Below, one piece after another: positions 1 to 64,000 of a DNA stretch of 64,000 bases. Source of the DNA: an uncultured Actinomycetota bacterium (GTDB lineage Bacteria; Actinomycetota; Actinomycetes; JAFAQI01). The DNA lies in the NCBI GenBank assembly GCA_963770565.1, contig CAVYQE010000011.1, forward strand, positions 288,001-352,000, given 5' to 3'. Numbering within the stretch: position 1 is the stretch's first letter; every line of letters starts with the position of its first letter. The notes beneath the pieces are model-generated. The model had not been told where the DNA came from. It worked only from the letters and a program-made list of their open reading frames with translations, and did not search any database. Position numbers and translations under genes: made by a program.

Positions 1-695
1 CAGACGATCACCGCCGTATCCGCCGGCCCGTCTCGCAGCGTGGCGTCGAGCGCGTCGATCCGGATCAGGCCCTGCTCGTCGGCCGGCACGATCTCGGCGG
101 TGCCGAGCCCGAGGTAGCGCAGCGCCAGATCGACCGAGGTGTGCCGTTCCGCTCCGGCCAGGACGCGCACCCGGGGTCCGCCGGTCAGCCCGTCGCGCTC
201 GACGTCCCAGCCGGCCCGCTTGAGTACGGCGTACCTGGCCGCGGCCAGGCAGGCGAAGTTCGCCGAGGTCGCTCCGGTGGCGAAGCCGACGGCCGCGCCG
301 CGCGGAAGGTCGAGCAGGTCGAGCAGCCAGGCCGCCGCAGCCTCCTCGGCCGCAACCACCGCCGGTGTCGCGTAGCGCATGCCGGCGTTCTGATCCCAGG
401 CGCTCACCAGCCAGTCGGCGGCGAGTGCGGCCGGCAACGTGCCGCCCATGACCCAGCCGTAGAAGCGCCCGGCCGGGCTCGCCATGAGCCCCGGCTCGGC
501 GAGCCGGGCCAGTTCGTCGATGACCTCTTCAGGGGCGGTCGAATCCTCAGGCAGTGCGCCACCGAAGGCAGCCAGGAGGTCGTCGGCGGAAGCGGTCGGT
601 CCGACCCGTCGTGACCCCAGCGACTCGAGCCACACCCGGGCTCGTTCGGCCGCGACGGCCAATGGTTTGTCGTAGTCGGCCGCGTCAACGCCCAT
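1..695 (-). CDS. Pyridoxal-dependent (group II, aromatic amino acid-type) decarboxylase, 3' end beyond window edge
   Basis: Manual translation from ATG 695: MGVDAADYDKPLAVAAERAR...PGLMASPAGRFYGWVMGGTLPAALAADWLVSAWDQNAG...GFATGATSANFACLAAAR, typical group II decarboxylase motifs. Absent from the ORF track because it has no stop in the window. Confidence 0.85.
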   Translation of the reverse strand, partial: MGVDAADYDKPLAVAAERARVWLESLGSRRVGPTASADDLLAAFGGALPEDSTAPEEVIDELARLAEPGLMASPAGRFYGWVMGGTLPAALAADWLVSAWDQNAGMRYATPAVVAAEEAAAAWLLDLLDLPRGAAVGFATGATSANFACLAAARYAVLKRAGWDVERDGLTGGPRVRVLAGAERHTSVDLALRYLGLGTAEIVPADEQGLIRIDALDATLRDGPADTAVIV

Positions 696-772
696 GTCCG
701 CCTCGCCTTCGTCGTGACCAGGCTATTGCGGCGCGGCATAGAGACAGAACGGGTTTCCGGCCCGGTGGCGGG

Positions 773-1318
773 TCAGCGGGCCGCTTGGTCCGCGCCGACG
801 CGCGACGCGGCCAGCGCGGCGAGCCGGGTGGTAATTGCTTTGGCGGTCGATTCGGCAAGGCGATGGAGGGCGGCGTCGTCGGCCACATGACCGATCGGCC
901 CCAATGGGGGCCGGTACGCCCCGGCCAGGGTGAGCAGGCAACTCGTTTCGTCGATGGGGGTGATCGCCAACCGGGCGTCGAGTTTGGGGTAGCCGGCGGC
1001 GAACGCGCCGATCGGAGCCCAATGCAGGTCATAGACGAAGCTCGGGCCTTGCGGGCGAGGGTTGCTGAGCCGCGCGACCACTCGCTTGCGCAGCGAGCTG
1101 TTTCGGCGGGGACCGACCACGAGCTCGACGTCGAGGCCGTCGTCCTCGCCGCACCCGGCGGTTGAGTCGCTGAGCACCTGCCAGAGCCGCAGCCGGGCGT
1201 GATAGGCGTTGCAGGTGACGACCGCATCGGCACGTACCCAGCCATCATGTGGCGCACCGATTGGCGGTTTGTGATCGACGCGGGCAAGCCGTCCGGCTCG
1301 CACCCTGGAGATACCCAT
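773..1318 (-). CDS. Conserved hypothetical protein (possibly SRPBCC-like)
   Basis: C-terminal motif YRPPLGPIGHVADDAALHRLAE resembles a common actinobacterial hypothetical family; start uncertain. Confidence 0.55.
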   Translation of the reverse strand: MGISRVRAGRLARVDHKPPIGAPHDGWVRADAVVTCNAYHARLRLWQVLSDSTAGCGEDDGLDVELVVGPRRNSSLRKRVVARLSNPRPQGPSFVYDLHWAPIGAFAAGYPKLDARLAITPIDETSCLLTLAGAYRPPLGPIGHVADDAALHRLAESTAKAITTRLAALAASRVGADQAAR

Positions 1319-1458
1319 CAGGACCGACCTCTCATCTACCGCGAGCCTCGCGCGCGATGACAGGGACCGCTAGAGACCTTGGTCCTCGGTTCGGTGGACA
1401 AAGTACGGGTGTCGACGACCTCGCCGGAGCCGGCAAGGGCGTGTCATAACCTGCCGAC

Positions 1459-2079
1459 ATGGCGTTCACCGGATGGCCGGTCGAGGCGATCGAGTTCTAC
1501 GAGGGCCTGCAGGCCGACAACACGAGGATCTTCTGGCAGGCGAATAAGTCGACATACGACGACTGCGTGCTGCGGCCGATGCAGGAGCTGCTCGCGGAGC
1601 TGGAGCCGGAGTTCGGTGAGGGCAAGATCTTCCGGCCATACCGCGACGTACGGTTCAGCGCCGACAAGTCGCCGTACAAGACCGCGATGGGTGCCACGCT
1701 GGCAGGCGGGGGTTACGTGCATCTGTCTGCCGACGGGCTCGGCTCGGGCTGCGGGATGTATCACCTCGAGCCCGACCAGTTGGCCCGGTTCCGGGAGGCC
1801 GTGGCTGACGACACCTGCGGTCCGCAGGTGCAAGCGATCGTCGATGACTTACGGAAGGCGAAGATCGACGTGTCGGCACACGACACGTTGAAGACCGTCG
1901 CGCGCGGCTACCCCAAGGACCATCCGCGGGCTGAGCTGTTGCGCTACAAGGGGTTGATCAGCTGGAAGCAGTGGCCGGTCGGTGCGTGGCTCGGCACCCC
2001 GAAGGCAAAGGACCGGGTGGTCGACTTCCTGCGTACCTCAGGCCCACTCAACGATTGGCTCGCCAAGAACGTCGCGTGA
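1459..2079 (+). CDS. DUF2461 family protein
   Basis: Motifs NTRIFWQANK, IFRPYRDVRFSADKSPYKT and RGYPKDHPRAELLR. Confidence 0.88.
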   Translation: MAFTGWPVEAIEFYEGLQADNTRIFWQANKSTYDDCVLRPMQELLAELEPEFGEGKIFRPYRDVRFSADKSPYKTAMGATLAGGGYVHLSADGLGSGCGMYHLEPDQLARFREAVADDTCGPQVQAIVDDLRKAKIDVSAHDTLKTVARGYPKDHPRAELLRYKGLISWKQWPVGAWLGTPKAKDRVVDFLRTSGPLNDWLAKNVA

Positions 2080-2150
2080 TCCGTCCCGCGGCGGCGCGTT
2101 GACCTGGCCATGCTCAGGTCGCCGGACGCGGGCACAACCTGGAGGTTGAC

Positions 2151-2522
2151 GTGCTCGACCACATCTCGATTCAGTGCGCGGACGTCTCGGCCAGTGCGGC
2201 GTTCTACGACGCCGTGCTCGCGACCATCGGCGGGGAGCGGGTGATGGACTTCGGCGACGCGATCGGGTACGGCGTACCGCCGATGCCGGACTTCTGGATC
2301 GGTGGCCAGCAGACCGGCGAGGGGTTCCGGGAGAACCACCTCGCGTTCTCGGCACCCGACCGCGGTGCGGTCGACGCGTTCGTGGCGGCCGCCGTGGCCA
2401 CCGGAGCCGAGGTGCTGCACCCGGCCCGGTTGTGGCCGGAGTACCACCCGAACTACTACGGCGGCTTCGTCCGCGACCCGGACGGCAACAACGTCGAGGC
2501 GGTCTGTCACAAACCGGCGTAG
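2151..2522 (+). CDS. VOC/glyoxalase family protein
   Basis: LDHISI...HLAFSA...YYGGFVRDPDGNNVEAVCH; GGAGG RBS before GTG. Confidence 0.9.
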   Translation: MLDHISIQCADVSASAAFYDAVLATIGGERVMDFGDAIGYGVPPMPDFWIGGQQTGEGFRENHLAFSAPDRGAVDAFVAAAVATGAEVLHPARLWPEYHPNYYGGFVRDPDGNNVEAVCHKPA

Positions 2523-2548
2523 TAGCGAGCCGGTTTCCGGGCAGCCGA

Positions 2549-2646
2549 CCCCGTTTCAGCACACAACGCTGCCGCCGCCGCTACGCAGATCGGACAGGTC
2601 GCCACCAACCGGGCGCTCACGGCACCGGTTGTGTGCTGAAACGGGG
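2549..2646. repeat. Intergenic inverted-repeat element, family B copy 1
   Basis: Perfect 19-bp IR CCCCGTTTCAGCACACAAC (2549-2567) / GTTGTGTGCTGAAACGGGG (2628-2646) with a 60-bp spacer. Confidence 0.85.
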
Positions 2647-2691
2647 AAGTGAATCGCCGGAGCCGGTAACCCGATCGGGTGTATTGACGCC

Positions 2692-4806
2692 GTGCACCAG
2701 GCGCGAAACGATCGCGGCGTGATCGGGGGGATTGGCTCTCGCCGCGCGATTGTGGCTGCCATGGTCATCGCGGCCACGGTGCCGGGCGTCGCTCAGGCGG
2801 CTCCTGGCGGGTCGATCGCGACACACCATGCAAGGGCGTCCCACCGGCACACGGCGGTTGCGCGCGCTGCTGCGCGGGCTGGGCGGCCGATGACCACCGA
2901 CCTCCGGCTGGCGAGGTCTGCGGTGAAGGTGTCCGCCGGGCGGTTGGCGGTGTCTGGTACGGCGCTGATCACCGGCAAGCTACCGAAGTCGTTCAGCGGC
3001 AAGCCGAAGTCGTTCGCGTTGTCGAAGAACACGACCTTCGGAGCCGGCGACAGCTACGTCGGGACCGCGGCGTTGAAGGCGCCGAAGGGCAGCTACAAGG
3101 CCTGGATCTCGCTCGCCGACGATGCGACGACCGGCATGTTCCGTCTCCTCGCCTGCAAAAAGACGACACCGTCGGCCCCGACCTGCACGGCGGTCGGAAC
3201 GGCACATGTCGGTGCCGCGGCGGCGCCGGTCGTGGCAACACCGAAGCTCGAGACCACCCGCATGGTGAGCCGCATGTTCAACGGCAAGGCGGCTTCGCTC
3301 ACGGCGACTGGGAGCGACGGCACGAAATTCACGATCAAGGTGCCGGCCTCCGACGCGATCTACCCGATCGAGCTGACCCCGGTCTCGTCGCTGTCGCCGA
3401 CGAGCGCGGCCGGCAAGCTCGTCGATGGCGTGATGATCAGCCCACTCGGCGAGGCACCGCCCGGCTCGACGTTGGTCATCAAGCCGGGCAAGAGGAAGCC
3501 GCCGAAGAACGCGCAGGTCATCGGCTTCGGTGGAATCGAAACCTCAGGTGCCGCGTTTCCGTTGCCCATCCCGTTCGGTAAGACTGCGACGATTCCGCTC
3601 GCTTCGCTCGGTGGTTACGGGATCGCTGTCCCGGTCGCCAAGTCGAGCAACGCCGTGCAGGCCTGCCCGTCAGCCCCGGACGTGTTGGCCGTGGCACAAC
3701 CGGCTGCCTCGGGATCTCGGCCGCTCATCTCGTGCAGCTCGGCGGAGCAGCGGATGAGGCAGCTCGGCAATGCCATCATCAAGGAGCTCGGAATCGCCCG
3801 ACAGGAGCTACTGCTGGGCCAGGAACCGTCGGCGAATATCGGCGAAATGTTTGTAGAGGCCGGCACCGCCGACACGCAGGCTCTCGAGAACGAGGCCGGT
3901 CGCCTCCTGAATCAGCCGCCCACTGATCAGGGGTCCGCTGAGCTCGAGGTCCTGACGATGGATGCGCTCGGCATCGCCCGCCAATCGGAGCTGACGGGCC
4001 AGCCGCATGACGAGATCGACCAGTTGGTCGACCAGATGCTCAACTATCGGCTCAAGAACCTCCACGAGCTGTGCATGGGTGGTGGGCCGCAGCCGGCCAT
4101 CCAGTTGCTCGCGCACGCGATGCTTGCCCTCGGAACGATGCTGGAGGCCAGGACTCTCGACGACCCTGCCCTGGGCAACGAAGCCGGCACTATTCGCAGT
4201 GCGTGCCTTCGCCGGGTCAAGATCAACATCGACATCACTGACTCCTCTGAGTTCGACAACAACACCCTCGATGTATCAGCAGCCGTAACGGCCGACCACG
4301 TCATGGTGACCGGTCACGACGATGCGAAGGCGGTCGGTGGCGTCGCGCTCAAGGCGAACGATGTGACGCTCACCTACGACTCTGCGTCCGTCTCGGTTGA
4401 CCCACCGCTATCCGGAGTCGAGACCGCCGAGTTCACGAGCAAGTCCGGTCTCGTGCATGTCGGCACCGTCGGCTACAGCGCATCGACGAAGGTGCGCTGC
4501 GACAAGAACAAGCAGTTCGTGTACGACTACAAGGCCTCGCTCTGGGCCGACCCGAGCACCCTGTGGAAGGACGTCCAGAAGGTCCAGATCTCGGTGGAAG
4601 GCACGGTGGTCGGCAACAACATCGGCGGCGTCGAAGGGGGCTCATTCTCGGAGGGCATCCATACGTCGAAGATCCTTCAGCCGTTTGAGATCAAGCTCGA
4701 CACACAACCGCCGACCGAGCTGAAGAACGGCGGGCCCTGTCAGTCGGCGAGTTGCAAGAAGTTCTCATTCGACGCCACCTTCGACGCCACGAGCCAAGAC
4801 GGCTGA
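2692..4806 (+). CDS. Large secreted hypothetical protein
   Basis: 704-aa ORF with signal-peptide-like N-terminus (RRAIVAAMVIAATVPGVAQA) and strong GC3 bias; start uncertain. Confidence 0.7.
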   Translation: MHQARNDRGVIGGIGSRRAIVAAMVIAATVPGVAQAAPGGSIATHHARASHRHTAVARAAARAGRPMTTDLRLARSAVKVSAGRLAVSGTALITGKLPKSFSGKPKSFALSKNTTFGAGDSYVGTAALKAPKGSYKAWISLADDATTGMFRLLACKKTTPSAPTCTAVGTAHVGAAAAPVVATPKLETTRMVSRMFNGKAASLTATGSDGTKFTIKVPASDAIYPIELTPVSSLSPTSAAGKLVDGVMISPLGEAPPGSTLVIKPGKRKPPKNAQVIGFGGIETSGAAFPLPIPFGKTATIPLASLGGYGIAVPVAKSSNAVQACPSAPDVLAVAQPAASGSRPLISCSSAEQRMRQLGNAIIKELGIARQELLLGQEPSANIGEMFVEAGTADTQALENEAGRLLNQPPTDQGSAELEVLTMDALGIARQSELTGQPHDEIDQLVDQMLNYRLKNLHELCMGGGPQPAIQLLAHAMLALGTMLEARTLDDPALGNEAGTIRSACLRRVKINIDITDSSEFDNNTLDVSAAVTADHVMVTGHDDAKAVGGVALKANDVTLTYDSASVSVDPPLSGVETAEFTSKSGLVHVGTVGYSASTKVRCDKNKQFVYDYKASLWADPSTLWKDVQKVQISVEGTVVGNNIGGVEGGSFSEGIHTSKILQPFEIKLDTQPPTELKNGGPCQSASCKKFSFDATFDATSQDG

Positions 4807-4815
4807 CCTGACAGA

Positions 4816-5875
4816 TCAGCGTTCGGCCGCCGCGAGGACCCGCAGTGCTTCGACCGCGCGGTCGGGGTCGTCGGGCGGGATGGGGAACGGCTCGGGGTCG
4901 CGGCAACGATCGAGCAGCCGCTCGACCATCGCCGAACGATCGATGATGACGTCGGCGTCGATCGCGCCCGGCATGATCCGGATCTCGAGGGTGTCGCGCA
5001 CCGGATCGTCCCTCAGCAGTTGGGTCAGGTTGATGTCGAAGAATTTCGTCAGCCCACCCTCCTTCGCGGCCGCTCGGAGGTCGTCGATGCTCGGGTCGCC
5101 CGCGACCGCATCGACGAGCTGCGCGGGCAACGCCGCGAGCCGCCGGCAGCGCGGGTTTGTCCCGAGCAGTTGCCGCAATGGTTCGCGCCAGTAGGCGAAC
5201 AGCCGTACGACGTTCGCCAGTGCGTGCACCTCGCGGAACGGCTTCCGTCGAATGGATGTGGACCGCGGCCTCCTGAGGAACCGTGAAGCCGAGCGATCGC
5301 GGGCCGGCCCGAGGAGCGCCTCGAGCGCCTCGCGGTGGCCGACTAGCAAGGGGCGGCGTGACGATCTCGCACGGGCGCTCGCGCTCACCGCCGCTCGGAG
5401 CTGGCGAGGGCGATCGTGGCGCCGGCCGAGTCGAGCCGCCAGATCGTCCCGTGCCGCTCGGGTGCCACGCCCCAGATCGCGGCTGCACCGTCGAGTGCTG
5501 TCTCGAGCGGGCCGCCCGGGTCGCTGTGCCGCGCGAGCAGGCGCGAGCAGTCGAGGGTCGTCGGTCAGCAGCCGATGCCAGCCCGAGTACGGCGGCTGCC
5601 GTCGGCGTCGAGGTCGGCCATGATCGTCACGTCGTCGACCAGCGTGCAGACCAGTTCGCCGGACCCGGTCGTGACCTCGAAGCCTTTGGTCAGGTGCAGG
5701 AACCGGCCGCCGAGCGACTTCACGAGCGCCGGCTCGCTGTCGTCGATGCCAGATCGCTGCGGACCTGCCGCACGACAGGTTCGGCGAGGTCCGCGGCGAG
5801 GATTCGCCGGCTCGAGCCCCGCGCGGCGCGAGCAGCTCGACCTCGAACCCGCGCGCGAGCACAGCCCGTGCTCAT
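4816..5875 (-). pseudogene. Putative amidoligase-type (COOH-NH2 ligase) gene interrupted by several frameshifts
   Basis: N-terminal GFEVELLAPRG and C-terminal TKFFDINL...RDTLEIRIMPG lie in one frame; the middle part (FLHLTKGFEV...TLVDDVTIMADL) lies in another. May be sequence error rather than true decay. Confidence 0.5.
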
Positions 5876-5895
5876 CGGCGGCCGGAAGCCTTCGG

Positions 5896-6995
5896 TCAGG
5901 GCGAGATCGGCAAGCGTGCCGCCGTCGAGCAGCTTCTGGCCGGCCTCGGCCTTCACCTTGTAGGTGTCGGTCTCGTTCCACATCTGGCCCAGCGTGACGG
6001 CGTCGTTGTAGTCGTAGCCGGCCGCAAAGAACGCGGCGACCGCCTTGTTCTCCGGCGAGTGCCGGAGTACCGCTCGGAGGGATCGGCAGCGTGTCGCCGT
6101 CGAGCAGCTTCTGGCCGGCATCGGTCTTGACCTGATTGATGTCGGTCTCGTTCCACATCTGCCCCAAGGTGACGGCGTCGTTGTAGTCGTAGCCGTCAGC
6201 AAAGTACTCCGCCAGCGCCGGGCTCTCCGGTGCCACCGGTGTGCTGGCCGTTCCGGAGCTGTCGCCCGCCTTGGCCTGTTCGGCCTTGGCGCGCGCCTCG
6301 AGATGCGCCTTGGACATCGTTCCTGTCAACACTGCGGAGGGTGTCGCCGAGCCGCTCGGCGGGATCGGCAGCTGCTCGCCGTCGAGGAGCTTCTGGCCGG
6401 CCTCGGCCTTCGCCTTGTAGGTACTAGTTTCATTCCACAGCTTCGCGAGGTCGACCGCGTCGTTGTAGTCGTAGCCGGCGGCGAAGAAGGCGGCCACCTG
6501 CGCGTCTTGGGTCGGGTTGTCGGGTTCAGGCGTGACGTCCGGCTGCACCGGGAGCTTCTGGCCCGCCAGCAGCATCAGGCCGGCCTGCGTCTTGATCTGC
6601 TCGATACCGCTGCTGCTCGTGCTGTCGCCCCAGATTGCAGCCAGCTGCAAGGCGTTGTTGTAGTCGTATCCGTCCGTGAAGTACGCGTTGAGCGCCTGCG
6701 CGTCGGTGTAGGTGCCCGCGATCGGCGACGGGCTCGGCGAGGGGCTGCCGTCGGCGGCCTGGATGGTGTTGACGGTCTGGTTCGACCCGCCGCCGCGCGC
6801 CAGCCCGGGAAGCGCGACGCCGCCGGCGACCAGGCCGACACCGAGCACGGAGGCGCCGGTTGCCCGCACCGCCCAGCGGCGGCGACGCATATGGCGCGCA
6901 ATGATCTCGACCCGGGCGAGCACGTCGCCGGTGTCCGGGGCGAGGTGCTCGTGGGACGCGAATGCGTCGTGCAGTTCATCGATCGGTTCGTACAT
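5896..6995 (-). CDS. Membrane-anchored putative anti-sigma partner with four ~60-aa GYDYNDA repeats (apparent frameshifts near 6058 and 5912)
   Basis: ATG 6995 overlaps the sigma-factor stop (TGATG); short cytoplasmic N-terminus, RRRR then a TM helix; repeats of YF/FF.GYDYNDA..L...W......K..AG..LL.G..LP. Confidence 0.7.
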
Positions 6996-7510
6996 CAGAC
7001 GTCTCCCGCCACGGTGATGTGCTGCCGCTCCGACTGGAGCCGCAGGGCTTTCAAGGCTTTTGATGCGTTGCTTCTGACAGTCACCCGCGCGCAGTCGAGC
7101 AGGTGGGCGATCTCGTCGTCGTCGAGCTGTTCGTAGTAGCGCAGGACGAGTACGGCGCGCTGCTTGCGGGGCAGCGCCGACAGCCGGGACCACAGCTCGT
7201 CGGTGTCGACGACGGCGTCGGCGTGATCGCGGGACGCGTCGCGCCGGTCCATGAGGTCGATCACGTGCTCGCCGACCGCCTGGATGTTGCGGACGGCCCA
7301 GCGCCGGCGCCATGAGAGGTACTCGTTGAGAACCATCTGGCGGACGTAGGCGTCGGGTGAGTGCGCCCGGACGATCTTGGTCCAGTTCAGCTGAGCCCTG
7401 GCGAGCACGTCCTGCACGATGTCCTGAGCGAGGTCCCGGTCACCCGTGAGTACGACGGCGTACCGCAGCAGGCCAGGCAGGCGCGCTGCCGCGAACTCCG
7501 CGAAGGTCAC
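6995..7510 (-). CDS. ECF RNA polymerase sigma factor (actinobacterial SigE-like family)
   Basis: FAEFAAARLPGLLRYAVVLTGDRDLAQDIVQDVL and region 4 LSALPRKQRAVLVLRYYEQLDDDEIAHLL. Confidence 0.92.
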   Translation of the reverse strand: MTFAEFAAARLPGLLRYAVVLTGDRDLAQDIVQDVLARAQLNWTKIVRAHSPDAYVRQMVLNEYLSWRRRWAVRNIQAVGEHVIDLMDRRDASRDHADAVVDTDELWSRLSALPRKQRAVLVLRYYEQLDDDEIAHLLDCARVTVRSNASKALKALRLQSERQHITVAGDV

Positions 7511-7590
7511 ATCCCTAAGATGCGGCCCGGCGCCAATCCGTGTGACGCCGGGTGCACTTTTCACAATCGGCCCGGCTGGCGGCACTCGTC

Positions 7591-7688
7591 GTTCGTTTGA
7601 GCACACAACGGTGCTCGCATCGACCCCGGAATGGGACGTTGGGGTCGTAACCGGCGCGCTCGGGGGAGCGTTGTGCGCTGAAACGGAC
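7591..7688. repeat. Intergenic inverted-repeat element, family B copy 2
   Basis: GTTCGTTTGAGCACACAACG (7591-7610) / CGTTGTGCGCTGAAACGGAC (7669-7688); same arm sequence and spacing as 2549-2646. Confidence 0.8.
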
Positions 7689-7711
7689 CGAGCAGTCGCG
7701 GGGGCGAGGCC

Positions 7712-9658
7712 CTACCTCCGCAGTTCGTACGCGCCTTCGTCGCACTTGCTCCGTCGTCCCAGCGTGCCTTGAGGGCGCGGCACGCCGCGCTGATCGGTCG
7801 TGGCGATCGCCCGGCAGGTCGCCCGGCGGATCCGGTCGAGCCCGATGCTGCCCTTGTGCAGGGCCATCGTCTTGGTCGGGCCGCCGTTGGCGGCGAGCTT
7901 GCCCAGCTTGGCTTTCTTGACCGACACCTTGGCCCGGTCGGTGTGCTTCGTGCCGATCGCACAGCCCGCGAGCGGCCCAAAGGCGTTGTATCCGCGGGAG
8001 TTCAGGGTGCCGGCGCAGGTCGAGCCGGCGCCCGCGGCGTTGTCGAGGACCAGGCTGGCTTCGATCGATGCCGGGGTCATCCCGGTGTTGGACCAGAAGA
8101 TTCCGCCGCCGTAGCTCTGCTTCGGTGCGCCGGACGCCCGGTTGGCGACGATCGTGTCGAACTGCAGCCGCAGGCCGGGATCGGTGGAGGAGATCGCGCC
8201 GCCCTCGGCCCGGCTGTGGCCCGGGCCGTGCACGGTGGCCGCGTTGCCGCTGAAGGTCGAGTTGACGATGCGGTTCTTGTCGGACGCGGTCGTGAAGACG
8301 TTGATGTCGACGCCGCCGCCCCGTGAGTCGCTGCCGGCCTTGACCGCGCTCGCGGTTGCCGTGTTGTCCGCAAAGGTTGACGACGAGACGGTCAGACCAC
8401 GGGCGTCGGTGGCCAACCGGGCTCCTGCGCCGCTCACGAATGCGGCCTCGCCCGAAGCCGTGCCGTGAGCATCGACGCTGATGGCATTGTGCGAGAACGT
8501 GCTGTCTTTGACTGTGCCGAGGTCAGCAACGAAGTCCATCCCGGCCCCGTGCGCCTGGCCGCCGTACGCAGAAGTGACCCGCACCGTGTTGTTGTGGACG
8601 TTCAGGTAGGTGAGGTGGGCCGTGCCGGCGTCGACATAGAGACCCGCGCTCGAGGAGTTGCCGCCATCGGGGCCGGTGATCGTGGTTCGGACCTTGTTGT
8701 CGGCGAAGGTGTCGTGGGACAGCGCGAGCGTTCCCTCGAAGTCCATCCCGAAGCTTGCTCCCGCGCCGCTGCCGCCGGCGAACGGCGCGAACGCGGTCAC
8801 CGAGTTGCCGGTGAAGGCCGTGTGCGTGACCGAGACCTTGACTGCGGCGGTTGCCACGAACAGGCCCCCGCCGCCGACTGCGCCGAGGGCGTCGGCGGTC
8901 GTACTGTTCAGCGTCGCCCGGGCCGAGTTGTCGGTGAACGCCGACGACGTGATCGTCAACGGGCCGCTGTCCACCTCGACGGCACCGCCCTGGCTCAGCG
9001 CTTGCGTGCTGGTGGAGGCGGAGGTCACCGCTCGATTGCCGGTGAACGTGGTGTGGTCGATCGCCACCTTGCCGCGGGCCCAGACCGCACCGCCCTGCGC
9101 AAACTGGCCGTTGGCTCCGTAGACCTCGGCCTGGTTGGCGGTAAAGGTGCAGTGCGTGATCGTGAGGTGGCTGCCGACGTAGAGGACGGCACCTCCCGAT
9201 GCTTCCGTGGGAGCGATCTGGACGTTGTCGTCGAAGGTGACGTGGTCGAGGGTCAGTGGGCCGGCGTTCGGTGCGTCGATTCCGCCGCCCAAGGTGCCTT
9301 GACCGTCGGTGATCTCGAGGGACCTGATCGTGATCGTGTGCGGGTTGGGGATCGTGAGGACGACGCCGTCGTCGTCCGCGCTGAGCACGGCGCCGGACGT
9401 GCCGATCAACGTGAGGTCCTTGTCGATCGCGAAGTTGCCCTCACACGTCCCCGAGACCTGGAGGATCGCACCGGAGTTGGCGTTGTCGATTGCGGTCTGC
9501 AGTGAGTCGGTCGGGCAGTGCACGGGGGTCGCCGCGACCGCGACCGCGGCCACGGGCGCATTGACGGCGCCGGCCGCGACGAGCAGGGCCGTCACGCCGA
9601 TCGCGCTGCCCGCCACCCTCAGCAAGGCTCGAACGTTGAGTCGTCGGATGCCGCCCAT
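7712..9658 (-). CDS. Secreted right-handed beta-helix repeat protein with choice-of-anchor Q-like C-terminus
   Basis: Signal peptide; repeated GGA..., FTxN units; C-terminal LGKLAANGGPTKTMAL...TDQRGVPRPQG...CDEGAYE. Confidence 0.8.
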   Translation of the reverse strand: MGGIRRLNVRALLRVAGSAIGVTALLVAAGAVNAPVAAVAVAATPVHCPTDSLQTAIDNANSGAILQVSGTCEGNFAIDKDLTLIGTSGAVLSADDDGVVLTIPNPHTITIRSLEITDGQGTLGGGIDAPNAGPLTLDHVTFDDNVQIAPTEASGGAVLYVGSHLTITHCTFTANQAEVYGANGQFAQGGAVWARGKVAIDHTTFTGNRAVTSASTSTQALSQGGAVEVDSGPLTITSSAFTDNSARATLNSTTADALGAVGGGGLFVATAAVKVSVTHTAFTGNSVTAFAPFAGGSGAGASFGMDFEGTLALSHDTFADNKVRTTITGPDGGNSSSAGLYVDAGTAHLTYLNVHNNTVRVTSAYGGQAHGAGMDFVADLGTVKDSTFSHNAISVDAHGTASGEAAFVSGAGARLATDARGLTVSSSTFADNTATASAVKAGSDSRGGGVDINVFTTASDKNRIVNSTFSGNAATVHGPGHSRAEGGAISSTDPGLRLQFDTIVANRASGAPKQSYGGGIFWSNTGMTPASIEASLVLDNAAGAGSTCAGTLNSRGYNAFGPLAGCAIGTKHTDRAKVSVKKAKLGKLAANGGPTKTMALHKGSIGLDRIRRATCRAIATTDQRGVPRPQGTLGRRSKCDEGAYELRR

Positions 9659-9813
9659 GGCCCACCCCGGTCGTTGACGCCACGTATCCGGTCCGACCTT
9701 AGGTGATGGGCGCACGTGGAGGAAACCGGACGGATCGCCCGATACGGGTGCTTAAGGCTCGCTCTCGTCAGGTCGATGACCACTGTCATACCGCGGTGCG
9801 ATGGGGGACTGAC

Positions 9814-10407
9814 GTGGCGACCGACGACCAGCAGTCGTTCTTTGCGCCCATCAGCCCGCCCGGGGCGCCCGTGCCGCCCCGGGGTGCGGGTTACCCGGCG
9901 CCGCCGCCACCCCCGCCGCCACCGGGCGCGGCGCCGTGGGGGACCGGATACCCGCCGGCGTACGGAACCGGCTACAGCTACCAGCCGCCGCCGGCTCGCC
10001 GGGGCATGAACGGCTGGTTGATCGCGGCGATCGCCGCGGCGGTGGTCATCGTCGGTGGGGTGGTCGCCGTGGTGCTGATCTACGTGTCGAACCGCAATGG
10101 CGCCAGAACCGAGGCCAACCGCTACCTGGCGGCCTTGCAGTCCAGGCGGTACCCCCAGGCCTTCGCGATGCTGTGCCCGGCCGACCAGTCGACCGCGCCG
10201 GAGTCGGTGTTCGCGATGGCCAACGAGGCCGGTCACCCGGTCACGTACACGATCCACGGCACGACGTTGGAAACGATCAACGGAACGGAACTGGCGTTCG
10301 TCTACTACCAGCAGCAGCGCTCGGACGGTGTATCGGGGACCTTTGACATCCCGCTGCTGAAGTCGGGTGGCTCCTGGCGAGTGTGCCCCACCGCGGCACT
10401 CGGCTGA
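9814..10407 (+). CDS. Proline-rich single-pass membrane protein
   Basis: GTG after GGGGGA RBS; Pro/Gly/Tyr-rich N-terminus, TM segment and small extracytoplasmic domain. Confidence 0.7.
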   Translation: MATDDQQSFFAPISPPGAPVPPRGAGYPAPPPPPPPPGAAPWGTGYPPAYGTGYSYQPPPARRGMNGWLIAAIAAAVVIVGGVVAVVLIYVSNRNGARTEANRYLAALQSRRYPQAFAMLCPADQSTAPESVFAMANEAGHPVTYTIHGTTLETINGTELAFVYYQQQRSDGVSGTFDIPLLKSGGSWRVCPTAALG

Positions 10408-10418
10408 CGGCCGGGTCG

Positions 10419-10877
10419 TCAGACCAACCAGCGGCCGTCGCGCATCACTGAACGGTCGGGCAGCTCGTTGACCTCGCGCCACGCCTGGATCCGGCGCGGG
10501 GTGATCCGGAACCACCGGTACGCCGTCGTCAGCAGGCGCGGGTCGAAGCCGGTGTGTTCGGCGAACCGATCACCCCGCTCCCGCGGCAACGCGTCGATCT
10601 CGATTACCTCGACGTCGCCGTCGATCATCGACACGTCGCGGGTGCCGCCGAGCCCGAGCCGCGCGACTCGGCTGGTGGCCAGGTTGCGCCCGGTCGGGCT
10701 GTCCGTCGGAGTCGCGACCAGTACGGCCTCGCCGTCCCAGTCGAACGAGAGCGGCACCAGGTACGGCGTACCGTCCGTTGAGGCGCTGGCGACCCACACG
10801 TCGATGTCGTGGGCGAGCCGATGCTCGGTGTCGCGCCGGCGCTGCGCGCCGGACCGGGGATCGGCCGGAGCGCTCAG
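10419..10877 (-). CDS. Pyridoxamine 5'-phosphate oxidase-like (PPOX, FMN/F420 split barrel) protein
   Basis: WVASASTDGTPYLVPLSFDWDG...RIQAWREVNEL. The frame extends upstream as protein-like sequence (PRSGAQRRRDTEHRL) to a CTG at 10877. Confidence 0.8.
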   Translation of the reverse strand: MSAPADPRSGAQRRRDTEHRLAHDIDVWVASASTDGTPYLVPLSFDWDGEAVLVATPTDSPTGRNLATSRVARLGLGGTRDVSMIDGDVEVIEIDALPRERGDRFAEHTGFDPRLLTTAYRWFRITPRRIQAWREVNELPDRSVMRDGRWLV

Positions 10878-11284
10878 GGCAGTTCCTGGATGCGGAGCAT
10901 GTTGCCGGCCGGGTCGCGCACCGCGCAGTCGCGAACGCCGTAGGGCTGCTCGGTGGGCTCCTGGACGATCTCGGCGTCGCTGGCCTGCAACTTCTCGAAC
11001 GTGCCGTCGAGGTCCTTGGTCGCCAGCAGGAGCATGCCGTAGGTGCCCTTCGCCATCATCTCGGCAGTGACCCGGCGCTCGTCGTCGGTCAGGCCGGGGT
11101 TAGCGGTCGGCGGGTTGAGCACGATGGACGTGTCGGGCTGGTTGGCGGGTCCGACCGTGATCCAGCGCATCTTGCCCTTGCCGACGTCCATGCGGACCTC
11201 GAAACCGAGGGTGTCGCGATAGAAGGCGAGGGAGGCGTCCGGATCGTCGTGCGGGAGGAAGCTCGCGTGAATGTTGATGTCCAT
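10874..11284 (-). CDS. VOC/bleomycin-resistance family protein
   Basis: MDINIHASFLPHDDPDASLAFYRDTLGFEVR...QPYGVRDCAVRDPAGNMLRIQE. Confidence 0.9.
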   Translation of the reverse strand: MDINIHASFLPHDDPDASLAFYRDTLGFEVRMDVGKGKMRWITVGPANQPDTSIVLNPPTANPGLTDDERRVTAEMMAKGTYGMLLLATKDLDGTFEKLQASDAEIVQEPTEQPYGVRDCAVRDPAGNMLRIQELP

Positions 11285-11289
11285 GCCGG

Positions 11290-11739
11290 TCACGTTAGTT
11301 GCGGCTCGCCGACCTGTGCTTCTCGATTCCTGATCGGTCTGGTCACCTGTTTCGCCACGCACGGCAGCATCCCCGCCGTGGCGTCCGCCTCGTTCTGACG
11401 GTAGGCGCTGGGGGACATGCCGACTAGCTCGGTGAAGCGGGTGCTGAAGGTGCCGAGCGAGGAGCAGCCGACCTCGTAGCAGACCTCGGTGACGCTGAGG
11501 TCGCCGCGACGCAGCAGGGCCATCGCACGCTCGATCCGCCGGGTCATGAGATATCCGTACGGCGGCTCGCCGTACGCCCGCCGGAACTGCCGGCTGAGGT
11601 GCCCGGCCGACATATGCGCGTCGCGGGCGAGCGCCTCGACGTCGAGCGGCTGTGCGTAGTCCCGGTCGATCCGGTCCCGCACCCGGCGCAACCGCGCGAG
11701 GTCGCGAAGGTGCTGCTCCTCGGCAGGTGTGCGGGCCAC
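11290..11739 (-). CDS. AraC family transcriptional regulator
   Basis: RDRIDRDYAQPLDVEALA...RRIERAMALLRRGDLSVTEVC..VGCSSLGTFSTRF. Confidence 0.92.
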   Translation of the reverse strand: MARTPAEEQHLRDLARLRRVRDRIDRDYAQPLDVEALARDAHMSAGHLSRQFRRAYGEPPYGYLMTRRIERAMALLRRGDLSVTEVCYEVGCSSLGTFSTRFTELVGMSPSAYRQNEADATAGMLPCVAKQVTRPIRNREAQVGEPQLT

Positions 11740-11797
11740 GAGAAAATCGTGCCACAACCCGCAAACAATGGCTCCCGTTGCTCCGACGGCCACCGCC

Positions 11798-11890
11798 CCG
11801 AACGAGCACACAACGGGGCCCGACGTGCCGCTGAAACCGGACAGTGCAGCACTACGGGCACATTGGCCCGCCTGTTGTGTGCTGCTTCGG
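11798..11890. repeat. Intergenic inverted-repeat element, family B copy 3 (degenerate)
   Basis: CCGAACGAGCACACAAC / GTTGTGTGCTGCTTCGG with a 59-bp spacer. Confidence 0.7.
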
Positions 11891-11955
11891 CGTAGCGGTC
11901 GGTGCTGGGATCACACGGATTTGCGTGATCTCAGGATTCCATGTAAATTGTGCTC

Positions 11956-12462
11956 ATGCCGAGTGACGCTGAGATCACCTTCGCCGACCACGCTGGCCGG
12001 CTCTACGCCCGCCGCTACGGAATGGCGCCGATGGTCGGCCGGCTGCTGGGGTACCTGATGATCTGTGACCCGCCGGAGCAGAGCATCGCCGAGCTGGCCG
12101 AGGCCCTCCTTGCCAGCCGGAGTGCCATCGCGGGCGCGGTCAACTCCCTGGAGCAGCTGGGGCTGGTACGCCGCACCCGCGCGGCGGGGGAGCGGCTGGA
12201 CCGGGTCGCGATCGACCGGACATCGCGACGGGCCTGGGGCTTCGACGAGACCGAGTACCACGAGCTCGCCCAGCTGGCACAGGAGGGCCTGACAGTGCTC
12301 GCCGATGCCCCGCAGGAGCGGCGGGCGGTGCTCTTGGAGTTCTCGGCACTCGCCAACTGGCTGATCGCGCGGCTCCCGGAATGGGAACGGGACTGGAACG
12401 CCCACCGCGATGCTCTGCGCGCAGCCGGCGATCTGCCCAACGACACGGAAAACGATAGGTAG
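11956..12462 (+). CDS. GbsR/MarR-type winged-helix regulator
   Basis: GMAPMVGRLLGYLMICDPPEQSIAELAEALLASRSAIAGAV. Confidence 0.82.
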   Translation: MPSDAEITFADHAGRLYARRYGMAPMVGRLLGYLMICDPPEQSIAELAEALLASRSAIAGAVNSLEQLGLVRRTRAAGERLDRVAIDRTSRRAWGFDETEYHELAQLAQEGLTVLADAPQERRAVLLEFSALANWLIARLPEWERDWNAHRDALRAAGDLPNDTENDR

Positions 12463-12468
12463 GCATTC

Positions 12469-13446
12469 ATGACAACCAACTCAAGCGCCGCGGCGATCAC
12501 CGCTCGCGGCGTGCGCAAGTCCTTCGGCGACCACGTCGTGTTGGACCAGGTGGACCTCGAGGTTGCCGAAGGAACCGTCTTCGCGCTGCTCGGTCCCAAC
12601 GGTGCCGGCAAGACGACGATGGTCCGCATTCTGACCACGCTGATCCGCGCCGATGCCGGCGAGATCCGGGTCGCCGGACACGAGGTGGCGAACGACCCGG
12701 ACGACGTACGAGGCGTGATCGGGGTGACCGGTCAGTTCTCCGCGGTGGACAACCTGCTCACCGGAGCGGAGAACCTTCGCCTCATGGCCGACCTCCGCCA
12801 CCTCGGCCGCGAGAAGGGGCGACAGCGGGTCGACGAACTGCTCGAGCGCTTCGACCTTGTCGATGCCGCGAACAAGCCGGTGTCGACGTACTCGGGTGGA
12901 ATGCGGCGGCGGCTGGACCTTGCGATGACCCTGGTCGGCGCGCCGCGGGTGATCTTCCTCGACGAGCCCACGGCCGGGCTCGACCCACGCAGCCGGCGGA
13001 CGATGTGGCAGATCATCGGCGAGCTCGTCCGCGACGGGGTCACGATCCTGCTCACCACTCAGTACCTTGAGGAAGCCGACCAGCTCGCCGACCGGATTGC
13101 CGTCCTCGATCACGGGCGCATCGTCGCGGCCGGCACGGCGGCCGAGCTCAAGCGCCGCGTGTCCGGCGGTCATGTCAACCTGACGTTCCCCAGTGAGGGC
13201 GCATTGCAGGCCGCCGCCGCATTACTGCCTGCCTCGGTGTCCGAGCTCGAGCAGCTCAGCCTTCAGGTCCCCGGAGACGGGAGCGTCGACTCCGTCCGTG
13301 GCCTGCTCAACCTCTTGTACGACGAAGACGTCGTCGTCGAACAGTTCTCGATCCATACCCCCGATCTTGACGACGTGTTCTTTGCCGTCACCGGCCACCT
13401 CGTCGAGCTAGACCCGCCAGCACTTCAGGAGACAGCGACATCATGA
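12469..13446 (+). CDS. DrrA-family ABC exporter ATP-binding protein
   Basis: Walker A GPNGAGKTT, signature YSGGMRRRL, Walker B IFLDEPT. Confidence 0.93.
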   Translation: MTTNSSAAAITARGVRKSFGDHVVLDQVDLEVAEGTVFALLGPNGAGKTTMVRILTTLIRADAGEIRVAGHEVANDPDDVRGVIGVTGQFSAVDNLLTGAENLRLMADLRHLGREKGRQRVDELLERFDLVDAANKPVSTYSGGMRRRLDLAMTLVGAPRVIFLDEPTAGLDPRSRRTMWQIIGELVRDGVTILLTTQYLEEADQLADRIAVLDHGRIVAAGTAAELKRRVSGGHVNLTFPSEGALQAAAALLPASVSELEQLSLQVPGDGSVDSVRGLLNLLYDEDVVVEQFSIHTPDLDDVFFAVTGHLVELDPPALQETATS

Positions 13447-14264
13447 GCAACGCCTTCGCCTTTACCGTGACCGACTCCGCCACGATGCTTCGCCGCAATC
13501 TCAAGCATCAGCTGCGCTACCCGTCGCTGACGCTGATGCTGGCCGGATTCCCGATCCTGTTCCTGCTGCTGTTCGTCTACGTATTCGGCGGGCAGCTCGG
13601 TGCGGGTCTCGGCGCGGCCGGCCATGTCAGTCCGAACCGGCACGCCTATCTCACCTACGTGGTCCCGGGCATCCTGATCATGACCGTCGCGTCGGCCGCG
13701 CTCGGCACGGCGATCTCGATCGCCATGGACATGACCGAGGGAATCATCGACCGGTTCCGCACCATGGCGATCGGTCGTGCTGCGGTGCTCACCGGCCACG
13801 TTCTCGGCACCATCATCCAGACGTCGATCGTGCTCGTGCTCGTCGCCGGCGTCGCACTGGCTATCGGTTTCCGTCCGCATGCCGGCGTCGTCGACTGGCT
13901 CGCAGCGATCGGCGTACTCCTGCTGTTTGCCGCGGCGTTGATCTGGCTGTCCACCGCTCTCGGCCTGGCCGCGAAGAGCGTTGAAACGGCGAGCAACACT
14001 CCGATGTTCCTGACCCTGCTGCCGTTCTTGTCCAGCGCATTCGTCCCGACATCGACCATGCCGGCGGGGTTGCGTCAGTTCGCCGAGTACCAGCCGTTCA
14101 CTCCGACCATCCAGGCCATCCGCGGCCTGCTCGTCGGCGGGCCCGTCCTGAGCCACGCGATCGCCGCGATCGCGTGGAGCGTCGCCATCACCCTGGCCAG
14201 CTATCTCTGGTCGATCCGCCTCTACAACCGGCGCCGGGCCGCTGACCCCAAGACCGCGGGGTAA
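13443..14264 (+). CDS. ABC-2 type (DrrB-like) permease
   Basis: ATGA overlap with the ATPase; six hydrophobic segments; GIIDRFRTM and FAEYQPFT motifs. Confidence 0.9.
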   Translation: MSNAFAFTVTDSATMLRRNLKHQLRYPSLTLMLAGFPILFLLLFVYVFGGQLGAGLGAAGHVSPNRHAYLTYVVPGILIMTVASAALGTAISIAMDMTEGIIDRFRTMAIGRAAVLTGHVLGTIIQTSIVLVLVAGVALAIGFRPHAGVVDWLAAIGVLLLFAAALIWLSTALGLAAKSVETASNTPMFLTLLPFLSSAFVPTSTMPAGLRQFAEYQPFTPTIQAIRGLLVGGPVLSHAIAAIAWSVAITLASYLWSIRLYNRRRAADPKTAG

Positions 14265-14305
14265 CGCAGAGAGGCGGAGTAAGCTGGGCTCGGATCAGGG
14301 CGGCC

Positions 14306-15463
14306 CTACTTGCCGGCCGTCCACTTGTGGCCGTGCAAGGTGAAGGTCATCGCGTGGCCGCTGGTGTGGAAGTCGGGGTAGTGCGTGCCGACGGCGAAGA
14401 CGTGCTTGGCCGAGCTCGCGCTGATGGCGTAGATGTAGTTCAGGCCCTTGCCGTGCGTCACGTACTGCTTCGTCCACGCTCCACCCGACGTGTGCAGGAT
14501 GGCTGACACCTCGTAGTTCTTGGCGTTGCGCCACTGCGCGACCGCCCAGCCCTGCGTGCCGGCGACCGTCAGGTCGACGATGACCGCGGTCGACGGGACG
14601 CCCTTGATCGTGGCCTTCGACCACTTCTTGCCGTTGAACTTCATGATCGCCCGCTTGCCCGCAGCGTCCGTACCGGCGACGTAGACGAGGTGCGGCGAGC
14701 TGGTCGCGATTGGACCTGGGTACGTCACCGGTGCCGGGCCGAGGTCGGTCCAGCTCGACCCCTTCCACACCAACAGGTTGCCGTCTCCGCGGGTGGCCCA
14801 GGTGTTGTTCGGCGCCGAGGTGCTGGCGTCATTCTGCCCGTCGTAGTTCACACTCTGCGGCGTGTCGGTGAACGCCCACTTCTTGCCGTCGTAGTGCAGG
14901 GCCTGCGGGCCGCCGGTGTCTGTAGCGAGGTAGATCCCGCCCACGGCCCAGACGTTGCTCGGCGAGCTGGCGGTGATCGCGCCGACGCCGACGGCGCCGG
15001 ACGCGGTTCCGGGCAGCTTCATCGCCACGAACTTCTTGCCCTTCAACCGGAAGATCGCTGGCTTGTCATCGATGCCATGCGGGACCTGGACGGCCCCGCC
15101 GACATAGACGTTGTTCTTCGATACCGCGTCCACCGAGGCGAGGTTTCCGTAGCGGCCACCGAGCTTCGATGTCCACACTTTCGTGAGGTGGCCGTTGTGC
15201 AGGAGCATGATCGAGAACCTGTCGTTGTCCACCCCGAACCCGCGCGCTTCGACGACGTAGGCGTACGACGTGCCTGGCACCGCTGCGACGGCACGCAGGT
15301 CGGTGGTTGCCCCGTCCCTTCGGCTTCCTTGCTTCGGCAACTGGTGCTGGCGGGCGGTCATGCCTGGACGGTGTGGTGTCGCCCCGGCGTATCCGCCGGC
15401 GGCGAGCACGGACAGGATCGATGCGCCGATGGCGGCGCGCAGCACGGTCGAGCGTGTAGTCAT
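14306..15463 (-). CDS. Secreted beta-propeller-like hypothetical protein
   Basis: Signal peptide after ATG 15463; repeated blades (SSPSNVWAVG...LHYDGKKW). Confidence 0.7.
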   Translation of the reverse strand: MTTRSTVLRAAIGASILSVLAAGGYAGATPHRPGMTARQHQLPKQGSRRDGATTDLRAVAAVPGTSYAYVVEARGFGVDNDRFSIMLLHNGHLTKVWTSKLGGRYGNLASVDAVSKNNVYVGGAVQVPHGIDDKPAIFRLKGKKFVAMKLPGTASGAVGVGAITASSPSNVWAVGGIYLATDTGGPQALHYDGKKWAFTDTPQSVNYDGQNDASTSAPNNTWATRGDGNLLVWKGSSWTDLGPAPVTYPGPIATSSPHLVYVAGTDAAGKRAIMKFNGKKWSKATIKGVPSTAVIVDLTVAGTQGWAVAQWRNAKNYEVSAILHTSGGAWTKQYVTHGKGLNYIYAISASSAKHVFAVGTHYPDFHTSGHAMTFTLHGHKWTAGK

Positions 15464-15544
15464 GGATCTCCCCCCAGATTCCACGCGATCATTGCAGGGC
15501 AACCGACGGCTGTCTCGCGTTTGCCAGGTGTGACCTGCCGCTCG

Positions 15545-15588
15545 TGGAGCGGGCGACCGGGATCGAACCGGCATGGCCAGATTGGAAG
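15545..15588 (-). repeat. tRNA-Gly 3'-half copy (distal att site of the island array)
   Basis: Reverse complement CTTCCAATCTGGCCATGCCGGTTCGATCCCGGTCGCCCGCTCCA, matching the anticodon-to-CCA half of tRNA-Gly. Confidence 0.9.
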
Positions 15589-15755
15589 CGGCAGTCGACG
15601 GGCTCACGGTGTGACCGTTGCGCTCGCGCGAATGGCACGAAGTGAACACGAAGTGAACAGGCTGGGGTACGTCTTTGGGTACGCCCACCTGCTTGCGGGG
15701 GTTGGCTCGAGATTTCAGCTGGCTAGGCGGTATCAACCTCGGTATCATCGAGTAC

Positions 15756-15959
15756 ATGGCGATGACTCTTCGGTTGGACGATCAGGAGACTGATGCGCTG
15801 CGTCAGCAGGCAGAGAACGAGGGCCGCTCGATGCAGGAGATCGCGCGGCAGGCAGTTCGTGAGTATGTCGAGCGCACGAGCAAGCGTGCGTTGATCGACC
15901 GCGCGCTTGCCGAAGAGCTTCCGCGGTATGCCGAGGCACTTCGTCGGCTCGGAGAGTGA
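15756..15959 (+). CDS. CopG/ribbon-helix-helix antitoxin
   Basis: MAMTLRLDDQETDALRQQAENEGRSMQEIARQAVREYV; GTGA overlap with the toxin; GGTATCA repeats at 15729 and 15741 are an operator candidate. Confidence 0.85.
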   Translation: MAMTLRLDDQETDALRQQAENEGRSMQEIARQAVREYVERTSKRALIDRALAEELPRYAEALRRLGE

Positions 15960-16363
15960 TCTACCTCGGCGTCGAGGACCTGCTGCACATTGCCGAAGAA
16001 GCACTCGGAAATGTCGAGGTTCGTGACATCGGCCTGCTCGAGTCCGCGGCCGCGAGACCCCAGGCCAGCGCGTTCGGCGAGGATGCGTACGCGACGATCC
16101 ACGAGAAGGCCGCGGCTCTCATTCACTCGATCGCCCGCAATCACGCGCTAGTCGACGGCAACAAGCGACTCGCGCTCGCCGGTGGCGCCACGTTTCTGTG
16201 GATCACCGGGCTGCGGCTGACACTTACCAATGGCGAGGCCTACGACTTCATCATCGCGATTGCCTCCGGCCAGCTCGACGACATCGGGAGCATCGCCGAC
16301 ACGCTTCGGCGCCAGACCGAGCCGCTGCCGCCGGTGGCGACAGGTCCGAAGGGTGAGCTCTGA
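15956..16363 (+). CDS. Doc/Fic family (death-on-curing) toxin
   Basis: RDIGLLESAAARPQ and Fic motif NHALVDGNKRLA. Confidence 0.92.
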   Translation: MIYLGVEDLLHIAEEALGNVEVRDIGLLESAAARPQASAFGEDAYATIHEKAAALIHSIARNHALVDGNKRLALAGGATFLWITGLRLTLTNGEAYDFIIAIASGQLDDIGSIADTLRRQTEPLPPVATGPKGEL

Positions 16364-16401
16364 TGTCAAAGAACAAGATCGATTGAGGACGCATGCACTT
16401 G

Positions 16402-16448
16402 GGTCAGAGCGGGCGACCGGGATCGAACCGGCATGGCCAGCTTGGAAG
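16402..16448 (-). repeat. tRNA-Gly 3'-half copy (junction of elements 1 and 2)
   Basis: GGTCAGAGCGGGCGACCGGGATCGAACCGGCATGGCCAGCTTGGAAG on the + strand. Confidence 0.9.
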
Positions 16449-16584
16449 CGAACGCAGGCTTTGTTGCTGACCAGCTGTGCGCGAGATCGCGCTGCCGGTC
16501 ATCGTCGAAGAGGCTCCTTCCCCGTCGAGTGAAGCCCCGAGTATGCCCGCGATGGGGCACGAAGTGGACATGCCATCGGCGGCC

Positions 16585-16619
16585 CGTGGGGACGCTCGTG
16601 GGGACGCTCGTGGGGACGC
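16585..16619. repeat. 3 x 12-bp repeat CGTGGGGACGCT (putative integrase arm sites)
   Basis: The same motif recurs at 22071-22136 at the other end of element 2. Confidence 0.75.
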
Positions 16620-16650
16620 CTGTGACCGTCCGATGTCTCTGACAAGAGAT

Positions 16651-16714
16651 AATACTTCATCGAAGTCTCATACTTCACTCTTGCATTGAAGTATGACTTT
16701 GATTGAAGTATTCT
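16651..16714 (+). promoter_or_regulatory. AT-rich operator/promoter of the AbiEi-like gene
   Basis: Nested inverted ATACTTCA/TGAAGTAT motifs (16652, 16670, 16687, 16704); TTGAAG-N17-TATTCT ending 6 nt before ATG 16721. Confidence 0.65.
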
Positions 16715-16720
16715 CGGACC

Positions 16721-17728
16721 ATGAGCGTGACCGGCCAGCGCGTTTTCGGCGTGCTTCGCTCCGTCCTGCCACCGGGCACTCCGATACGACATGCACAAGC
16801 GCAAGCTGCGGGTAATGAGGTTGCTCTCACGATCGCTGGACACAAACTTCGGATTCGGTGGCTTGCGGTCGGTTGGCCTCGACAGGTTGAGGAAGCGTTG
16901 CGGCTGCACCCGAAGCCTGATGTGGTCGTTGCGCCACGAATGTCGCCAGGCGCCCGAAGCGCGGCGGCAAGAGCGGGGCTCGGTTGGGCAGACGAGTCCG
17001 GGGCCGCCGAGATTCATCTGCACAACCTTGTCGTCTCGAGATCCGGTGATCCTGCGGTTCCACTCGATTCACGGGTCGGTTGGCGTCCGGCGACACTCGC
17101 GGTCTGTGAAGCCCTTCTGACTGGTCAGTCCACGGCGACAGTCTCGTCTGTCGTTGCGGCGACTGGACTCTCTGTGGGTACCGCCGCGAACTCTTTGAAG
17201 TTTCTTGAGAGGGATGGCTTTCTGGAAAGCGATGCAGCTAGAGGGCGGGAGTCGGCTCGCCGACTGACCGACCCAGACATGTTGCTCGATGCATATGCCG
17301 CGGCCGCGCAACGACTCCGATCGCCGACATCGATACGGGTCGGAGTGCTGTGGCGAGATCCGTTGGCCGGAGCCGCCGAGATAGGGCGCATATGGACGGG
17401 TGTCCGTCTCGCTTGGGCGGCGACAGGCGCACTGTCGGCCGCCGCAATCGCTCCCACACAAACTGAGGTGGCACCGATGGAGATATATGTCTCGGCGCGT
17501 GGACCGAGCGATCTACGGAACGCCGCTGCTCTTGCGGGGTTGTCCGAAATCGAAGGCGGTCGGCTCCTGGTGCGCCCCTTTCCAACGCCCGCTGAGGACA
17601 GCCTGACGACCGAACTCCCGGGCGGCGTCCGATCAATGCTGTGGCCTCGGGTATATGCGGACCTGCGCACGACAGGTGTCCGGGGCGAAGATGCTGCGGA
17701 GCACCTGCGCGAGGTGATGGCAGCATGA
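16721..17728 (+). CDS. AbiEi-like (type IV TA) antitoxin/regulator with central HTH
   Basis: GWADESGAAEI motif, HTH (TVSSVVAATGLSVGTAANSLKFLERDGFL), C-terminal RVYADLRTTGVRGEDAAEHL; ATGA-coupled to a nucleotidyltransferase. Confidence 0.7.
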   Translation: MSVTGQRVFGVLRSVLPPGTPIRHAQAQAAGNEVALTIAGHKLRIRWLAVGWPRQVEEALRLHPKPDVVVAPRMSPGARSAAARAGLGWADESGAAEIHLHNLVVSRSGDPAVPLDSRVGWRPATLAVCEALLTGQSTATVSSVVAATGLSVGTAANSLKFLERDGFLESDAARGRESARRLTDPDMLLDAYAAAAQRLRSPTSIRVGVLWRDPLAGAAEIGRIWTGVRLAWAATGALSAAAIAPTQTEVAPMEIYVSARGPSDLRNAAALAGLSEIEGGRLLVRPFPTPAEDSLTTELPGGVRSMLWPRVYADLRTTGVRGEDAAEHLREVMAA

Positions 17729-18564
17729 CTGAGGCCGATGAGACGCGATCGCTTGCAGCGCGGGCGGCCGCCGAGCTTGCACTCGTACGTGTGGTTCATC
17801 ACTATGGGGGGCGCCCCGAGTTCGTCCTTCTTGGCGGGCTCGTTCCGGCGTTGCTCTGTGCCGGATCGCCACGACGCCATGCAGGCACGAACGACGTAGA
17901 TGTGCAGGTCAATCTTGAGATCGCCGGCGGCGCAGTTCATGCCGCACGTCTCGAACAAGCCTTGCGCAATGCCGAATTCGAGCCCGACTCCGACAGGACA
18001 TGGCGGTGGACGTTCGATCCGACGAAGGACGTGCGCGCCACGGTGAAGTTCGAGTTGCTCGCTGATCTTGAGACCGCGGCCGCTGGGTCAGTGATCAACT
18101 TCGCCGGGTGCGACTCCTTGGGAGCGGCCAACCTCCGAGGGACCGGCTACGCCACCCGCGATGTTCAAGTGCATCGAATCTCAGCCAATGACCACGGCAC
18201 CTTTCGACAAGTCGAGATCAACGTCGCGGGACTAGCTGGATTCCTTCTCGCGAAGACGGCTGCCGCTCATGGACGGCGCAAACCGAAGGATTGGTACGAC
18301 ATCGCCTTCGTGCTGCTTAACAACGACCACGGTGAGGCGCCTGCCGTTGCCGAACGAGTCCTCGAAGTGTTTGGGCCGCCGGCACCCGACCTACGTACTC
18401 AACTCGTGGACCTCAAAGCCAACTTCGAGACGCCTGACACCCAGGGCACGTCCGCGTACGTAGAGCAGATCACTCTCGACCATCCCGATGAGAATCCCTC
18501 CACGGCAGCTGCCGATGCGCAGCTTGCCGTCAGTGCCTTCGTCGGCATCTTGCTCGGGACGTAA
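17725..18564 (+). CDS. AbiEii-like nucleotidyltransferase (putative toxin)
   Basis: Pol-beta NTase motif VLLGGL...HAGTNDVDV and C-terminal K...R..KDWYDI. Confidence 0.75.
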   Translation: MTEADETRSLAARAAAELALVRVVHHYGGRPEFVLLGGLVPALLCAGSPRRHAGTNDVDVQVNLEIAGGAVHAARLEQALRNAEFEPDSDRTWRWTFDPTKDVRATVKFELLADLETAAAGSVINFAGCDSLGAANLRGTGYATRDVQVHRISANDHGTFRQVEINVAGLAGFLLAKTAAAHGRRKPKDWYDIAFVLLNNDHGEAPAVAERVLEVFGPPAPDLRTQLVDLKANFETPDTQGTSAYVEQITLDHPDENPSTAAADAQLAVSAFVGILLGT

Positions 18565-18701
18565 CATGCGTGCGCCGTCTGGCTCGCAGCGGCATCCCCA
18601 CACAAGATCAACAAGGCAGACACACTTAGCTCTACGAGCAACGCGTGTTGTCGCGGGCTACAGGTGACCAACCTCGCGGGGTCCCGTGCAGTCTCATTGG
18701 C

Positions 18702-19661
18702 ATGAGGCGCCCCCTGATGGGAATCCTGCTGGCTGGCTGCCTCGTGGCCTGCTCGAGCCAGACTGCTACCGGGCCGAGGAACGAGGATCGCACTTCGCCC
18801 GTGCGGTCGAGTGCGACCGACCCGTCTTTCGTTGCCTTCGAGCCCGGGCGACACGACCGGCTCTTGGTGGTCGACGCCGCGACGGGCCACGTGCAACGGA
18901 GCACGGAGGGACCGGGTTCGGAGGGCTATGCCATAGACCTCAAGTCGCACGTCGCGCTCCTGCCGGTTGTCTTGTCGAGTTGCCGGCTCGCGATAGAGCG
19001 GGTGCCGCTTTCGACTTCTAGCAGGGAGGGAGTCAAGCGTCGCGTAGGGATTGTCCGAGGCGGTCCGGTTGACGACGTAGAGGCGCAGCCCGCGCTGAGC
19101 CCGAGCGGCAAGAAACTGGCCGTCATCGTCGCCTCGCCTCCGTCGGTCAACTCGGGAATGGGGTCCGACTGCGGCGACACGGATCGAGTTGCGGTCGTCT
19201 CTCTTCCGGCAGGCACCGTGCGCTACGTGACAAGCCAGGCAGGTGACCAGCTCGACGACCTTGCCTGGGCCGGATCGCGGCTCCTGGTTCGAGTCACGTC
19301 GCCGACCCGTCCTGCAAGGGGCCGTGTCGTCGAGATCGGGAGCGAGACCGACAGCGTGGTGGCTTCCCCAACAGTGCTCATCGAGCGACGGGGACGACCA
19401 GGTCCGGTCTTTCGATGGGGGGCCGGCCTGGCGGTAGTCGATTCAGGCGGACTTCATCGTGTTGCACGCGGCCGTATCGCCGCGAAAGCGTTAGCGGGGA
19501 CCGTCGGGTTGCCCACCTTGGTTGTCCGAGTATCGGTCGCGGCAGATGGACGGGACCTCTTGCTGCAAACGAACGCGGGCGACCTCTATTGGTGGAACGG
19601 CGACTCGACAAGACAGATCCCAGTCACCGTTCCCGGGCACTGGGACGAGCCCGTTTGGTGA
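18702..19661 (+). CDS. Putative lipoprotein (PD40/TolB-like propeller elements)
   Basis: Lipobox LVAC after a hydrophobic leader; PALSPSGKKLAV motif. Confidence 0.55.
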   Translation: MRRPLMGILLAGCLVACSSQTATGPRNEDRTSPVRSSATDPSFVAFEPGRHDRLLVVDAATGHVQRSTEGPGSEGYAIDLKSHVALLPVVLSSCRLAIERVPLSTSSREGVKRRVGIVRGGPVDDVEAQPALSPSGKKLAVIVASPPSVNSGMGSDCGDTDRVAVVSLPAGTVRYVTSQAGDQLDDLAWAGSRLLVRVTSPTRPARGRVVEIGSETDSVVASPTVLIERRGRPGPVFRWGAGLAVVDSGGLHRVARGRIAAKALAGTVGLPTLVVRVSVAADGRDLLLQTNAGDLYWWNGDSTRQIPVTVPGHWDEPVW

Positions 19662-19781
19662 CTCGGACCTCGGGGACGCTGGAGAGTTGCGCCGAAGGCA
19701 TCTGGCGTCTCGGCCGAGCTCTCGTCCGATTTCCTGTGAGGCTCACCCACGGCTAATGGACGAAGCGCCAGACCTTGGTTC

Positions 19782-20600
19782 TCAGGCGGTCCGGCGCGCG
19801 ACCCTGGAGTCTTCCTTTGTGAACACGCGAAGTTCCAGTGGCATGGCGGGATGGAAGTCGATTGGTCGAGCGAGGCGGGAGTCTGTCGCCATCCGGATGC
19901 CGTACAGGTTCGCGAAAACCAGCATGCGGCTCGTGTGCTCGTCCTGGTCGAGGATTTGGTAGGCGATGGAAGCAGAGACATTGTTCGGATCTGCCCGGCG
20001 AGCGATCGCGATGAATCCATCGCGAGGCTCGCCAAGTACAGCGGCACGCACGTGATTGAGCTTCGGGTCGTGCGCTCGCGTGGGATCGTCCCGCCACGCG
20101 CACTCAAGTGCCACCTTCAGAAGCGCACGCGAGATCTCGGATGCGTATCGGGGCGTGAGTCTGCGACCGCCGGTACCGGACCATTCGAGTCGTACTCGGC
20201 CATCTGGCAGCGTCTCAGTCTCTTGGATGATGCCCTGCGGACCGCCCGAGTCGAACCGGAGAGTCGGATCCTGGCCGCGAACTCCCGGAATGTGGGTCAT
20301 CGTGAAGCCGCTCATGCGGCTGACCGGGAGTCGTCCCGACTTGGAGGGGATGCCGAGCATCGTGCGCCTGAGGACAACCGCTGGGAAGTCGCAGAGCGCC
20401 GAATCGAGCTGTGACAGAACGGTGTTGTTGCACCGATCGCAAACGACGCCTGGAGGTAGGACGAGGTCCGTGTTGCCCAGCGACTCGGGGAAAACGTGTT
20501 CCCGGCTCAGAAATCCTCCGTCGTGCCCTCTGCAGAAGAGACACCGGCGCGAGCGGTTGCGCGCGCGACGTTGCGCACTTGAGGACCGGCTGCCGCTCAT
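19782..20600 (-). CDS. HNH endonuclease (HNH_5-like) with uncharacterised C-terminal domain
   Basis: CLFC...SREHVFPESLG...VCDRCNN zinc/HNH motif. Confidence 0.8.
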   Translation of the reverse strand: MSGSRSSSAQRRARNRSRRCLFCRGHDGGFLSREHVFPESLGNTDLVLPPGVVCDRCNNTVLSQLDSALCDFPAVVLRRTMLGIPSKSGRLPVSRMSGFTMTHIPGVRGQDPTLRFDSGGPQGIIQETETLPDGRVRLEWSGTGGRRLTPRYASEISRALLKVALECAWRDDPTRAHDPKLNHVRAAVLGEPRDGFIAIARRADPNNVSASIAYQILDQDEHTSRMLVFANLYGIRMATDSRLARPIDFHPAMPLELRVFTKEDSRVARRTA

Positions 20601-20914
20601 TGATCAATCATCTCGTGAGTGCGCGCCCTCGGCTTGGATTTTCGGGGGCGCGCCCCGGCACCGCCGTAGCGTTGCCGGGCGGCTTGCCGGGTCACGCCGA
20701 GGGCTCGGGCGATCGTCGGCCAGCCGAAGCCCCTGACTGCGAGACGTTCGACCTCGGCGTCAATCTCTCGCTCGATGACCCTCCGTTGGTCGACGAGCCG
20801 GCGTAGCCGCGTCGTCGCCTCGTCCTCCGCCACTCGCTTCGGGTCCGGGCTGGTCCATCGCCGCATCACTTGCGAGCCGTGTTCACGGCTCCGGCGGCGC
20901 TGGCGTTTACCCAT
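20597..20914 (-). CDS. Small helix-turn-helix protein
   Basis: GFGWPTIARALGVTRQAARQRYG; overlaps both the integrase stop and the HNH start. Confidence 0.7.
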   Translation of the reverse strand: MGKRQRRRSREHGSQVMRRWTSPDPKRVAEDEATTRLRRLVDQRRVIEREIDAEVERLAVRGFGWPTIARALGVTRQAARQRYGGAGARPRKSKPRARTHEMIDQ

Positions 20915-22049
20915 CGGCTGCCACCTGATCAGGTCGCGGCGGCAGGGGAGTGGGTGCGATGAGCTTGCTCATCGCCGCCGCGACGGCGAGGTCGCGGTCC
21001 TCGGTCGCGTGTTGATAGATCAGCGCGGCCCGTGAACTTGAGTGACCCATCCGATGCATGAGCTCGCGGGTTGTCGCGCCACTGACAGCCGCGAGGGTCG
21101 CGGCCAGGTGCCGGAGATCATGGAAGTGGTAGTCGGGCACGCCGGCTGCCCGGGTCGCTCGGCGCCACATCGTGTGGAAGTTGTTGCGGTCGAGTGAGAC
21201 TCCGGACGACTTGGTGAAGACCAGCGCGGTCGGGTCTGCGTCGACGTACGTCGAGAGGTGCGCTTCGATCTCTGGCCAAACATGCGGCGGGATCGCGACG
21301 GTCCGGCGACCGGCGGCGGACTTCGTCGGACCGATGTAGCGCTTGCCGCCCTTGAGCTGAATCATCGCTTCCTCCACGTGGATGACGCCGTGGAGCTGGT
21401 CGATCCGTTGACGCGAGAGCCCGGCTAGCTCACCCCATCGCAGCCCGGACCAGGCGGCCAGCAACACGAGCACCCGATATCGCGGCTCGATCGACTCGAC
21501 GATCAGGTCGACCTCGGCCAGTGACGGCGGTTTGCGTTCTGGTGTCCGCTCGACACCAGCGGCTCGAAGGCGGCAGGGGTTGCGCGGGATCAGGTCGTCC
21601 TCGGCCGCAGTCGCCAGGATCGCCTTGAGCAACCGATATGCCTTTGCCGCCGTCACCACGCCGACGCCGGTGTCTCGCAGCGAGGCGTTCCACGATCGCA
21701 CCGATGCCGAGGTGATCCGACCGAGGGTCGTCGAGCCGAACGTCGGGTAGATGTGCCGCCGCAGCAGGTACTCGTAGATCTCCGCCGTCCGCGGCTGAAG
21801 CTCGACGGGTCGCTCGACGAGCCACCGCGGTGCGTACTTGTCGAGCCGGATCTCACCCGCGTCCGGGTCGAGCCACGTCCCGCGCGCCAGGTCCGTCTCG
21901 ACTGTCGCCAGGTACCGCTCGGCCTCCGCCTCAGTCGCGAAGGTCGCCGGCGCCGAGCGCGACCGGCCGTCGCCGAGTGAATACCTCGCCTGGAACCGGC
22001 CGGACGGCAGCCGACGGATGCGGCCGAACCGGCGTCGCATCGCACTCAT
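20907..22049 (-). CDS. Tyrosine recombinase/integrase (element 2)
   Basis: N-terminal RRFGRIRRLPSGRFQARY; catalytic GLRWGE, HDLRH, MGHSS and YQH. Confidence 0.95.
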   Translation of the reverse strand: MSAMRRRFGRIRRLPSGRFQARYSLGDGRSRSAPATFATEAEAERYLATVETDLARGTWLDPDAGEIRLDKYAPRWLVERPVELQPRTAEIYEYLLRRHIYPTFGSTTLGRITSASVRSWNASLRDTGVGVVTAAKAYRLLKAILATAAEDDLIPRNPCRLRAAGVERTPERKPPSLAEVDLIVESIEPRYRVLVLLAAWSGLRWGELAGLSRQRIDQLHGVIHVEEAMIQLKGGKRYIGPTKSAAGRRTVAIPPHVWPEIEAHLSTYVDADPTALVFTKSSGVSLDRNNFHTMWRRATRAAGVPDYHFHDLRHLAATLAAVSGATTRELMHRMGHSSSRAALIYQHATEDRDLAVAAAMSKLIAPTPLPPRPDQVAADG

Positions 22050-22070
22050 GGCGCAAAAGGTGGTCGTGTG

Positions 22071-22131
22071 GCGTCCCCATGAACGTCCCCACGAGCGTCA
22101 ACCCATGCCGTGGGGACGTTCATGGGGACGC
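22071..22131. repeat. Perfect 23-bp inverted repeat upstream of the element 2 integrase
   Basis: GCGTCCCCATGAACGTCCCCACG (22071-22093) / CGTGGGGACGTTCATGGGGACGC (22109-22131). Confidence 0.85.
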
Positions 22132-22238
22132 TCGTGTGCCCTACAAAGACAGGGCACGAAGGGGCACGCGAGGGGCACGGCGTCTGCCGTCCGACAGATG
22201 GGCACAGGGTCAGCAACCGCCTGACCTGCGAATCCGCT

Positions 22239-22285
22239 TGGAGCGGGCGACCGGGATCGAACCGGCATGGCCAGCTTGGAAGGCT
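22239..22285 (-). repeat. tRNA-Gly 3'-half copy (junction of elements 2 and 3)
   Basis: Reverse complement AGCCTTCCAAGCTGGCCATGCCGGTTCGATCCCGGTCGCCCGCTCCA. Confidence 0.92.
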
Positions 22286-22939
22286 CGGTTGGCGGCGCCG
22301 ACCGGGCCGGCGTTTGCCCAGGTCAGGGCCTAGTTTCGACGCAAGCGGTGATCGCTTAGGCGTCCGGTGGGCCACATCCGGGCCACAACTGCCGGCGCTT
22401 TCCGGTCATTGGTGGTCATCGCTAACCCGCTCTTCCGCTGCCCGGGTAGCTGGGTATGCCAGCAGCACGCTGCATCCTGGCTCGTCTGAGGTAGCTCCGT
22501 CTTCGTTGGTGTTGGCCTCCGTCGCGATCAGGGAGGGTACGTAGGCAACCTGGGGCGCCAAATGTCGCGAGACCTTTAGGCCGTTTCGGGCGCGAACGGC
22601 TGTCAACCTTGAGCTAGTTGGCCTGCAACCGGCAGGCTCGAAGGAAGGTCAAAGCTGTGGCCATGAAGAGCCGCGAGATCTTGCTGCTCGGCGGCTACGA
22701 ATGCCCCCGAACAGTTACGGCCGGACCTGCGAGCGGCACCGCTCACACCGAATGGATCACCGTGAACGGAAAACTCTTGCAGGAGTCGTATAACCGCTCG
22801 GGCATCGCCGATGACGGCACGGAGGTTTTCACGTACTTCTCTCGCAGGCTGGGGGAACAGGCAGGACGTTGCGGCTAACAACAGGAACGCCAGATCATCA
22901 GTGCTGAAGATGCTGTTGCGTGGCCGGCCGGGGATCGAG

Positions 22940-24220
22940 TCAGCGAGCGTTTCGCCGAACCCGCGTGGCCGGGCTGGCGAGGTCGAAGAGCTGCCCTTGT
23001 CCTGGGCTCGTCGCTCGGGTGCCGGACTGTCTGCGAGCCGGCTCTTTGGCTTGCCGCTGTCGTGCTCGACCACTCGCTCGTTGCGGTCCGCGCGTCGTTG
23101 AGGCGCTAGCACTCTGAGCCTGCTCGACAAGACTCGAGAGGGCCTGGGCGATTGCGGCGTCTCGGTCACGGGTCGCGTGTTGGTAGCGAAGCGCTGCTTG
23201 GGGACTGGCGTGCCCCATCCGGACCATGAGTTCACGCAGGCTTGCCCCGGTCGCCGCCGCAAGGGTGTTGCCGGTGTGTCTGAGGTCGTGAAAGTGCAGA
23301 TGTGAGAGGCCGAGACCGCGGACGGCGGGATGCCAAACGTCGGTGGTGAAGTTGGACTTGCGGAGCACCCCGCCGTGAGGACCGACGAACACCAGACCGT
23401 CAGGGCCAGTCTGAGCAAAGCGGTCGAGGTGTGCGGTGATGTCCGGGATCACTGCCGCTGGGATCGTCACGGTGCGTCGCCCTGCTTCGGACTTCGGTGG
23501 CCCGATGTGGCGTTTGCTACCGACCAAGTCGGATGCTGATGCGCGGACCGTCACGGTTCCACTCTCGATGTCGATGTCTCGTCGGGTGAGTGCGGCGAGT
23601 TCGCCGATCCGAAGCGAGCAAAATGCGGCGAGCAGGACCAGTGCACGCCAGCGCTCACCGATCACACCCGCGATCGCGAGGACCTGGGGGAGCGTCGCGG
23701 TCGGGCGCTCCGGGCTGAACTCTTGCCCTGCGCCCGGAATCACGCATGGGTTGCGGGGAATCTCTTCGTCGTGCACGGCACTGCCACAGATGGTGTGCAG
23801 CAGCCGGTAGCACTTGGCGGTGGTGACTGCACCAGGGCCGTGGGACGAGGCGAGACGGGCATGCCACTCGCGGATCACGGCGGTGCTGAGTTGCCGAAGT
23901 TGCAGGCGGCCGAGCGACGGGAGGATGTGGCTGTCGAGTTGCTGCTGATACAGCTCGACCGTCCGTGGAGCGAGGGGCCGGCCTCGGACCTTCCGGGTCT
24001 TTAGCCACGTCGTGGCGTAGTCCCGAAGCAGGACACGCCCGGAGGCTGGGTCGAACCAATCTCCGCGGTCCAGGTCCGCACGGATGCCAGCGAGGAACCG
24101 GGCGGCGTCGGCGCGGGTGGCGAACATCCGCCCGTGCACCCGGCCGTTCGGGTCGCGGTACCGCGCCTGCCAGCGCCCGTTCTCACGGCGGCGGATGCTA
24201 CCGAAGTCGCGTCGAGCCAT
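22940..24220 (-). CDS. Tyrosine recombinase/integrase (element 3)
   Basis: RRDFGSIRRRENGRWQARY; SLRIGE, HDLRH, MGHAS and YQH. Confidence 0.95.
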   Translation of the reverse strand: MARRDFGSIRRRENGRWQARYRDPNGRVHGRMFATRADAARFLAGIRADLDRGDWFDPASGRVLLRDYATTWLKTRKVRGRPLAPRTVELYQQQLDSHILPSLGRLQLRQLSTAVIREWHARLASSHGPGAVTTAKCYRLLHTICGSAVHDEEIPRNPCVIPGAGQEFSPERPTATLPQVLAIAGVIGERWRALVLLAAFCSLRIGELAALTRRDIDIESGTVTVRASASDLVGSKRHIGPPKSEAGRRTVTIPAAVIPDITAHLDRFAQTGPDGLVFVGPHGGVLRKSNFTTDVWHPAVRGLGLSHLHFHDLRHTGNTLAAATGASLRELMVRMGHASPQAALRYQHATRDRDAAIAQALSSLVEQAQSASASTTRGPQRASGRARQRQAKEPARRQSGTRATSPGQGQLFDLASPATRVRRNAR

Positions 24221-24261
24221 TGGTCCTCACAAGAGCTGGTGGTGTTCCAGCAGAGCGCGGA

Positions 24262-24462
24262 TCAGGTGCCGAAAGAGGCCCGCGGCGGAATCTGTGGACG
24301 AACCCGGCCAGCTTCGACGAACTCGTCGAGGTCGACCTCGTCGAGCCGGACGTGGGCGCCAAGCTTCACGTAAGGGATCCGCTTCTCGGCGATCAGCCGG
24401 CGGATGAACCGAGGCTTGGTGGCGAGCCGCTCGGCGGCTTCGTCGACGGTCAGCAAGGCCAT
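24262..24462 (-). CDS. Excisionase (HTH_17 DNA-binding protein)
   Basis: LLTVDEAAERL....RFIRRLIAEKRIPYVKLGAHVRL, directly upstream of the integrase. Confidence 0.9.
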   Translation of the reverse strand: MALLTVDEAAERLATKPRFIRRLIAEKRIPYVKLGAHVRLDEVDLDEFVEAGRVRPQIPPRASFGT

Positions 24463-24589
24463 GGTGGGCTCCTCCCGGCGTTCCGGCGGGCACCGCCGGT
24501 GACGAATGTCGGTATTGGTCTAGGACCATACGCCGGATATCTGTCATGGCAAGTGGTCATATTGCTTGCGGCGGGTGTAGGTTGCCGGC

Positions 24590-25309
24590 GTGGCACGCAG
24601 CAGAAAGACCGGTACGGACCGCGGTGAACCGGCACGACCCTTCCTGGACGGGGTGAACCTCAACGAAATCGTCGCCTATAACTTTCGTCGCGCCCGCGAG
24701 TTGCGCGGGTTGACCCAGGACGAGGCGGCCGACCGGCTCGCGCCGTTCCTCGGGGTGCGGTTGAAGCAGGCCGCGGTCTCTGGGATCGAGGGGGCCTACG
24801 GCGGGGTGAAGCGCCGCGAGTTCGACGCCCAGGAGTTGCTCGCGTTCGCGTGCGGGTTCGACCTGCCGATCATCTGGTTCCTGATCCCACCACCGGGAGA
24901 CGACCGCAACCTGCAAGGGACGGTGGAACGCGTCAGCGAGCTGTATCTGCTGGCGATGGGCCGCAACGACCAGCTGGACTACCTGCGGGACCGGTTCGCC
25001 GAGCTCGGTCACGTCGAACCGGACGAGTCCGACCTGGTCCTCGAACGGGTCTACGGAGGACCCACCGAGCGGACGCTGCTGGACTATCCGACCCGGCGGA
25101 AGGAGCTGCTGCTGGCCATGCTGGACTCCCACGCCGACCGGCTCGACCACGCGGCCGAGGAGATGGGGAAGTTCTTCGACCATCTGCGTCAGGTCGGGAT
25201 CCGCGGCTACGTCGCCGAGAAGGCCAACGACCGCGACTTCATGTTCCCTCCGGCCAAGAAGACCGCGGCACGACCGAAGCGCGGCGAGGGTAGAGACGGC
25301 ACACTGTAG
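24590..25309 (+). CDS. XRE-family HTH regulator
   Basis: VAYNFRRARELRGLTQDEAADRL; divergent from xis-int. Confidence 0.8.
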   Translation: MARSRKTGTDRGEPARPFLDGVNLNEIVAYNFRRARELRGLTQDEAADRLAPFLGVRLKQAAVSGIEGAYGGVKRREFDAQELLAFACGFDLPIIWFLIPPPGDDRNLQGTVERVSELYLLAMGRNDQLDYLRDRFAELGHVEPDESDLVLERVYGGPTERTLLDYPTRRKELLLAMLDSHADRLDHAAEEMGKFFDHLRQVGIRGYVAEKANDRDFMFPPAKKTAARPKRGEGRDGTL

Positions 25310-25311
25310 AC

Positions 25312-25536
25312 ATGACCGCCGATCACGCCGCTCGAGCGACCCGGGGCGCGGACGGCATGATCCGGGTCGAGCTGCCGGACGGGCGCACCGTCACCATCCC
25401 GGCACGGCTGGATGCTGGCCAGCGGTGGGAGATCGAACGGCAGCGGGCACACGACAACGCCGCGCGGTCGGTAGCAGAACGGCTGGAGGAGCTGCGCCGG
25501 CAGACGACCCTGTTGCTCACGCTTCGCGCGTCCTAA
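25312..25536 (+). CDS. Small hypothetical protein (possible antitoxin partner)
   Basis: 74 aa; TAATG-coupled to the downstream NTase. Confidence 0.5.
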   Translation: MTADHAARATRGADGMIRVELPDGRTVTIPARLDAGQRWEIERQRAHDNAARSVAERLEELRRQTTLLLTLRAS

Positions 25537-26144
25537 TGGAGCCGATGCCGCTCGACGCCGCGGCGATACTTGCCGTCCTCGACGAGTACCAGGTCCGGTA
25601 TGTGATCATCGGTGGGGTCGCCGGGTTCCTGCAGGGTGACACCGCAGCAACCTTCGATCTTGACGTCGTCCCGGCCGCCACCGAGGACAACTTCGCGCGG
25701 CTCGCCGACGCACTCAACGCGATGCATGCCGGGCTGCGAGCGCCGGGGCTCGACGAGCCGGTCTCCTACCGCTTCGACGCCGCGACGTTCGCCTCCTACA
25801 CGACCCTGGCCACCCGCACCGAGCACGGCGACCTCGACATCGTGCTGCGCCCGGACGGGATTCCCGGTAGCTACGACGAACTCGCCACCCGCGCCCAGCC
25901 GATGCACGCCGGCCCGGTCACCGTCTATGTCGCCGACGTCGTGGACATCATCCGCTCCAAACGCGCCGCCGCGCGGATGACTGGCGAACCGAAATACACC
26001 TCCGACGCCGACCGGCTCGAACGGCTCCTCACCAACACCCCGACACCCGAGCGCCGCGACGCCCGCGATCTCGGAGCCCGGGAGGACGAGCGGTTCCGTC
26101 CCGACCCGCCGGGCCGGGATGGCGGCCGCGGGATCGACCGGTAG
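25536..26144 (+). CDS. Nucleotidyltransferase-fold protein with charged C-terminal tail
   Basis: YVIIGGVAG..QG...ATFDLDVV and DIIRSK motifs. Confidence 0.75.
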   Translation: MEPMPLDAAAILAVLDEYQVRYVIIGGVAGFLQGDTAATFDLDVVPAATEDNFARLADALNAMHAGLRAPGLDEPVSYRFDAATFASYTTLATRTEHGDLDIVLRPDGIPGSYDELATRAQPMHAGPVTVYVADVVDIIRSKRAAARMTGEPKYTSDADRLERLLTNTPTPERRDARDLGAREDERFRPDPPGRDGGRGIDR

Positions 26145-26324
26145 GCGGGTTCTCGGGACGCGACACGCCCGACCGCGGGCAAATTTCTCAACTCGTCCAC
26201 TCCAGGCCGACCGTCCTCACCGCCATCGTCCCTCGAAATCCCTTGACTACCAACATTTCCCGCCACGCCCACGCCACCTGATCGGCCCGCCTACCCCGCC
26301 CCACAATGCCGGCAGACATGTGCA

Positions 26325-29102
26325 TTGGCAATGCATACGGTGTCGCTCGTGTTGTCGACGTCGAAGGTCGGGACCGCGTCGTGGCGGTACTACTCGAACC
26401 AGGTGCAGCGCGGGGCGTGCGAGTACTACCTCGGCGTCGGTGAGGCGCCGGGTCGCTGGCAGGGCCGTGGCCTCGACGCGCTCGGGCTCGACCCGAAGGC
26501 GGTCGTGGCGGAGCGTGAGCTGGAGGCGCTGTTCGGCCGCGCCCTGCACCCCAAGTCCCGTCAACGGCTGGGCCAGGCGTGGCGCGCCGACGGGGTGACT
26601 GGCTACGACTTGTGTTTCTCGGCACCGAAGTCGGTCAGCGCCCTGTGGGCGATCGGCGAGGGCAGCGTCCCCGCCGAGGTGATGGCCGCGCACCGCACCG
26701 CCGTCCGCACCGCGCTGGACTACCTGGACAGCCACGCATCCTTCTCCCGGGTTGGCACCAACGGACACACCCAGGTGAGCACGGACGGGTTCGCCGCCGC
26801 AGTGTTCGGTCATCGGACGTCGCGGGCGGGGGACCCGCAGATCCACTCCCATGCGCTGGTGGTGAACAAGCTCCGCTGCGCCGACGGTGGCTGGCGCACG
26901 ATCGACGGGCATGAGATCTACGCGCACAAGAAGTCCGCCGGCACGGTGTATCAGGCCGTGTTGCGCAACGAGCTGACCCGCCGCCTGAACGTGTCATGGG
27001 CGGCGGTGTCGAAGGACGGGCAGGCCGAGATCGCCGGCATGCCGACGGAGCTGATCAAGGCCTGGTCGAAACGGGCGATACAGCTGACCGCGGAGGCCGC
27101 CCCGGTCATCGCCGCCTACGAGTCAGAGCTCGGGCGGTCGCTGTCCTCAGCGGAACGCACCGCCGTGTGCAAGGTCGCGGTGCTGAAGACGAGACCGGGG
27201 AAGGACTCGGTCGACATCGTGGCGCTCTCCGACCGGTGGCAGGCCGAGGCCGCCGAGTTGGGCTGGGACGGGCTGGGGGTGCAGCGCGAGATCGGGAGGG
27301 CTGGCCGGCCACCACAACCAACCGCTGCCCTGGTCGAACAGATGGACCGTGCCGTCGTCGAGGCGGTCCGCGCGGCCGGGGCACGGCGAGCGGTGTTCTC
27401 CCGCTCCGACCTGGCGGCCGAGGTCGCGACCCGGCTGCCGAGTGGCGGGTTCGACGCGAACCTGGCCCGGACCCTCATCGAGCAGCTCGCCGACCAAGCA
27501 CTGAGCACACCCGACGCGGTCACGCTGCGCCCGCAGATCGAGGGATGCCACCGCGGCTCCGACGCCCGCTACGCCTCCCGATCCACCTTGGATGCGGAGC
27601 TGCGGATCCTCGGGGTCGCCGATGTCGGCCGCGCTCGGGGTGTGGCAGTTCTTGACCCGCGAGAGGTCCGGACGATCGCGCGCCGCCGCGGGCTGGACAC
27701 CTCGCAGCGGGCCGCGCTCGTCCAGGTCGCCACGAGCGGGGATGTGGTCTCGGTGCTGGTCGCGCCGGCCGGGGCCGGGAAGACCACCGCGCTCGGCGCC
27801 GCGGTCTACGCGTGGCGCGCCGCCGGATACCGGATCGTCGCGCTCGCGCCGTCTGCCCGGGCCGCCGCCGAACTACGGGATGCGACGTTCGCCCCGGCCG
27901 ACACGGTCGCGAAGTTCCTGCACGAACACCACCAACCACCGAGCCCGTTCGTTCTCGAGACCGGTCGGTACCGGCTGCATCCGGGAACAGTGGTGATCGT
28001 CGACGAAGCCTCCATGCTCGCCACCACCGACCTCGACGCCTTGACCCACGCGACGTGGGAGGCGGGAGCGAAGCTGCTGCTGGTCGGTGACCCCGCGCAG
28101 ATCGGTGCCGTCGACGCGGCCGGCGGGATGCTCCCCGCCCTCGCCCAACGCCTGGACGCGCCGACGTTGGACACGGTGCACCGGTTCACTGCAGCGTGGG
28201 AACGCGACGCATCCCTACGACTCCGCCGCGGTGACCCGACCGTCATCGACGACTACATCGCGGCCGGTCGGGTCCACCACTGCCCCAATGACACCGCGGC
28301 GTATCAGGCCGTCCTCGACAGCTACCTCGACGCGAGCATGGCCGGGCGTCGGGTGTTGATGCTCGCCCGGACCCACCACGACGTCGACACCCTCAACACC
28401 CTCGTCCGCGCGCACGCGATCGACACCGGGCAGGTTCACGGGCCCGTACTCGTCGAAGGGCAGGTGGAGTGGCGGGCTGGGGACCGGCTCCGCGCCACCC
28501 GCAACAACCGCAGCATCACCGTCGGCGAGGACTACCTGCGCAACGGCGACCAGTTCATTGTCCTCGGCGCTGAACGCGGCGGACTTCTTGTCCAGACCCT
28601 CGACGGCGGCCGGGCCGCCACGCTGCCCGCCGACTATGTGATCGCGCACACCACGTACGGGTGGGCGTCGACCATCGACGCCGCGCAAGGCGCCACCGTC
28701 GATGACGCGGTCCTGCTTGCCCGACCCGGTATCGACCGCGAACACCTTTACGTCGGTCTCACCCGCGGGCGGAATGAGAATCACGTGGTCGTCGCCCAAC
28801 CCACCAGCGACAACGATCACCACGGCCTACCGAAAGCCGGGGTGCCGCGGGAGGCCAGAGCAATGCTTGCCGACGCGCTCAATGCCAGCGGCGTCCAGAA
28901 AGCCGCCCACACCCGGCTACCCGAGCACCTCCAAATCGAGCCGGGCACAAAGCCAGTACCAGCTCGGCCCATGGTCCGACGGCCCAGACCGGCACGAGCG
29001 CTGCTCCGACCGATCGAACGACCAGGGCTCAGGCGCGAACTCAAGGACCAATGCCACCCGCTCTCCCGCGACCACGGACGCGACATGGGGCGCGGCCGAT
29101 AA
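26325..29102 (+). CDS. MobF (TrwC/TraI-type) relaxase-helicase
   Basis: N-terminal YY pairs, DLCFSAPKSVS, HUH motif HRTSRAGDPQIHSH, Walker A APAGAGKTT, DEASM, AQGATVD and YVGLTRGR. Confidence 0.95.
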   Translation: MAMHTVSLVLSTSKVGTASWRYYSNQVQRGACEYYLGVGEAPGRWQGRGLDALGLDPKAVVAERELEALFGRALHPKSRQRLGQAWRADGVTGYDLCFSAPKSVSALWAIGEGSVPAEVMAAHRTAVRTALDYLDSHASFSRVGTNGHTQVSTDGFAAAVFGHRTSRAGDPQIHSHALVVNKLRCADGGWRTIDGHEIYAHKKSAGTVYQAVLRNELTRRLNVSWAAVSKDGQAEIAGMPTELIKAWSKRAIQLTAEAAPVIAAYESELGRSLSSAERTAVCKVAVLKTRPGKDSVDIVALSDRWQAEAAELGWDGLGVQREIGRAGRPPQPTAALVEQMDRAVVEAVRAAGARRAVFSRSDLAAEVATRLPSGGFDANLARTLIEQLADQALSTPDAVTLRPQIEGCHRGSDARYASRSTLDAELRILGVADVGRARGVAVLDPREVRTIARRRGLDTSQRAALVQVATSGDVVSVLVAPAGAGKTTALGAAVYAWRAAGYRIVALAPSARAAAELRDATFAPADTVAKFLHEHHQPPSPFVLETGRYRLHPGTVVIVDEASMLATTDLDALTHATWEAGAKLLLVGDPAQIGAVDAAGGMLPALAQRLDAPTLDTVHRFTAAWERDASLRLRRGDPTVIDDYIAAGRVHHCPNDTAAYQAVLDSYLDASMAGRRVLMLARTHHDVDTLNTLVRAHAIDTGQVHGPVLVEGQVEWRAGDRLRATRNNRSITVGEDYLRNGDQFIVLGAERGGLLVQTLDGGRAATLPADYVIAHTTYGWASTIDAAQGATVDDAVLLARPGIDREHLYVGLTRGRNENHVVVAQPTSDNDHHGLPKAGVPREARAMLADALNASGVQKAAHTRLPEHLQIEPGTKPVPARPMVRRPRPARALLRPIERPGLRRELKDQCHPLSRDHGRDMGRGR

Positions 29103-29353
29103 CGATGAGGTATCTGACGATCAGCGACCCACACGAATCATGCCGCGGAGCCAGCAGGACTCATCCTGTGAGACCGTCACAATCCGATGCGCGACCAGGT
29201 TCACAGGTAGTGCGAGCCAAGGCCGCTAGCAACCGCGGTCCGACTGTGCCACTCAAACACCAGGCTAGCCAGGGCTGTCACCAGTGTCGGCCGGACGAAG
29301 CCTATTCGCGATGCTGCTCGGAGCAATGTCGTCGACACGAACGTGATTCGCTT

Positions 29354-29959
29354 TCACACCTCATCTCGCTCCGCCCGGGTGCGGGTCGATCGCACAGGTC
29401 CAACATAAACCGTCCGTCTCCGATCGCAGGGACGGATCGGTGCGACTGCGGTCACGTATCCTCGGCCACCCGGTAAGTAGACGCGCACCTGCGTCACGGC
29501 GCCCGCGGGGCACGTGATACCAGGCTGAGATGAGAGGAACGAGTAGCCAGCGAACGCTTTGCGGCGAGCCGCGATCGTGACCGTGGACGTGCTGCCCGTT
29601 TGGCGATGCACAGACGACGTGCGCATCGGTTCGCCGCTGCTGGACAACAGCACGATGCGGACAAACCCGCGCAGTGAGCACGACTGGGGCGAGGTGTCTC
29701 GTATGACCAAGTACCCACCAACGCTGCCATTGGAGACCTGTCGGCTTCCGTGGCCTCTGGCACGAAGTTGCTTGGCCTGACATGGGTGGACCAGGCGCGG
29801 GGTGATTGACCGTGACGGTGACGCTGAGGGGGTTGTTGATGTTGCATTCGAATGAGTGCCGACGGCTGGCGTGCTCGATGACCCTGAGTGACAGGACGTC
29901 ACCAGCGCAATCAGCGCCAGCGCTACTAGTGGACGTGCAAGCGGCCTGACCGCTGTCAT
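29354..29959 (-). CDS. Putative lipoprotein (DUF4232-like)
   Basis: Lipobox LVTSC, S/T/P-rich linker, PCQAKQL...CSLRGF pattern. Confidence 0.55.
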   Translation of the reverse strand: MTAVRPLARPLVALALIALVTSCHSGSSSTPAVGTHSNATSTTPSASPSRSITPRLVHPCQAKQLRARGHGSRQVSNGSVGGYLVIRDTSPQSCSLRGFVRIVLLSSSGEPMRTSSVHRQTGSTSTVTIAARRKAFAGYSFLSSQPGITCPAGAVTQVRVYLPGGRGYVTAVAPIRPCDRRRTVYVGPVRSTRTRAERDEV

Positions 29960-30040
29960 GTCGCCTCCAGACTGCGTGGATGCCGGGTCTGTGTCGATCG
30001 GCACCCGGCATGGGTTATGCCGCGCCGGCCGATACCGTCA

Positions 30041-30694
30041 TCAGTCAAACTGAAGGCCCGCGAGGTCGAATGGGTCGCCGCTACTGAACTGAAGGCTGTC
30101 CGCGGCCTCACTCGTCGCGTGGAATGTCGCCGCGGCCGAGGCCGTTACGGCGCCAGCGGGCTCCAGGTATGTGCCGATGAGGGTCAGATTCGCTGGCTGA
30201 TTCGGATCACTGTTTCGGGTATAGACGCGGACCGCGGGGGTTCCCTGGGCCGTACCGACATACACGAGCAGCCAGTTGGACCCGACGGGGCCTTGCCAGG
30301 CATTGTTGACGGCGAATTGACTCGCGGCAAAGGGCCCGTCGTTCATGTCATTGTTGATACCGGACTGCAACGGGGGCGACGTTGGTACCACGACTGCGGG
30401 ACGTGGGCTTGGAGACGCTGGCTTCTGCGCTGGATCTGCTTGCCCGTTAGCGATTCCCTGATTGAGTTGGTCAATGATGGCCTGCTTGGCGGCGGGCGCG
30501 TTGATTCCAGCGGTGTATTGGAACGTTGGTGTCGGCGACGGGTCGCTATTGGAGGTGCTTGCAGCGGCGATCGCGATCCCGCCCGACACCGTGGCGCAGA
30601 CCACTACGCCGACGATCAGCAGGCTGCGGCGTGAAGGGCGCGGAAGGCTGCGACGGTGTGTGTCCGTCCTGATCTTGAGGGTCATTCTGATCAC
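30041..30694 (-). CDS. Secreted/membrane-anchored hypothetical protein
   Basis: RR plus hydrophobic segment; directly follows the 30695-31681 gene. Confidence 0.6.
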   Translation of the reverse strand: MIRMTLKIRTDTHRRSLPRPSRRSLLIVGVVVCATVSGGIAIAAASTSNSDPSPTPTFQYTAGINAPAAKQAIIDQLNQGIANGQADPAQKPASPSPRPAVVVPTSPPLQSGINNDMNDGPFAASQFAVNNAWQGPVGSNWLLVYVGTAQGTPAVRVYTRNSDPNQPANLTLIGTYLEPAGAVTASAAATFHATSEAADSLQFSSGDPFDLAGLQFD

Positions 30695-31681
30695 TCAGCT
30701 CTCGTCGTCGATCGACACGTTGTCAACGAGGTTTTGGGCGGTCGCGTCGTGCGCATTGAGCGTGTTCCACAGGTTGTCCCATGCCTGCGTGTGGGTGTAG
30801 GACGACGAGTCCAGGTCGTGCTCATTCATCGGGCCTTCGATGAAGTAGGCGCCGTGGTCACTGACGCCCCACCATGAGATCTCCTGCCACTCCTGTTGCA
30901 TGCCGTTGAAGTAGATCTCGGGTAGTGGGACAGCGTCGGGAGTACCGTAACTGACGTTGTAGATGTTCTGTTGATCCCAGCCGTTGTTGCAGTTTCCGTT
31001 GTCATGTGACGACTGAGGGCAACCGTCAGCGGACCCATAGTCAAACATCAACCCGCCAGCACTGTGAGTGTCGTAAGAGTTGGACCAGTTGATCGTGTCC
31101 GGCGCGGACGATGAACCCCCCCATGAGGGCTCCATGTCATTGCCGCCGGAGAACGACAGTTGTCCCGTGTAGCCTTGGTTACTCGCCCACGTGTTGAGAC
31201 TGTCGATCATGTTCGCCCAAGCCTCACCATCCGATGAGGTGTTAGCGCTCGCTCGGCTGTTGTTCGTGCCGACCACGATCGTATTGAACGTGGTGAAGTC
31301 TGTGACGGTGCACCCGTACCAGTTCGCTGCGTAGTCCTCGGCGAGAGCCTTGATCTGCGCCGTCGTTACGTTAACCGCCGTAATGAGAGTCGATCCGCTG
31401 CCATCTGAAAGCTGGGCGCCAAAGTCAAACAGAGACAGCCGGTAGGGGTAGTTGCCATCGAGATCGCTCGTTCCTTGGTTGCAGCCGATCGTTTCGATAT
31501 CACTCGCGCTGGTCGACGTGACGTAGAAGACGTTGTCAGCGTGATACTCGCTCTGGGTCGCCCATGCACTGGTCTGGGAGACGGAGAGGCTGACTGTAGC
31601 CGTCAGCAACACGACCATTGCACGCACCACCCCGAGCCCCCAGCGTGTGCCTGACCGGGCCGTCTTGAAGCGAGGCTTCAT
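30695..31681 (-). CDS. Secreted Asn/Asp/Trp-rich hypothetical protein
   Basis: GGAGG RBS and signal peptide; acidic/aromatic motifs FDFGAQ, GTNNS, GGNDMEPSW, DYGSADGCP and PEIY; lower GC than the core genes. Confidence 0.7.
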   Translation of the reverse strand: MKPRFKTARSGTRWGLGVVRAMVVLLTATVSLSVSQTSAWATQSEYHADNVFYVTSTSASDIETIGCNQGTSDLDGNYPYRLSLFDFGAQLSDGSGSTLITAVNVTTAQIKALAEDYAANWYGCTVTDFTTFNTIVVGTNNSRASANTSSDGEAWANMIDSLNTWASNQGYTGQLSFSGGNDMEPSWGGSSSAPDTINWSNSYDTHSAGGLMFDYGSADGCPQSSHDNGNCNNGWDQQNIYNVSYGTPDAVPLPEIYFNGMQQEWQEISWWGVSDHGAYFIEGPMNEHDLDSSSYTHTQAWDNLWNTLNAHDATAQNLVDNVSIDDES

Positions 31682-31970
31682 GGCTACACCTCCACCTGCT
31701 CACCCGCAAGACTCTTGATCTGAACTCCACCCTGCATCGCTATCGTGAGCCCAGACGTCGGGAGATGAGTAGGGTCGAAAGTCACTTCTTGCAAGGACGC
31801 ACGACCTTGTCGGAATATGACTGGTCCCGACCCAGGGGTCACCCGCCCCGGTCATTCTCTGTCGAGTTGCAGAGCGCGTTAAGACCTGCGGCCGTGCGAC
31901 CTTGCGGGTCACTTGCCGGCTACGTTGGGGCCTCTTGCTCCAGCCCCCCGATTTGTTAGGAACAGGAGAG

Positions 31971-32559
31971 TGTCGGCGGCGCTCGAAAACTGAACAGTTT
32001 CGGCGGTGAAAAGTGAGCACTCAACAATTGGGGAGTGATCACTTTGGAGGACTGGGCGCTGATCCGGAGGCTTGCTGCGGAGGGTGTGCCGAAGGCGCGG
32101 ATTGCTGATCGGTTGGGGGTCTCTCGGACGACGGTGATCAAGGCGGTGAACTCCGACGCGCCGCCGAGGTATGAACTCAAGCCGGCAGCGACGTCGTTCA
32201 CGGTGGTCGAACCAAGGGTGCGCGCGCTGCTCGATGATGTGCCAGACATGCCGGCGACGGTATTGGCTGAGCGGGTGGGGTGGACGGGGTCGATCCGGTG
32301 GTTCAGCGAGAACGTGAGACGGCTGCGCCCGGAGCACCGGCCGGTCGATCCGGCTGACCGGATCAGCTGGGCGGCTGGTGACGCTGCACAGTGCGACGTG
32401 TGGATCCCGCCGCGCAAGATCCCGCTCGAGGATGGCACCGCCCGGCTGCTGCCGGTGCTGGTGATCACGGCTGCGCACTCGAGGTTCATCACGGGCCGGA
32501 TGATCCCGACGCGCAAGACCGAGGACCTGCTGTTGGGCTCGCGGGAGCGCAACGGCTAG
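31971..32559 (+). mobile_element. istA: Truncated IS21-family element (left end plus partial istA at 32035-32559)
   Basis: Left end begins TGTCGGCGG with internal repeats AAAACTGAACA/AAAAGTGAGCA. The ORF MITLEDWALIRRL...GDAAQCDVW stops inside the DDE domain; no istB or right end. Confidence 0.85.
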
Positions 32560-32763
32560 CCGCGCGCCGAACTGTTCGACCTAGTCTCGTCGCTGCTGTA
32601 CTAACGGGCGGTCGTGGAACTGTCGAGCGGGACCCCCGGGCCACATCTGGGCCACATCTCGCGGAAAGCGGCGGGGAATCGCAGTCTCTGGCGGTCAGCG
32701 CGACCCATGATGCGGTCGAGCGCAAACCGATGGCGACCTGCGGAAACGCCTTGTAGAGGTCAG

Positions 32764-32834
32764 AGCGGGCGACGGGAATCGAACCCGCATGACCAGCTTG
32801 GAAGGCTGGGGCTCTGCCATTGAGCTACGCCCGC
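32764..32834 (-). tRNA. tRNA-Gly (TCC), CCA not encoded
   Basis: GCGGGCGTAGCTCAATGGCAGAGCCCCAGCCTTCCAAGCTGGTCATGCGGGTTCGATTCCCGTCGCCCGCT folds as a cloverleaf. Confidence 0.96.
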
Positions 32835-32875
32835 GCGGTGGATCGTCGTCAGACCCTAGGATCGCAACAACGCCG

Positions 32876-32951
32876 CGGGGCGTAGCGTAGTGGCTAGCGC
32901 GCCTGCTTTGGGAGCAGGAGATCGGGAGTTCGAGTCTCCCCGCCCCGACCA
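32876..32951 (+). tRNA. tRNA-Pro (TGG)
   Basis: CGGGGCGTAGCGTAGTGGCTAGCGCGCCTGCTTTGGGAGCAGGAGATCGGGAGTTCGAGTCTCCCCGCCCCGACCA. Confidence 0.96.
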
Positions 32952-33001
32952 GCAACCGCCCCATCACCACACGCCGCATCTACAGGAGACCGCAGGCCGC
33001 G

Positions 33002-34489
33002 ATGAAGAGCGCCGTCGAGACCCTCAGCCCGACCCGGATCAAGCTGACCGTCGAGGTTCCGTTCGCCGAGCTCGAGCCGGCCGTCGCCGCGGCCTACCGC
33101 AAGGTCGCGCAGCAGGTTCGGGTGAAGGGCTTCCGCCCGGGCAAGGTCCCGCCGCGCATCGTCGACCAGTACGTCGGCCGCGGCACTGTCCTCGACGAGG
33201 CGATGAACGAGGCCGTGCCCTCGCTCTACAGCGCCGCCGTGCGCGAGCAGGAAGTCGACATCATCGGACACCCCGAGATCGAGGTCACCCAGTTCACCGA
33301 TGGCGAGGAGCTGGTCTTCACCGCCGAGGTCGACGTCCGGCCAGAGATCGAGCTCCCCGACTACGACGGGCTGCCGGTGACGGTCGACGACGCCGAGCCG
33401 ACCGACGAGGAGATCTCCGAGCAGCTCCAGGGCCTGCGCGAGCGGTTCGCGACCCTCGCCGGCGTCGAGCGCCCGGCCGAGTCGGGTGACTATGTGGCCG
33501 TCGATCTGGCCGCGACGATCGACGGCGAGCCGATCGAGGACGCCAGCACCAACAACCTCTCGTACGAAGTCGGCAGCAACGGCTTGGTCGAGGGCCTTGA
33601 TGAGGCGATCGTCGGGCTGTCGGTGGGGGAGTCGAGGCAGTTCGCGACGCAGCTGCGCTCCGGCGAACACGGCGGGAGCGATGCCGAGGCGACCGTAACC
33701 ATTCGCGCGGTCAAGTCGAAGCAGGTCCCCGAGCTCGACGACGACTTCGCCCAGACCGCGAGCGAGTTCGACACGATCGACGAGCTGCGCGCCGACATCG
33801 GACAGCGGCTGGCCCGGGTGAAGGCACTGAGCCAGGGCATGCAGGCCCGCGACCGGATCCTCGAGGCGCTGCTGGAGAAAGTCGACGTACCGATCCCTCA
33901 GCACGTGCTCGGCGACGAGGTCTCCTACCGGATGCGTGACCTCGACGAGCAGCTCGAGGCGGCCGGCCTGACCAAGGAGATCTACGCCCAGTCCGAGGGA
34001 CGGACCCCCGAGGACATCGACCAGGAGATCGAGTCGCGGGCGGCGAGCGGGATCAAGGCCCAGTTCGTCCTCGACGCGGTGGCGCGCAAGGAGGAGCTCT
34101 CCGTCGACGAGTCGGACCTGACCGACCAGATCGTCCGCCGGGCCCGGCAGGCCGGCGTACCTGCCGATGCCTACGCCCAGCAGGTGGTCAGCGCCGGGCA
34201 GCTCCCGGCCCTGATGAACGACATCGTCCGGGGCAAGGCCCTCGCGCTGGTGATGGAGCGGGCCACGATCACGGACGCCTCCGGCCGGCCGGTCGATCTC
34301 GACGCCCTCACCGGTTCGGCCGATGATGGGGTCGGTCTCGACGCCGATGAAGGTAGTGACGGCGACGACCGCCCGGACGGCGCGGTCGACGACGAAGCGA
34401 GCATCGAGGAAGCGAGCATCGAGGAAGCGAGCGGCGACGACGCGATCGACGACGAGCCGGGCGATGCCGACCTGATCGTCGACGAGTAG
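33002..34489 (+). CDS. tig: Trigger factor
   Basis: MKSAVETLSPTR..., GFRPGKVP ribosome-binding motif; acidic tail. Confidence 0.96.
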   Translation: MKSAVETLSPTRIKLTVEVPFAELEPAVAAAYRKVAQQVRVKGFRPGKVPPRIVDQYVGRGTVLDEAMNEAVPSLYSAAVREQEVDIIGHPEIEVTQFTDGEELVFTAEVDVRPEIELPDYDGLPVTVDDAEPTDEEISEQLQGLRERFATLAGVERPAESGDYVAVDLAATIDGEPIEDASTNNLSYEVGSNGLVEGLDEAIVGLSVGESRQFATQLRSGEHGGSDAEATVTIRAVKSKQVPELDDDFAQTASEFDTIDELRADIGQRLARVKALSQGMQARDRILEALLEKVDVPIPQHVLGDEVSYRMRDLDEQLEAAGLTKEIYAQSEGRTPEDIDQEIESRAASGIKAQFVLDAVARKEELSVDESDLTDQIVRRARQAGVPADAYAQQVVSAGQLPALMNDIVRGKALALVMERATITDASGRPVDLDALTGSADDGVGLDADEGSDGDDRPDGAVDDEASIEEASIEEASGDDAIDDEPGDADLIVDE

Positions 34490-34568
34490 CGGTGAACGGC
34501 ACCACGCCCTGAGCGAACACAGGTCGCGACGGCGCCGGTTGAGCGTGAGCGGAGGCTAGTGTCGAGCC

Positions 34569-35189
34569 ATGAGTGATCCGATGCCGGGTGGTCCGGCGAT
34601 GCGGGCCGGGAGCGGCCTGAACCTCACCGACTCGGTCTTCGAGCGGCTGCTGCGCGAGCGGATCGTCTTCCTCGGCAGCCAGGTCGACGACCCGATCGCG
34701 AACCAGATCTGCGCCCAGCTCCTGCTGCTGTCGGCCGAGGATCCCGACCGCGACATCTTCCTCTATATCAACTCGCCTGGCGGCTCGGTCAGCGCCGGCA
34801 TGGCGATCTACGACACGATGCAGTTCGTCACCAACGACGTCGCAACGGTCGCGGTCGGCCTGGCGGCCAGCATGGGTCAGTTCCTGCTGTGTGCGGGCGC
34901 GAAGGACAAGCGCTACGCCACCCCGCACGCGCGGATCATGATGCACCAGCCCTCCGGCGGCATCGGCGGTACGGCGAGCGACATCGCGATCCAGGCCGAG
35001 CAGATGCTCTATACCAAGAAGGTCATGCAGGAGCGGATCGCGTTTCATACCGGGCAGACCGTCGAGCAGATCGAGCGCGACTCCGATCGGGATCGGTGGT
35101 TCACGGCGGACGAGGCCAAGGACTACGGGTTCGTCGACCAGGTGGTGGCGCGCGCTAATCAGGTGCCGAGCGAAGGCGCGGTCTCCTGA
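34569..35189 (+). CDS. clpP1: ATP-dependent Clp protease proteolytic subunit 1
   Basis: [14 protein letters not shown] and MMHQP. Confidence 0.95.
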
Positions 35190-35200
35190 CCGGCGCATGG

Positions 35201-35887
35201 ATGTCAGGAGAGACTGAGATGCCACAGCACCCGTACGGCATGGCCGGGCCCGAGATTCAGGGCCGCTACATCCTGCCGACCTTCACCGAGCGGACCAGTT
35301 ACGGCTTCAAGGAGCTCTCGCCGTACACGAAGCTGTTCGAGGAGCGGATCATCTTCCTCGGCGTGCAGATCGACGACGCCTCGGCGGACGACGTGATGGC
35401 GCAGCTGCTCTGCCTCGAGCAGATGGATCCCGACCGCGACATCTCGATCTACATCAACTCCCCGGGCGGGTCGTTCACGGCGCTGACCGCGATCTACGAC
35501 TGCATGCAGTTCATCCGGCCCGAGATCCAGACCGTCTGCCTCGGCCAGGCCGCGTCTGCCGCCGCCGTACTGCTGGCGGCCGGTACGCCGGGCAAGCGGC
35601 TCGCCCTGCCCAACTCGCGGATCCTGATCCACCAGCCCTACAGCGAGGGTGGCGGCCAGAGCAGCGACATCGAGATCCAGGCTCGCGAGATCATGCGGAT
35701 GCGGGCGCTGCTCGAGACCTTCATCTCGCGGCACTCGGGGCGCAGCATTGAGCAGGTCAAGGAAGACATCGAACGCGACAAGATCCTGACCGCGGACGAG
35801 GCGGTCGAATACGGCCTGGTCGATGAGGTCGTCCGCAGCCGCAAGCTGTCGGCCGTGCCCACCCCCAAGCCGGTCGAATCGAGCTGA
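35201..35887 (+). CDS. clpP2: ATP-dependent Clp protease proteolytic subunit 2
   Basis: [19 protein letters not shown] and ILIHQP. Confidence 0.95.
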
Positions 35888-36063
35888 TCGGCTAGCCCAT
35901 CCGGCCGATTCGAACGGCGACACGCCCGGCTGGGTACTGGCCAGTGTCGGTTTAGGGGGGACGATGTCGGTTCGGCGCGGTACCGTCGTATGTGGGCCTC
36001 GGCAGCTGCCGGGGGTCAGCATGAGCACGAGCCTTGATCGACCACGAACGCGGAGGGCATCGG

Positions 36064-37335
<1,272 letters not shown>

Positions 37336-37341
37336 CTCGGC

Positions 37342-37592
37342 TCAGGCCTCCGCTGGCTGCGTTCTCCCTCGCTTGCGTGCTTCAGCACGCGGCGCTCACT
37401 GCGGCCTTGCCAGCGGGCACCTGAGCCGCGCTCATTCGTTCGGTTAGGTCAGGTCCCGCTGGCGGCGATCTCCCTCGCTTGTGTGCTTCAGCACGCGGCG
37501 CTCAGTGCGGCCTTGCCAGCGGGCACCTGAGCCGCGCTCATTCGTTCGGTTAGGTCAGGTCCCGCTGGCGGCGATCTCCCTCGCTTGTGTGC
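37342..37592. repeat. ~106-bp structured hairpin element in tandem (about 2.4 copies), family C
   Basis: Units start at 37342, 37449 and 37555; full units read TCAGG..CCGCTGGC ... GTGCTTCAGCAC ... GCCAGCGG..CCTGA. Confidence 0.88.
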
Positions 37593-37616
37593 CGCACCGG
37601 CAACGCTGCTGACCCT

Positions 37617-37706
37617 TAGCCCCACCGATGGGCCATGCGTGTGGCTATAGCCCCACCGATGGGCCATGCGTGTGGCTATAGCCCCACCGATGGGCCATGC
37701 GTGTGG
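37617..37706. repeat. Family A: 3 tandem 31-bp units
   Basis: TAGCCCCACCGATGGGCCATGCGTGTGGCTA at 37617, 37648 and 37679 (last copy truncated). Confidence 0.92.
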
Positions 37707-37886
37707 TGAGGTTCTCATCGCGCCTAGCCGGTGATGGCGGGCGCCGGCTCAAATGAAGCCGCGGCGAGCAATCGGCCAACTCGCCCACCAGTTTGCTCAT
37801 CATCGGCGAAGGCCGCGACGGGCAATGCGGTGTCAGCGGCGTTCGGGCGCGTCGTTGTTAGGCCCGAGCCGAGCGAAGGGAGTCCG

Positions 37887-38282
37887 ATGAACTCGGACGA
37901 CAGGTGGCTGGCAAGTGTCGAGGCGGGCCATCCGCATGGTGGATTCGGCCACCGCGAGCACCTCCGACTGGCGTGGCTGGCGCTCGACCGCGAGCCGTCC
38001 GTGGACGCCGCCGCCCGCCGGGTCTCGACTGCCGTCGAGTTGCTCGCCCGCCGGCATGGGCGCCCCCAGCGCTACAACCGCACGGTCACCGATGCGTGGG
38101 TCCGGATCCTCGCCCACTGCCGCCACGCAGAGCCGGGCTCTGACTTCGATGAGGTGCTCACCCGCCGGCCCTGGCTGTTCGACAAGCAGCTGCTGCTCCG
38201 CCACTACAGTTCGCGGGTCCTGGCGAGCAAGCGAGCGCGGACCGAATGGGTCGAGCCCGACCTGGCTGATATCCCGGCGTGA
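37887..38282 (+). CDS. Conserved hypothetical protein
   Basis: GGGGAG RBS; FGHREHLRLAW, YNRTVTDAW and HYS...AR..WVEPDL motifs. Confidence 0.7.
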   Translation: MNSDDRWLASVEAGHPHGGFGHREHLRLAWLALDREPSVDAAARRVSTAVELLARRHGRPQRYNRTVTDAWVRILAHCRHAEPGSDFDEVLTRRPWLFDKQLLLRHYSSRVLASKRARTEWVEPDLADIPA

Positions 38283-38327
38283 GCTTGACGGCCGAGCGGT
38301 AGGTTCGCCGGCTCCGGTCTCACCGCG

Positions 38328-40871
38328 TCACATGGTGACGTCGACGGAGACCGCACCGCCCTCGGTGGGCTCGAAGCTGATCGCCTCGATCTTGCCCGCG
38401 CTGGCAAGATCGTCGCTCGCCAAGCGAATCAGATCGAGATCGGACGTGGTGCCCCGCACCACGGCGCGCAACACTGGAGTGCGCATCGACACCTGGGCGG
38501 TCGACTTCGCGCCTCGCACCTGCGAGAGCGCGACACCGACGAGGGTCAGCAGCGTGGGTTCCGTGCCGACCACGCTGCTGACCCTCACCTCGTCAGCAAT
38601 GGGCCAGCTCGCGCGGTGGATCGAGCCTTCCTTCCACCACGACCAGACCTCCTCGGTGACGTAGGGCATGAACGGCGCGAATAGTCGAAGCAGCACGTCG
38701 AGCGCGGTACCAAGAGCGGCGCGAGCCGAGGCCACGCCCGCGTCGCCGCGCGAGCCGTACGCCCGCTCCTTGACCAGCTCCACGTAGTCGTCGCAGAAGG
38801 TCCAGAAGAACGTCTCGGTGGTCTCCAAGGCACGGGTGTAGTCGTAGCCGGCGAGGGAGCTCGTGGCGTCCTCGACCACCGTCTCGAGCTGGGCGAGCAT
38901 TGCGGCATCGAGGGGATCGGTCACCGCGCCGAGGTCCGGGGTGGCGCCCATCGACAGGGCGAACTTCGAGGCGTTGAGCACCTTGATCGCGAGCCGCCGG
39001 CCGACCTTCATCTGGGTCTCGTCGAACGGAGTGTCGGTGCCGGGCCGGGTGGTCGCCGCCCGCCAGCGCACCGCGTCCGACCCGTACGTCGAGAGGATCT
39101 CGGCGGGTCCGACCTCGGCGTTGCCCTTGGACTTGCTGATCTTCTCCCGCTTGGGGTCGACGACGAAGCCGGAGATCGCGGCGTGCGCCCACGGCAGGAC
39201 GTCGTGCTCGAGGTGGCTTCGCACCACAGTGGCGAACAACCAGGTGCGGATGATGTCGTGCGCCTGCGGCCGCAGGTCCATCGGGAAGACCCGCGGGAAC
39301 AGGTCCTCGTCCCGTCCCCAGCCACTCGTGATCTGCGGCGACAGCGACGACGTCGCCCAGGTGTCCATGACGTCCGGGTCGCCGATGAAACCGCCCGGCG
39401 CACCGCGCTGTGACTCGTCGTACCCGGGTGGGCACTCGCTGGACGGGTCGACCGGCAGGGCCGCCTCGTCCGCGGTGACCGGGTGGTCGTAGTCGGGCTC
39501 GCCCTCGGCGTCGAGGCGGTACCAGATCGGGAACGGGACGCCGAAGTAGCGCTGCCGGCTGACCAGCCAGTCACCGGCGAGCCCCTCGACCCAGTTCTCG
39601 TATCGGGTCTGCATGTACGTCGGGTGCCAGTCCAGGTCGCGGCCACGCTTCAGCAGCGCCTCGCGGAGCTCGGGATCGCGACCACCGTTGCGGATGTACC
39701 ACTGCCGCGACGTCACGATCTCCAGCGGCCGGTCGCCCTTCTCGTAGAACTTCACCGGGTGGGTGATCGGCTTCGGCTCGCCCTCGAGCGCTCCGGACTC
39801 GCGCAGCATCGAGACGATCTCCTCGCGAGCCGAGAACACGGTCTTGCCCGCAACCCGGGAGTATGCGGCGTCGTCCACCTCCGCGGGCGGCTCGGCGAGC
39901 AGCCGGCCGTCGACCCCGATGATCGCGCGGGTCGGCAGCTGCAGCTCGCGCCACCAGATCACGTCGGTCAGATCGCCGAACGTGCAGATCATCGCGATGC
40001 CGGTCCCCTTGTCGGGGGCGGCGAGGCGATGTGCGAGGACCGGCACCTCCACGCCGAACAACGGCGTGCGGACGGACCGGCCGAACAGCGGCTGGTAGCG
40101 CTCGTCGTCGGGGTGGGCGACGAGGGCGACGCAGGCCGGGATCAGCTCAGGCCGGGTGGTCTCGATCCGGACCGGCTCGCCGCCGTCCACCCGCGCGAAT
40201 GCGATCCGGTGGTACGCACCGGGCGCCTCGCGGTCCTGGAGCTCGGCCTGCGCGACGGCGGTGCGGAATGTGATGTCCCACAGCGTCGGTGCCTCGGCCT
40301 GGTACGCCTCGCCCCTGGCCAGGTTGTGGAGGAACCCTCGTTGGGCCACGGCTCGGGCCTGGTGCCCGATCGTCGTATAGGTGTGGTTCCAGTCGACCGA
40401 CAGGCCGAGCTGACGCCACAGTGCCTCGTACCGCTTCTCGTCCTCCAGCGTCAGCTCCTCGCAGAGCTCGACGAAGTTGCGTCGCGAGATCGACTCCTGG
40501 TCCTTCGCGGCCTTGGCCTCGCCGTGGTACCGCGGCTCGTAAACCGGGTCGTACGCAAGCGACGGGTCGCAGCGCACGCCGTAGAAGTTCTGCACCCGGC
40601 GCTCGGTCGGCAGGCCGTTGTCGTCGAAGCCGATCGGGTAGAAGACCTCGCGGCCGCGCATCCGCTGGAAGCGGGCGATCAGGTCAGTGTGGGTGTAGGA
40701 GAAGACGTGTCCAACGTGGAGGGCACCGCTGACGGTCGGTGGCGGGGTGTCGATCGAGTAGATCTCACCGCGCTCGCGGGTGCGGTCAAACCGGTAGGTC
40801 CCCTGGATCTCCCACGTCGCCGACCATTTGGCTTCGAGGCCGTCGAGGGTCGGCTTCTCAGGAACGCTCAC
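38328..40871 (-). CDS. valS: Valine--tRNA ligase (short type without C-terminal coiled-coil arm)
   Basis: DTPPPTVSGALHVGH, SRQRYFG, MDTWATS and KISKS. Confidence 0.96.
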   Translation of the reverse strand: MSVPEKPTLDGLEAKWSATWEIQGTYRFDRTRERGEIYSIDTPPPTVSGALHVGHVFSYTHTDLIARFQRMRGREVFYPIGFDDNGLPTERRVQNFYGVRCDPSLAYDPVYEPRYHGEAKAAKDQESISRRNFVELCEELTLEDEKRYEALWRQLGLSVDWNHTYTTIGHQARAVAQRGFLHNLARGEAYQAEAPTLWDITFRTAVAQAELQDREAPGAYHRIAFARVDGGEPVRIETTRPELIPACVALVAHPDDERYQPLFGRSVRTPLFGVEVPVLAHRLAAPDKGTGIAMICTFGDLTDVIWWRELQLPTRAIIGVDGRLLAEPPAEVDDAAYSRVAGKTVFSAREEIVSMLRESGALEGEPKPITHPVKFYEKGDRPLEIVTSRQWYIRNGGRDPELREALLKRGRDLDWHPTYMQTRYENWVEGLAGDWLVSRQRYFGVPFPIWYRLDAEGEPDYDHPVTADEAALPVDPSSECPPGYDESQRGAPGGFIGDPDVMDTWATSSLSPQITSGWGRDEDLFPRVFPMDLRPQAHDIIRTWLFATVVRSHLEHDVLPWAHAAISGFVVDPKREKISKSKGNAEVGPAEILSTYGSDAVRWRAATTRPGTDTPFDETQMKVGRRLAIKVLNASKFALSMGATPDLGAVTDPLDAAMLAQLETVVEDATSSLAGYDYTRALETTETFFWTFCDDYVELVKERAYGSRGDAGVASARAALGTALDVLLRLFAPFMPYVTEEVWSWWKEGSIHRASWPIADEVRVSSVVGTEPTLLTLVGVALSQVRGAKSTAQVSMRTPVLRAVVRGTTSDLDLIRLASDDLASAGKIEAISFEPTEGGAVSVDVTM

Positions 40872-40903
40872 AGCGCACGAGTCTAGGAGTCAGCTCTAGC
40901 ATC

Positions 40904-42253
40904 GTGCCCGTGACTTTCGGCGAGGTCGATCCGCTGGCGCGGGTCGAGAAGGTGCTCGAGGAGCGGTTCCCGACCCGGATGGTTCCGGACCTCGACCGGA
41001 TCGTCGACCTGCTTCGCCTGCTCGGCGACCCTCAGCTCAGCTATCCGTCGATCCACATCACCGGCACCAACGGCAAGACCTCGACCGCGCGGATGATCGA
41101 CGCCCTGCTGCGCGAGCTCGGCCTCCGGACCGGCCGCTACACCTCGCCGCACCTCGAGAGCGTGACCGAGCGGATCTGTGTCGACGGCGAACCGCTGTCC
41201 GACGAACGCTTCGCCGAGGAGTACGACGAGGTCGCGCCGTTCGCTGAGATCGTCGATGGCCGCCACCCCGACCGGGTCACCTTCTTCGAGCTCCTGACCG
41301 CGATGGGGTTCGCCGCCTTCGCCGATGCCCCGGTCGATGCCGCTGTGGTCGAGGTCGGGCTGGGCGGACGCTGGGACGCGACCAACGTCGTGAATGCCCC
41401 GGTGGCGGTCGTCCTGCCGATCAGCCTCGACCACGTGGGGATCCTCGGCCCGACGATCGAAGCCATCGCCATCGAGAAGGCCGGCCTCATCCACGAGGGT
41501 GCAACCGTGATCTGCGCGATCCAGCCCGAGGATGTCGTGCGGGTGCTCGTGGAGCGCGCCGCCATGGTCGGGGCGACGATCCTCGCCGAAGGGCTGACCT
41601 TCGGGGTGCGTACCCGCTCGGTGGCGGTCGGCGGTCAGCTGCTCGAGCTGCAAGGTCTCGCCGGCGTGTACCACGACATCTTCCTGCCGCTTCATGGCGC
41701 GCATCAGGCCGGCAACGCCGCCTGCGCGCTGGCGGCGGTCGAGGCGTTCCTCGGGGCAGCCGACCGGGAGCCGCTCGATGCCGACCTGGTCCGGGCCGCC
41801 TTCGCCAAGGTCAGCTCGCCCGGCCGGCTCGAGGTCCTCCGGCGCAACCCGACGGTGTTGATCGACGGGGCACACAACCCCGCCGGAGCCGGCGCGTTGG
41901 CGGCCGCCTTGCAGGACGCGTTCACCTTCGACCAGCTGGTCGCGGTGGTGGCGATCCTCGACGACAAGGACGCAGCCGGTGTACTGGCCGAGCTCGAACC
42001 GGTCGTCACCTCGGTCGTCGCGACCACCAACTCCTCGCCCCGGGCGATGCCGGCGGCCGTGCTCGCGGAGGTGGCGCGGGACGTTTTCGGGCCCGACCGG
42101 GTCGAGGTCAGGGACCGGCTCGACGACGCGATCGACCTCGCCGTTGCGAAGGCGGAGAGCGACGCAGCGCTGGGTGGAGCCGGCGTGATCGTGACCGGGT
42201 CGATCGTGACCGTCGGCGAGGCCCGGCACCTGCTGCGGGGGCCCGGACGGTGA
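40904..42253 (+). CDS. folC: Folylpolyglutamate synthase/dihydrofolate synthase
   Basis: ITGTNGKTS, YTSPHL, EVGLGGRWDATN and DGAHNPAG; start GTG at 40904 or 40910. Confidence 0.95.
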   Translation: MPVTFGEVDPLARVEKVLEERFPTRMVPDLDRIVDLLRLLGDPQLSYPSIHITGTNGKTSTARMIDALLRELGLRTGRYTSPHLESVTERICVDGEPLSDERFAEEYDEVAPFAEIVDGRHPDRVTFFELLTAMGFAAFADAPVDAAVVEVGLGGRWDATNVVNAPVAVVLPISLDHVGILGPTIEAIAIEKAGLIHEGATVICAIQPEDVVRVLVERAAMVGATILAEGLTFGVRTRSVAVGGQLLELQGLAGVYHDIFLPLHGAHQAGNAACALAAVEAFLGAADREPLDADLVRAAFAKVSSPGRLEVLRRNPTVLIDGAHNPAGAGALAAALQDAFTFDQLVAVVAILDDKDAAGVLAELEPVVTSVVATTNSSPRAMPAAVLAEVARDVFGPDRVEVRDRLDDAIDLAVAKAESDAALGGAGVIVTGSIVTVGEARHLLRGPGR

Positions 42254-42633
42254 GCAACGGCTCGGCCGCGAACGGCTCGGGCGCACCTGGACCGAGCGGC
42301 GCGGGCGAGGCGCCGCGCGGTCTCTACGCGATCGGCTCGGCGGGGCTGGCGATCGAGGCGATCGTCCTGCTGCTCGCCGGGCCGGCGGTGCTCAGCCTCG
42401 AGCGCGGTCACGTCTCGGCGCTTCGGGTCGGCTACCTGTTTGCGCTCGCAGTCCTGCTGATCATCGCTGCGGCCCGGCTCCGCAAGCGCGGCGGGAAGGT
42501 GTTCGCGACCGCGCTGCAGGTGCTGGTCGTCGCGGGCGGGGTGGTCACCTGGCCGATGTACGTCGTGGGGCTCGCGTTTGCCGCGATCTGGATCTACTGG
42601 TTGCGGCTGTGGCCGCGCACCCGCCCGACCTGA
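42250..42633 (+). CDS. DUF4233 family membrane protein
   Basis: Small multi-TM protein overlapping the folC stop, at the usual folC-DUF4233-ndk position. Confidence 0.8.
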   Translation: MSNGSAANGSGAPGPSGAGEAPRGLYAIGSAGLAIEAIVLLLAGPAVLSLERGHVSALRVGYLFALAVLLIIAAARLRKRGGKVFATALQVLVVAGGVVTWPMYVVGLAFAAIWIYWLRLWPRTRPT

Positions 42634-42664
42634 CCGACCCGCCGGCCCCACCCGCCACATACGC

Positions 42665-42744
42665 ATGGCCCATTGGTGGCGCTATAGCCCCACCAATGGG
42701 CCATCAGTGGGGCGATAGCCCCACCAATGGGCCATCCGTGGGGC
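42665..42744. repeat. Family A 80-bp element, left flank of the nuclease gene
   Basis: 40-bp imperfect palindrome ATGGCCCATTGGTGGCGCTA|TAGCCCCACCAATGGGCCAT plus a further 31-bp-period unit. Confidence 0.92.
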
Positions 42745-42831
42745 CGTCCACATGAGCTGGAGGCAGCGCGGCCGTCCACTGCTCGTGGTCGGCTCAGCTG
42801 CGGTCAGGCGGCCGTGGCTGATTGTGGACCC

Positions 42832-43791
42832 ATGGACGCCACGCTGTTTGCGATCCTCGCCCGGCAGGACAACGTCATCACCCGTGGCCAGGCCTTACAG
42901 CTGATGTCCCTGGACACGCTCCGGCATTGCCTGCGCACTCGCTGGCAGATCATGCTTCCGGGTGTCTACCTCGCCCAGACTGGCTCGCCTTCGCGCCGCC
43001 AGCGCCTACGTGCCGCGCTTCTCTATGGCGGGCGGTCAGCGCAGTTGGCGGACGCGACCGCGCTCCGGGGATACGGCGTCCGGTACCTGCCACCGGATCC
43101 GACGGTGCGAGTCCTGTTGGCTGCCGAGACGAAGCGAGCGAATCGTGACGGAGTAGAGGTCCGACGTACCCACCGGCCACCGCGGCCACGCATCGTCGAC
43201 GGATTGCCGCACTGCCCGCCCGAGCGAGCGCTGGTCGAGTTTGCCGCGCGGATCAGCGAACGGCGCGTTGCGACCGCGGTGGTCGCAGACGCGGTGCAGC
43301 GGGGGGTCGCCCTACCTGAACGCGTTGCCCTGGAGGTGCGACACATCACCGGCCGGGGTGCCGGGCTTGCTCGGCTGACGGTGGCAGACGTCGTGGGCGG
43401 TGCAAGGTCGGCCCCGGAAGTCGACCTGGTCGCGATCTGCGCGCGGTCGACGGTCCTGCCGCCGCCGCTGCTTAACAGTCTGTTGCTCCTGCCGAACGGT
43501 CGAAAGGTCAGCCCTGACGCGCTGTGGAGGGATGCCGGACTGGTGCACGAGACGAACAGCCGCGAGCATCACGCCGGCGAGGACCTGTTCGACGACACCC
43601 AATCTCGCCACGACCTGCTGACCGAGGCGGGCCTCACCGTCCTTCACGACTCGCCGAGGCAACAGCAACGTGAACCGGAACGAATCCTCCGCCAACTCGA
43701 GTCCTGCTACCTCCGGCTGGCCGGAAGCGGCCTCCCGCCGGGCGTCGTCCTGCTGCGCGAGCATCCCGATGGCCCATACATGGGGCTATAG
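42832..43791 (+). CDS. AbiEi-like protein with C-terminal DUF559/Vsr-like nuclease domain
   Basis: ARQDNVITRGQA and PGVYL N-terminus, CPPERALVE core, then RSAPE...SPDALW...HETNSREHH...RHDLLTEAGLTVL. Confidence 0.75.
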   Translation: MDATLFAILARQDNVITRGQALQLMSLDTLRHCLRTRWQIMLPGVYLAQTGSPSRRQRLRAALLYGGRSAQLADATALRGYGVRYLPPDPTVRVLLAAETKRANRDGVEVRRTHRPPRPRIVDGLPHCPPERALVEFAARISERRVATAVVADAVQRGVALPERVALEVRHITGRGAGLARLTVADVVGGARSAPEVDLVAICARSTVLPPPLLNSLLLLPNGRKVSPDALWRDAGLVHETNSREHHAGEDLFDDTQSRHDLLTEAGLTVLHDSPRQQQREPERILRQLESCYLRLAGSGLPPGVVLLREHPDGPYMGL

Positions 43792-43848
43792 CCCCACCGA
43801 TGGGCCATGCGTGGGGCTATAGGCCCACCAATGGGCCATGCGTGGGGC
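43769..43848. repeat. Family A 80-bp element, right flank (contains the gene's TAG stop)
   Basis: 70/80 identical to 42665-42744 in direct orientation by manual alignment. Confidence 0.92.
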
Positions 43849-43863
43849 ACTAGGGTGTTGCGG

Positions 43864-44274
43864 GTGAGCGAGCGGACCCTGGTCCTGATCAAGCCCGATG
43901 CGGTCCGCCGCGGCCTCATCGGGGAGATCGTCGGGCGCCTCGAACGCAAGGGCTTCACGATCCTGGGAATGCAGCTGCGCACGCTCGATGTCGAGATCGC
44001 GAGCCGGCATTACGCCGAGCACGACGGCAAGCCGTTCTTCGGCGAACTGGTCGAGTTCATCACCGGCGGGCCGCTGGTGGCCCTCGCGGTCGAGGGTCAC
44101 CGCGCCGTCGAGGCGGTCCGGACCCTGATGGGCGTGACCGATCCGATCGCCTCGACCCCTGGCTCGATCCGCGGCGACTTCGCCCTGGAGATCAGTCAGA
44201 ACCTCGTCCATGGCTCCGACTCACCCGAGGCGGCCGCCCGCGAGCTCGGCCTGTTCTTCCCCGATTTGGCCTGA
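43864..44274 (+). CDS. ndk: Nucleoside diphosphate kinase
   Basis: [20 protein letters not shown] and NLVHGSDS. Confidence 0.96.
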
Positions 44275-44430
44275 CCAACCCTCCCCACGCCGCCCGGCCG
44301 GGCCGAGACAGGTCGCTGAGCGGGCATTTCGGCGTACGTCGGATCAGCGCTAGCATCGGGCCTGCCCCCGGTAGCGCGGCTTTTGCGAGTGCAGCGCTCA
44401 GATTCCCCGTCCTGGAAGGCGTGCGCCGAT

Positions 44431-45462
44431 ATGGCGAACAACAGCGGATTCCTCGGTCGCGATATGGCCGTCGACCTCGGCACAGCGAACACGTTGGTCT
44501 ACGTCCGTGGCCGCGGCATCGTGCTCAACGAGCCCAGCGTGGTCGCGATCAACACCAACACCGCCGGCATTCTCGCGGTCGGCACCGAGGCCAAGCGGAT
44601 GATCGGGCGCACGCCCGGCAACATCGTCGCGATCCGCCCGCTGAAGGACGGCGTGATCGCCGACTTCGAGACCACCGAGCGGATGCTGCGCTACTTCATC
44701 CAGAAGGTGCACCGTCGCCGCCGGACCGCTCGCCCGCGCCTGGTCATCTGCGTGCCCAGCGGGATCACCGGGGTAGAGCAGCGCGCGGTCAAGGACGCCG
44801 GATACCAGGCGGGCGCCCGCAAGGTGTTCATCATCGAAGAGCCGATGGCGGCCGCAATCGGCGCCGGCCTGCCGGTGCACGAGCCGACCGGCAACATGGT
44901 CGTCGACATCGGCGGCGGCACGACCGAGGTCGCAGTGATCTCCCTCGGCGGCATTGTCACCAGCCAGTCGATCCGCACCGGCGGCGACGAGCTCGACGCG
45001 TCGATCATCGCCTACGTGAAGAAGGAATACAGCCTGATGCTCGGCGAGCGGACGGCTGAAGAAATCAAGATGGCGATCGGCTCGGCGTTCCCCGCACCGG
45101 ACGAGCCCGGCGCGGAGATCCGCGGCCGTGACCTCGTCACCGGCCTGCCCAAGACGATCCTGGTCAGCGCAGACGAGATTCGTAAGGCGATCGAGGAGCC
45201 GGTCAACGCGATCGTCGACGCGGTCAAGACGACCCTCGACAAGACCCCGCCCGAACTCTCCGGTGACGTGATGGACCGCGGCATCGTGCTGACCGGCGGC
45301 GGCGCGCTACTCGCCGGCCTCGATGAGCGGCTCCGGCACGAGACCGGCATGCCGATCCACGTCACCGACGACCCGCTCAACTCGGTCGCCATGGGTGCCG
45401 GCAAGTGCGTCGAGGAGTTCGAGGCGCTCCAGCAGGTCTTGATCTCCGAGCCCCGGCGATAG
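44431..45462 (+). CDS. mreB: Rod shape-determining protein MreB
   Basis: [26 protein letters not shown] and LTGGGALL. Confidence 0.97.
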
Positions 45463-45527
45463 TCGAGCCGGACCGGTACGACGGGTGACCGTCGTACCGT
45501 TCTCCCCACGATGAATCGCGTCCAGGT

Positions 45528-46523
45528 ATGAGGAGCTCACGTCGGGGTCGGCTGGTCCTGACCATCCTGCTGCTGGCCGCGTTCACCCTGATCACCGTCG
45601 ACTATCGCTCGGGCACACTCAACAGCGTCCGCAACGTCGCCGAGGACGTCTTCGGCCCGATCGAGGATGTGGTCAGCGACGTCACGCACCCGATCGGGTC
45701 GTGGTTCTCCTCGGTCGGCCATCTCGGCAGCTACAAGCACGAGAACCAGGACCTGAAGAACCAGATCGCCAAGCTGCAGTCGCAGCTGCACCTAAGCGCG
45801 CTGGAGCGCAGTGAGCTCGCGCAGGAACAGAAGATCCTGCACCTCGCGAGCGTCGCGCAGTTCCGCGTCGTGGCCGCGCAGGTCACCGCAATCGGGGGCG
45901 GGTTCGGCACGGACCAGACCGCGACGATCAACCGCGGCAGCGCCAACGGGATCCGGGTCAACCAGACCGTGATCAACGCCGACGGGCTCGTCGGCCGGAC
46001 GATCACGGTCGGTCGTAACACCTCGACGATCCTGCTCGGCGATGATCCGACCTTCGCCGTCGGTGCCCGGCTCTCGGCACCGCAGCCCGAGCTCGGGAAC
46101 GTGCAGGGCGGCGGCCCCAACAAGGCGATGACCCTGACCTTGTACAACACGACCACCACGCTCACCGTGGGTGAGAACCTGGTCACCGCGGGTGACCCGC
46201 TCTACCACGACCAGCCGTTCGTCCCCGAGGTGCCGATCGGGCAGATCACCTCGGTGGTGCCGGCGCATCTCGGGCTGTCGCAGACCGCGCTCGTCAAGCC
46301 GTTCGTCGACTTCTCGGCGATCGACATCGTGGCAATCGTCGTGCACGCACCGGCGACGGTGAAGCACGACAGTCTGTTGCCGCACGCACCGACCCCCGCG
46401 CCGACGGTGACCGTGACGGTCACCACCACACCCGGCGCGCCCGGGCAGAGCTCGCCGCCGCCCGGCACGACGGGGAGTTCGCCGCCGGCCAACCGCTCGT
46501 CCAGCACGAGTTCGAGCCCGTGA
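45528..46523 (+). CDS. mreC: Rod shape-determining protein MreC
   Basis: TM helix, coiled coil, INRGSANGI and GLVGR; follows mreB. Confidence 0.9.
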   Translation: MRSSRRGRLVLTILLLAAFTLITVDYRSGTLNSVRNVAEDVFGPIEDVVSDVTHPIGSWFSSVGHLGSYKHENQDLKNQIAKLQSQLHLSALERSELAQEQKILHLASVAQFRVVAAQVTAIGGGFGTDQTATINRGSANGIRVNQTVINADGLVGRTITVGRNTSTILLGDDPTFAVGARLSAPQPELGNVQGGGPNKAMTLTLYNTTTTLTVGENLVTAGDPLYHDQPFVPEVPIGQITSVVPAHLGLSQTALVKPFVDFSAIDIVAIVVHAPATVKHDSLLPHAPTPAPTVTVTVTTTPGAPGQSSPPPGTTGSSPPANRSSSTSSSP

Positions 46524-47029
46524 CCACCCGGCGGATCGCCTACCGGGTGGTGATCGTCTTCGCCGCCGCAATCCTCCAGGTCGTCGTGATCAACCAGATC
46601 CCGTTGCCGGGCGGCCACCCGGATCTGCTCGTGCTCGTCGTGGTAGCGATTGCCCTCGCCTCGGGCCCCGAGCGCGGGGCGATGTTCGGCTTCTTCGCCG
46701 GGTTTGTGGCCGATGTGCTCCCGCCGGCCGGGCACATCGCGGGGCGGCTGGCGTTCGCCTACACCCTCGTCGGCTACCTGGCCGGGTTGCTCGACGACCC
46801 GGAGGAGACCTCCGTCTTCGCCACGATCCTGGTGGTCGCGGCCGGGTCCGCGACGGTGGTGCTGGTCTATTCCGGGATCGGCGCGCTGCTTGGCGATGTC
46901 CGGATCACCGGCCACTCGACGATTCATTCGCTGATTCCAACGGTTGTCTACGATGTGGTACTGGCACCTTTCGTGGTCCCGTTGGTTTCGGCTGTGGCAC
47001 GCCGCTTGGAGCCGGCCGGATCCCGATAG
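46520..47029 (+). CDS. mreD: Rod shape-determining protein MreD
   Basis: Hydrophobic protein with PDLLVL and GFFAGFVAD. Confidence 0.9.
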   Translation: MTTRRIAYRVVIVFAAAILQVVVINQIPLPGGHPDLLVLVVVAIALASGPERGAMFGFFAGFVADVLPPAGHIAGRLAFAYTLVGYLAGLLDDPEETSVFATILVVAAGSATVVLVYSGIGALLGDVRITGHSTIHSLIPTVVYDVVLAPFVVPLVSAVARRLEPAGSR

Positions 47030-47092
47030 CCGCACCGCCCGCGCACACCGACCACCCGCCCGCACGGATCGCCTGACCGAGAGCACCTATCT

Positions 47093-49313
47093 GTGACCGA
47101 CCGATCGCGACTGCGGCTCGTCGTTCTCAGCGTGCTCGTCATCTCGCTGGTCGGCACCCTGCTCGGCCGGCTCTGGTATCTGCAGGTGCTGGCCGCACCG
47201 ACCTTTGAGCAGGAGGTCACCTCCAGCCAGGTCCGCGACATCGTCACCGAGCCGCCCCGCGGCGCCGTCTTCGACGACATGGGCCGGCCGCTGATCGACA
47301 ACCGCACCGCGCTGGTGATCTCGGTCGATCGCACCGCCCTCGATGCGCAGCCCGACGACGGCAAGGCGGTGCTGCACCGGCTGGCGAAGGTGCTGCACAC
47401 GTCCTACACCCGGCTGAGCCAGGAGACCCGGCTGTGCGGCAAGGACTCGAGCGGGCACTACGTCACGAGTCCGTGCTGGGGTGGGTCGCCGTACCAGCCG
47501 ATCCCGGTCAGCTCGCTGAAGCCGGACCTCGCTTCGACCGAGCGGGCCGAGCACATCCAGGAGATGCAGGCGGAGTTCCCCGGCGTGTCGGCGCAGCTCG
47601 CCGCGGTACGCAACTACCCGCGCCCGTTCGGCGCCAACGCAAGCGCGATTCTCGGTTACCTCGAGCCGATCTCGGCCGCGGCTCTGAAGAAGCTTTCGCC
47701 GGCGCAGCAGACCATTCAACGCAACACGGTGGTCGGTGCGACCGGGCTGGAGTACTCCTACCAGAAGTACCTTCGCGGCCGGCCCGGACTCAAGCAGGTC
47801 AGAGTCGATCACCTCGGCAATGTGACGGGCATGATCCGCACGGTGCCGCCGCGGCCGGGTGACGACATCGTCACGAACATCGACGCCAAGGTGCAGAACG
47901 AGCTGGAGCAGCAGCTGGCTGCGGCTCGCGTTGCCGCGCAGAACCAGGGCTACACGGCCGACTACGACGCCGGTGTCGTGATGAACGTGCGCACCGGGGG
48001 CATCATCGCGATGGGCAGCTCGCCGTCGTACCAGCCGAACCACGCGCCGCCAACGTTGACGGTCAAGCAGTACAACCACCTCAAGCACGAGGCCGGCACC
48101 CCGTTGTTCGACAAGGCCTTCGAGGCGGCAGCGGCGCCCGGGTCGAGCTTCAAGCTGATCTCCGCGTCGGGTCTGCTCTGGGACGGCACCGCCAGCACAG
48201 AGCAGGTCAGTACAAGTGCTCGGCGAGCTTCGACAAGAAGACCAACTTCGAGGGCGAGGTCGGCGGGCTCGAGACGCTGCACACCGCGATCGTCCAGTCG
48301 TGTGACACGGTCTTCTACCGGCTGGCCAACAACGACTGGAAGCGTGACAAGTCGCTGATCAGTCGAGCAGCCAAGAAGCCGATCGAGGGGGTTCAGAAGA
48401 TCGCGCACGCGTATGGACTCGGCGAGAGCCCGGGCGTCGACCTTCCGAACGCCACCACCGGGCACATCGCCGATCGCCAGAACCAGAAGCTGCTCTGGGA
48501 GGCGCAGAAGGCAAACTATTGCGCCGGCGCCAAGACCCGGACGCCGGGCAGATACCTGCAGCTGCTCGACAAGTACGACTGCCGGTTCGGCTACGTCTTC
48601 CAGCCCGGTGACCAGATGAACGAGGACATCGGTCAGGGCACGGTCACGGTCTCGCCGTTGCAGCTCGCGGTCGCCTACTCGGCATTGCCAACGGCGGCAC
48701 GGTCTTCGAGCCGCGGGTCGCGAAGGCGATCCTCAGCCCGACCGGCAAGCTGATCCGCAGGATCAAGGCGCCGGTGCGCGACCACCTCCCGGTCAGCCAG
48801 TCCGACCTCAACTACATCCGCCAGGCGATGTACGGCGTGACCACCGAGACGGCGGTACCGCGCAGGGCGTCTTCGCGGGATGGCCGATGAACCAGGTGCT
48901 GGTGGGCGGCAAGACCGGCACGGCCGAGCTGACCGGTACGACGACGCAGAACGGTTCATGGTTCGCGTCGTTCGCGGGGCCGGCCGGTGGCAAGCCCGCA
49001 GTACGTCACCGTGATCGAGGTCGACAAGTCGAAGGAAGGCGCGATCAGCGCCGCGCCGTTCGTCAAGAACATCTGGTCCGCGCTCTACGGCATCGGGCAC
49101 CACAACAAGGCGTTGTTCCCCAACGGCGTGCCACCGAACGCGCTGCCGACGATCACCGCGACGAGCGGGACCACGACGCCCGGGCACTCGCACAAGACGC
49201 ACGGCGGCAAGAGCTCGTCACCGCCGGCGTCGCCGCCTGCATCGCCCTCGACCGGCGCCGGCGGCCTGCCGCCGGGGCTGCCGGTCGAGCCACGACGGGT
49301 ACCGCTGCAATGA
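47093..49313 (+). CDS. mrdA: Penicillin-binding protein 2 (class B), with about four apparent frameshifts
   Basis: RLWYLQV, RGAVFD and GSSFK (SxxK) in the first frame; SCD, IGQG and KTGT motifs in later frames; breaks near 48205, 48685, 48860 and 48996. Confidence 0.85.
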
Positions 49314-50488
49314 GCGACATCTCCGCGTCGACCCGGTCGGCGCCAGTGGCTGCGCGTCGTGACTCGCTCGCGGCGCGAGCGCTCGACCGCGAGTCGTTCC
49401 TGCGCCGGCTCGACTGGGTGCTGGTCGGTGCGGTCGCAGTCCTGTGCGTGATGGGCTGCGCCCTCGTCTGGGCCGCCACCAAGCCACAGGGCCTGTCGTC
49501 GTCGTACCTGAAGAAAGACGTGCTCAACGTCATCATCGGGGTCGGCCTCGCAGTCATCGCCGCATCGGTGGACTACCGCACGCTGCGCGCATATACGCCG
49601 GTCCTCTATGTCGCCTCCGTGATCGGCCTGCTCGCGGTGCTCTCGCCGCTCGGTACGCGGATCAACGGCGCGCACTCGTGGATCAGCTTCGGTGGCGGCT
49701 TCGAGCTGCAGCCGTCGGAGTTTGCGAAGGTCGCGGTGATCCTCGGCATGGGGATGCTGTTATCGGAGAAACGCGAGGGCAGCACCGAACCCACTACGCA
49801 AGACATCCTGTTCTGTCTCGCGATCGCCGCGGTGCCGGTGTTGCTGATCCTTGCCCAGCCCGACGTCGGGTCGACGATGGTGTTCGCGGTGATCATCTTC
49901 GGAATGCTGACACTGTCCGGCATCTCGGCGCGGTGGGTGGTCGGGATGCTCGGCGCGGCGGTGCTCGGATCCTTACTGATCGCCCACCTGCATCTGCTGC
50001 ACAAGTTCCAGATCGACCGGTTGACCAGCTTCACCCACCCCAAGGCCGGTACCGAGAGCTTCGGTCTCAACCAGCATGAGTCGATCCTCGCGATCGGGCA
50101 CGGCGGAATCTTGGGCCAGGGCCTCGGTCACGGGTCACTGACCAATGGGCAGTTCGTGCCTGAGCAGTCAACCGACTTCGTGTTCTCGGTCGCCGGCGAG
50201 GAGCTCGGTCTAGTCGGGGCCGGGCTGATCGTCCTGCTCAGCGGGATCGTGCTCTGGCGGGCGCTGCGGATCGCGCGGCTGGCCGAGGACCGCTTCGGCA
50301 TGCTGGTCGCAGTCGGCATCGTGTGCTGGTTCGGCTTCCAGGCGTTCGAGAACATCGGGATGAACCTCGGGGTGATGCCGATCACCGGGCTGCCGCTGAC
50401 TTTCGTCTCGTACGGCGGCACGTCGATGTTCGCTTCGATGATCGCGATCGGCTTGCTGCAAAACGTCCATATCCGCACGCCGAGATAA
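49310..50488 (+). CDS. rodA: Rod shape-determining SEDS protein RodA
   Basis: QPSEFAK, QPDVG, PEQSTDFVF and SYGGTS. Confidence 0.93.
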   Translation: MSDISASTRSAPVAARRDSLAARALDRESFLRRLDWVLVGAVAVLCVMGCALVWAATKPQGLSSSYLKKDVLNVIIGVGLAVIAASVDYRTLRAYTPVLYVASVIGLLAVLSPLGTRINGAHSWISFGGGFELQPSEFAKVAVILGMGMLLSEKREGSTEPTTQDILFCLAIAAVPVLLILAQPDVGSTMVFAVIIFGMLTLSGISARWVVGMLGAAVLGSLLIAHLHLLHKFQIDRLTSFTHPKAGTESFGLNQHESILAIGHGGILGQGLGHGSLTNGQFVPEQSTDFVFSVAGEELGLVGAGLIVLLSGIVLWRALRIARLAEDRFGMLVAVGIVCWFGFQAFENIGMNLGVMPITGLPLTFVSYGGTSMFASMIAIGLLQNVHIRTPR

Positions 50489-50506
50489 ACCTCGTACTCT
50501 GGCGCT

Positions 50507-52429
50507 GTGAGCGTCGACAGCGTCTTCCCCCGGCTGGAGCTGTTGCTTCCGCTCGTGCGGAAACCGGTTCAGTACGTCGGCGGGGAGCTGCACGCCACGG
50601 TCAAGGACTGGGACACCGCCGTTGTGCGCTGGGCGTTGATGTATCCGGATGCCTACGAGGTCGGCCTGCCGAACCAGGGTCTGCAGATCCTGTACGAGGT
50701 GCTCAACGAGCAGCCGGACGTGCTGGCCGAGCGGACCTACAGCGTGTGGCCAGATCTCGAGGCACTGATGCGCGCCCACGACGTACCGCAGTTCACCGTG
50801 GACGCGCACCGTCCGGTGCGCAGCTTCGACCTGCTCGGAGTGTCGTTCGCGACCGAGCTCGGTTACACCAACCTGCTGACCGCGCTGGACCTGGCCGGCA
50901 TCCCGATTGCCGCCGCCGCCCGGCGCGACGGTGACCCGATCGTCGTTGCAGGTGGGCACGCCGCCTTCAACCCGGAGCCGATCGCCGAGTTCATCGACGC
51001 CGCGGTGCTCGGCGACGGCGAGCAGGCGGTCCTGGCAATCACGGACATCGTGCGGGGCTGGAAGGCGGCGGGCTGCCCGGACGGACGGGACGGCCTGCTG
51101 CTCGCGCTTGCGACGAGCGGCGTCGTCTACGTGCCGGCGTTCTATGACGTGAGCTATCTCCCGGACGGCCGGATCCATCGCGTCGTACCCAACCAGCCGG
51201 GGGTGCCGTGGCGGGTGTCGAAGCACACCGTGATGGACCTCGACGAATGGCCTTACCCGAAGAAACCGTTGGTGCCACTGGCCGAGACGGTGCACGAGCG
51301 CTACAGCGTCGAGATCTTCCGCGGCTGCACCCGCGGCTGCCGGTTCTGCCAGGCCGGGATGATCACCCGCCCGGTACGCGAGCGGTCGATCACGACGGTC
51401 GGCGACATGGTGCAGCGGGGGATCGCCGCGACCGGCTTCGAAGAGGTCGGGCTGCTGTCGCTGTCGAGTGCCGATCACAGCGAGATCGGCGAGATCGCGA
51501 AGGGCCTCGCGGATCGGTATGAAGGCGAGAATGTTTCGCTGTCGCTGCCGTCCACCCGGGTCGATGCGTTCAACATCACGTTGGCCAACGAGCTCTCGCG
51601 CAACGGCCGCCGCAGCGGGCTGACCTTCGCGCCGGAGGGTGGCAGCGAGCGGATGCGGCAGGTCATCAACAAGATGGTCAGCGAGGACGACCTGATCCGC
51701 ACGGTCGCGACCGCGTACGGCAACGGGTGGCGGCAGGTGAAGCTCTACTTCATGTGCGGCCTGCCGACCGAGACCGATGACGACGTACTCGCGATTGCCG
51801 GGATGGCGCGGCGGGTCATCGCGACCGGACGGGAGGCGGCCGGGCGCAAGGACATCCGGTGCACGGTCTCGATCGGCGCCTTCGTGCCCAAGCCCCACAC
51901 GCCGTTCCAGTGGGCCGCGCAGCTCGACCACGAGACCGTCGACCGGCGGCTGCGGGCGCTGAAGGGCGCGATCACCCACGACCGCGAGTTCGGCCGCTCG
52001 ATCGGCGTGCGCTACCACGACGGCAAGCCGTCGACGATCGAAGGTTTGCTCTCCCGCGGTGACCGGCGGGTCGCGGCGGTGATCCGCAAGGTGTGGGAGG
52101 ACGGGCAGCGCTTCGACGGGTGGAGCGAGTACTTCTCCTTCGACCGGTGGAACGACGCATGCACCGAGGTGTTCGACGGCCAGCCGGTCTCGCTCGACTG
52201 GTACACCACCCGGGAGCGGGTGCTGTCCGAGGTGCTCCCGTGGGATCACCTCGACGCCGGCATCGACAAGGACTGGATGTGGGAGGACTGGCAGCAGGCG
52301 CTGGCCGGCGGCGAGGTCGACGACTGCCGCTGGACACCGTGTTACGACTGCGGCGTCTGCCCGTCTCTCGGCACCGAGATCCAGGTCGGCCCGACCGGCC
52401 GCACCCTGCTCCCGCTGACCCCGGTCTGA
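50507..52429 (+). CDS. TIGR03960-family radical SAM protein
   Basis: KPVQYVGGE, YPDAYEVG and CxxxCxxC (CTRGCRFC). Confidence 0.9.
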   Translation: MSVDSVFPRLELLLPLVRKPVQYVGGELHATVKDWDTAVVRWALMYPDAYEVGLPNQGLQILYEVLNEQPDVLAERTYSVWPDLEALMRAHDVPQFTVDAHRPVRSFDLLGVSFATELGYTNLLTALDLAGIPIAAAARRDGDPIVVAGGHAAFNPEPIAEFIDAAVLGDGEQAVLAITDIVRGWKAAGCPDGRDGLLLALATSGVVYVPAFYDVSYLPDGRIHRVVPNQPGVPWRVSKHTVMDLDEWPYPKKPLVPLAETVHERYSVEIFRGCTRGCRFCQAGMITRPVRERSITTVGDMVQRGIAATGFEEVGLLSLSSADHSEIGEIAKGLADRYEGENVSLSLPSTRVDAFNITLANELSRNGRRSGLTFAPEGGSERMRQVINKMVSEDDLIRTVATAYGNGWRQVKLYFMCGLPTETDDDVLAIAGMARRVIATGREAAGRKDIRCTVSIGAFVPKPHTPFQWAAQLDHETVDRRLRALKGAITHDREFGRSIGVRYHDGKPSTIEGLLSRGDRRVAAVIRKVWEDGQRFDGWSEYFSFDRWNDACTEVFDGQPVSLDWYTTRERVLSEVLPWDHLDAGIDKDWMWEDWQQALAGGEVDDCRWTPCYDCGVCPSLGTEIQVGPTGRTLLPLTPV

Positions 52430-52449
52430 TGCCCTGCCCGAGGCAACGA

Positions 52450-52528
52450 CACGCATGGCCCATGCGTGGGGCTATAGCCCCACCGATGGGCCATGCGTTG
52501 GGCGATAGCCCCACCGATGGGCCATGCG
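52450..52528. repeat. Family A solo element between the two radical-SAM-locus genes
   Basis: CACGCATGGCCCATGCGTGGGGCTATAGCCCCACCGATGGGCCATGCGTTGGGCGATAGCCCCACCGATGGGCCATGCG. Confidence 0.92.
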
Positions 52529-52529
52529 G

Positions 52530-53327
52530 GTGAGCCGGCAGCCGGACGGGCCGCCCCCGCCGCCGGTCGTGCAGCGGCTGCGGATCCGCTACGCCAAACG
52601 CGACCGGCTCCGGTTCACCAGCCACCGTGACTTCGCCCGGGCCTTCGAACGAGCCGTCCGGCGCTCGGGCCTGCCGATCGGCTTCAGCGCCGGCTTCAGC
52701 CCGCACCCGAAGATCTCTTACGCCGGCGCCGCGCCGACCGGGGTCGCGTCCGAGGCCGAATACCTCGAGATCGGCTTGGCCGAGCCGCGCGACCCGGCGG
52801 ACGTCGCGGCCGCGCTCGACGCCGCGTTGCCACCCGGACTGGACATCCTCGAGGTCGTCGACTCGGCCGAGCACCCGGGCCCGTCCCTCGCCGACCGGAT
52901 CGAGGCGTCGTACTGGCGGGCGGTGCTGCCGGAGGTGCCGGCCGAGGCACTTCAGGCCGCGCTCGACCAGGTGCTCGCCCGCGAGAGCGTGCCGATCGAG
53001 CGGCCGACCAAGGAGGGCACCCGGACGGTCGACGTGCGGGCCGCGCTGGTCAGTGCCGCCGTGTCAGGCGACCCGCCGGAGGGTGCAAATCCGCAGGTGG
53101 GGGAGATGAACGCGCGATGTGCGACACTGGACGTGGTAGTTCGGCATTCTTCACCCGCCGTTCGACCCGACGACATCTTGATGGCGTTGCGCACGATCGG
53201 CGCACTGTCGACGCCCGTCACCCCCGTGGTGACGCGGCTGGCGCAAGGGCTGATCGACCAAACGTCGCCAGAGGACGCGAGGCGTCTGATTGACCCGCTG
53301 AGCGAACCCAGCGTAAGCCGGGGCTAG
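52530..53327 (+). CDS. TIGR03936-family radical SAM-associated protein (DUF2344)
   Basis: RIRYAKRDRLRFTSHRD and GFSPHPKISY; start GTG 52530 (an in-frame ATG at 52524 lies in the repeat). Confidence 0.88.
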   Translation: MSRQPDGPPPPPVVQRLRIRYAKRDRLRFTSHRDFARAFERAVRRSGLPIGFSAGFSPHPKISYAGAAPTGVASEAEYLEIGLAEPRDPADVAAALDAALPPGLDILEVVDSAEHPGPSLADRIEASYWRAVLPEVPAEALQAALDQVLARESVPIERPTKEGTRTVDVRAALVSAAVSGDPPEGANPQVGEMNARCATLDVVVRHSSPAVRPDDILMALRTIGALSTPVTPVVTRLAQGLIDQTSPEDARRLIDPLSEPSVSRG

Positions 53328-53476
53328 CTCAGGGAGCGACCACCCGCCGCACCCTCTGTGTCGTCGCCCAACCGGCTTCCGCCGCGCGCCGCTTGATACA
53401 AGCGACGTACGGCGACATCTCGCTCCCGAGCGGGGCGCCTTCACCGGCGCACCCGGGAGCGGACAGAGGAGAACAC

Positions 53477-56035
53477 GTGCTCGACGAAGAGCGCACATCC
53501 AGCACCACCCCCGGCGCCGAAGGCGCCGGCCCGAACACCCCCGACACCGGGGCCGCCAAGACCGCGACCCGCCGGCGGCGTTCGGCCAGCCGGCCGGCCG
53601 GCCCGCCCACTCCGTCCACGCCGGCCGCGACCAGATCGAGCGTGACCGGACCCAAGGTCGCCGACGCACCGCCGCCGGCGACTGCCGCCGGCGACGCCGC
53701 AGCGGCACCGGCGCCGGCCAAGCGGACTCGCAAGAAGGCCGCGCCCGCCAAGGCGGACGCCGCCACCGCCGACCCGGCTGACGGCGGCGCACCCGCCGAT
53801 GCCCCGCCGGCCCGGCGCACCAGGCGGTCGGCCACCGCCGCGGCGTTCGACGGCGACGGTTCGCCGGCTACCGACCGACCAGGTGCCGACGCGGCGGTCC
53901 CGGTCGTCCTGTTCCAACCGCCGCCGGCCGAGCCGGCCCCGCGACGGCGGACCCGTGCGGCGGCCTCGCCCGCAGCCGAGGCCGAGCCGGTAGTGGACGA
54001 ACGTCCCGCCTCCGGCGCGCCCGCCAATGGCGATGGCGATGACGAGGACGGCGGCGGCCCGAGCCGGTCCGGCCGTCGACGCCGTGGCCGTCGCGGCCGT
54101 GGTGGCCGCGGCACCGGTGGAGACTCCGCGGAGTCGAACGAGACCGAGGGTCAAGGCGACCAGGCGGCGGACGGCGGCGCGGCCGACTCCGCAGCGGCCG
54201 GTAACGGCGACCGATCCGACGGCGACGAGCAGGGCCCGGCCGGCACCCGCCGGCGCCGGCGCCGGCGCCGGACGGTGTCCGCTGACGGCGAGCCCGGCGA
54301 CGTGCTCGAGCCCGACGACCCGCCGAACACCGTCGTCCACGTGCGACCGCCGCGCAAGGCGGTGGCCGATGACGGCGTACGCGGGGTCAAGGGTTCGACC
54401 CGGATGGAGGCCAAGCGCCAGCGTCGCCGGGACGGTCGCGACACCAGTCGCCGCCGCCCGTCGATCATCACCGAGGCCGAGTTCCTGGCCCGCCGCGAGG
54501 CGGTCGACCGCGTCATGGTCGTGCGCCAGGGTGACGAGCGCACCCAGATCGCCGTGCTCGAAGACGGCATCCTGGTCGAGCACTACGTCACCCGCAAGGA
54601 CTCCGCGTCGATGGTGGGCAACGTCTACCTCGGCAAGGTCCAGAACGTGCTGCCGAGCATGGAGGCGGCGTTCGTCGACATCGGTCGCGGCCGGAACGCG
54701 GTGCTGTACGCCGGCGAGGTCAACTACGACGCGAGCGCGCTCGAAGGCCGCCCGCCGCGGATCGAGCAGGCGCTCAAGAGCGGCCAGTCGGTGCTGGTGC
54801 AGGTCACCAAGGACCCGATCGGTCACAAGGGCGGCCGGCTCACCAGCCAGGTCAGCCTGCCCGGTCGCTACATGGTCTACGTGCCGGACGGCCGGTTGTC
54901 CGGGATCAGCCGCAAGCTGCCCGACACCGAGCGCTCCCGGCTGAAGGCGATCCTGAAGCGGCTGACCCCGGAGGACGCCGGCGTCATCATCCGGACCGCG
55001 GCCGAAGGCGCGACCGAGGAAGCGCTCGAGCGCGACCTCAACCGGCTCAAGGCGCAGTGGGAGGTCATCGAGACCAAGTCGAAGACCGCCAACGCGCCGA
55101 GCCTGATCTACAGCGAGCCCGATCTGGTCATCCGCGTGGTCCGCGACATCTTCAACGAGGACTTCGCCTCGCTCGTCGTCCAAGGCGCCGACGAGTGGGA
55201 CACGATCGACAACTACGTGCGCTGGGTCGCACCCGATCTCGCCGACCGGACCAAGCGCTGGGACGAGCCGGGCGACGCCTTCGAGGCGTACCGGATCGAC
55301 GAGCAGCTGGCGAAGGCACTCGACCGCAAGGTCTGGCTGCCCAGCGGTGGCTACCTCGTCATCGACCGCACCGAGGCGATGATCGTCGTTGACGTCAACA
55401 CCGGGAAGTTCACCGGCAAGGGCGGCAACCTCGAGGAGACCGTCACCAAGAACAACCTGGAAGCGGCCGAGGAGATCGTCCGTCAGCTCCGGTTGCGTGA
55501 CCTCGGCGGGATCATCGTCATCGACTTCATCGACATGGTCCTGGAGAGCAACCGCGACCTGGTCCTGCGACGGCTGCTCGAATGCCTCGGTCGCGACCGC
55601 ACCCGTCACCAGGTGGCAGAGGTCACCTCGCTCGGGCTGGTCCAGATGACCCGCAAGCGGGTCGGCGAAGGCCTGCTCGAGTCCTTCAGCGAGACCTGCA
55701 AGGAGTGCGGCGGCAGCGGCGTCATCCTCACGATCGACCCGGTGGCCGCCCGCCGGCCGGCGAAAGCGACGCCGCGCGCGGTCGCCAAACCGGCCAAACG
55801 GGCCGCTTCGGGACGCTCCGACCGGGCCGCGTCGACCGGGTCCGACCAGGCCACCGACGGCCCGATCGGGCTAGACAAAACTGACGGGGCCGCGGCCAAG
55901 CCGGCCCGCAAGCGCCGTACGACGGCGGCAGCCGAGGCCGCGACCGAGGGTCCGGCACCGGCTGCAGCGGAGCCCGCCGCCGAGCCGGCCGAGCCGGTCG
56001 TGGAGCCGGTGGAGGCGGTCGCGGCGACGTCCTGA
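53477..56035 (+). CDS. rne: Ribonuclease E/G
   Basis: Disordered N-terminus, GNVYLGKVQNVLPSMEAAFVDIG, VDVNTGK, IDFIDM and CxxC. Confidence 0.95.
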   Translation: MLDEERTSSTTPGAEGAGPNTPDTGAAKTATRRRRSASRPAGPPTPSTPAATRSSVTGPKVADAPPPATAAGDAAAAPAPAKRTRKKAAPAKADAATADPADGGAPADAPPARRTRRSATAAAFDGDGSPATDRPGADAAVPVVLFQPPPAEPAPRRRTRAAASPAAEAEPVVDERPASGAPANGDGDDEDGGGPSRSGRRRRGRRGRGGRGTGGDSAESNETEGQGDQAADGGAADSAAAGNGDRSDGDEQGPAGTRRRRRRRRTVSADGEPGDVLEPDDPPNTVVHVRPPRKAVADDGVRGVKGSTRMEAKRQRRRDGRDTSRRRPSIITEAEFLARREAVDRVMVVRQGDERTQIAVLEDGILVEHYVTRKDSASMVGNVYLGKVQNVLPSMEAAFVDIGRGRNAVLYAGEVNYDASALEGRPPRIEQALKSGQSVLVQVTKDPIGHKGGRLTSQVSLPGRYMVYVPDGRLSGISRKLPDTERSRLKAILKRLTPEDAGVIIRTAAEGATEEALERDLNRLKAQWEVIETKSKTANAPSLIYSEPDLVIRVVRDIFNEDFASLVVQGADEWDTIDNYVRWVAPDLADRTKRWDEPGDAFEAYRIDEQLAKALDRKVWLPSGGYLVIDRTEAMIVVDVNTGKFTGKGGNLEETVTKNNLEAAEEIVRQLRLRDLGGIIVIDFIDMVLESNRDLVLRRLLECLGRDRTRHQVAEVTSLGLVQMTRKRVGEGLLESFSETCKECGGSGVILTIDPVAARRPAKATPRAVAKPAKRAASGRSDRAASTGSDQATDGPIGLDKTDGAAAKPARKRRTTAAAEAATEGPAPAAAEPAAEPAEPVVEPVEAVAATS

Positions 56036-56050
56036 GCGGACGTCCGCGCG

Positions 56051-56356
56051 CTAGCCGGGTTCGGCCGGCAGGTCCGGGGTGACCGGTTCCGCCGGCACCG
56101 AGCTGGTCGCGCTCGAGCGCACGAACCCACCAGCGTGGCCAACGTGCTCGGTGAGGGACTCGCGCGAGGTGGTCAGGGCCGCGTCGATGGCACCCATGGC
56201 CTGCTCGGTGTCGCCGGCGACGAGGGCGTATTTCGCGATCGCGAGCTGCTGAACGAGGTCGTCGTCGCGTTCGAGGGCAACGGCCGAATCGATGTCCGGT
56301 TTGGATTCGCCGCGCCCCGCGACGTCGCGGTCCGGTTCACTCGAACGGTCTGGCAC
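56051..56356 (-). CDS. Small hypothetical protein
   Basis: AGGAGG RBS before GTG 56356; helix DDDLVQQLAIAKYAL. Confidence 0.55.
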   Translation of the reverse strand: MPDRSSEPDRDVAGRGESKPDIDSAVALERDDDLVQQLAIAKYALVAGDTEQAMGAIDAALTTSRESLTEHVGHAGGFVRSSATSSVPAEPVTPDLPAEPG

Positions 56357-56613
56357 GGATCCCCTCCTGATTCGCCTGCGATGATTGTCGTGCCCGCTGT
56401 ACGGCCCGCTAAAGCAAGACTCGCCAAGATGATCACTAAGGGCCATCCGGCAGTGACTGAGCATGGTCAGGCCCGGTTTGACCGGCCAGGTAGGCACTCC
56501 GTACTCTGAACGGTCGGACGCGCTCCGTGCGCAGGCTCGGGGAATCCCGGGGCCCACCGATCAGTCATCGAGCCGAGCGCCGTCGTAGCGCCGGAGAAGC
56601 AGGGAGTTCGACC

Positions 56614-56931
56614 GTGTACGCGATCGTCCGCAGTGGCGGCCACCAGCACAAGGTTGCGGTCGGCGACACCCTGACTGTCGACCGGCTGACGAACGCGCCC
56701 GGCGAGTCCATCACGCTGCCGGCGGTCCTCCTGGTCGACGACGCCGGCGCGGTCACCACCGACGGCGCGGCCCTGTCGAAGACGACCGTGACCGCAGAGG
56801 TCGTCGAGGAGACCAAGGGCCCGAAGATCCAGATCCACCTGTTCAAGAACAAGACCGGGTATCACCGGCGTCAGGGCCACCGCGCCAAGCTCACGACGCT
56901 CCGCGTGACCGGCATCGAGACCGGAAAGTAG
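56614..56931 (+). CDS. rplU: 50S ribosomal protein L21
   Basis: [13 protein letters not shown]...[13 protein letters not shown]. Confidence 0.96.
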
Positions 56932-56937
56932 ACCGCG

Positions 56938-57222
56938 ATGGCTCACAAGAAGGGTGCGTCCTCCAGCCGGAACGGGCGCGACTCCAACTCCCAGCGCCTC
57001 GGCGTGAAGCGCTTCGGCGGCCAGCAGGTCAACGCCGGTGAGATCTTGGTCCGCCAGCGCGGCACGCACTTCCACCCTGGTGACAACGTCGGTCGCGGTG
57101 GCGACGACACTTTGTTCGCGTTGGTGGCCGGCGCCGTCCAGTTCGGTCGTCGGCGTGGCCGTCGGGTGGTCAACATCACGACCGCCGACTCTGCTGCGGC
57201 GACGGCCGACAGCAGCGTCTGA
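56938..57222 (+). CDS. rpmA: 50S ribosomal protein L27
   Basis: [24 protein letters not shown]. Confidence 0.97.
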
Positions 57223-57233
57223 CCGGTCGCGGC

Positions 57234-58760
57234 ATGGCCGCGACCTTCGTGGATCGTGCCCTTCTCCACGCCTCGGCTGGTGACGGCGGGAACGGCTGCG
57301 CCTCGGTGCACCGGGAGAAGTTCAAGCCGCTAGGTGGACCCGATGGTGGCGACGGCGGTCGCGGCGGGGACGTCGTACTGCTGGTCGACCCGAGTGTGAC
57401 CACGTTGCTCGACCTGCATCGCCACCCGCATCGCCGCGCCGCGAGCGGCAAGGCCGGACAGGGATCGAACCGCTCCGGCGCAGAGGGCGGCGACCTCGTG
57501 ATCGGCGTCCCCGACGGCACGGTCGTGCGGGACGCCGAAACCGGTGAGCTGCTCGCCGATCTCGTCGGTGCCGGCACCCGGTTCGTGGCCGCGAAGGGTG
57601 GGCGGGGCGGGCTCGGCAACGCCGCACTTGCCTCGTCGCGGCGCAAGGCGCCGGGCTTCGCGCTCCTCGGCGAGCCGGGGGACTCGCTCGAAGCCGTGCT
57701 CGAGCTCAAGAGCGTCGCCGACGTGGCGCTGGTCGGCTACCCCAACGCCGGCAAGTCGTCGTTGATCACGGCGCTGTCGGCCGCCCGGCCCAAGATCGCC
57801 GACTATCCGTTCACGACCCTGGTCCCCAACCTCGGCGTCGTCGAGGCCGGGGACACGGTCTTCACCGTCGCCGACGTGCCCGGCCTGATTCCGGGCGCGA
57901 GCAGCGGCAAGGGTCTCGGCCTGGAGTTCCTGCGGCACATCGAGCGCTGCGCGGTGATCGTGCACGTCGTCGACTGCGCGATCGCCGACTCGGAGCGCAA
58001 CCCGGTGGCCGACCTCGCACAGATCGAGGCCGAGCTCGCGGCGTACGACGAGGTCGTCGACGGCGGGTTGCTCGGCCGGCCGCGGATCGTCGCGCTGAAC
58101 AAGATCGACGTCCCAGATGCGAAGGATCTGGCCGACATGGTCCGCGCGGACATCGCGGCCAGTTGCGACTATCCGGTCTTCGAGGTCTCGGCGGCGACCC
58201 GCGTCGGGCTGCGCGAGCTCGGCTTCGCGATGGCGGCGGCCGTGGCGGAGTCGCGGGCTGCGACGGCGAGCGTCGAGCCGGCCCGGATCGTGCTTCGGCC
58301 GGCGGGGGCGCGGGATGCGGGTTTCAGCGTCGAGGTGGTTGGCGAGCAGGAGTTCGTGGTGTCCGGGGATCGGCCGCGGCGCTGGGTGCTGCAAACCGAC
58401 TTCACCAACGACGAAGCGGTCGGCTACCTCGCCGACCGGCTGGCCCGGCTCGGGGTCGAGGACCAGCTCGCCAAGCTCGGCGCGCAGCAAGGTGCGGCGG
58501 TGACGATCGGCGAGGTGACCTTCGACTGGGAGCCGGCCCTGCGTGACGGGGTCGGTGCACCACACGGCCTGCGTGGCACGGACGAGCGGCTCGAGGACCA
58601 CAGCCGGCCGCGCGCCGAAGATCGCAAGGCGGCCCGCAAGGCCCGGCGGTCGGCGTACGACGAAGAGGTCGAGCGGCTCGCGCGGGAGGCCGCACCCGAG
58701 GTCGCCGATCCGGCCGAGGTCACGGACGGAGTCCCTGCCGCGGACGGGGTCGACGAGTGA
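57234..58760 (+). CDS. obgE: GTPase ObgE
   Basis: [27 protein letters not shown] and NKID. Confidence 0.96.
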
Positions 58761-59875
58761 GCCGGGAGGTCATCGCGTCCGCGCGCCGGATCGTCGTCAA
58801 GGTCGGGTCGTCGTCGCTGGCCCACGAGCGCGGCGGCATCGACGCACCCCGGCTCGACGCCATCGTCGACGCGATCGCGACCAGAGTGGCCGGCGGCGCG
58901 CAGGTCGTGCTGGTGTCATCCGGCGCGATCGCGGCCGGGCTCGGCCCGCTCGGTCTATCGGCCCGGCCGCGCGACCTGGCCACGCAACAGGCGGCGGCCA
59001 GCATCGGGCAGGGGATGCTCGTCGCTGCCTATAGCGCCGCGTTTGCCCGGCACGACCTGACCGTCGGCCAGGTGCTGCTGACCGCGGACGACGTCGTTCG
59101 TCGCTCGCACTACCGCAACGCGGCCCGGACCTTCGAGCGTCTGCTCGGCCTCGGCATCGTGCCGGTGGTCAACGAGAACGACACGGTCGCGACCGAGGAG
59201 ATCCGGTTCGGCGACAACGACCGGCTGGCCGCCCTCGTTACGCACATCGTCAACGCCGATGCGTTGGTGTTGCTCTCCGATGTGGACGGCGTCTACGACA
59301 CCGACCCGGCACACGGGCCGGCCAGCCGGGTCAGCGACGTACGCGACGACGCGGACCTTTCCCATGTGCGCCTTGGCACGGTCGGCAAGCGCGGAGTCGG
59401 CAGCGGCGGCATGGCGACCAAGGTCGCGGCGGCGCGGATCGCAGCTGGGGCCGGGGTGCCGACCCTGCTCGCCCACGCCGACCAGGTGACACCCGCCCTA
59501 GGCGGTGCGGACGTCGGCACCTGCTTCCACCCGACCGGGCGCCGGGCGCCGGCCCGCCTGCTGTGGCTGGCGCACGCGACGACGGCTCGCGGCGGTGTAC
59601 GGCTCGATCCGGGCGCGGTCGCGGCGGTCGTCGAGCGGCGTACCTCGTTGTTGCCGGCCGGGATCGTGGCGGTCGAGGGCGACTTCGCCGCCGGCGACCC
59701 GATCGATCTGCTTGACGAAGCCGGCGTCGCGGTCGCCCGCGGGCTGGTGGCGTACGACGCGGCGGAGCTGCCCGCGTTGCTCGGCCGGTCGACCCGCGAG
59801 CTCGGCGAGACGCTGGGCTCCGCGTACTCGCGGGAAGTCGTGCATCGCGACGACCTGGTCATCCTCGACCGCTAG
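58757..59875 (+). CDS. proB: Glutamate 5-kinase
   Basis: [27 protein letters not shown] and PUA domain. Confidence 0.96.
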
Positions 59876-59880
59876 CCATC

Positions 59881-59934
59881 CACACGGATGGCCCATTGGT
59901 GGGCCTATAGCACCACCAATGGGCCATGCGTGTG
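59881..59934. repeat. Family A single palindromic copy after proB
   Basis: CACACGGATGGCCCATTGGTGGGCCTA|TAGCACCACCAATGGGCCATGCGTGTG, a 54-bp imperfect palindrome. Confidence 0.9.
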
Positions 59935-59970
59935 CGGGTTCGTCGTCGCCTGGCACTAACGTGCGGCGCT

Positions 59971-60456
59971 ATGGACGTTGTTGATCGCCCGAGCATCGTC
60001 GAGGGCTACGGCATCGCCGATGACGGCGAGGGGATGCTGCCGTTCAGCTGGGTCGAGGACCAGCTGGTCGCGGCGCACAACTACTGGGTCTGCTCGACCC
60101 GGGCCGACGGGCGGCCGCACGCGATGCCGGTGTGGGGGTTGTGGGTCGACGGCGCGGTGTGGTTCTCGACCGATCCGGCATCGCTGAAGGCCCGCAATCT
60201 CGCCACGCGGCCCGAGGTCGTCGTGCACCTCGAGAGTGGCGACGACGTGGTCGTCATCGAGGGCATCGTGTCGCGGGTGGGCGAGGCCGAGCTGCCGGAG
60301 CGGTTCGTCGACCTGTACGAGGAGAAGTACTCCCACCGGATCGACACCTCGGACCCTGCGTTCGGCTTCTACCGGGTGCCGCCCGACCGGGTCCTGGCGT
60401 GGCAGGAGCGCGACTTCCCGCGCTCGGCCACTCGGTTCTCCCGGAGTGCGCCGTAG
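59971..60456 (+). CDS. Pyridoxamine 5'-phosphate oxidase-like protein
   Basis: [26 protein letters not shown] and HLESGDDVV. Confidence 0.85.
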
Positions 60457-60466
60457 GATTTTCGGT

Positions 60467-61711
60467 GTGACCATCGCCGATGATGTGCTGGCCTGCGCGC
60501 AGCGTGCGCGGGTCGCCGCGGCCGCGCTGGCTCCGGTTCCCCGGTCGGTGAAGGACCGCGCGCTGCTCGCGATGGCCGATGCACTCGTCGCGAACTGCGA
60601 CGAGGTGCTCGCCGCCAATGCCGCCGACGTCGCCCGCGACGCCGACAACCCGCTGATCGACCGGCTCCGGCTCGACGAGAGCCGGGTCGCCGCGATGGCC
60701 GACGGGCTGCGGCAGGTGGCGCAGCTGCCGGACCCGGTCGGTGACGTCGTCCGCGGCTCGACCCTGGCAAACGGGTTGCAGCTGCGGCAGGTGCGAGTGC
60801 CGATGGGTGTGGTCGGGATCATCTACGAGGCCAGGCCGAACGTCACCGCCGATGCGGCCGGGCTCTGCCTGAAGAGCGGCAACGCGGTGCTGCTGCGCGG
60901 GTCGTCGAGCGCGCGGGAGAGCAACGCCGCACTGGTCCGCGTTCTCTCCGCTGCGGCGACCGAGGCGGGGTTGCCGGCCGACTGCGTGCAGATGGTGCCC
61001 GGCGACGACCACGAGTCGGCCAAGTACCTGATGCGGGCGCGCGGGCTGGTCGACGTGCTGATCCCGCGCGGCGGTGCCGGCCTGATCCGCAGCGTCGTCG
61101 AGGAGTCGACGGTGCCGGTCATCGAGACCGGTGTCGGCAACTGTCATGTGTACGTCGATGCCGACGCTGACCTCGACATGGCGATCTCGATCATCATGAA
61201 CGCCAAGACCCAGCGGCCGAGTGTCTGCAACGCGGCCGAGACGATGCTGGTGCACGCCGATGTGGCTGAAGCGTTCCTGCCTCGTGCGCTCGAGGCGTTG
61301 CAGGCGGCCGGCGTGACGATCCACGGCGACGAGGCGGTGGCGGCGTACTCGGATTCTGTTGTGCCCGCGACTGACGAGGACTGGGCGGCGGAATACCTGT
61401 CGCTCGACCTTGCCGTCGGCGTCGTACCGAGCCTCACCGAAGCGGTCGCGCACATCAGGCGGTGGGGGAGCGGTCACACCGAGGCGATCGTGACCGGCTC
61501 GCTCGAGGCCTCGCAGGCGTTCGTCTCGGGCCTGGACTCGGCGGCCGTGATGATCAACGCGTCGACCCGGTTCACCGATGGCGAGCAGTTCGGCTTCGGC
61601 GCCGAGATCGGGATCTCGAACCAGAAGCTGCACGCGCGCGGCCCGATGGGCCTGCCCGAGCTGACCACGACGACCTGGATCGTCACTGGCACCGGCCAGA
61701 TCCGCCCTTAG
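60467..61711 (+). CDS. proA: Gamma-glutamyl phosphate reductase
   Basis: [33 protein letters not shown] and LHARGPMGL. Confidence 0.96.
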
Positions 61712-61723
61712 CGGACCCTGCGG

Positions 61724-61816
61724 GGCTCCAAGCAATGTCACATTGCCCGCCACTTCGTGGGGGCAATGTGACTCCACCCCCGCAAAGCCCTAGGCAATGT
61801 GACATTGCTTGGGGCC
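61724..61816. repeat. 93-bp palindromic element, family D
   Basis: 24-bp IR GGCTCCAAGCAATGTCACATTGCC / GGCAATGTGACATTGCTTGGGGCC (one mismatch); core GCAATGT(C/G)AC at 61732, 61763 and 61794. Confidence 0.85.
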
Positions 61817-61861
61817 GGTAGAATCGCGTTCTAGTGAGCTGAGCCGGGCTGGGGAGTCTGC

Positions 61862-62722
61862 ATGACGCTGTTCGCATCGCCTGATGACGTTCGCGAGCGT
61901 CTTGCCGCCACCGGTTACCTGGCCGACGACGCGATCGCGACCACCGTCTTTCTCGCGGACGCGCTCGGCAAGCCGCTGCTGGTCGAAGGCCCGGCCGGCA
62001 CCGGGAAGACCGAGCTGGCCAAGGCGGTCGCCACGGCAGCGAGCGCCGGTCTGGTCCGGCTCCAGTGTTATGAGGGGCTCGACGAGGCCCGTGCGCTCTA
62101 CGAGTGGAACTACCGCAAGCAGCTGCTGCGGATCCAGGCGGCCGGCGACCAGGCGTGGGAGGAGACCCACGACGACATCTTCTCCGAGGAGTTCCTGCTC
62201 GCCCGCCCGCTGCTCACCGCGATCCGCCGTGACGAGCCGACCGTGTTGCTCATCGACGAGACCGACAAGGCCGACGTCGAGGTCGAGGGCCTGCTGCTCG
62301 AGGTCCTGAGCGACTTCCAGGTCACGATCCCCGAGCTCGGGACGATCGAAGCGGTACGACGGCCCTTCGTCGTCCTCACCTCGAACGCGACCCGCGAGCT
62401 CTCCGAGGCGCTCAAGCGCCGCTGCCTGTTCCTGCACGTCGACTACCCGGACGCCGAGCGCGAGAAGGCGATCGTGCTGAGCCGGGTGCCCGAAGTGGTT
62501 GCCGATCTCGCCGAGCAACTGGTCCGCACCATCCGCACGTTGCGCGCGCTCGAGCTGAAGAAGGCGCCGAGCATCGCCGAGAGCATCGACTGGGCCAAGA
62601 CACTGACCGTGCTGGGCATCGAGACCCTGGACGAGGAGGCGGTCGCCCGCACCCTGGGCGTCGTCCTCAAGCACTCGTCGGACCAGGCCCGGGCGATCAA
62701 GGAGCTCGGGCTCAACCCGTGA
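61862..62722 (+). CDS. MoxR-family AAA+ ATPase (CoxD-like)
   Basis: EGPAGTGKT, RLQCYEGLD, LIDETDK and LSEALKRRC. Confidence 0.92.
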   Translation: MTLFASPDDVRERLAATGYLADDAIATTVFLADALGKPLLVEGPAGTGKTELAKAVATAASAGLVRLQCYEGLDEARALYEWNYRKQLLRIQAAGDQAWEETHDDIFSEEFLLARPLLTAIRRDEPTVLLIDETDKADVEVEGLLLEVLSDFQVTIPELGTIEAVRRPFVVLTSNATRELSEALKRRCLFLHVDYPDAEREKAIVLSRVPEVVADLAEQLVRTIRTLRALELKKAPSIAESIDWAKTLTVLGIETLDEEAVARTLGVVLKHSSDQARAIKELGLNP

Positions 62723-64000
62723 CGACCGACGCGGCGGCGAGCGACCCCCCGGGCGCCGGCGGGTTGGTCGACCGGCACGTCAGTTTCATGGGGGCGCTGC
62801 GATCCGCGGGGCTGCCGGTCTCGGTGGCCGAGTCGCTCGACGCCGGCCGCGCGATGGCGGCCATCGACCTGCTCGAGCGCGAGCAGCTCCGAGCCGCGTA
62901 CGCCGCCACCGTGGTCAAGCACCCGGCGCACCGCCCGGCATTCGACCGGCTCTTCGACCTGTGGTGGCCGTCGGCGCTCGGTGACGGCGAGTCCGGGCGG
63001 GACGACTCGGAGAGCGGCAATCTTGACGACGCCGACCCGGCCGACCTCGCGGCGATGCGCGACCAGCTCCGCGACCGGCTTCGCGACGTGCTGCTCTCCG
63101 GCGACGCCGAGTCGCTGCGCCGGCTCGCCCGCGAAGCGGTGAACGGCCTCGGCCGCACCGAGGGCGGGCAGCCTGGACGGCAGTCGTGGTTCACCTACCG
63201 CGTGCTGCGCGCGCTCAACCCGGAGACGCTGATGGCCTCGCTGCTCGAGTCGGTCCTCCGCGGCCAGGAGCGCGGCGGCCTGGCCGAGAAGGTCGCCCGG
63301 CAGATGCTGACCGAGCGGATGAAGGCGTTCGAGGAGCTGGTCGAAGCCGAGGTACGACGCCGGCTCGCCGAGGAGCGCGGCGCCGAGGCAATCGCGAAGA
63401 CTGCGGTGAAACCGCTGATCGACCAGGTCGAGTTCCTGCGCGCGTCCCGCGACGACCTCGCCGCGCTGCGGCGCGAGGTCTACCCGATCGCGCGCCGGCT
63501 GGCCACCCGGTTGACCGCGCGCCGGCGGCTCGGTCGAAACGGCCGGCTCGACGTGCGTCGTACCGTCCGGGCGTCGCTGTCCACCGGCGGGGTGCCACTG
63601 ACCACGATCTTCCGGCCGCACAAGCCGCACAAGCCCGAGCTCGTCGTGCTCTGCGACGTCAGCGGCTCGGTGGCGGCCTTCGCGCACTTCACCTTGCTGC
63701 TCGCCTTCGCCTTGCGCGAGCAGTTCGCCAAGGTGCGGGTGTTCGCCTTCGTCGACAGCACGGACGAGGTCACTCGGTTCTTCGACCGCGGTGGTGACGT
63801 CGTCGATGCGCTGGCGCGGATGTCGTCCGAGGCCGACGTGGTCTGGTACGACGGCCACAGTGACTACGGCCACGCGTTCGAGGTCTTCGCCCAGAAGTGG
63901 CCCGACGCGGTGGGCCCGAAGACCTCACTGCTCGTGCTCGGCGACGCGCGCACCAACTACCGCGCACCGTCCCTGCCGGCGCTGCGCGGGATCGTGCGGC
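62719..64000 (+). CDS. VWA domain protein (CoxE-like), truncated by the window end
   Basis: GTGA overlap with MoxR; manual translation gives GRLDVRRTVRASLSTGGVP, LCDVSGSV (MIDAS) and LGDARTNY. Confidence 0.88.
   Translation, partial: MTTDAAASDPPGAGGLVDRHVSFMGALRSAGLPVSVAESLDAGRAMAAIDLLEREQLRAAYAATVVKHPAHRPAFDRLFDLWWPSALGDGESGRDDSESGNLDDADPADLAAMRDQLRDRLRDVLLSGDAESLRRLAREAVNGLGRTEGGQPGRQSWFTYRVLRALNPETLMASLLESVLRGQERGGLAEKVARQMLTERMKAFEELVEAEVRRRLAEERGAEAIAKTAVKPLIDQVEFLRASRDDLAALRREVYPIARRLATRLTARRRLGRNGRLDVRRTVRASLSTGGVPLTTIFRPHKPHKPELVVLCDVSGSVAAFAHFTLLLAFALREQFAKVRVFAFVDSTDEVTRFFDRGGDVVDALARMSSEADVVWYDGHSDYGHAFEVFAQKWPDAVGPKTSLLVLGDARTNYRAPSLPALRGIVR

Follow-up and report, generated by a model that had tools for sequence, protein, structure and literature searches.

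A nuclease gene paired with its own palindromic repeats in an uncultured actinobacterium: a candidate non-RAYT counterpart of REPIN-RAYT systems

A gene with an AbiEi-like and a Vsr-like part in an uncultured soil actinobacterium lies between two arrays of a palindromic repeat that is dispersed over the same genome, and most homologous genes in its order are likewise bracketed by a repeat. Gene and repeat almost certainly form a specific, co-inherited pair in this order. We assign a probability of about one half to the reading in which the locus acts as master of a partnership between gene and repeat that resembles REPIN-RAYT and arose convergently around an unrelated, non-HUH enzyme. In our search of openly accessible papers we found no published description of an AbiEi-Vsr gene with cognate palindromes, and the data suggest a system of repeat spread that has so far not been described and whose enzyme has no relation to those known.

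The locus, its repeat arrays and its protein

The window is the whole stretch of 64,000 nucleotides that was analysed; it belongs to contig C11 of the host genome (G000; actinobacterial, 4.43 Mb, 95% complete), and positions without a contig prefix refer to it. The gene encodes 319 amino acids and has folC (recognised by its Mur ligase domains), DUF4233 and ndk as neighbours (Table 1). Its GC3 is 0.78, compared to 0.90-0.92 across four neighbours. The stop codon forms the centre of the right palindrome, and an overlap of ORF end and repeat was also seen in 7/15 loci with ATGGSCCAT-type cores.

Table 1. Features of the locus and solo copies of its repeat in the window
Feature	Position	Strand	Remarks
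Solo family A copy	37617..37703		C11:325617-325703
DUF4233 gene	42250..42633	+	host gene, left neighbour, outside the element; PF14017, E 1.6e-19
Left repeat array	42657..42744		ATGGSCCAT cores at 42665, 42696 and 42727, 31-bp period; long hairpin
TCCACA motif	42747..42752	+	follows the left repeat and precedes the start codon; candidate element of a promoter or operator
AbiEi-fold and Vsr/EDxHD-like nuclease gene, 319 aa	42832..43791	+	stop codon in right palindrome
Predicted AbiEi fold, residues 1-190	42832..43401	+	winged-helix N-terminus and AbiEi C-terminal domain; presumed repeat-binding part
Predicted Vsr/EDxHD-type nuclease domain, residues 193-298	43408..43725	+	
Right repeat array	43761..43848		cores at 43769, 43800 and 43831; overlaps last ORF codons
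ndk	43864..44274	+	host gene, right neighbour, outside the element; PF00334, E 1.9e-52
Solo family A copy	52450..52528		C11:340450-340528
Solo family A copy	59883..59932		C11:347883-347932

Two 80-bp direct repeats had been predicted around the gene, and positions 42665-42744 and 43769-43848 are indeed identical at 70/80 positions in direct orientation. Each had been described as a 40-bp palindrome with an extra 31-bp unit. The first 40 bp are palindromic (arms matching at 19/20 positions in the left repeat and 17/20 in the right), but the description is refined, as the whole is an array of 31-bp units: a 31-bp palindromic unit follows itself head to tail about 2.6 times in each 80-bp repeat, and a 9-bp core (ATGGSCCAT) recurs in it three times at intervals of 31 bp. 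Because each repeat is such an array with three palindromic cores, the pair is both direct and inverted; the inverted-repeat arms between left and right repeats span 76 nt and are 87% complementary. When folded as DNA, the hairpins had z-scores of -5.5 (left) and -4.0 (right), and 0/200 shuffles were equally stable. The two-core pattern was found 62 times per strand in the host genome and 0 times when read backwards, so that the pattern is not a product of chance.

Seven repeat loci gave no match near the gathering score in Rfam. A CRISPR array was rejected, as the 31-bp units abut and there are no spacers. We also considered a fixed CTAG target, since array ends often abut TAG, TGA or TAA, and found that the end consensus does not fix CTAG. 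A terminal GTAG (or CGTC) tag is absent from the end consensus over 84 ends.

Between the left repeat and the start codon lies a TCCACA motif, with a second, partial copy at 42775-42779. The motif occurs within 130 nt upstream in 49/72 homologous loci compared to 117/4156 host genes, typically 50-90 nt upstream of most homologues and after the upstream repeat. It presumably resembles the core of a DnaA box; if it is one, expression of the gene would be tied to replication.

Neither Pfam nor NCBIfam gave a match to the 319-aa protein, PF01797 included, and a PDB sequence search with the homologue alignment returned nothing significant. PADLOC AbiEi models on the other hand matched residues 4-174 (E 1.2e-9), weak Pfam matches to AbiEi_4 and DUF559 were present in 9/95 and 5/95 homologues, respectively, and the nearest atlas clusters are actinobacterial AbiEi/DUF559 proteins (0.97). 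In the AlphaFold model (pLDDT 94, built on 95 sequences) the AbiEi half resembles 6y8q (Z 11.7, rmsd 5.2, 181 aligned, residues 1-188) and 1zel, Rv2827c (Z 9.1, rmsd 3.8, 179 aligned). The nuclease half is closest to the homing endonuclease I-Bth0305I (3r3p; Z 11.7, rmsd 2.4, 96 aligned), followed by NGO0050 (3hrl, Z 11.6) and Vsr (1cw0, Z 10.4), and it also matches the RAP-containing module of FASTKD4 (9gek) at a lower Z of 7.7. The length of the protein is thereby filled by an AbiEi part (1-190) and a Vsr-like part (193-298). The predicted structure supports an AbiEi fold fused to a Vsr/EDxHD-type nuclease, and together with the PADLOC hit and the homologue Pfam matches it agrees with the AbiEi-like and DUF559 (Vsr)-like gene of the original prediction. 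The nuclease had been called PD-(D/E)XK-like, which has to be corrected: it falls in the histidine-using Vsr/EDxHD branch, not among canonical PD-(D/E)XK enzymes.

Residues E196, D229, E240, N242 and H247, the putative catalytic set, are invariant in 95/95 homologues, and E196, D229 and H247 are still invariant across 109 sequences with a mean column identity of 31%. The residues to compare in I-Bth0305I are E170, D196, N208 and H213 (PMC3239194). E196, D229, N242 and H247 follow these in the same order and at nearly the same spacing; the E-D-x-H-D residues were mapped through their distances in the sequence rather than by superposing single residues. The last aspartate of EDxHD is uncertain: nothing matches it exactly, as position H+9 is Met or Thr; acids nearby are D251 (88/95) and E/D254 (91/95). 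With dN/dS values of 0.07-0.26 in 14/14 homologue pairs, and of 0.06-0.18 for the nuclease half in all 13 pairs that possess it, the gene family is under strong purifying selection.

Pairing of gene and repeat within and across genomes

The palindrome had been predicted to be dispersed genome-wide, and the repeat of the ndk-site gene (family A) was found at 44 loci in the host genome by BLAST. With the core pattern we obtained 42 loci of 2-6 cores each, in which 77/82 core spacings equal 31. By the gene calls made in this analysis, 0 of these 42 loci lie wholly inside a gene, 19/42 lie between convergent and 3/42 between divergent genes (background 276 and 596 of 2325 gaps, respectively), and the array ends adjoin stop codons. 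One ordinary gene besides the nuclease gene is also flanked by family A.

The host genome contains six members of the nuclease family, one of them frameshifted, and each has its own repeat pair; that of the member at C11:452234 is degenerate (score 22). The repeats of the six members occur at about 44, 70, 28, 7, 7 and 6 BLAST loci. Families A and B have the 31-bp period in common and differ at two core positions, and their proteins are 45% identical. No Y1 transposase (PF01797) was found in this 95%-complete genome.

Further repeats and elements were noted in the course of these searches. In the window, positions 61735-61810 hold a lone array of family B, which has ATGTSACAT cores at a period of 31 bp and its gene at C1:1103707, and positions 2554-2641 hold a copy of a third hairpin family, whose gene is absent from the host genome and present as a flanked gene in the relatives G027 and G024. 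At C6:36566-37694 a DUF559-positive member is bracketed by a 61-bp palindrome family of about 28 loci. Transposase genes lie directly beside family B repeats at C11:85170-86990 and C11:864021-865514, and these repeats may be insertion hot spots. An integrase-like fragment at C1:400700-402140 lies between long inverted repeats with weak AbiEi_4 matches. Outside the window, the GC content of C1:1-410000 is 62-64%, whereas the sequence further on has 67-70%; only this part holds five abundant repeat families, of which one is CRISPR-like, and the contig may be chimeric with another organism.

Homologues were present in 37/38 genomes of the order, with 84 matches, the homologous loci being from MAGs of Mycobacteriales or Frankiaceae. 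For the flank test the 72 strongest loci were taken and three with short flanks left out, which gave 69 loci, three of them from the host genome. A repeat common to the upstream and downstream flanks was found in 66/69 (score >=33, a threshold set after the control results were seen; the 69 loci are not independent, as they include orthologues at shared sites and some MAG duplication). Among host genes used as control, 35/2186 (1.6%) had flanks that share a repeat, and four of these 35 are family members; for control genes with open gaps on both sides the count was 15/379. In trimmed windows, 62/66 cognate flank pairs pass. When flanks of different loci were paired, sharing rose with the identity of the proteins: 0/450 at 30-40% identity, 0.1% of 1143 at 40-50% and then, bin by bin up to 70-80%, 6% of 379, 19% of 119 and 64% of 39. 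The repeat core also tracks the protein clade in a quick IQ-TREE tree of 69 rows (3/72 rows, truncated or frameshifted, were left out), a match that is only descriptive because kin share labels.

More distant members in five genomes were flanked in 13/16 cases, and one of these is associated with a repeat family for which the host genome has no gene; the flanked gene is in the sister genomes, G027 and G024. Phylum-wide, the family was found in 59/151 genomes. Of the best 29 loci, 8 were flanked (two marginally), compared to 0.4% of non-cognate pairs, and three single-copy homologues (L175-L177) were plainly unflanked. The counts of 59/151 and 8/29 take in three genomes that are unpublished (G038, G085 and G157), with the loci L184 and L194, both unflanked. 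The claim that homologues are flanked above background holds within the order (66/69 compared to 35/2186), and flanking drops to 8/29 across the phylum. The profile matches 18,574 clusters (50% identity) at E 0.001, and the nuclease family was found in 1/72,556 plasmid records and 0/50,697 phage records.

Repeat abundance had been expected to track the gene, and it does so loosely. For one repeat variant in 12 congeneric genomes, the numbers peak in the two that carry the gene (13 and 9), and the others have 6, 3, 1, 1 and six zeros. However, repeats of family A occur without a detected cognate gene in G028 (47), G035 (13) and G027 (9, compared to 62 matches in the host genome; contigs of G027 break at repeats), and G012 has 53 repeats without a detected cognate gene. 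In G027, family B is present with 35 repeats and its gene site is reduced to one core. The genomes in which repeats but no cognate gene were found are fragmented MAGs, 80-100% complete, and gaps at repeats together with slow decay could explain the gene-less repeats. Several carriers of genes of the family B clade have 0-3 strict family B matches.

History of the ndk site and of other sites

Empty or solo-repeat sites between DUF4233 and ndk had been predicted for relatives, and both kinds were found when 30 ndk loci were compared. G027 (ndk 97% identical) has a solo repeat there, on one contig. In G024 (ndk 84%) the gene is present, 81% identical and with matching repeats, and residues 196-294 are deleted. 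G009 has a distant member (E 1e-13) at this junction, on the opposite strand and in a different palindrome, and its congener G008 is empty. In the other 26 ndk loci, including G008, the gaps are 9-164 bp long, and several hold other palindromes by eye. A different solo palindrome was seen in the DUF4233-ndk gap of L112, L114, L116, L117, L120, L123, L125 and L128; the gap is a hot spot for several repeat families.

Similar states were found elsewhere. At C1:559195 the host genome has a solo family A repeat, where G024 has a second flanked gene of this clade. A site that we take, from its peptide, to be sucD-like has a solo family A repeat in the host genome and is filled by a gene in other genera. 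In total, genes of this clade occur at >=8 different sites, and at four sites both gene orientations are found.

The three cassette differences to the sister G027 that could be polarised with G024 as outgroup were all losses; two cassettes common to G027 and G024 are deleted in the host genome. Between the host genome and G027 (90-95% DNA identity), about 16/20 G027 repeat sites have an orthologous copy, which indicates that repeat turnover is slow, and copy numbers at these common sites differ by multiples of 31. A recent repeat gain was not caught between these two genomes; the two clear absences had no clean junctions. No target-site duplication was found at two empty sites, both of which are deletions rather than pre-insertion alleles, and comparisons of the host genome, G027 and G024 gave no clean pre-insertion allele. 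As the polarisable recent changes are losses, we infer gains only from the spread over sites.

Contigs from four DNA runs were searched as well. One X8 contig joins 42640 to 43769 in the solo form, with a short side of 28 letters; it is not independent evidence, as the strain is diverged and G027 may stem from it. No circle junction could be distinguished from other repeat copies in the four runs. Loci L094 and L097, a gene pair in two genera, are near-identical, and the ndk loci L118 and L119 (G012 and G037) are identical. These reflect either recent transfer or mis-binning, and since they may be binning artefacts they were excluded as evidence of transfer. Taken together, the comparisons point to an element at the ndk site that is mostly vertically inherited and often lost, and that has occupied many sites over longer times. 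For the predicted master locus, in which a helix-turn-helix and nuclease protein mobilises its cognate palindrome, the flanking, the dispersal and the solo and empty sites speak in favour, and the lack of a recent gain speaks against.

Known systems and alternative readings

The resemblance to REPIN-RAYT systems is close in organisation. RAYTs are described as single-copy, chromosomal, associated with cognate repeats and lost through time (bioRxiv 10.1101/2021.07.10.451892), and REPtrons likewise as a single chromosomal gene flanked by cognate palindromes with dozens of dispersed extragenic copies (PMC3733652), as is the case here. Both kinds of system also occur several times per genome, each with its own repeat, are lost over time and are nearly absent from plasmids and phages; here, too, inheritance seems to be mostly vertical. 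In contrast to RAYTs, the enzyme is an AbiEi fold with a Vsr-like nuclease and not an HUH/Y1 (IS200-like) tyrosine transposase, PF01797 being absent from protein and genome; the GTAG/CGTC end tag is missing, and the repeat consists of 31-bp units in tandem, the number of which varies. The gene is not a RAYT, since it has neither an HUH/Y1 enzyme nor the GTAG tag. It also occurs at many sites across one order and has moved more than RAYTs reportedly do: the ndk-site gene keeps one site within genera but its clade occupies at least eight, whereas RAYTs are reportedly inherited vertically at a single site. The system described here is actinobacterial, and the word Actinobacteria does not occur in either source (bioRxiv 10.1101/2021.07.10.451892; PMC3733652).

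In the scheme that we propose, the pseudo-palindromic cores, whose 31-bp phase places them about three helical turns from each other, would be bound by the AbiEi half, by which the protein probably also represses the promoter of its gene. The bound or extruded palindrome would be nicked or cut by the nuclease half, and host repair would carry copies of the repeats to further gene ends, on rare occasions together with the entire cassette; repair could also expand, invert or delete repeats. Solo repeats would form the non-autonomous population. All enzymatic steps of this scheme are inferred.

MITEs and insertion sequences have a gene between related terminal inverted repeats, plus repeat-only non-autonomous copies. 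The locus shares the gene between related repeats and the repeat-only copies, but the clear matches included no DDE, Y1, serine or tyrosine recombinase fold, a duplicated target was not seen at the two empty sites, and the full cassette lacks a recent multi-copy expansion. Its predicted nuclease fold is shared with Vsr/DUF559 and the EDxHD homing endonucleases (Z 10.4-11.7, E-D-N-H order); in common with I-Bth0305I (PMC3239194), it has an N-terminal DNA-binding module, here a presumed one, and a candidate target that is palindromic. Unlike I-Bth0305I, the gene lies outside an intron or intein, AbiEi replaces NUMOD, the last Asp has a different offset, and the gene is flanked by its candidate target rather than interrupting it.

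The alternative that survives best, although we consider it unlikely, is a homing-like cassette, in which the mobile unit is the whole repeat-gene-repeat; a solo repeat would be cut and, by repair from the cassette, converted to the filled state, and solos would be both scars of a cassette that has recombined out, comparable to solo LTRs, and targets of re-entry. It would fit the fact that the closest nuclease fold is that of a homing endonuclease, reported to cut a pseudopalindrome (PMC3239194). The alternation of solo and filled states at ndk (solo in G027), C1:559195 and the sucD-like site, the two copies of this clade in G024, the gene in either orientation at four sites and the unrelated member with another palindrome at the DUF4233-ndk junction of G009 point in the same direction. 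However, there are 44 solo loci for a single gene, a genome mostly has no more than one gene for each repeat family, and plasmids and phages are almost free of the nuclease family. The differences that could be polarised are losses, and host recombination between repeats would also account for inversions and solos. Most steps of the REPIN-RAYT-like model recur in this reading.

Also improbable in our view is a protein that serves the host. The repeats would be bidirectional terminators, mRNA 3' hairpins or chromosome-organising sites that the protein binds or trims, as DNA or RNA, while it autoregulates through the flanking copies; the repeats would have spread otherwise, and the gene would have been moved passively by recombination between them. 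The excess of convergent gaps (19/42 loci, with 3 divergent) and the ends by stop codons would suit such a role, but sites behind stop codons are also those where insertions are tolerated. Strong purifying selection, the likeness of the nuclease fold to the RAP-containing FASTKD4 module (9gek, Z 7.7) and the unflanked single-copy homologues (L175-L177), which domestication would predict, are in line with it too. It does not account for the different repeats that bracket the individual paralogues, for the frequent loss of cassettes (3 polarised losses between two close genomes) or for the fact that no other mobiliser was found in the host genome.

An orphan antitoxin is largely refuted. AbiEi proteins are reported to bind to inverted repeats within the promoters of their own genes (PMC7319586), and the two-domain AbiEi fold of residues 1-190 resembles that of the AbiE antitoxins AbiEi and Rv2827c treated there; the upstream inverted repeats could be an operator. 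An AbiE type IV toxin-antitoxin pair was rejected, as the AbiEi fold is present but an operonic AbiEii is not (the neighbours are DUF4233 and ndk), and the locus differs further in its extra nuclease domain and in repeats that also lie downstream and at 40+ other loci. The absence of an adjacent AbiEii toxin, foreseen in the original prediction, was confirmed in that the only two AbiEii matches of the genome lie ~25 kb and ~460 kb away. A weak AbiEii match (24.7 bits) was noted in a 322-aa frame at 18136-18378 of the window, 25 kb from the nuclease locus. That an AbiEi-type antitoxin or regulator came by chance to lie between two ordinary REP copies is very improbable: the AbiEi fold and PADLOC matches would fit, as would the preference of REPs for gene ends and the ordinary genes that are sometimes flanked (one by family A), yet the cognate specificity, the flank sharing of 66/69 compared to 1.6%, the different repeats of 6/6 paralogues, the conserved nuclease domain and the missing AbiEii all oppose it; the original prediction, too, had preferred another reading.

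For many families of palindromic repeats in bacteria no mobiliser is known; at least six such families are present in the host genome, in which a Y1 transposase was not found. Mycobacterial stem-loop families were not linked to nuclease genes of this kind in the available part of the report by Cozzuto 2008 (PMC2267715), and CGTC REPs appear without a known mobiliser in that of Di Nocera 2013 (PMC3733652). The present locus contributes a genome with six pairs side by side, sites that are solo in one genome and filled in another in both directions, and a quantitative test of specificity. We lean slightly towards the broader view that actinobacterial genes labelled AbiEi antitoxin or DUF559 include a so far undescribed class of mobile or domesticated elements, in which each nuclease would recognise and cut its own palindrome and thereby generate the hairpin repeat families of its host; this would be a second, independent origin of REP replication, with hundreds of protein-target pairs. 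With a cognate nuclease for each repeat family, the question of how repeats arise in actinobacteria can be put to a direct test. A large family whose members are now annotated as antitoxin or hypothetical would also acquire a function, and many sequence-specific binders or nucleases would become available together with their natural targets, with a specificity that shifts along the protein tree.
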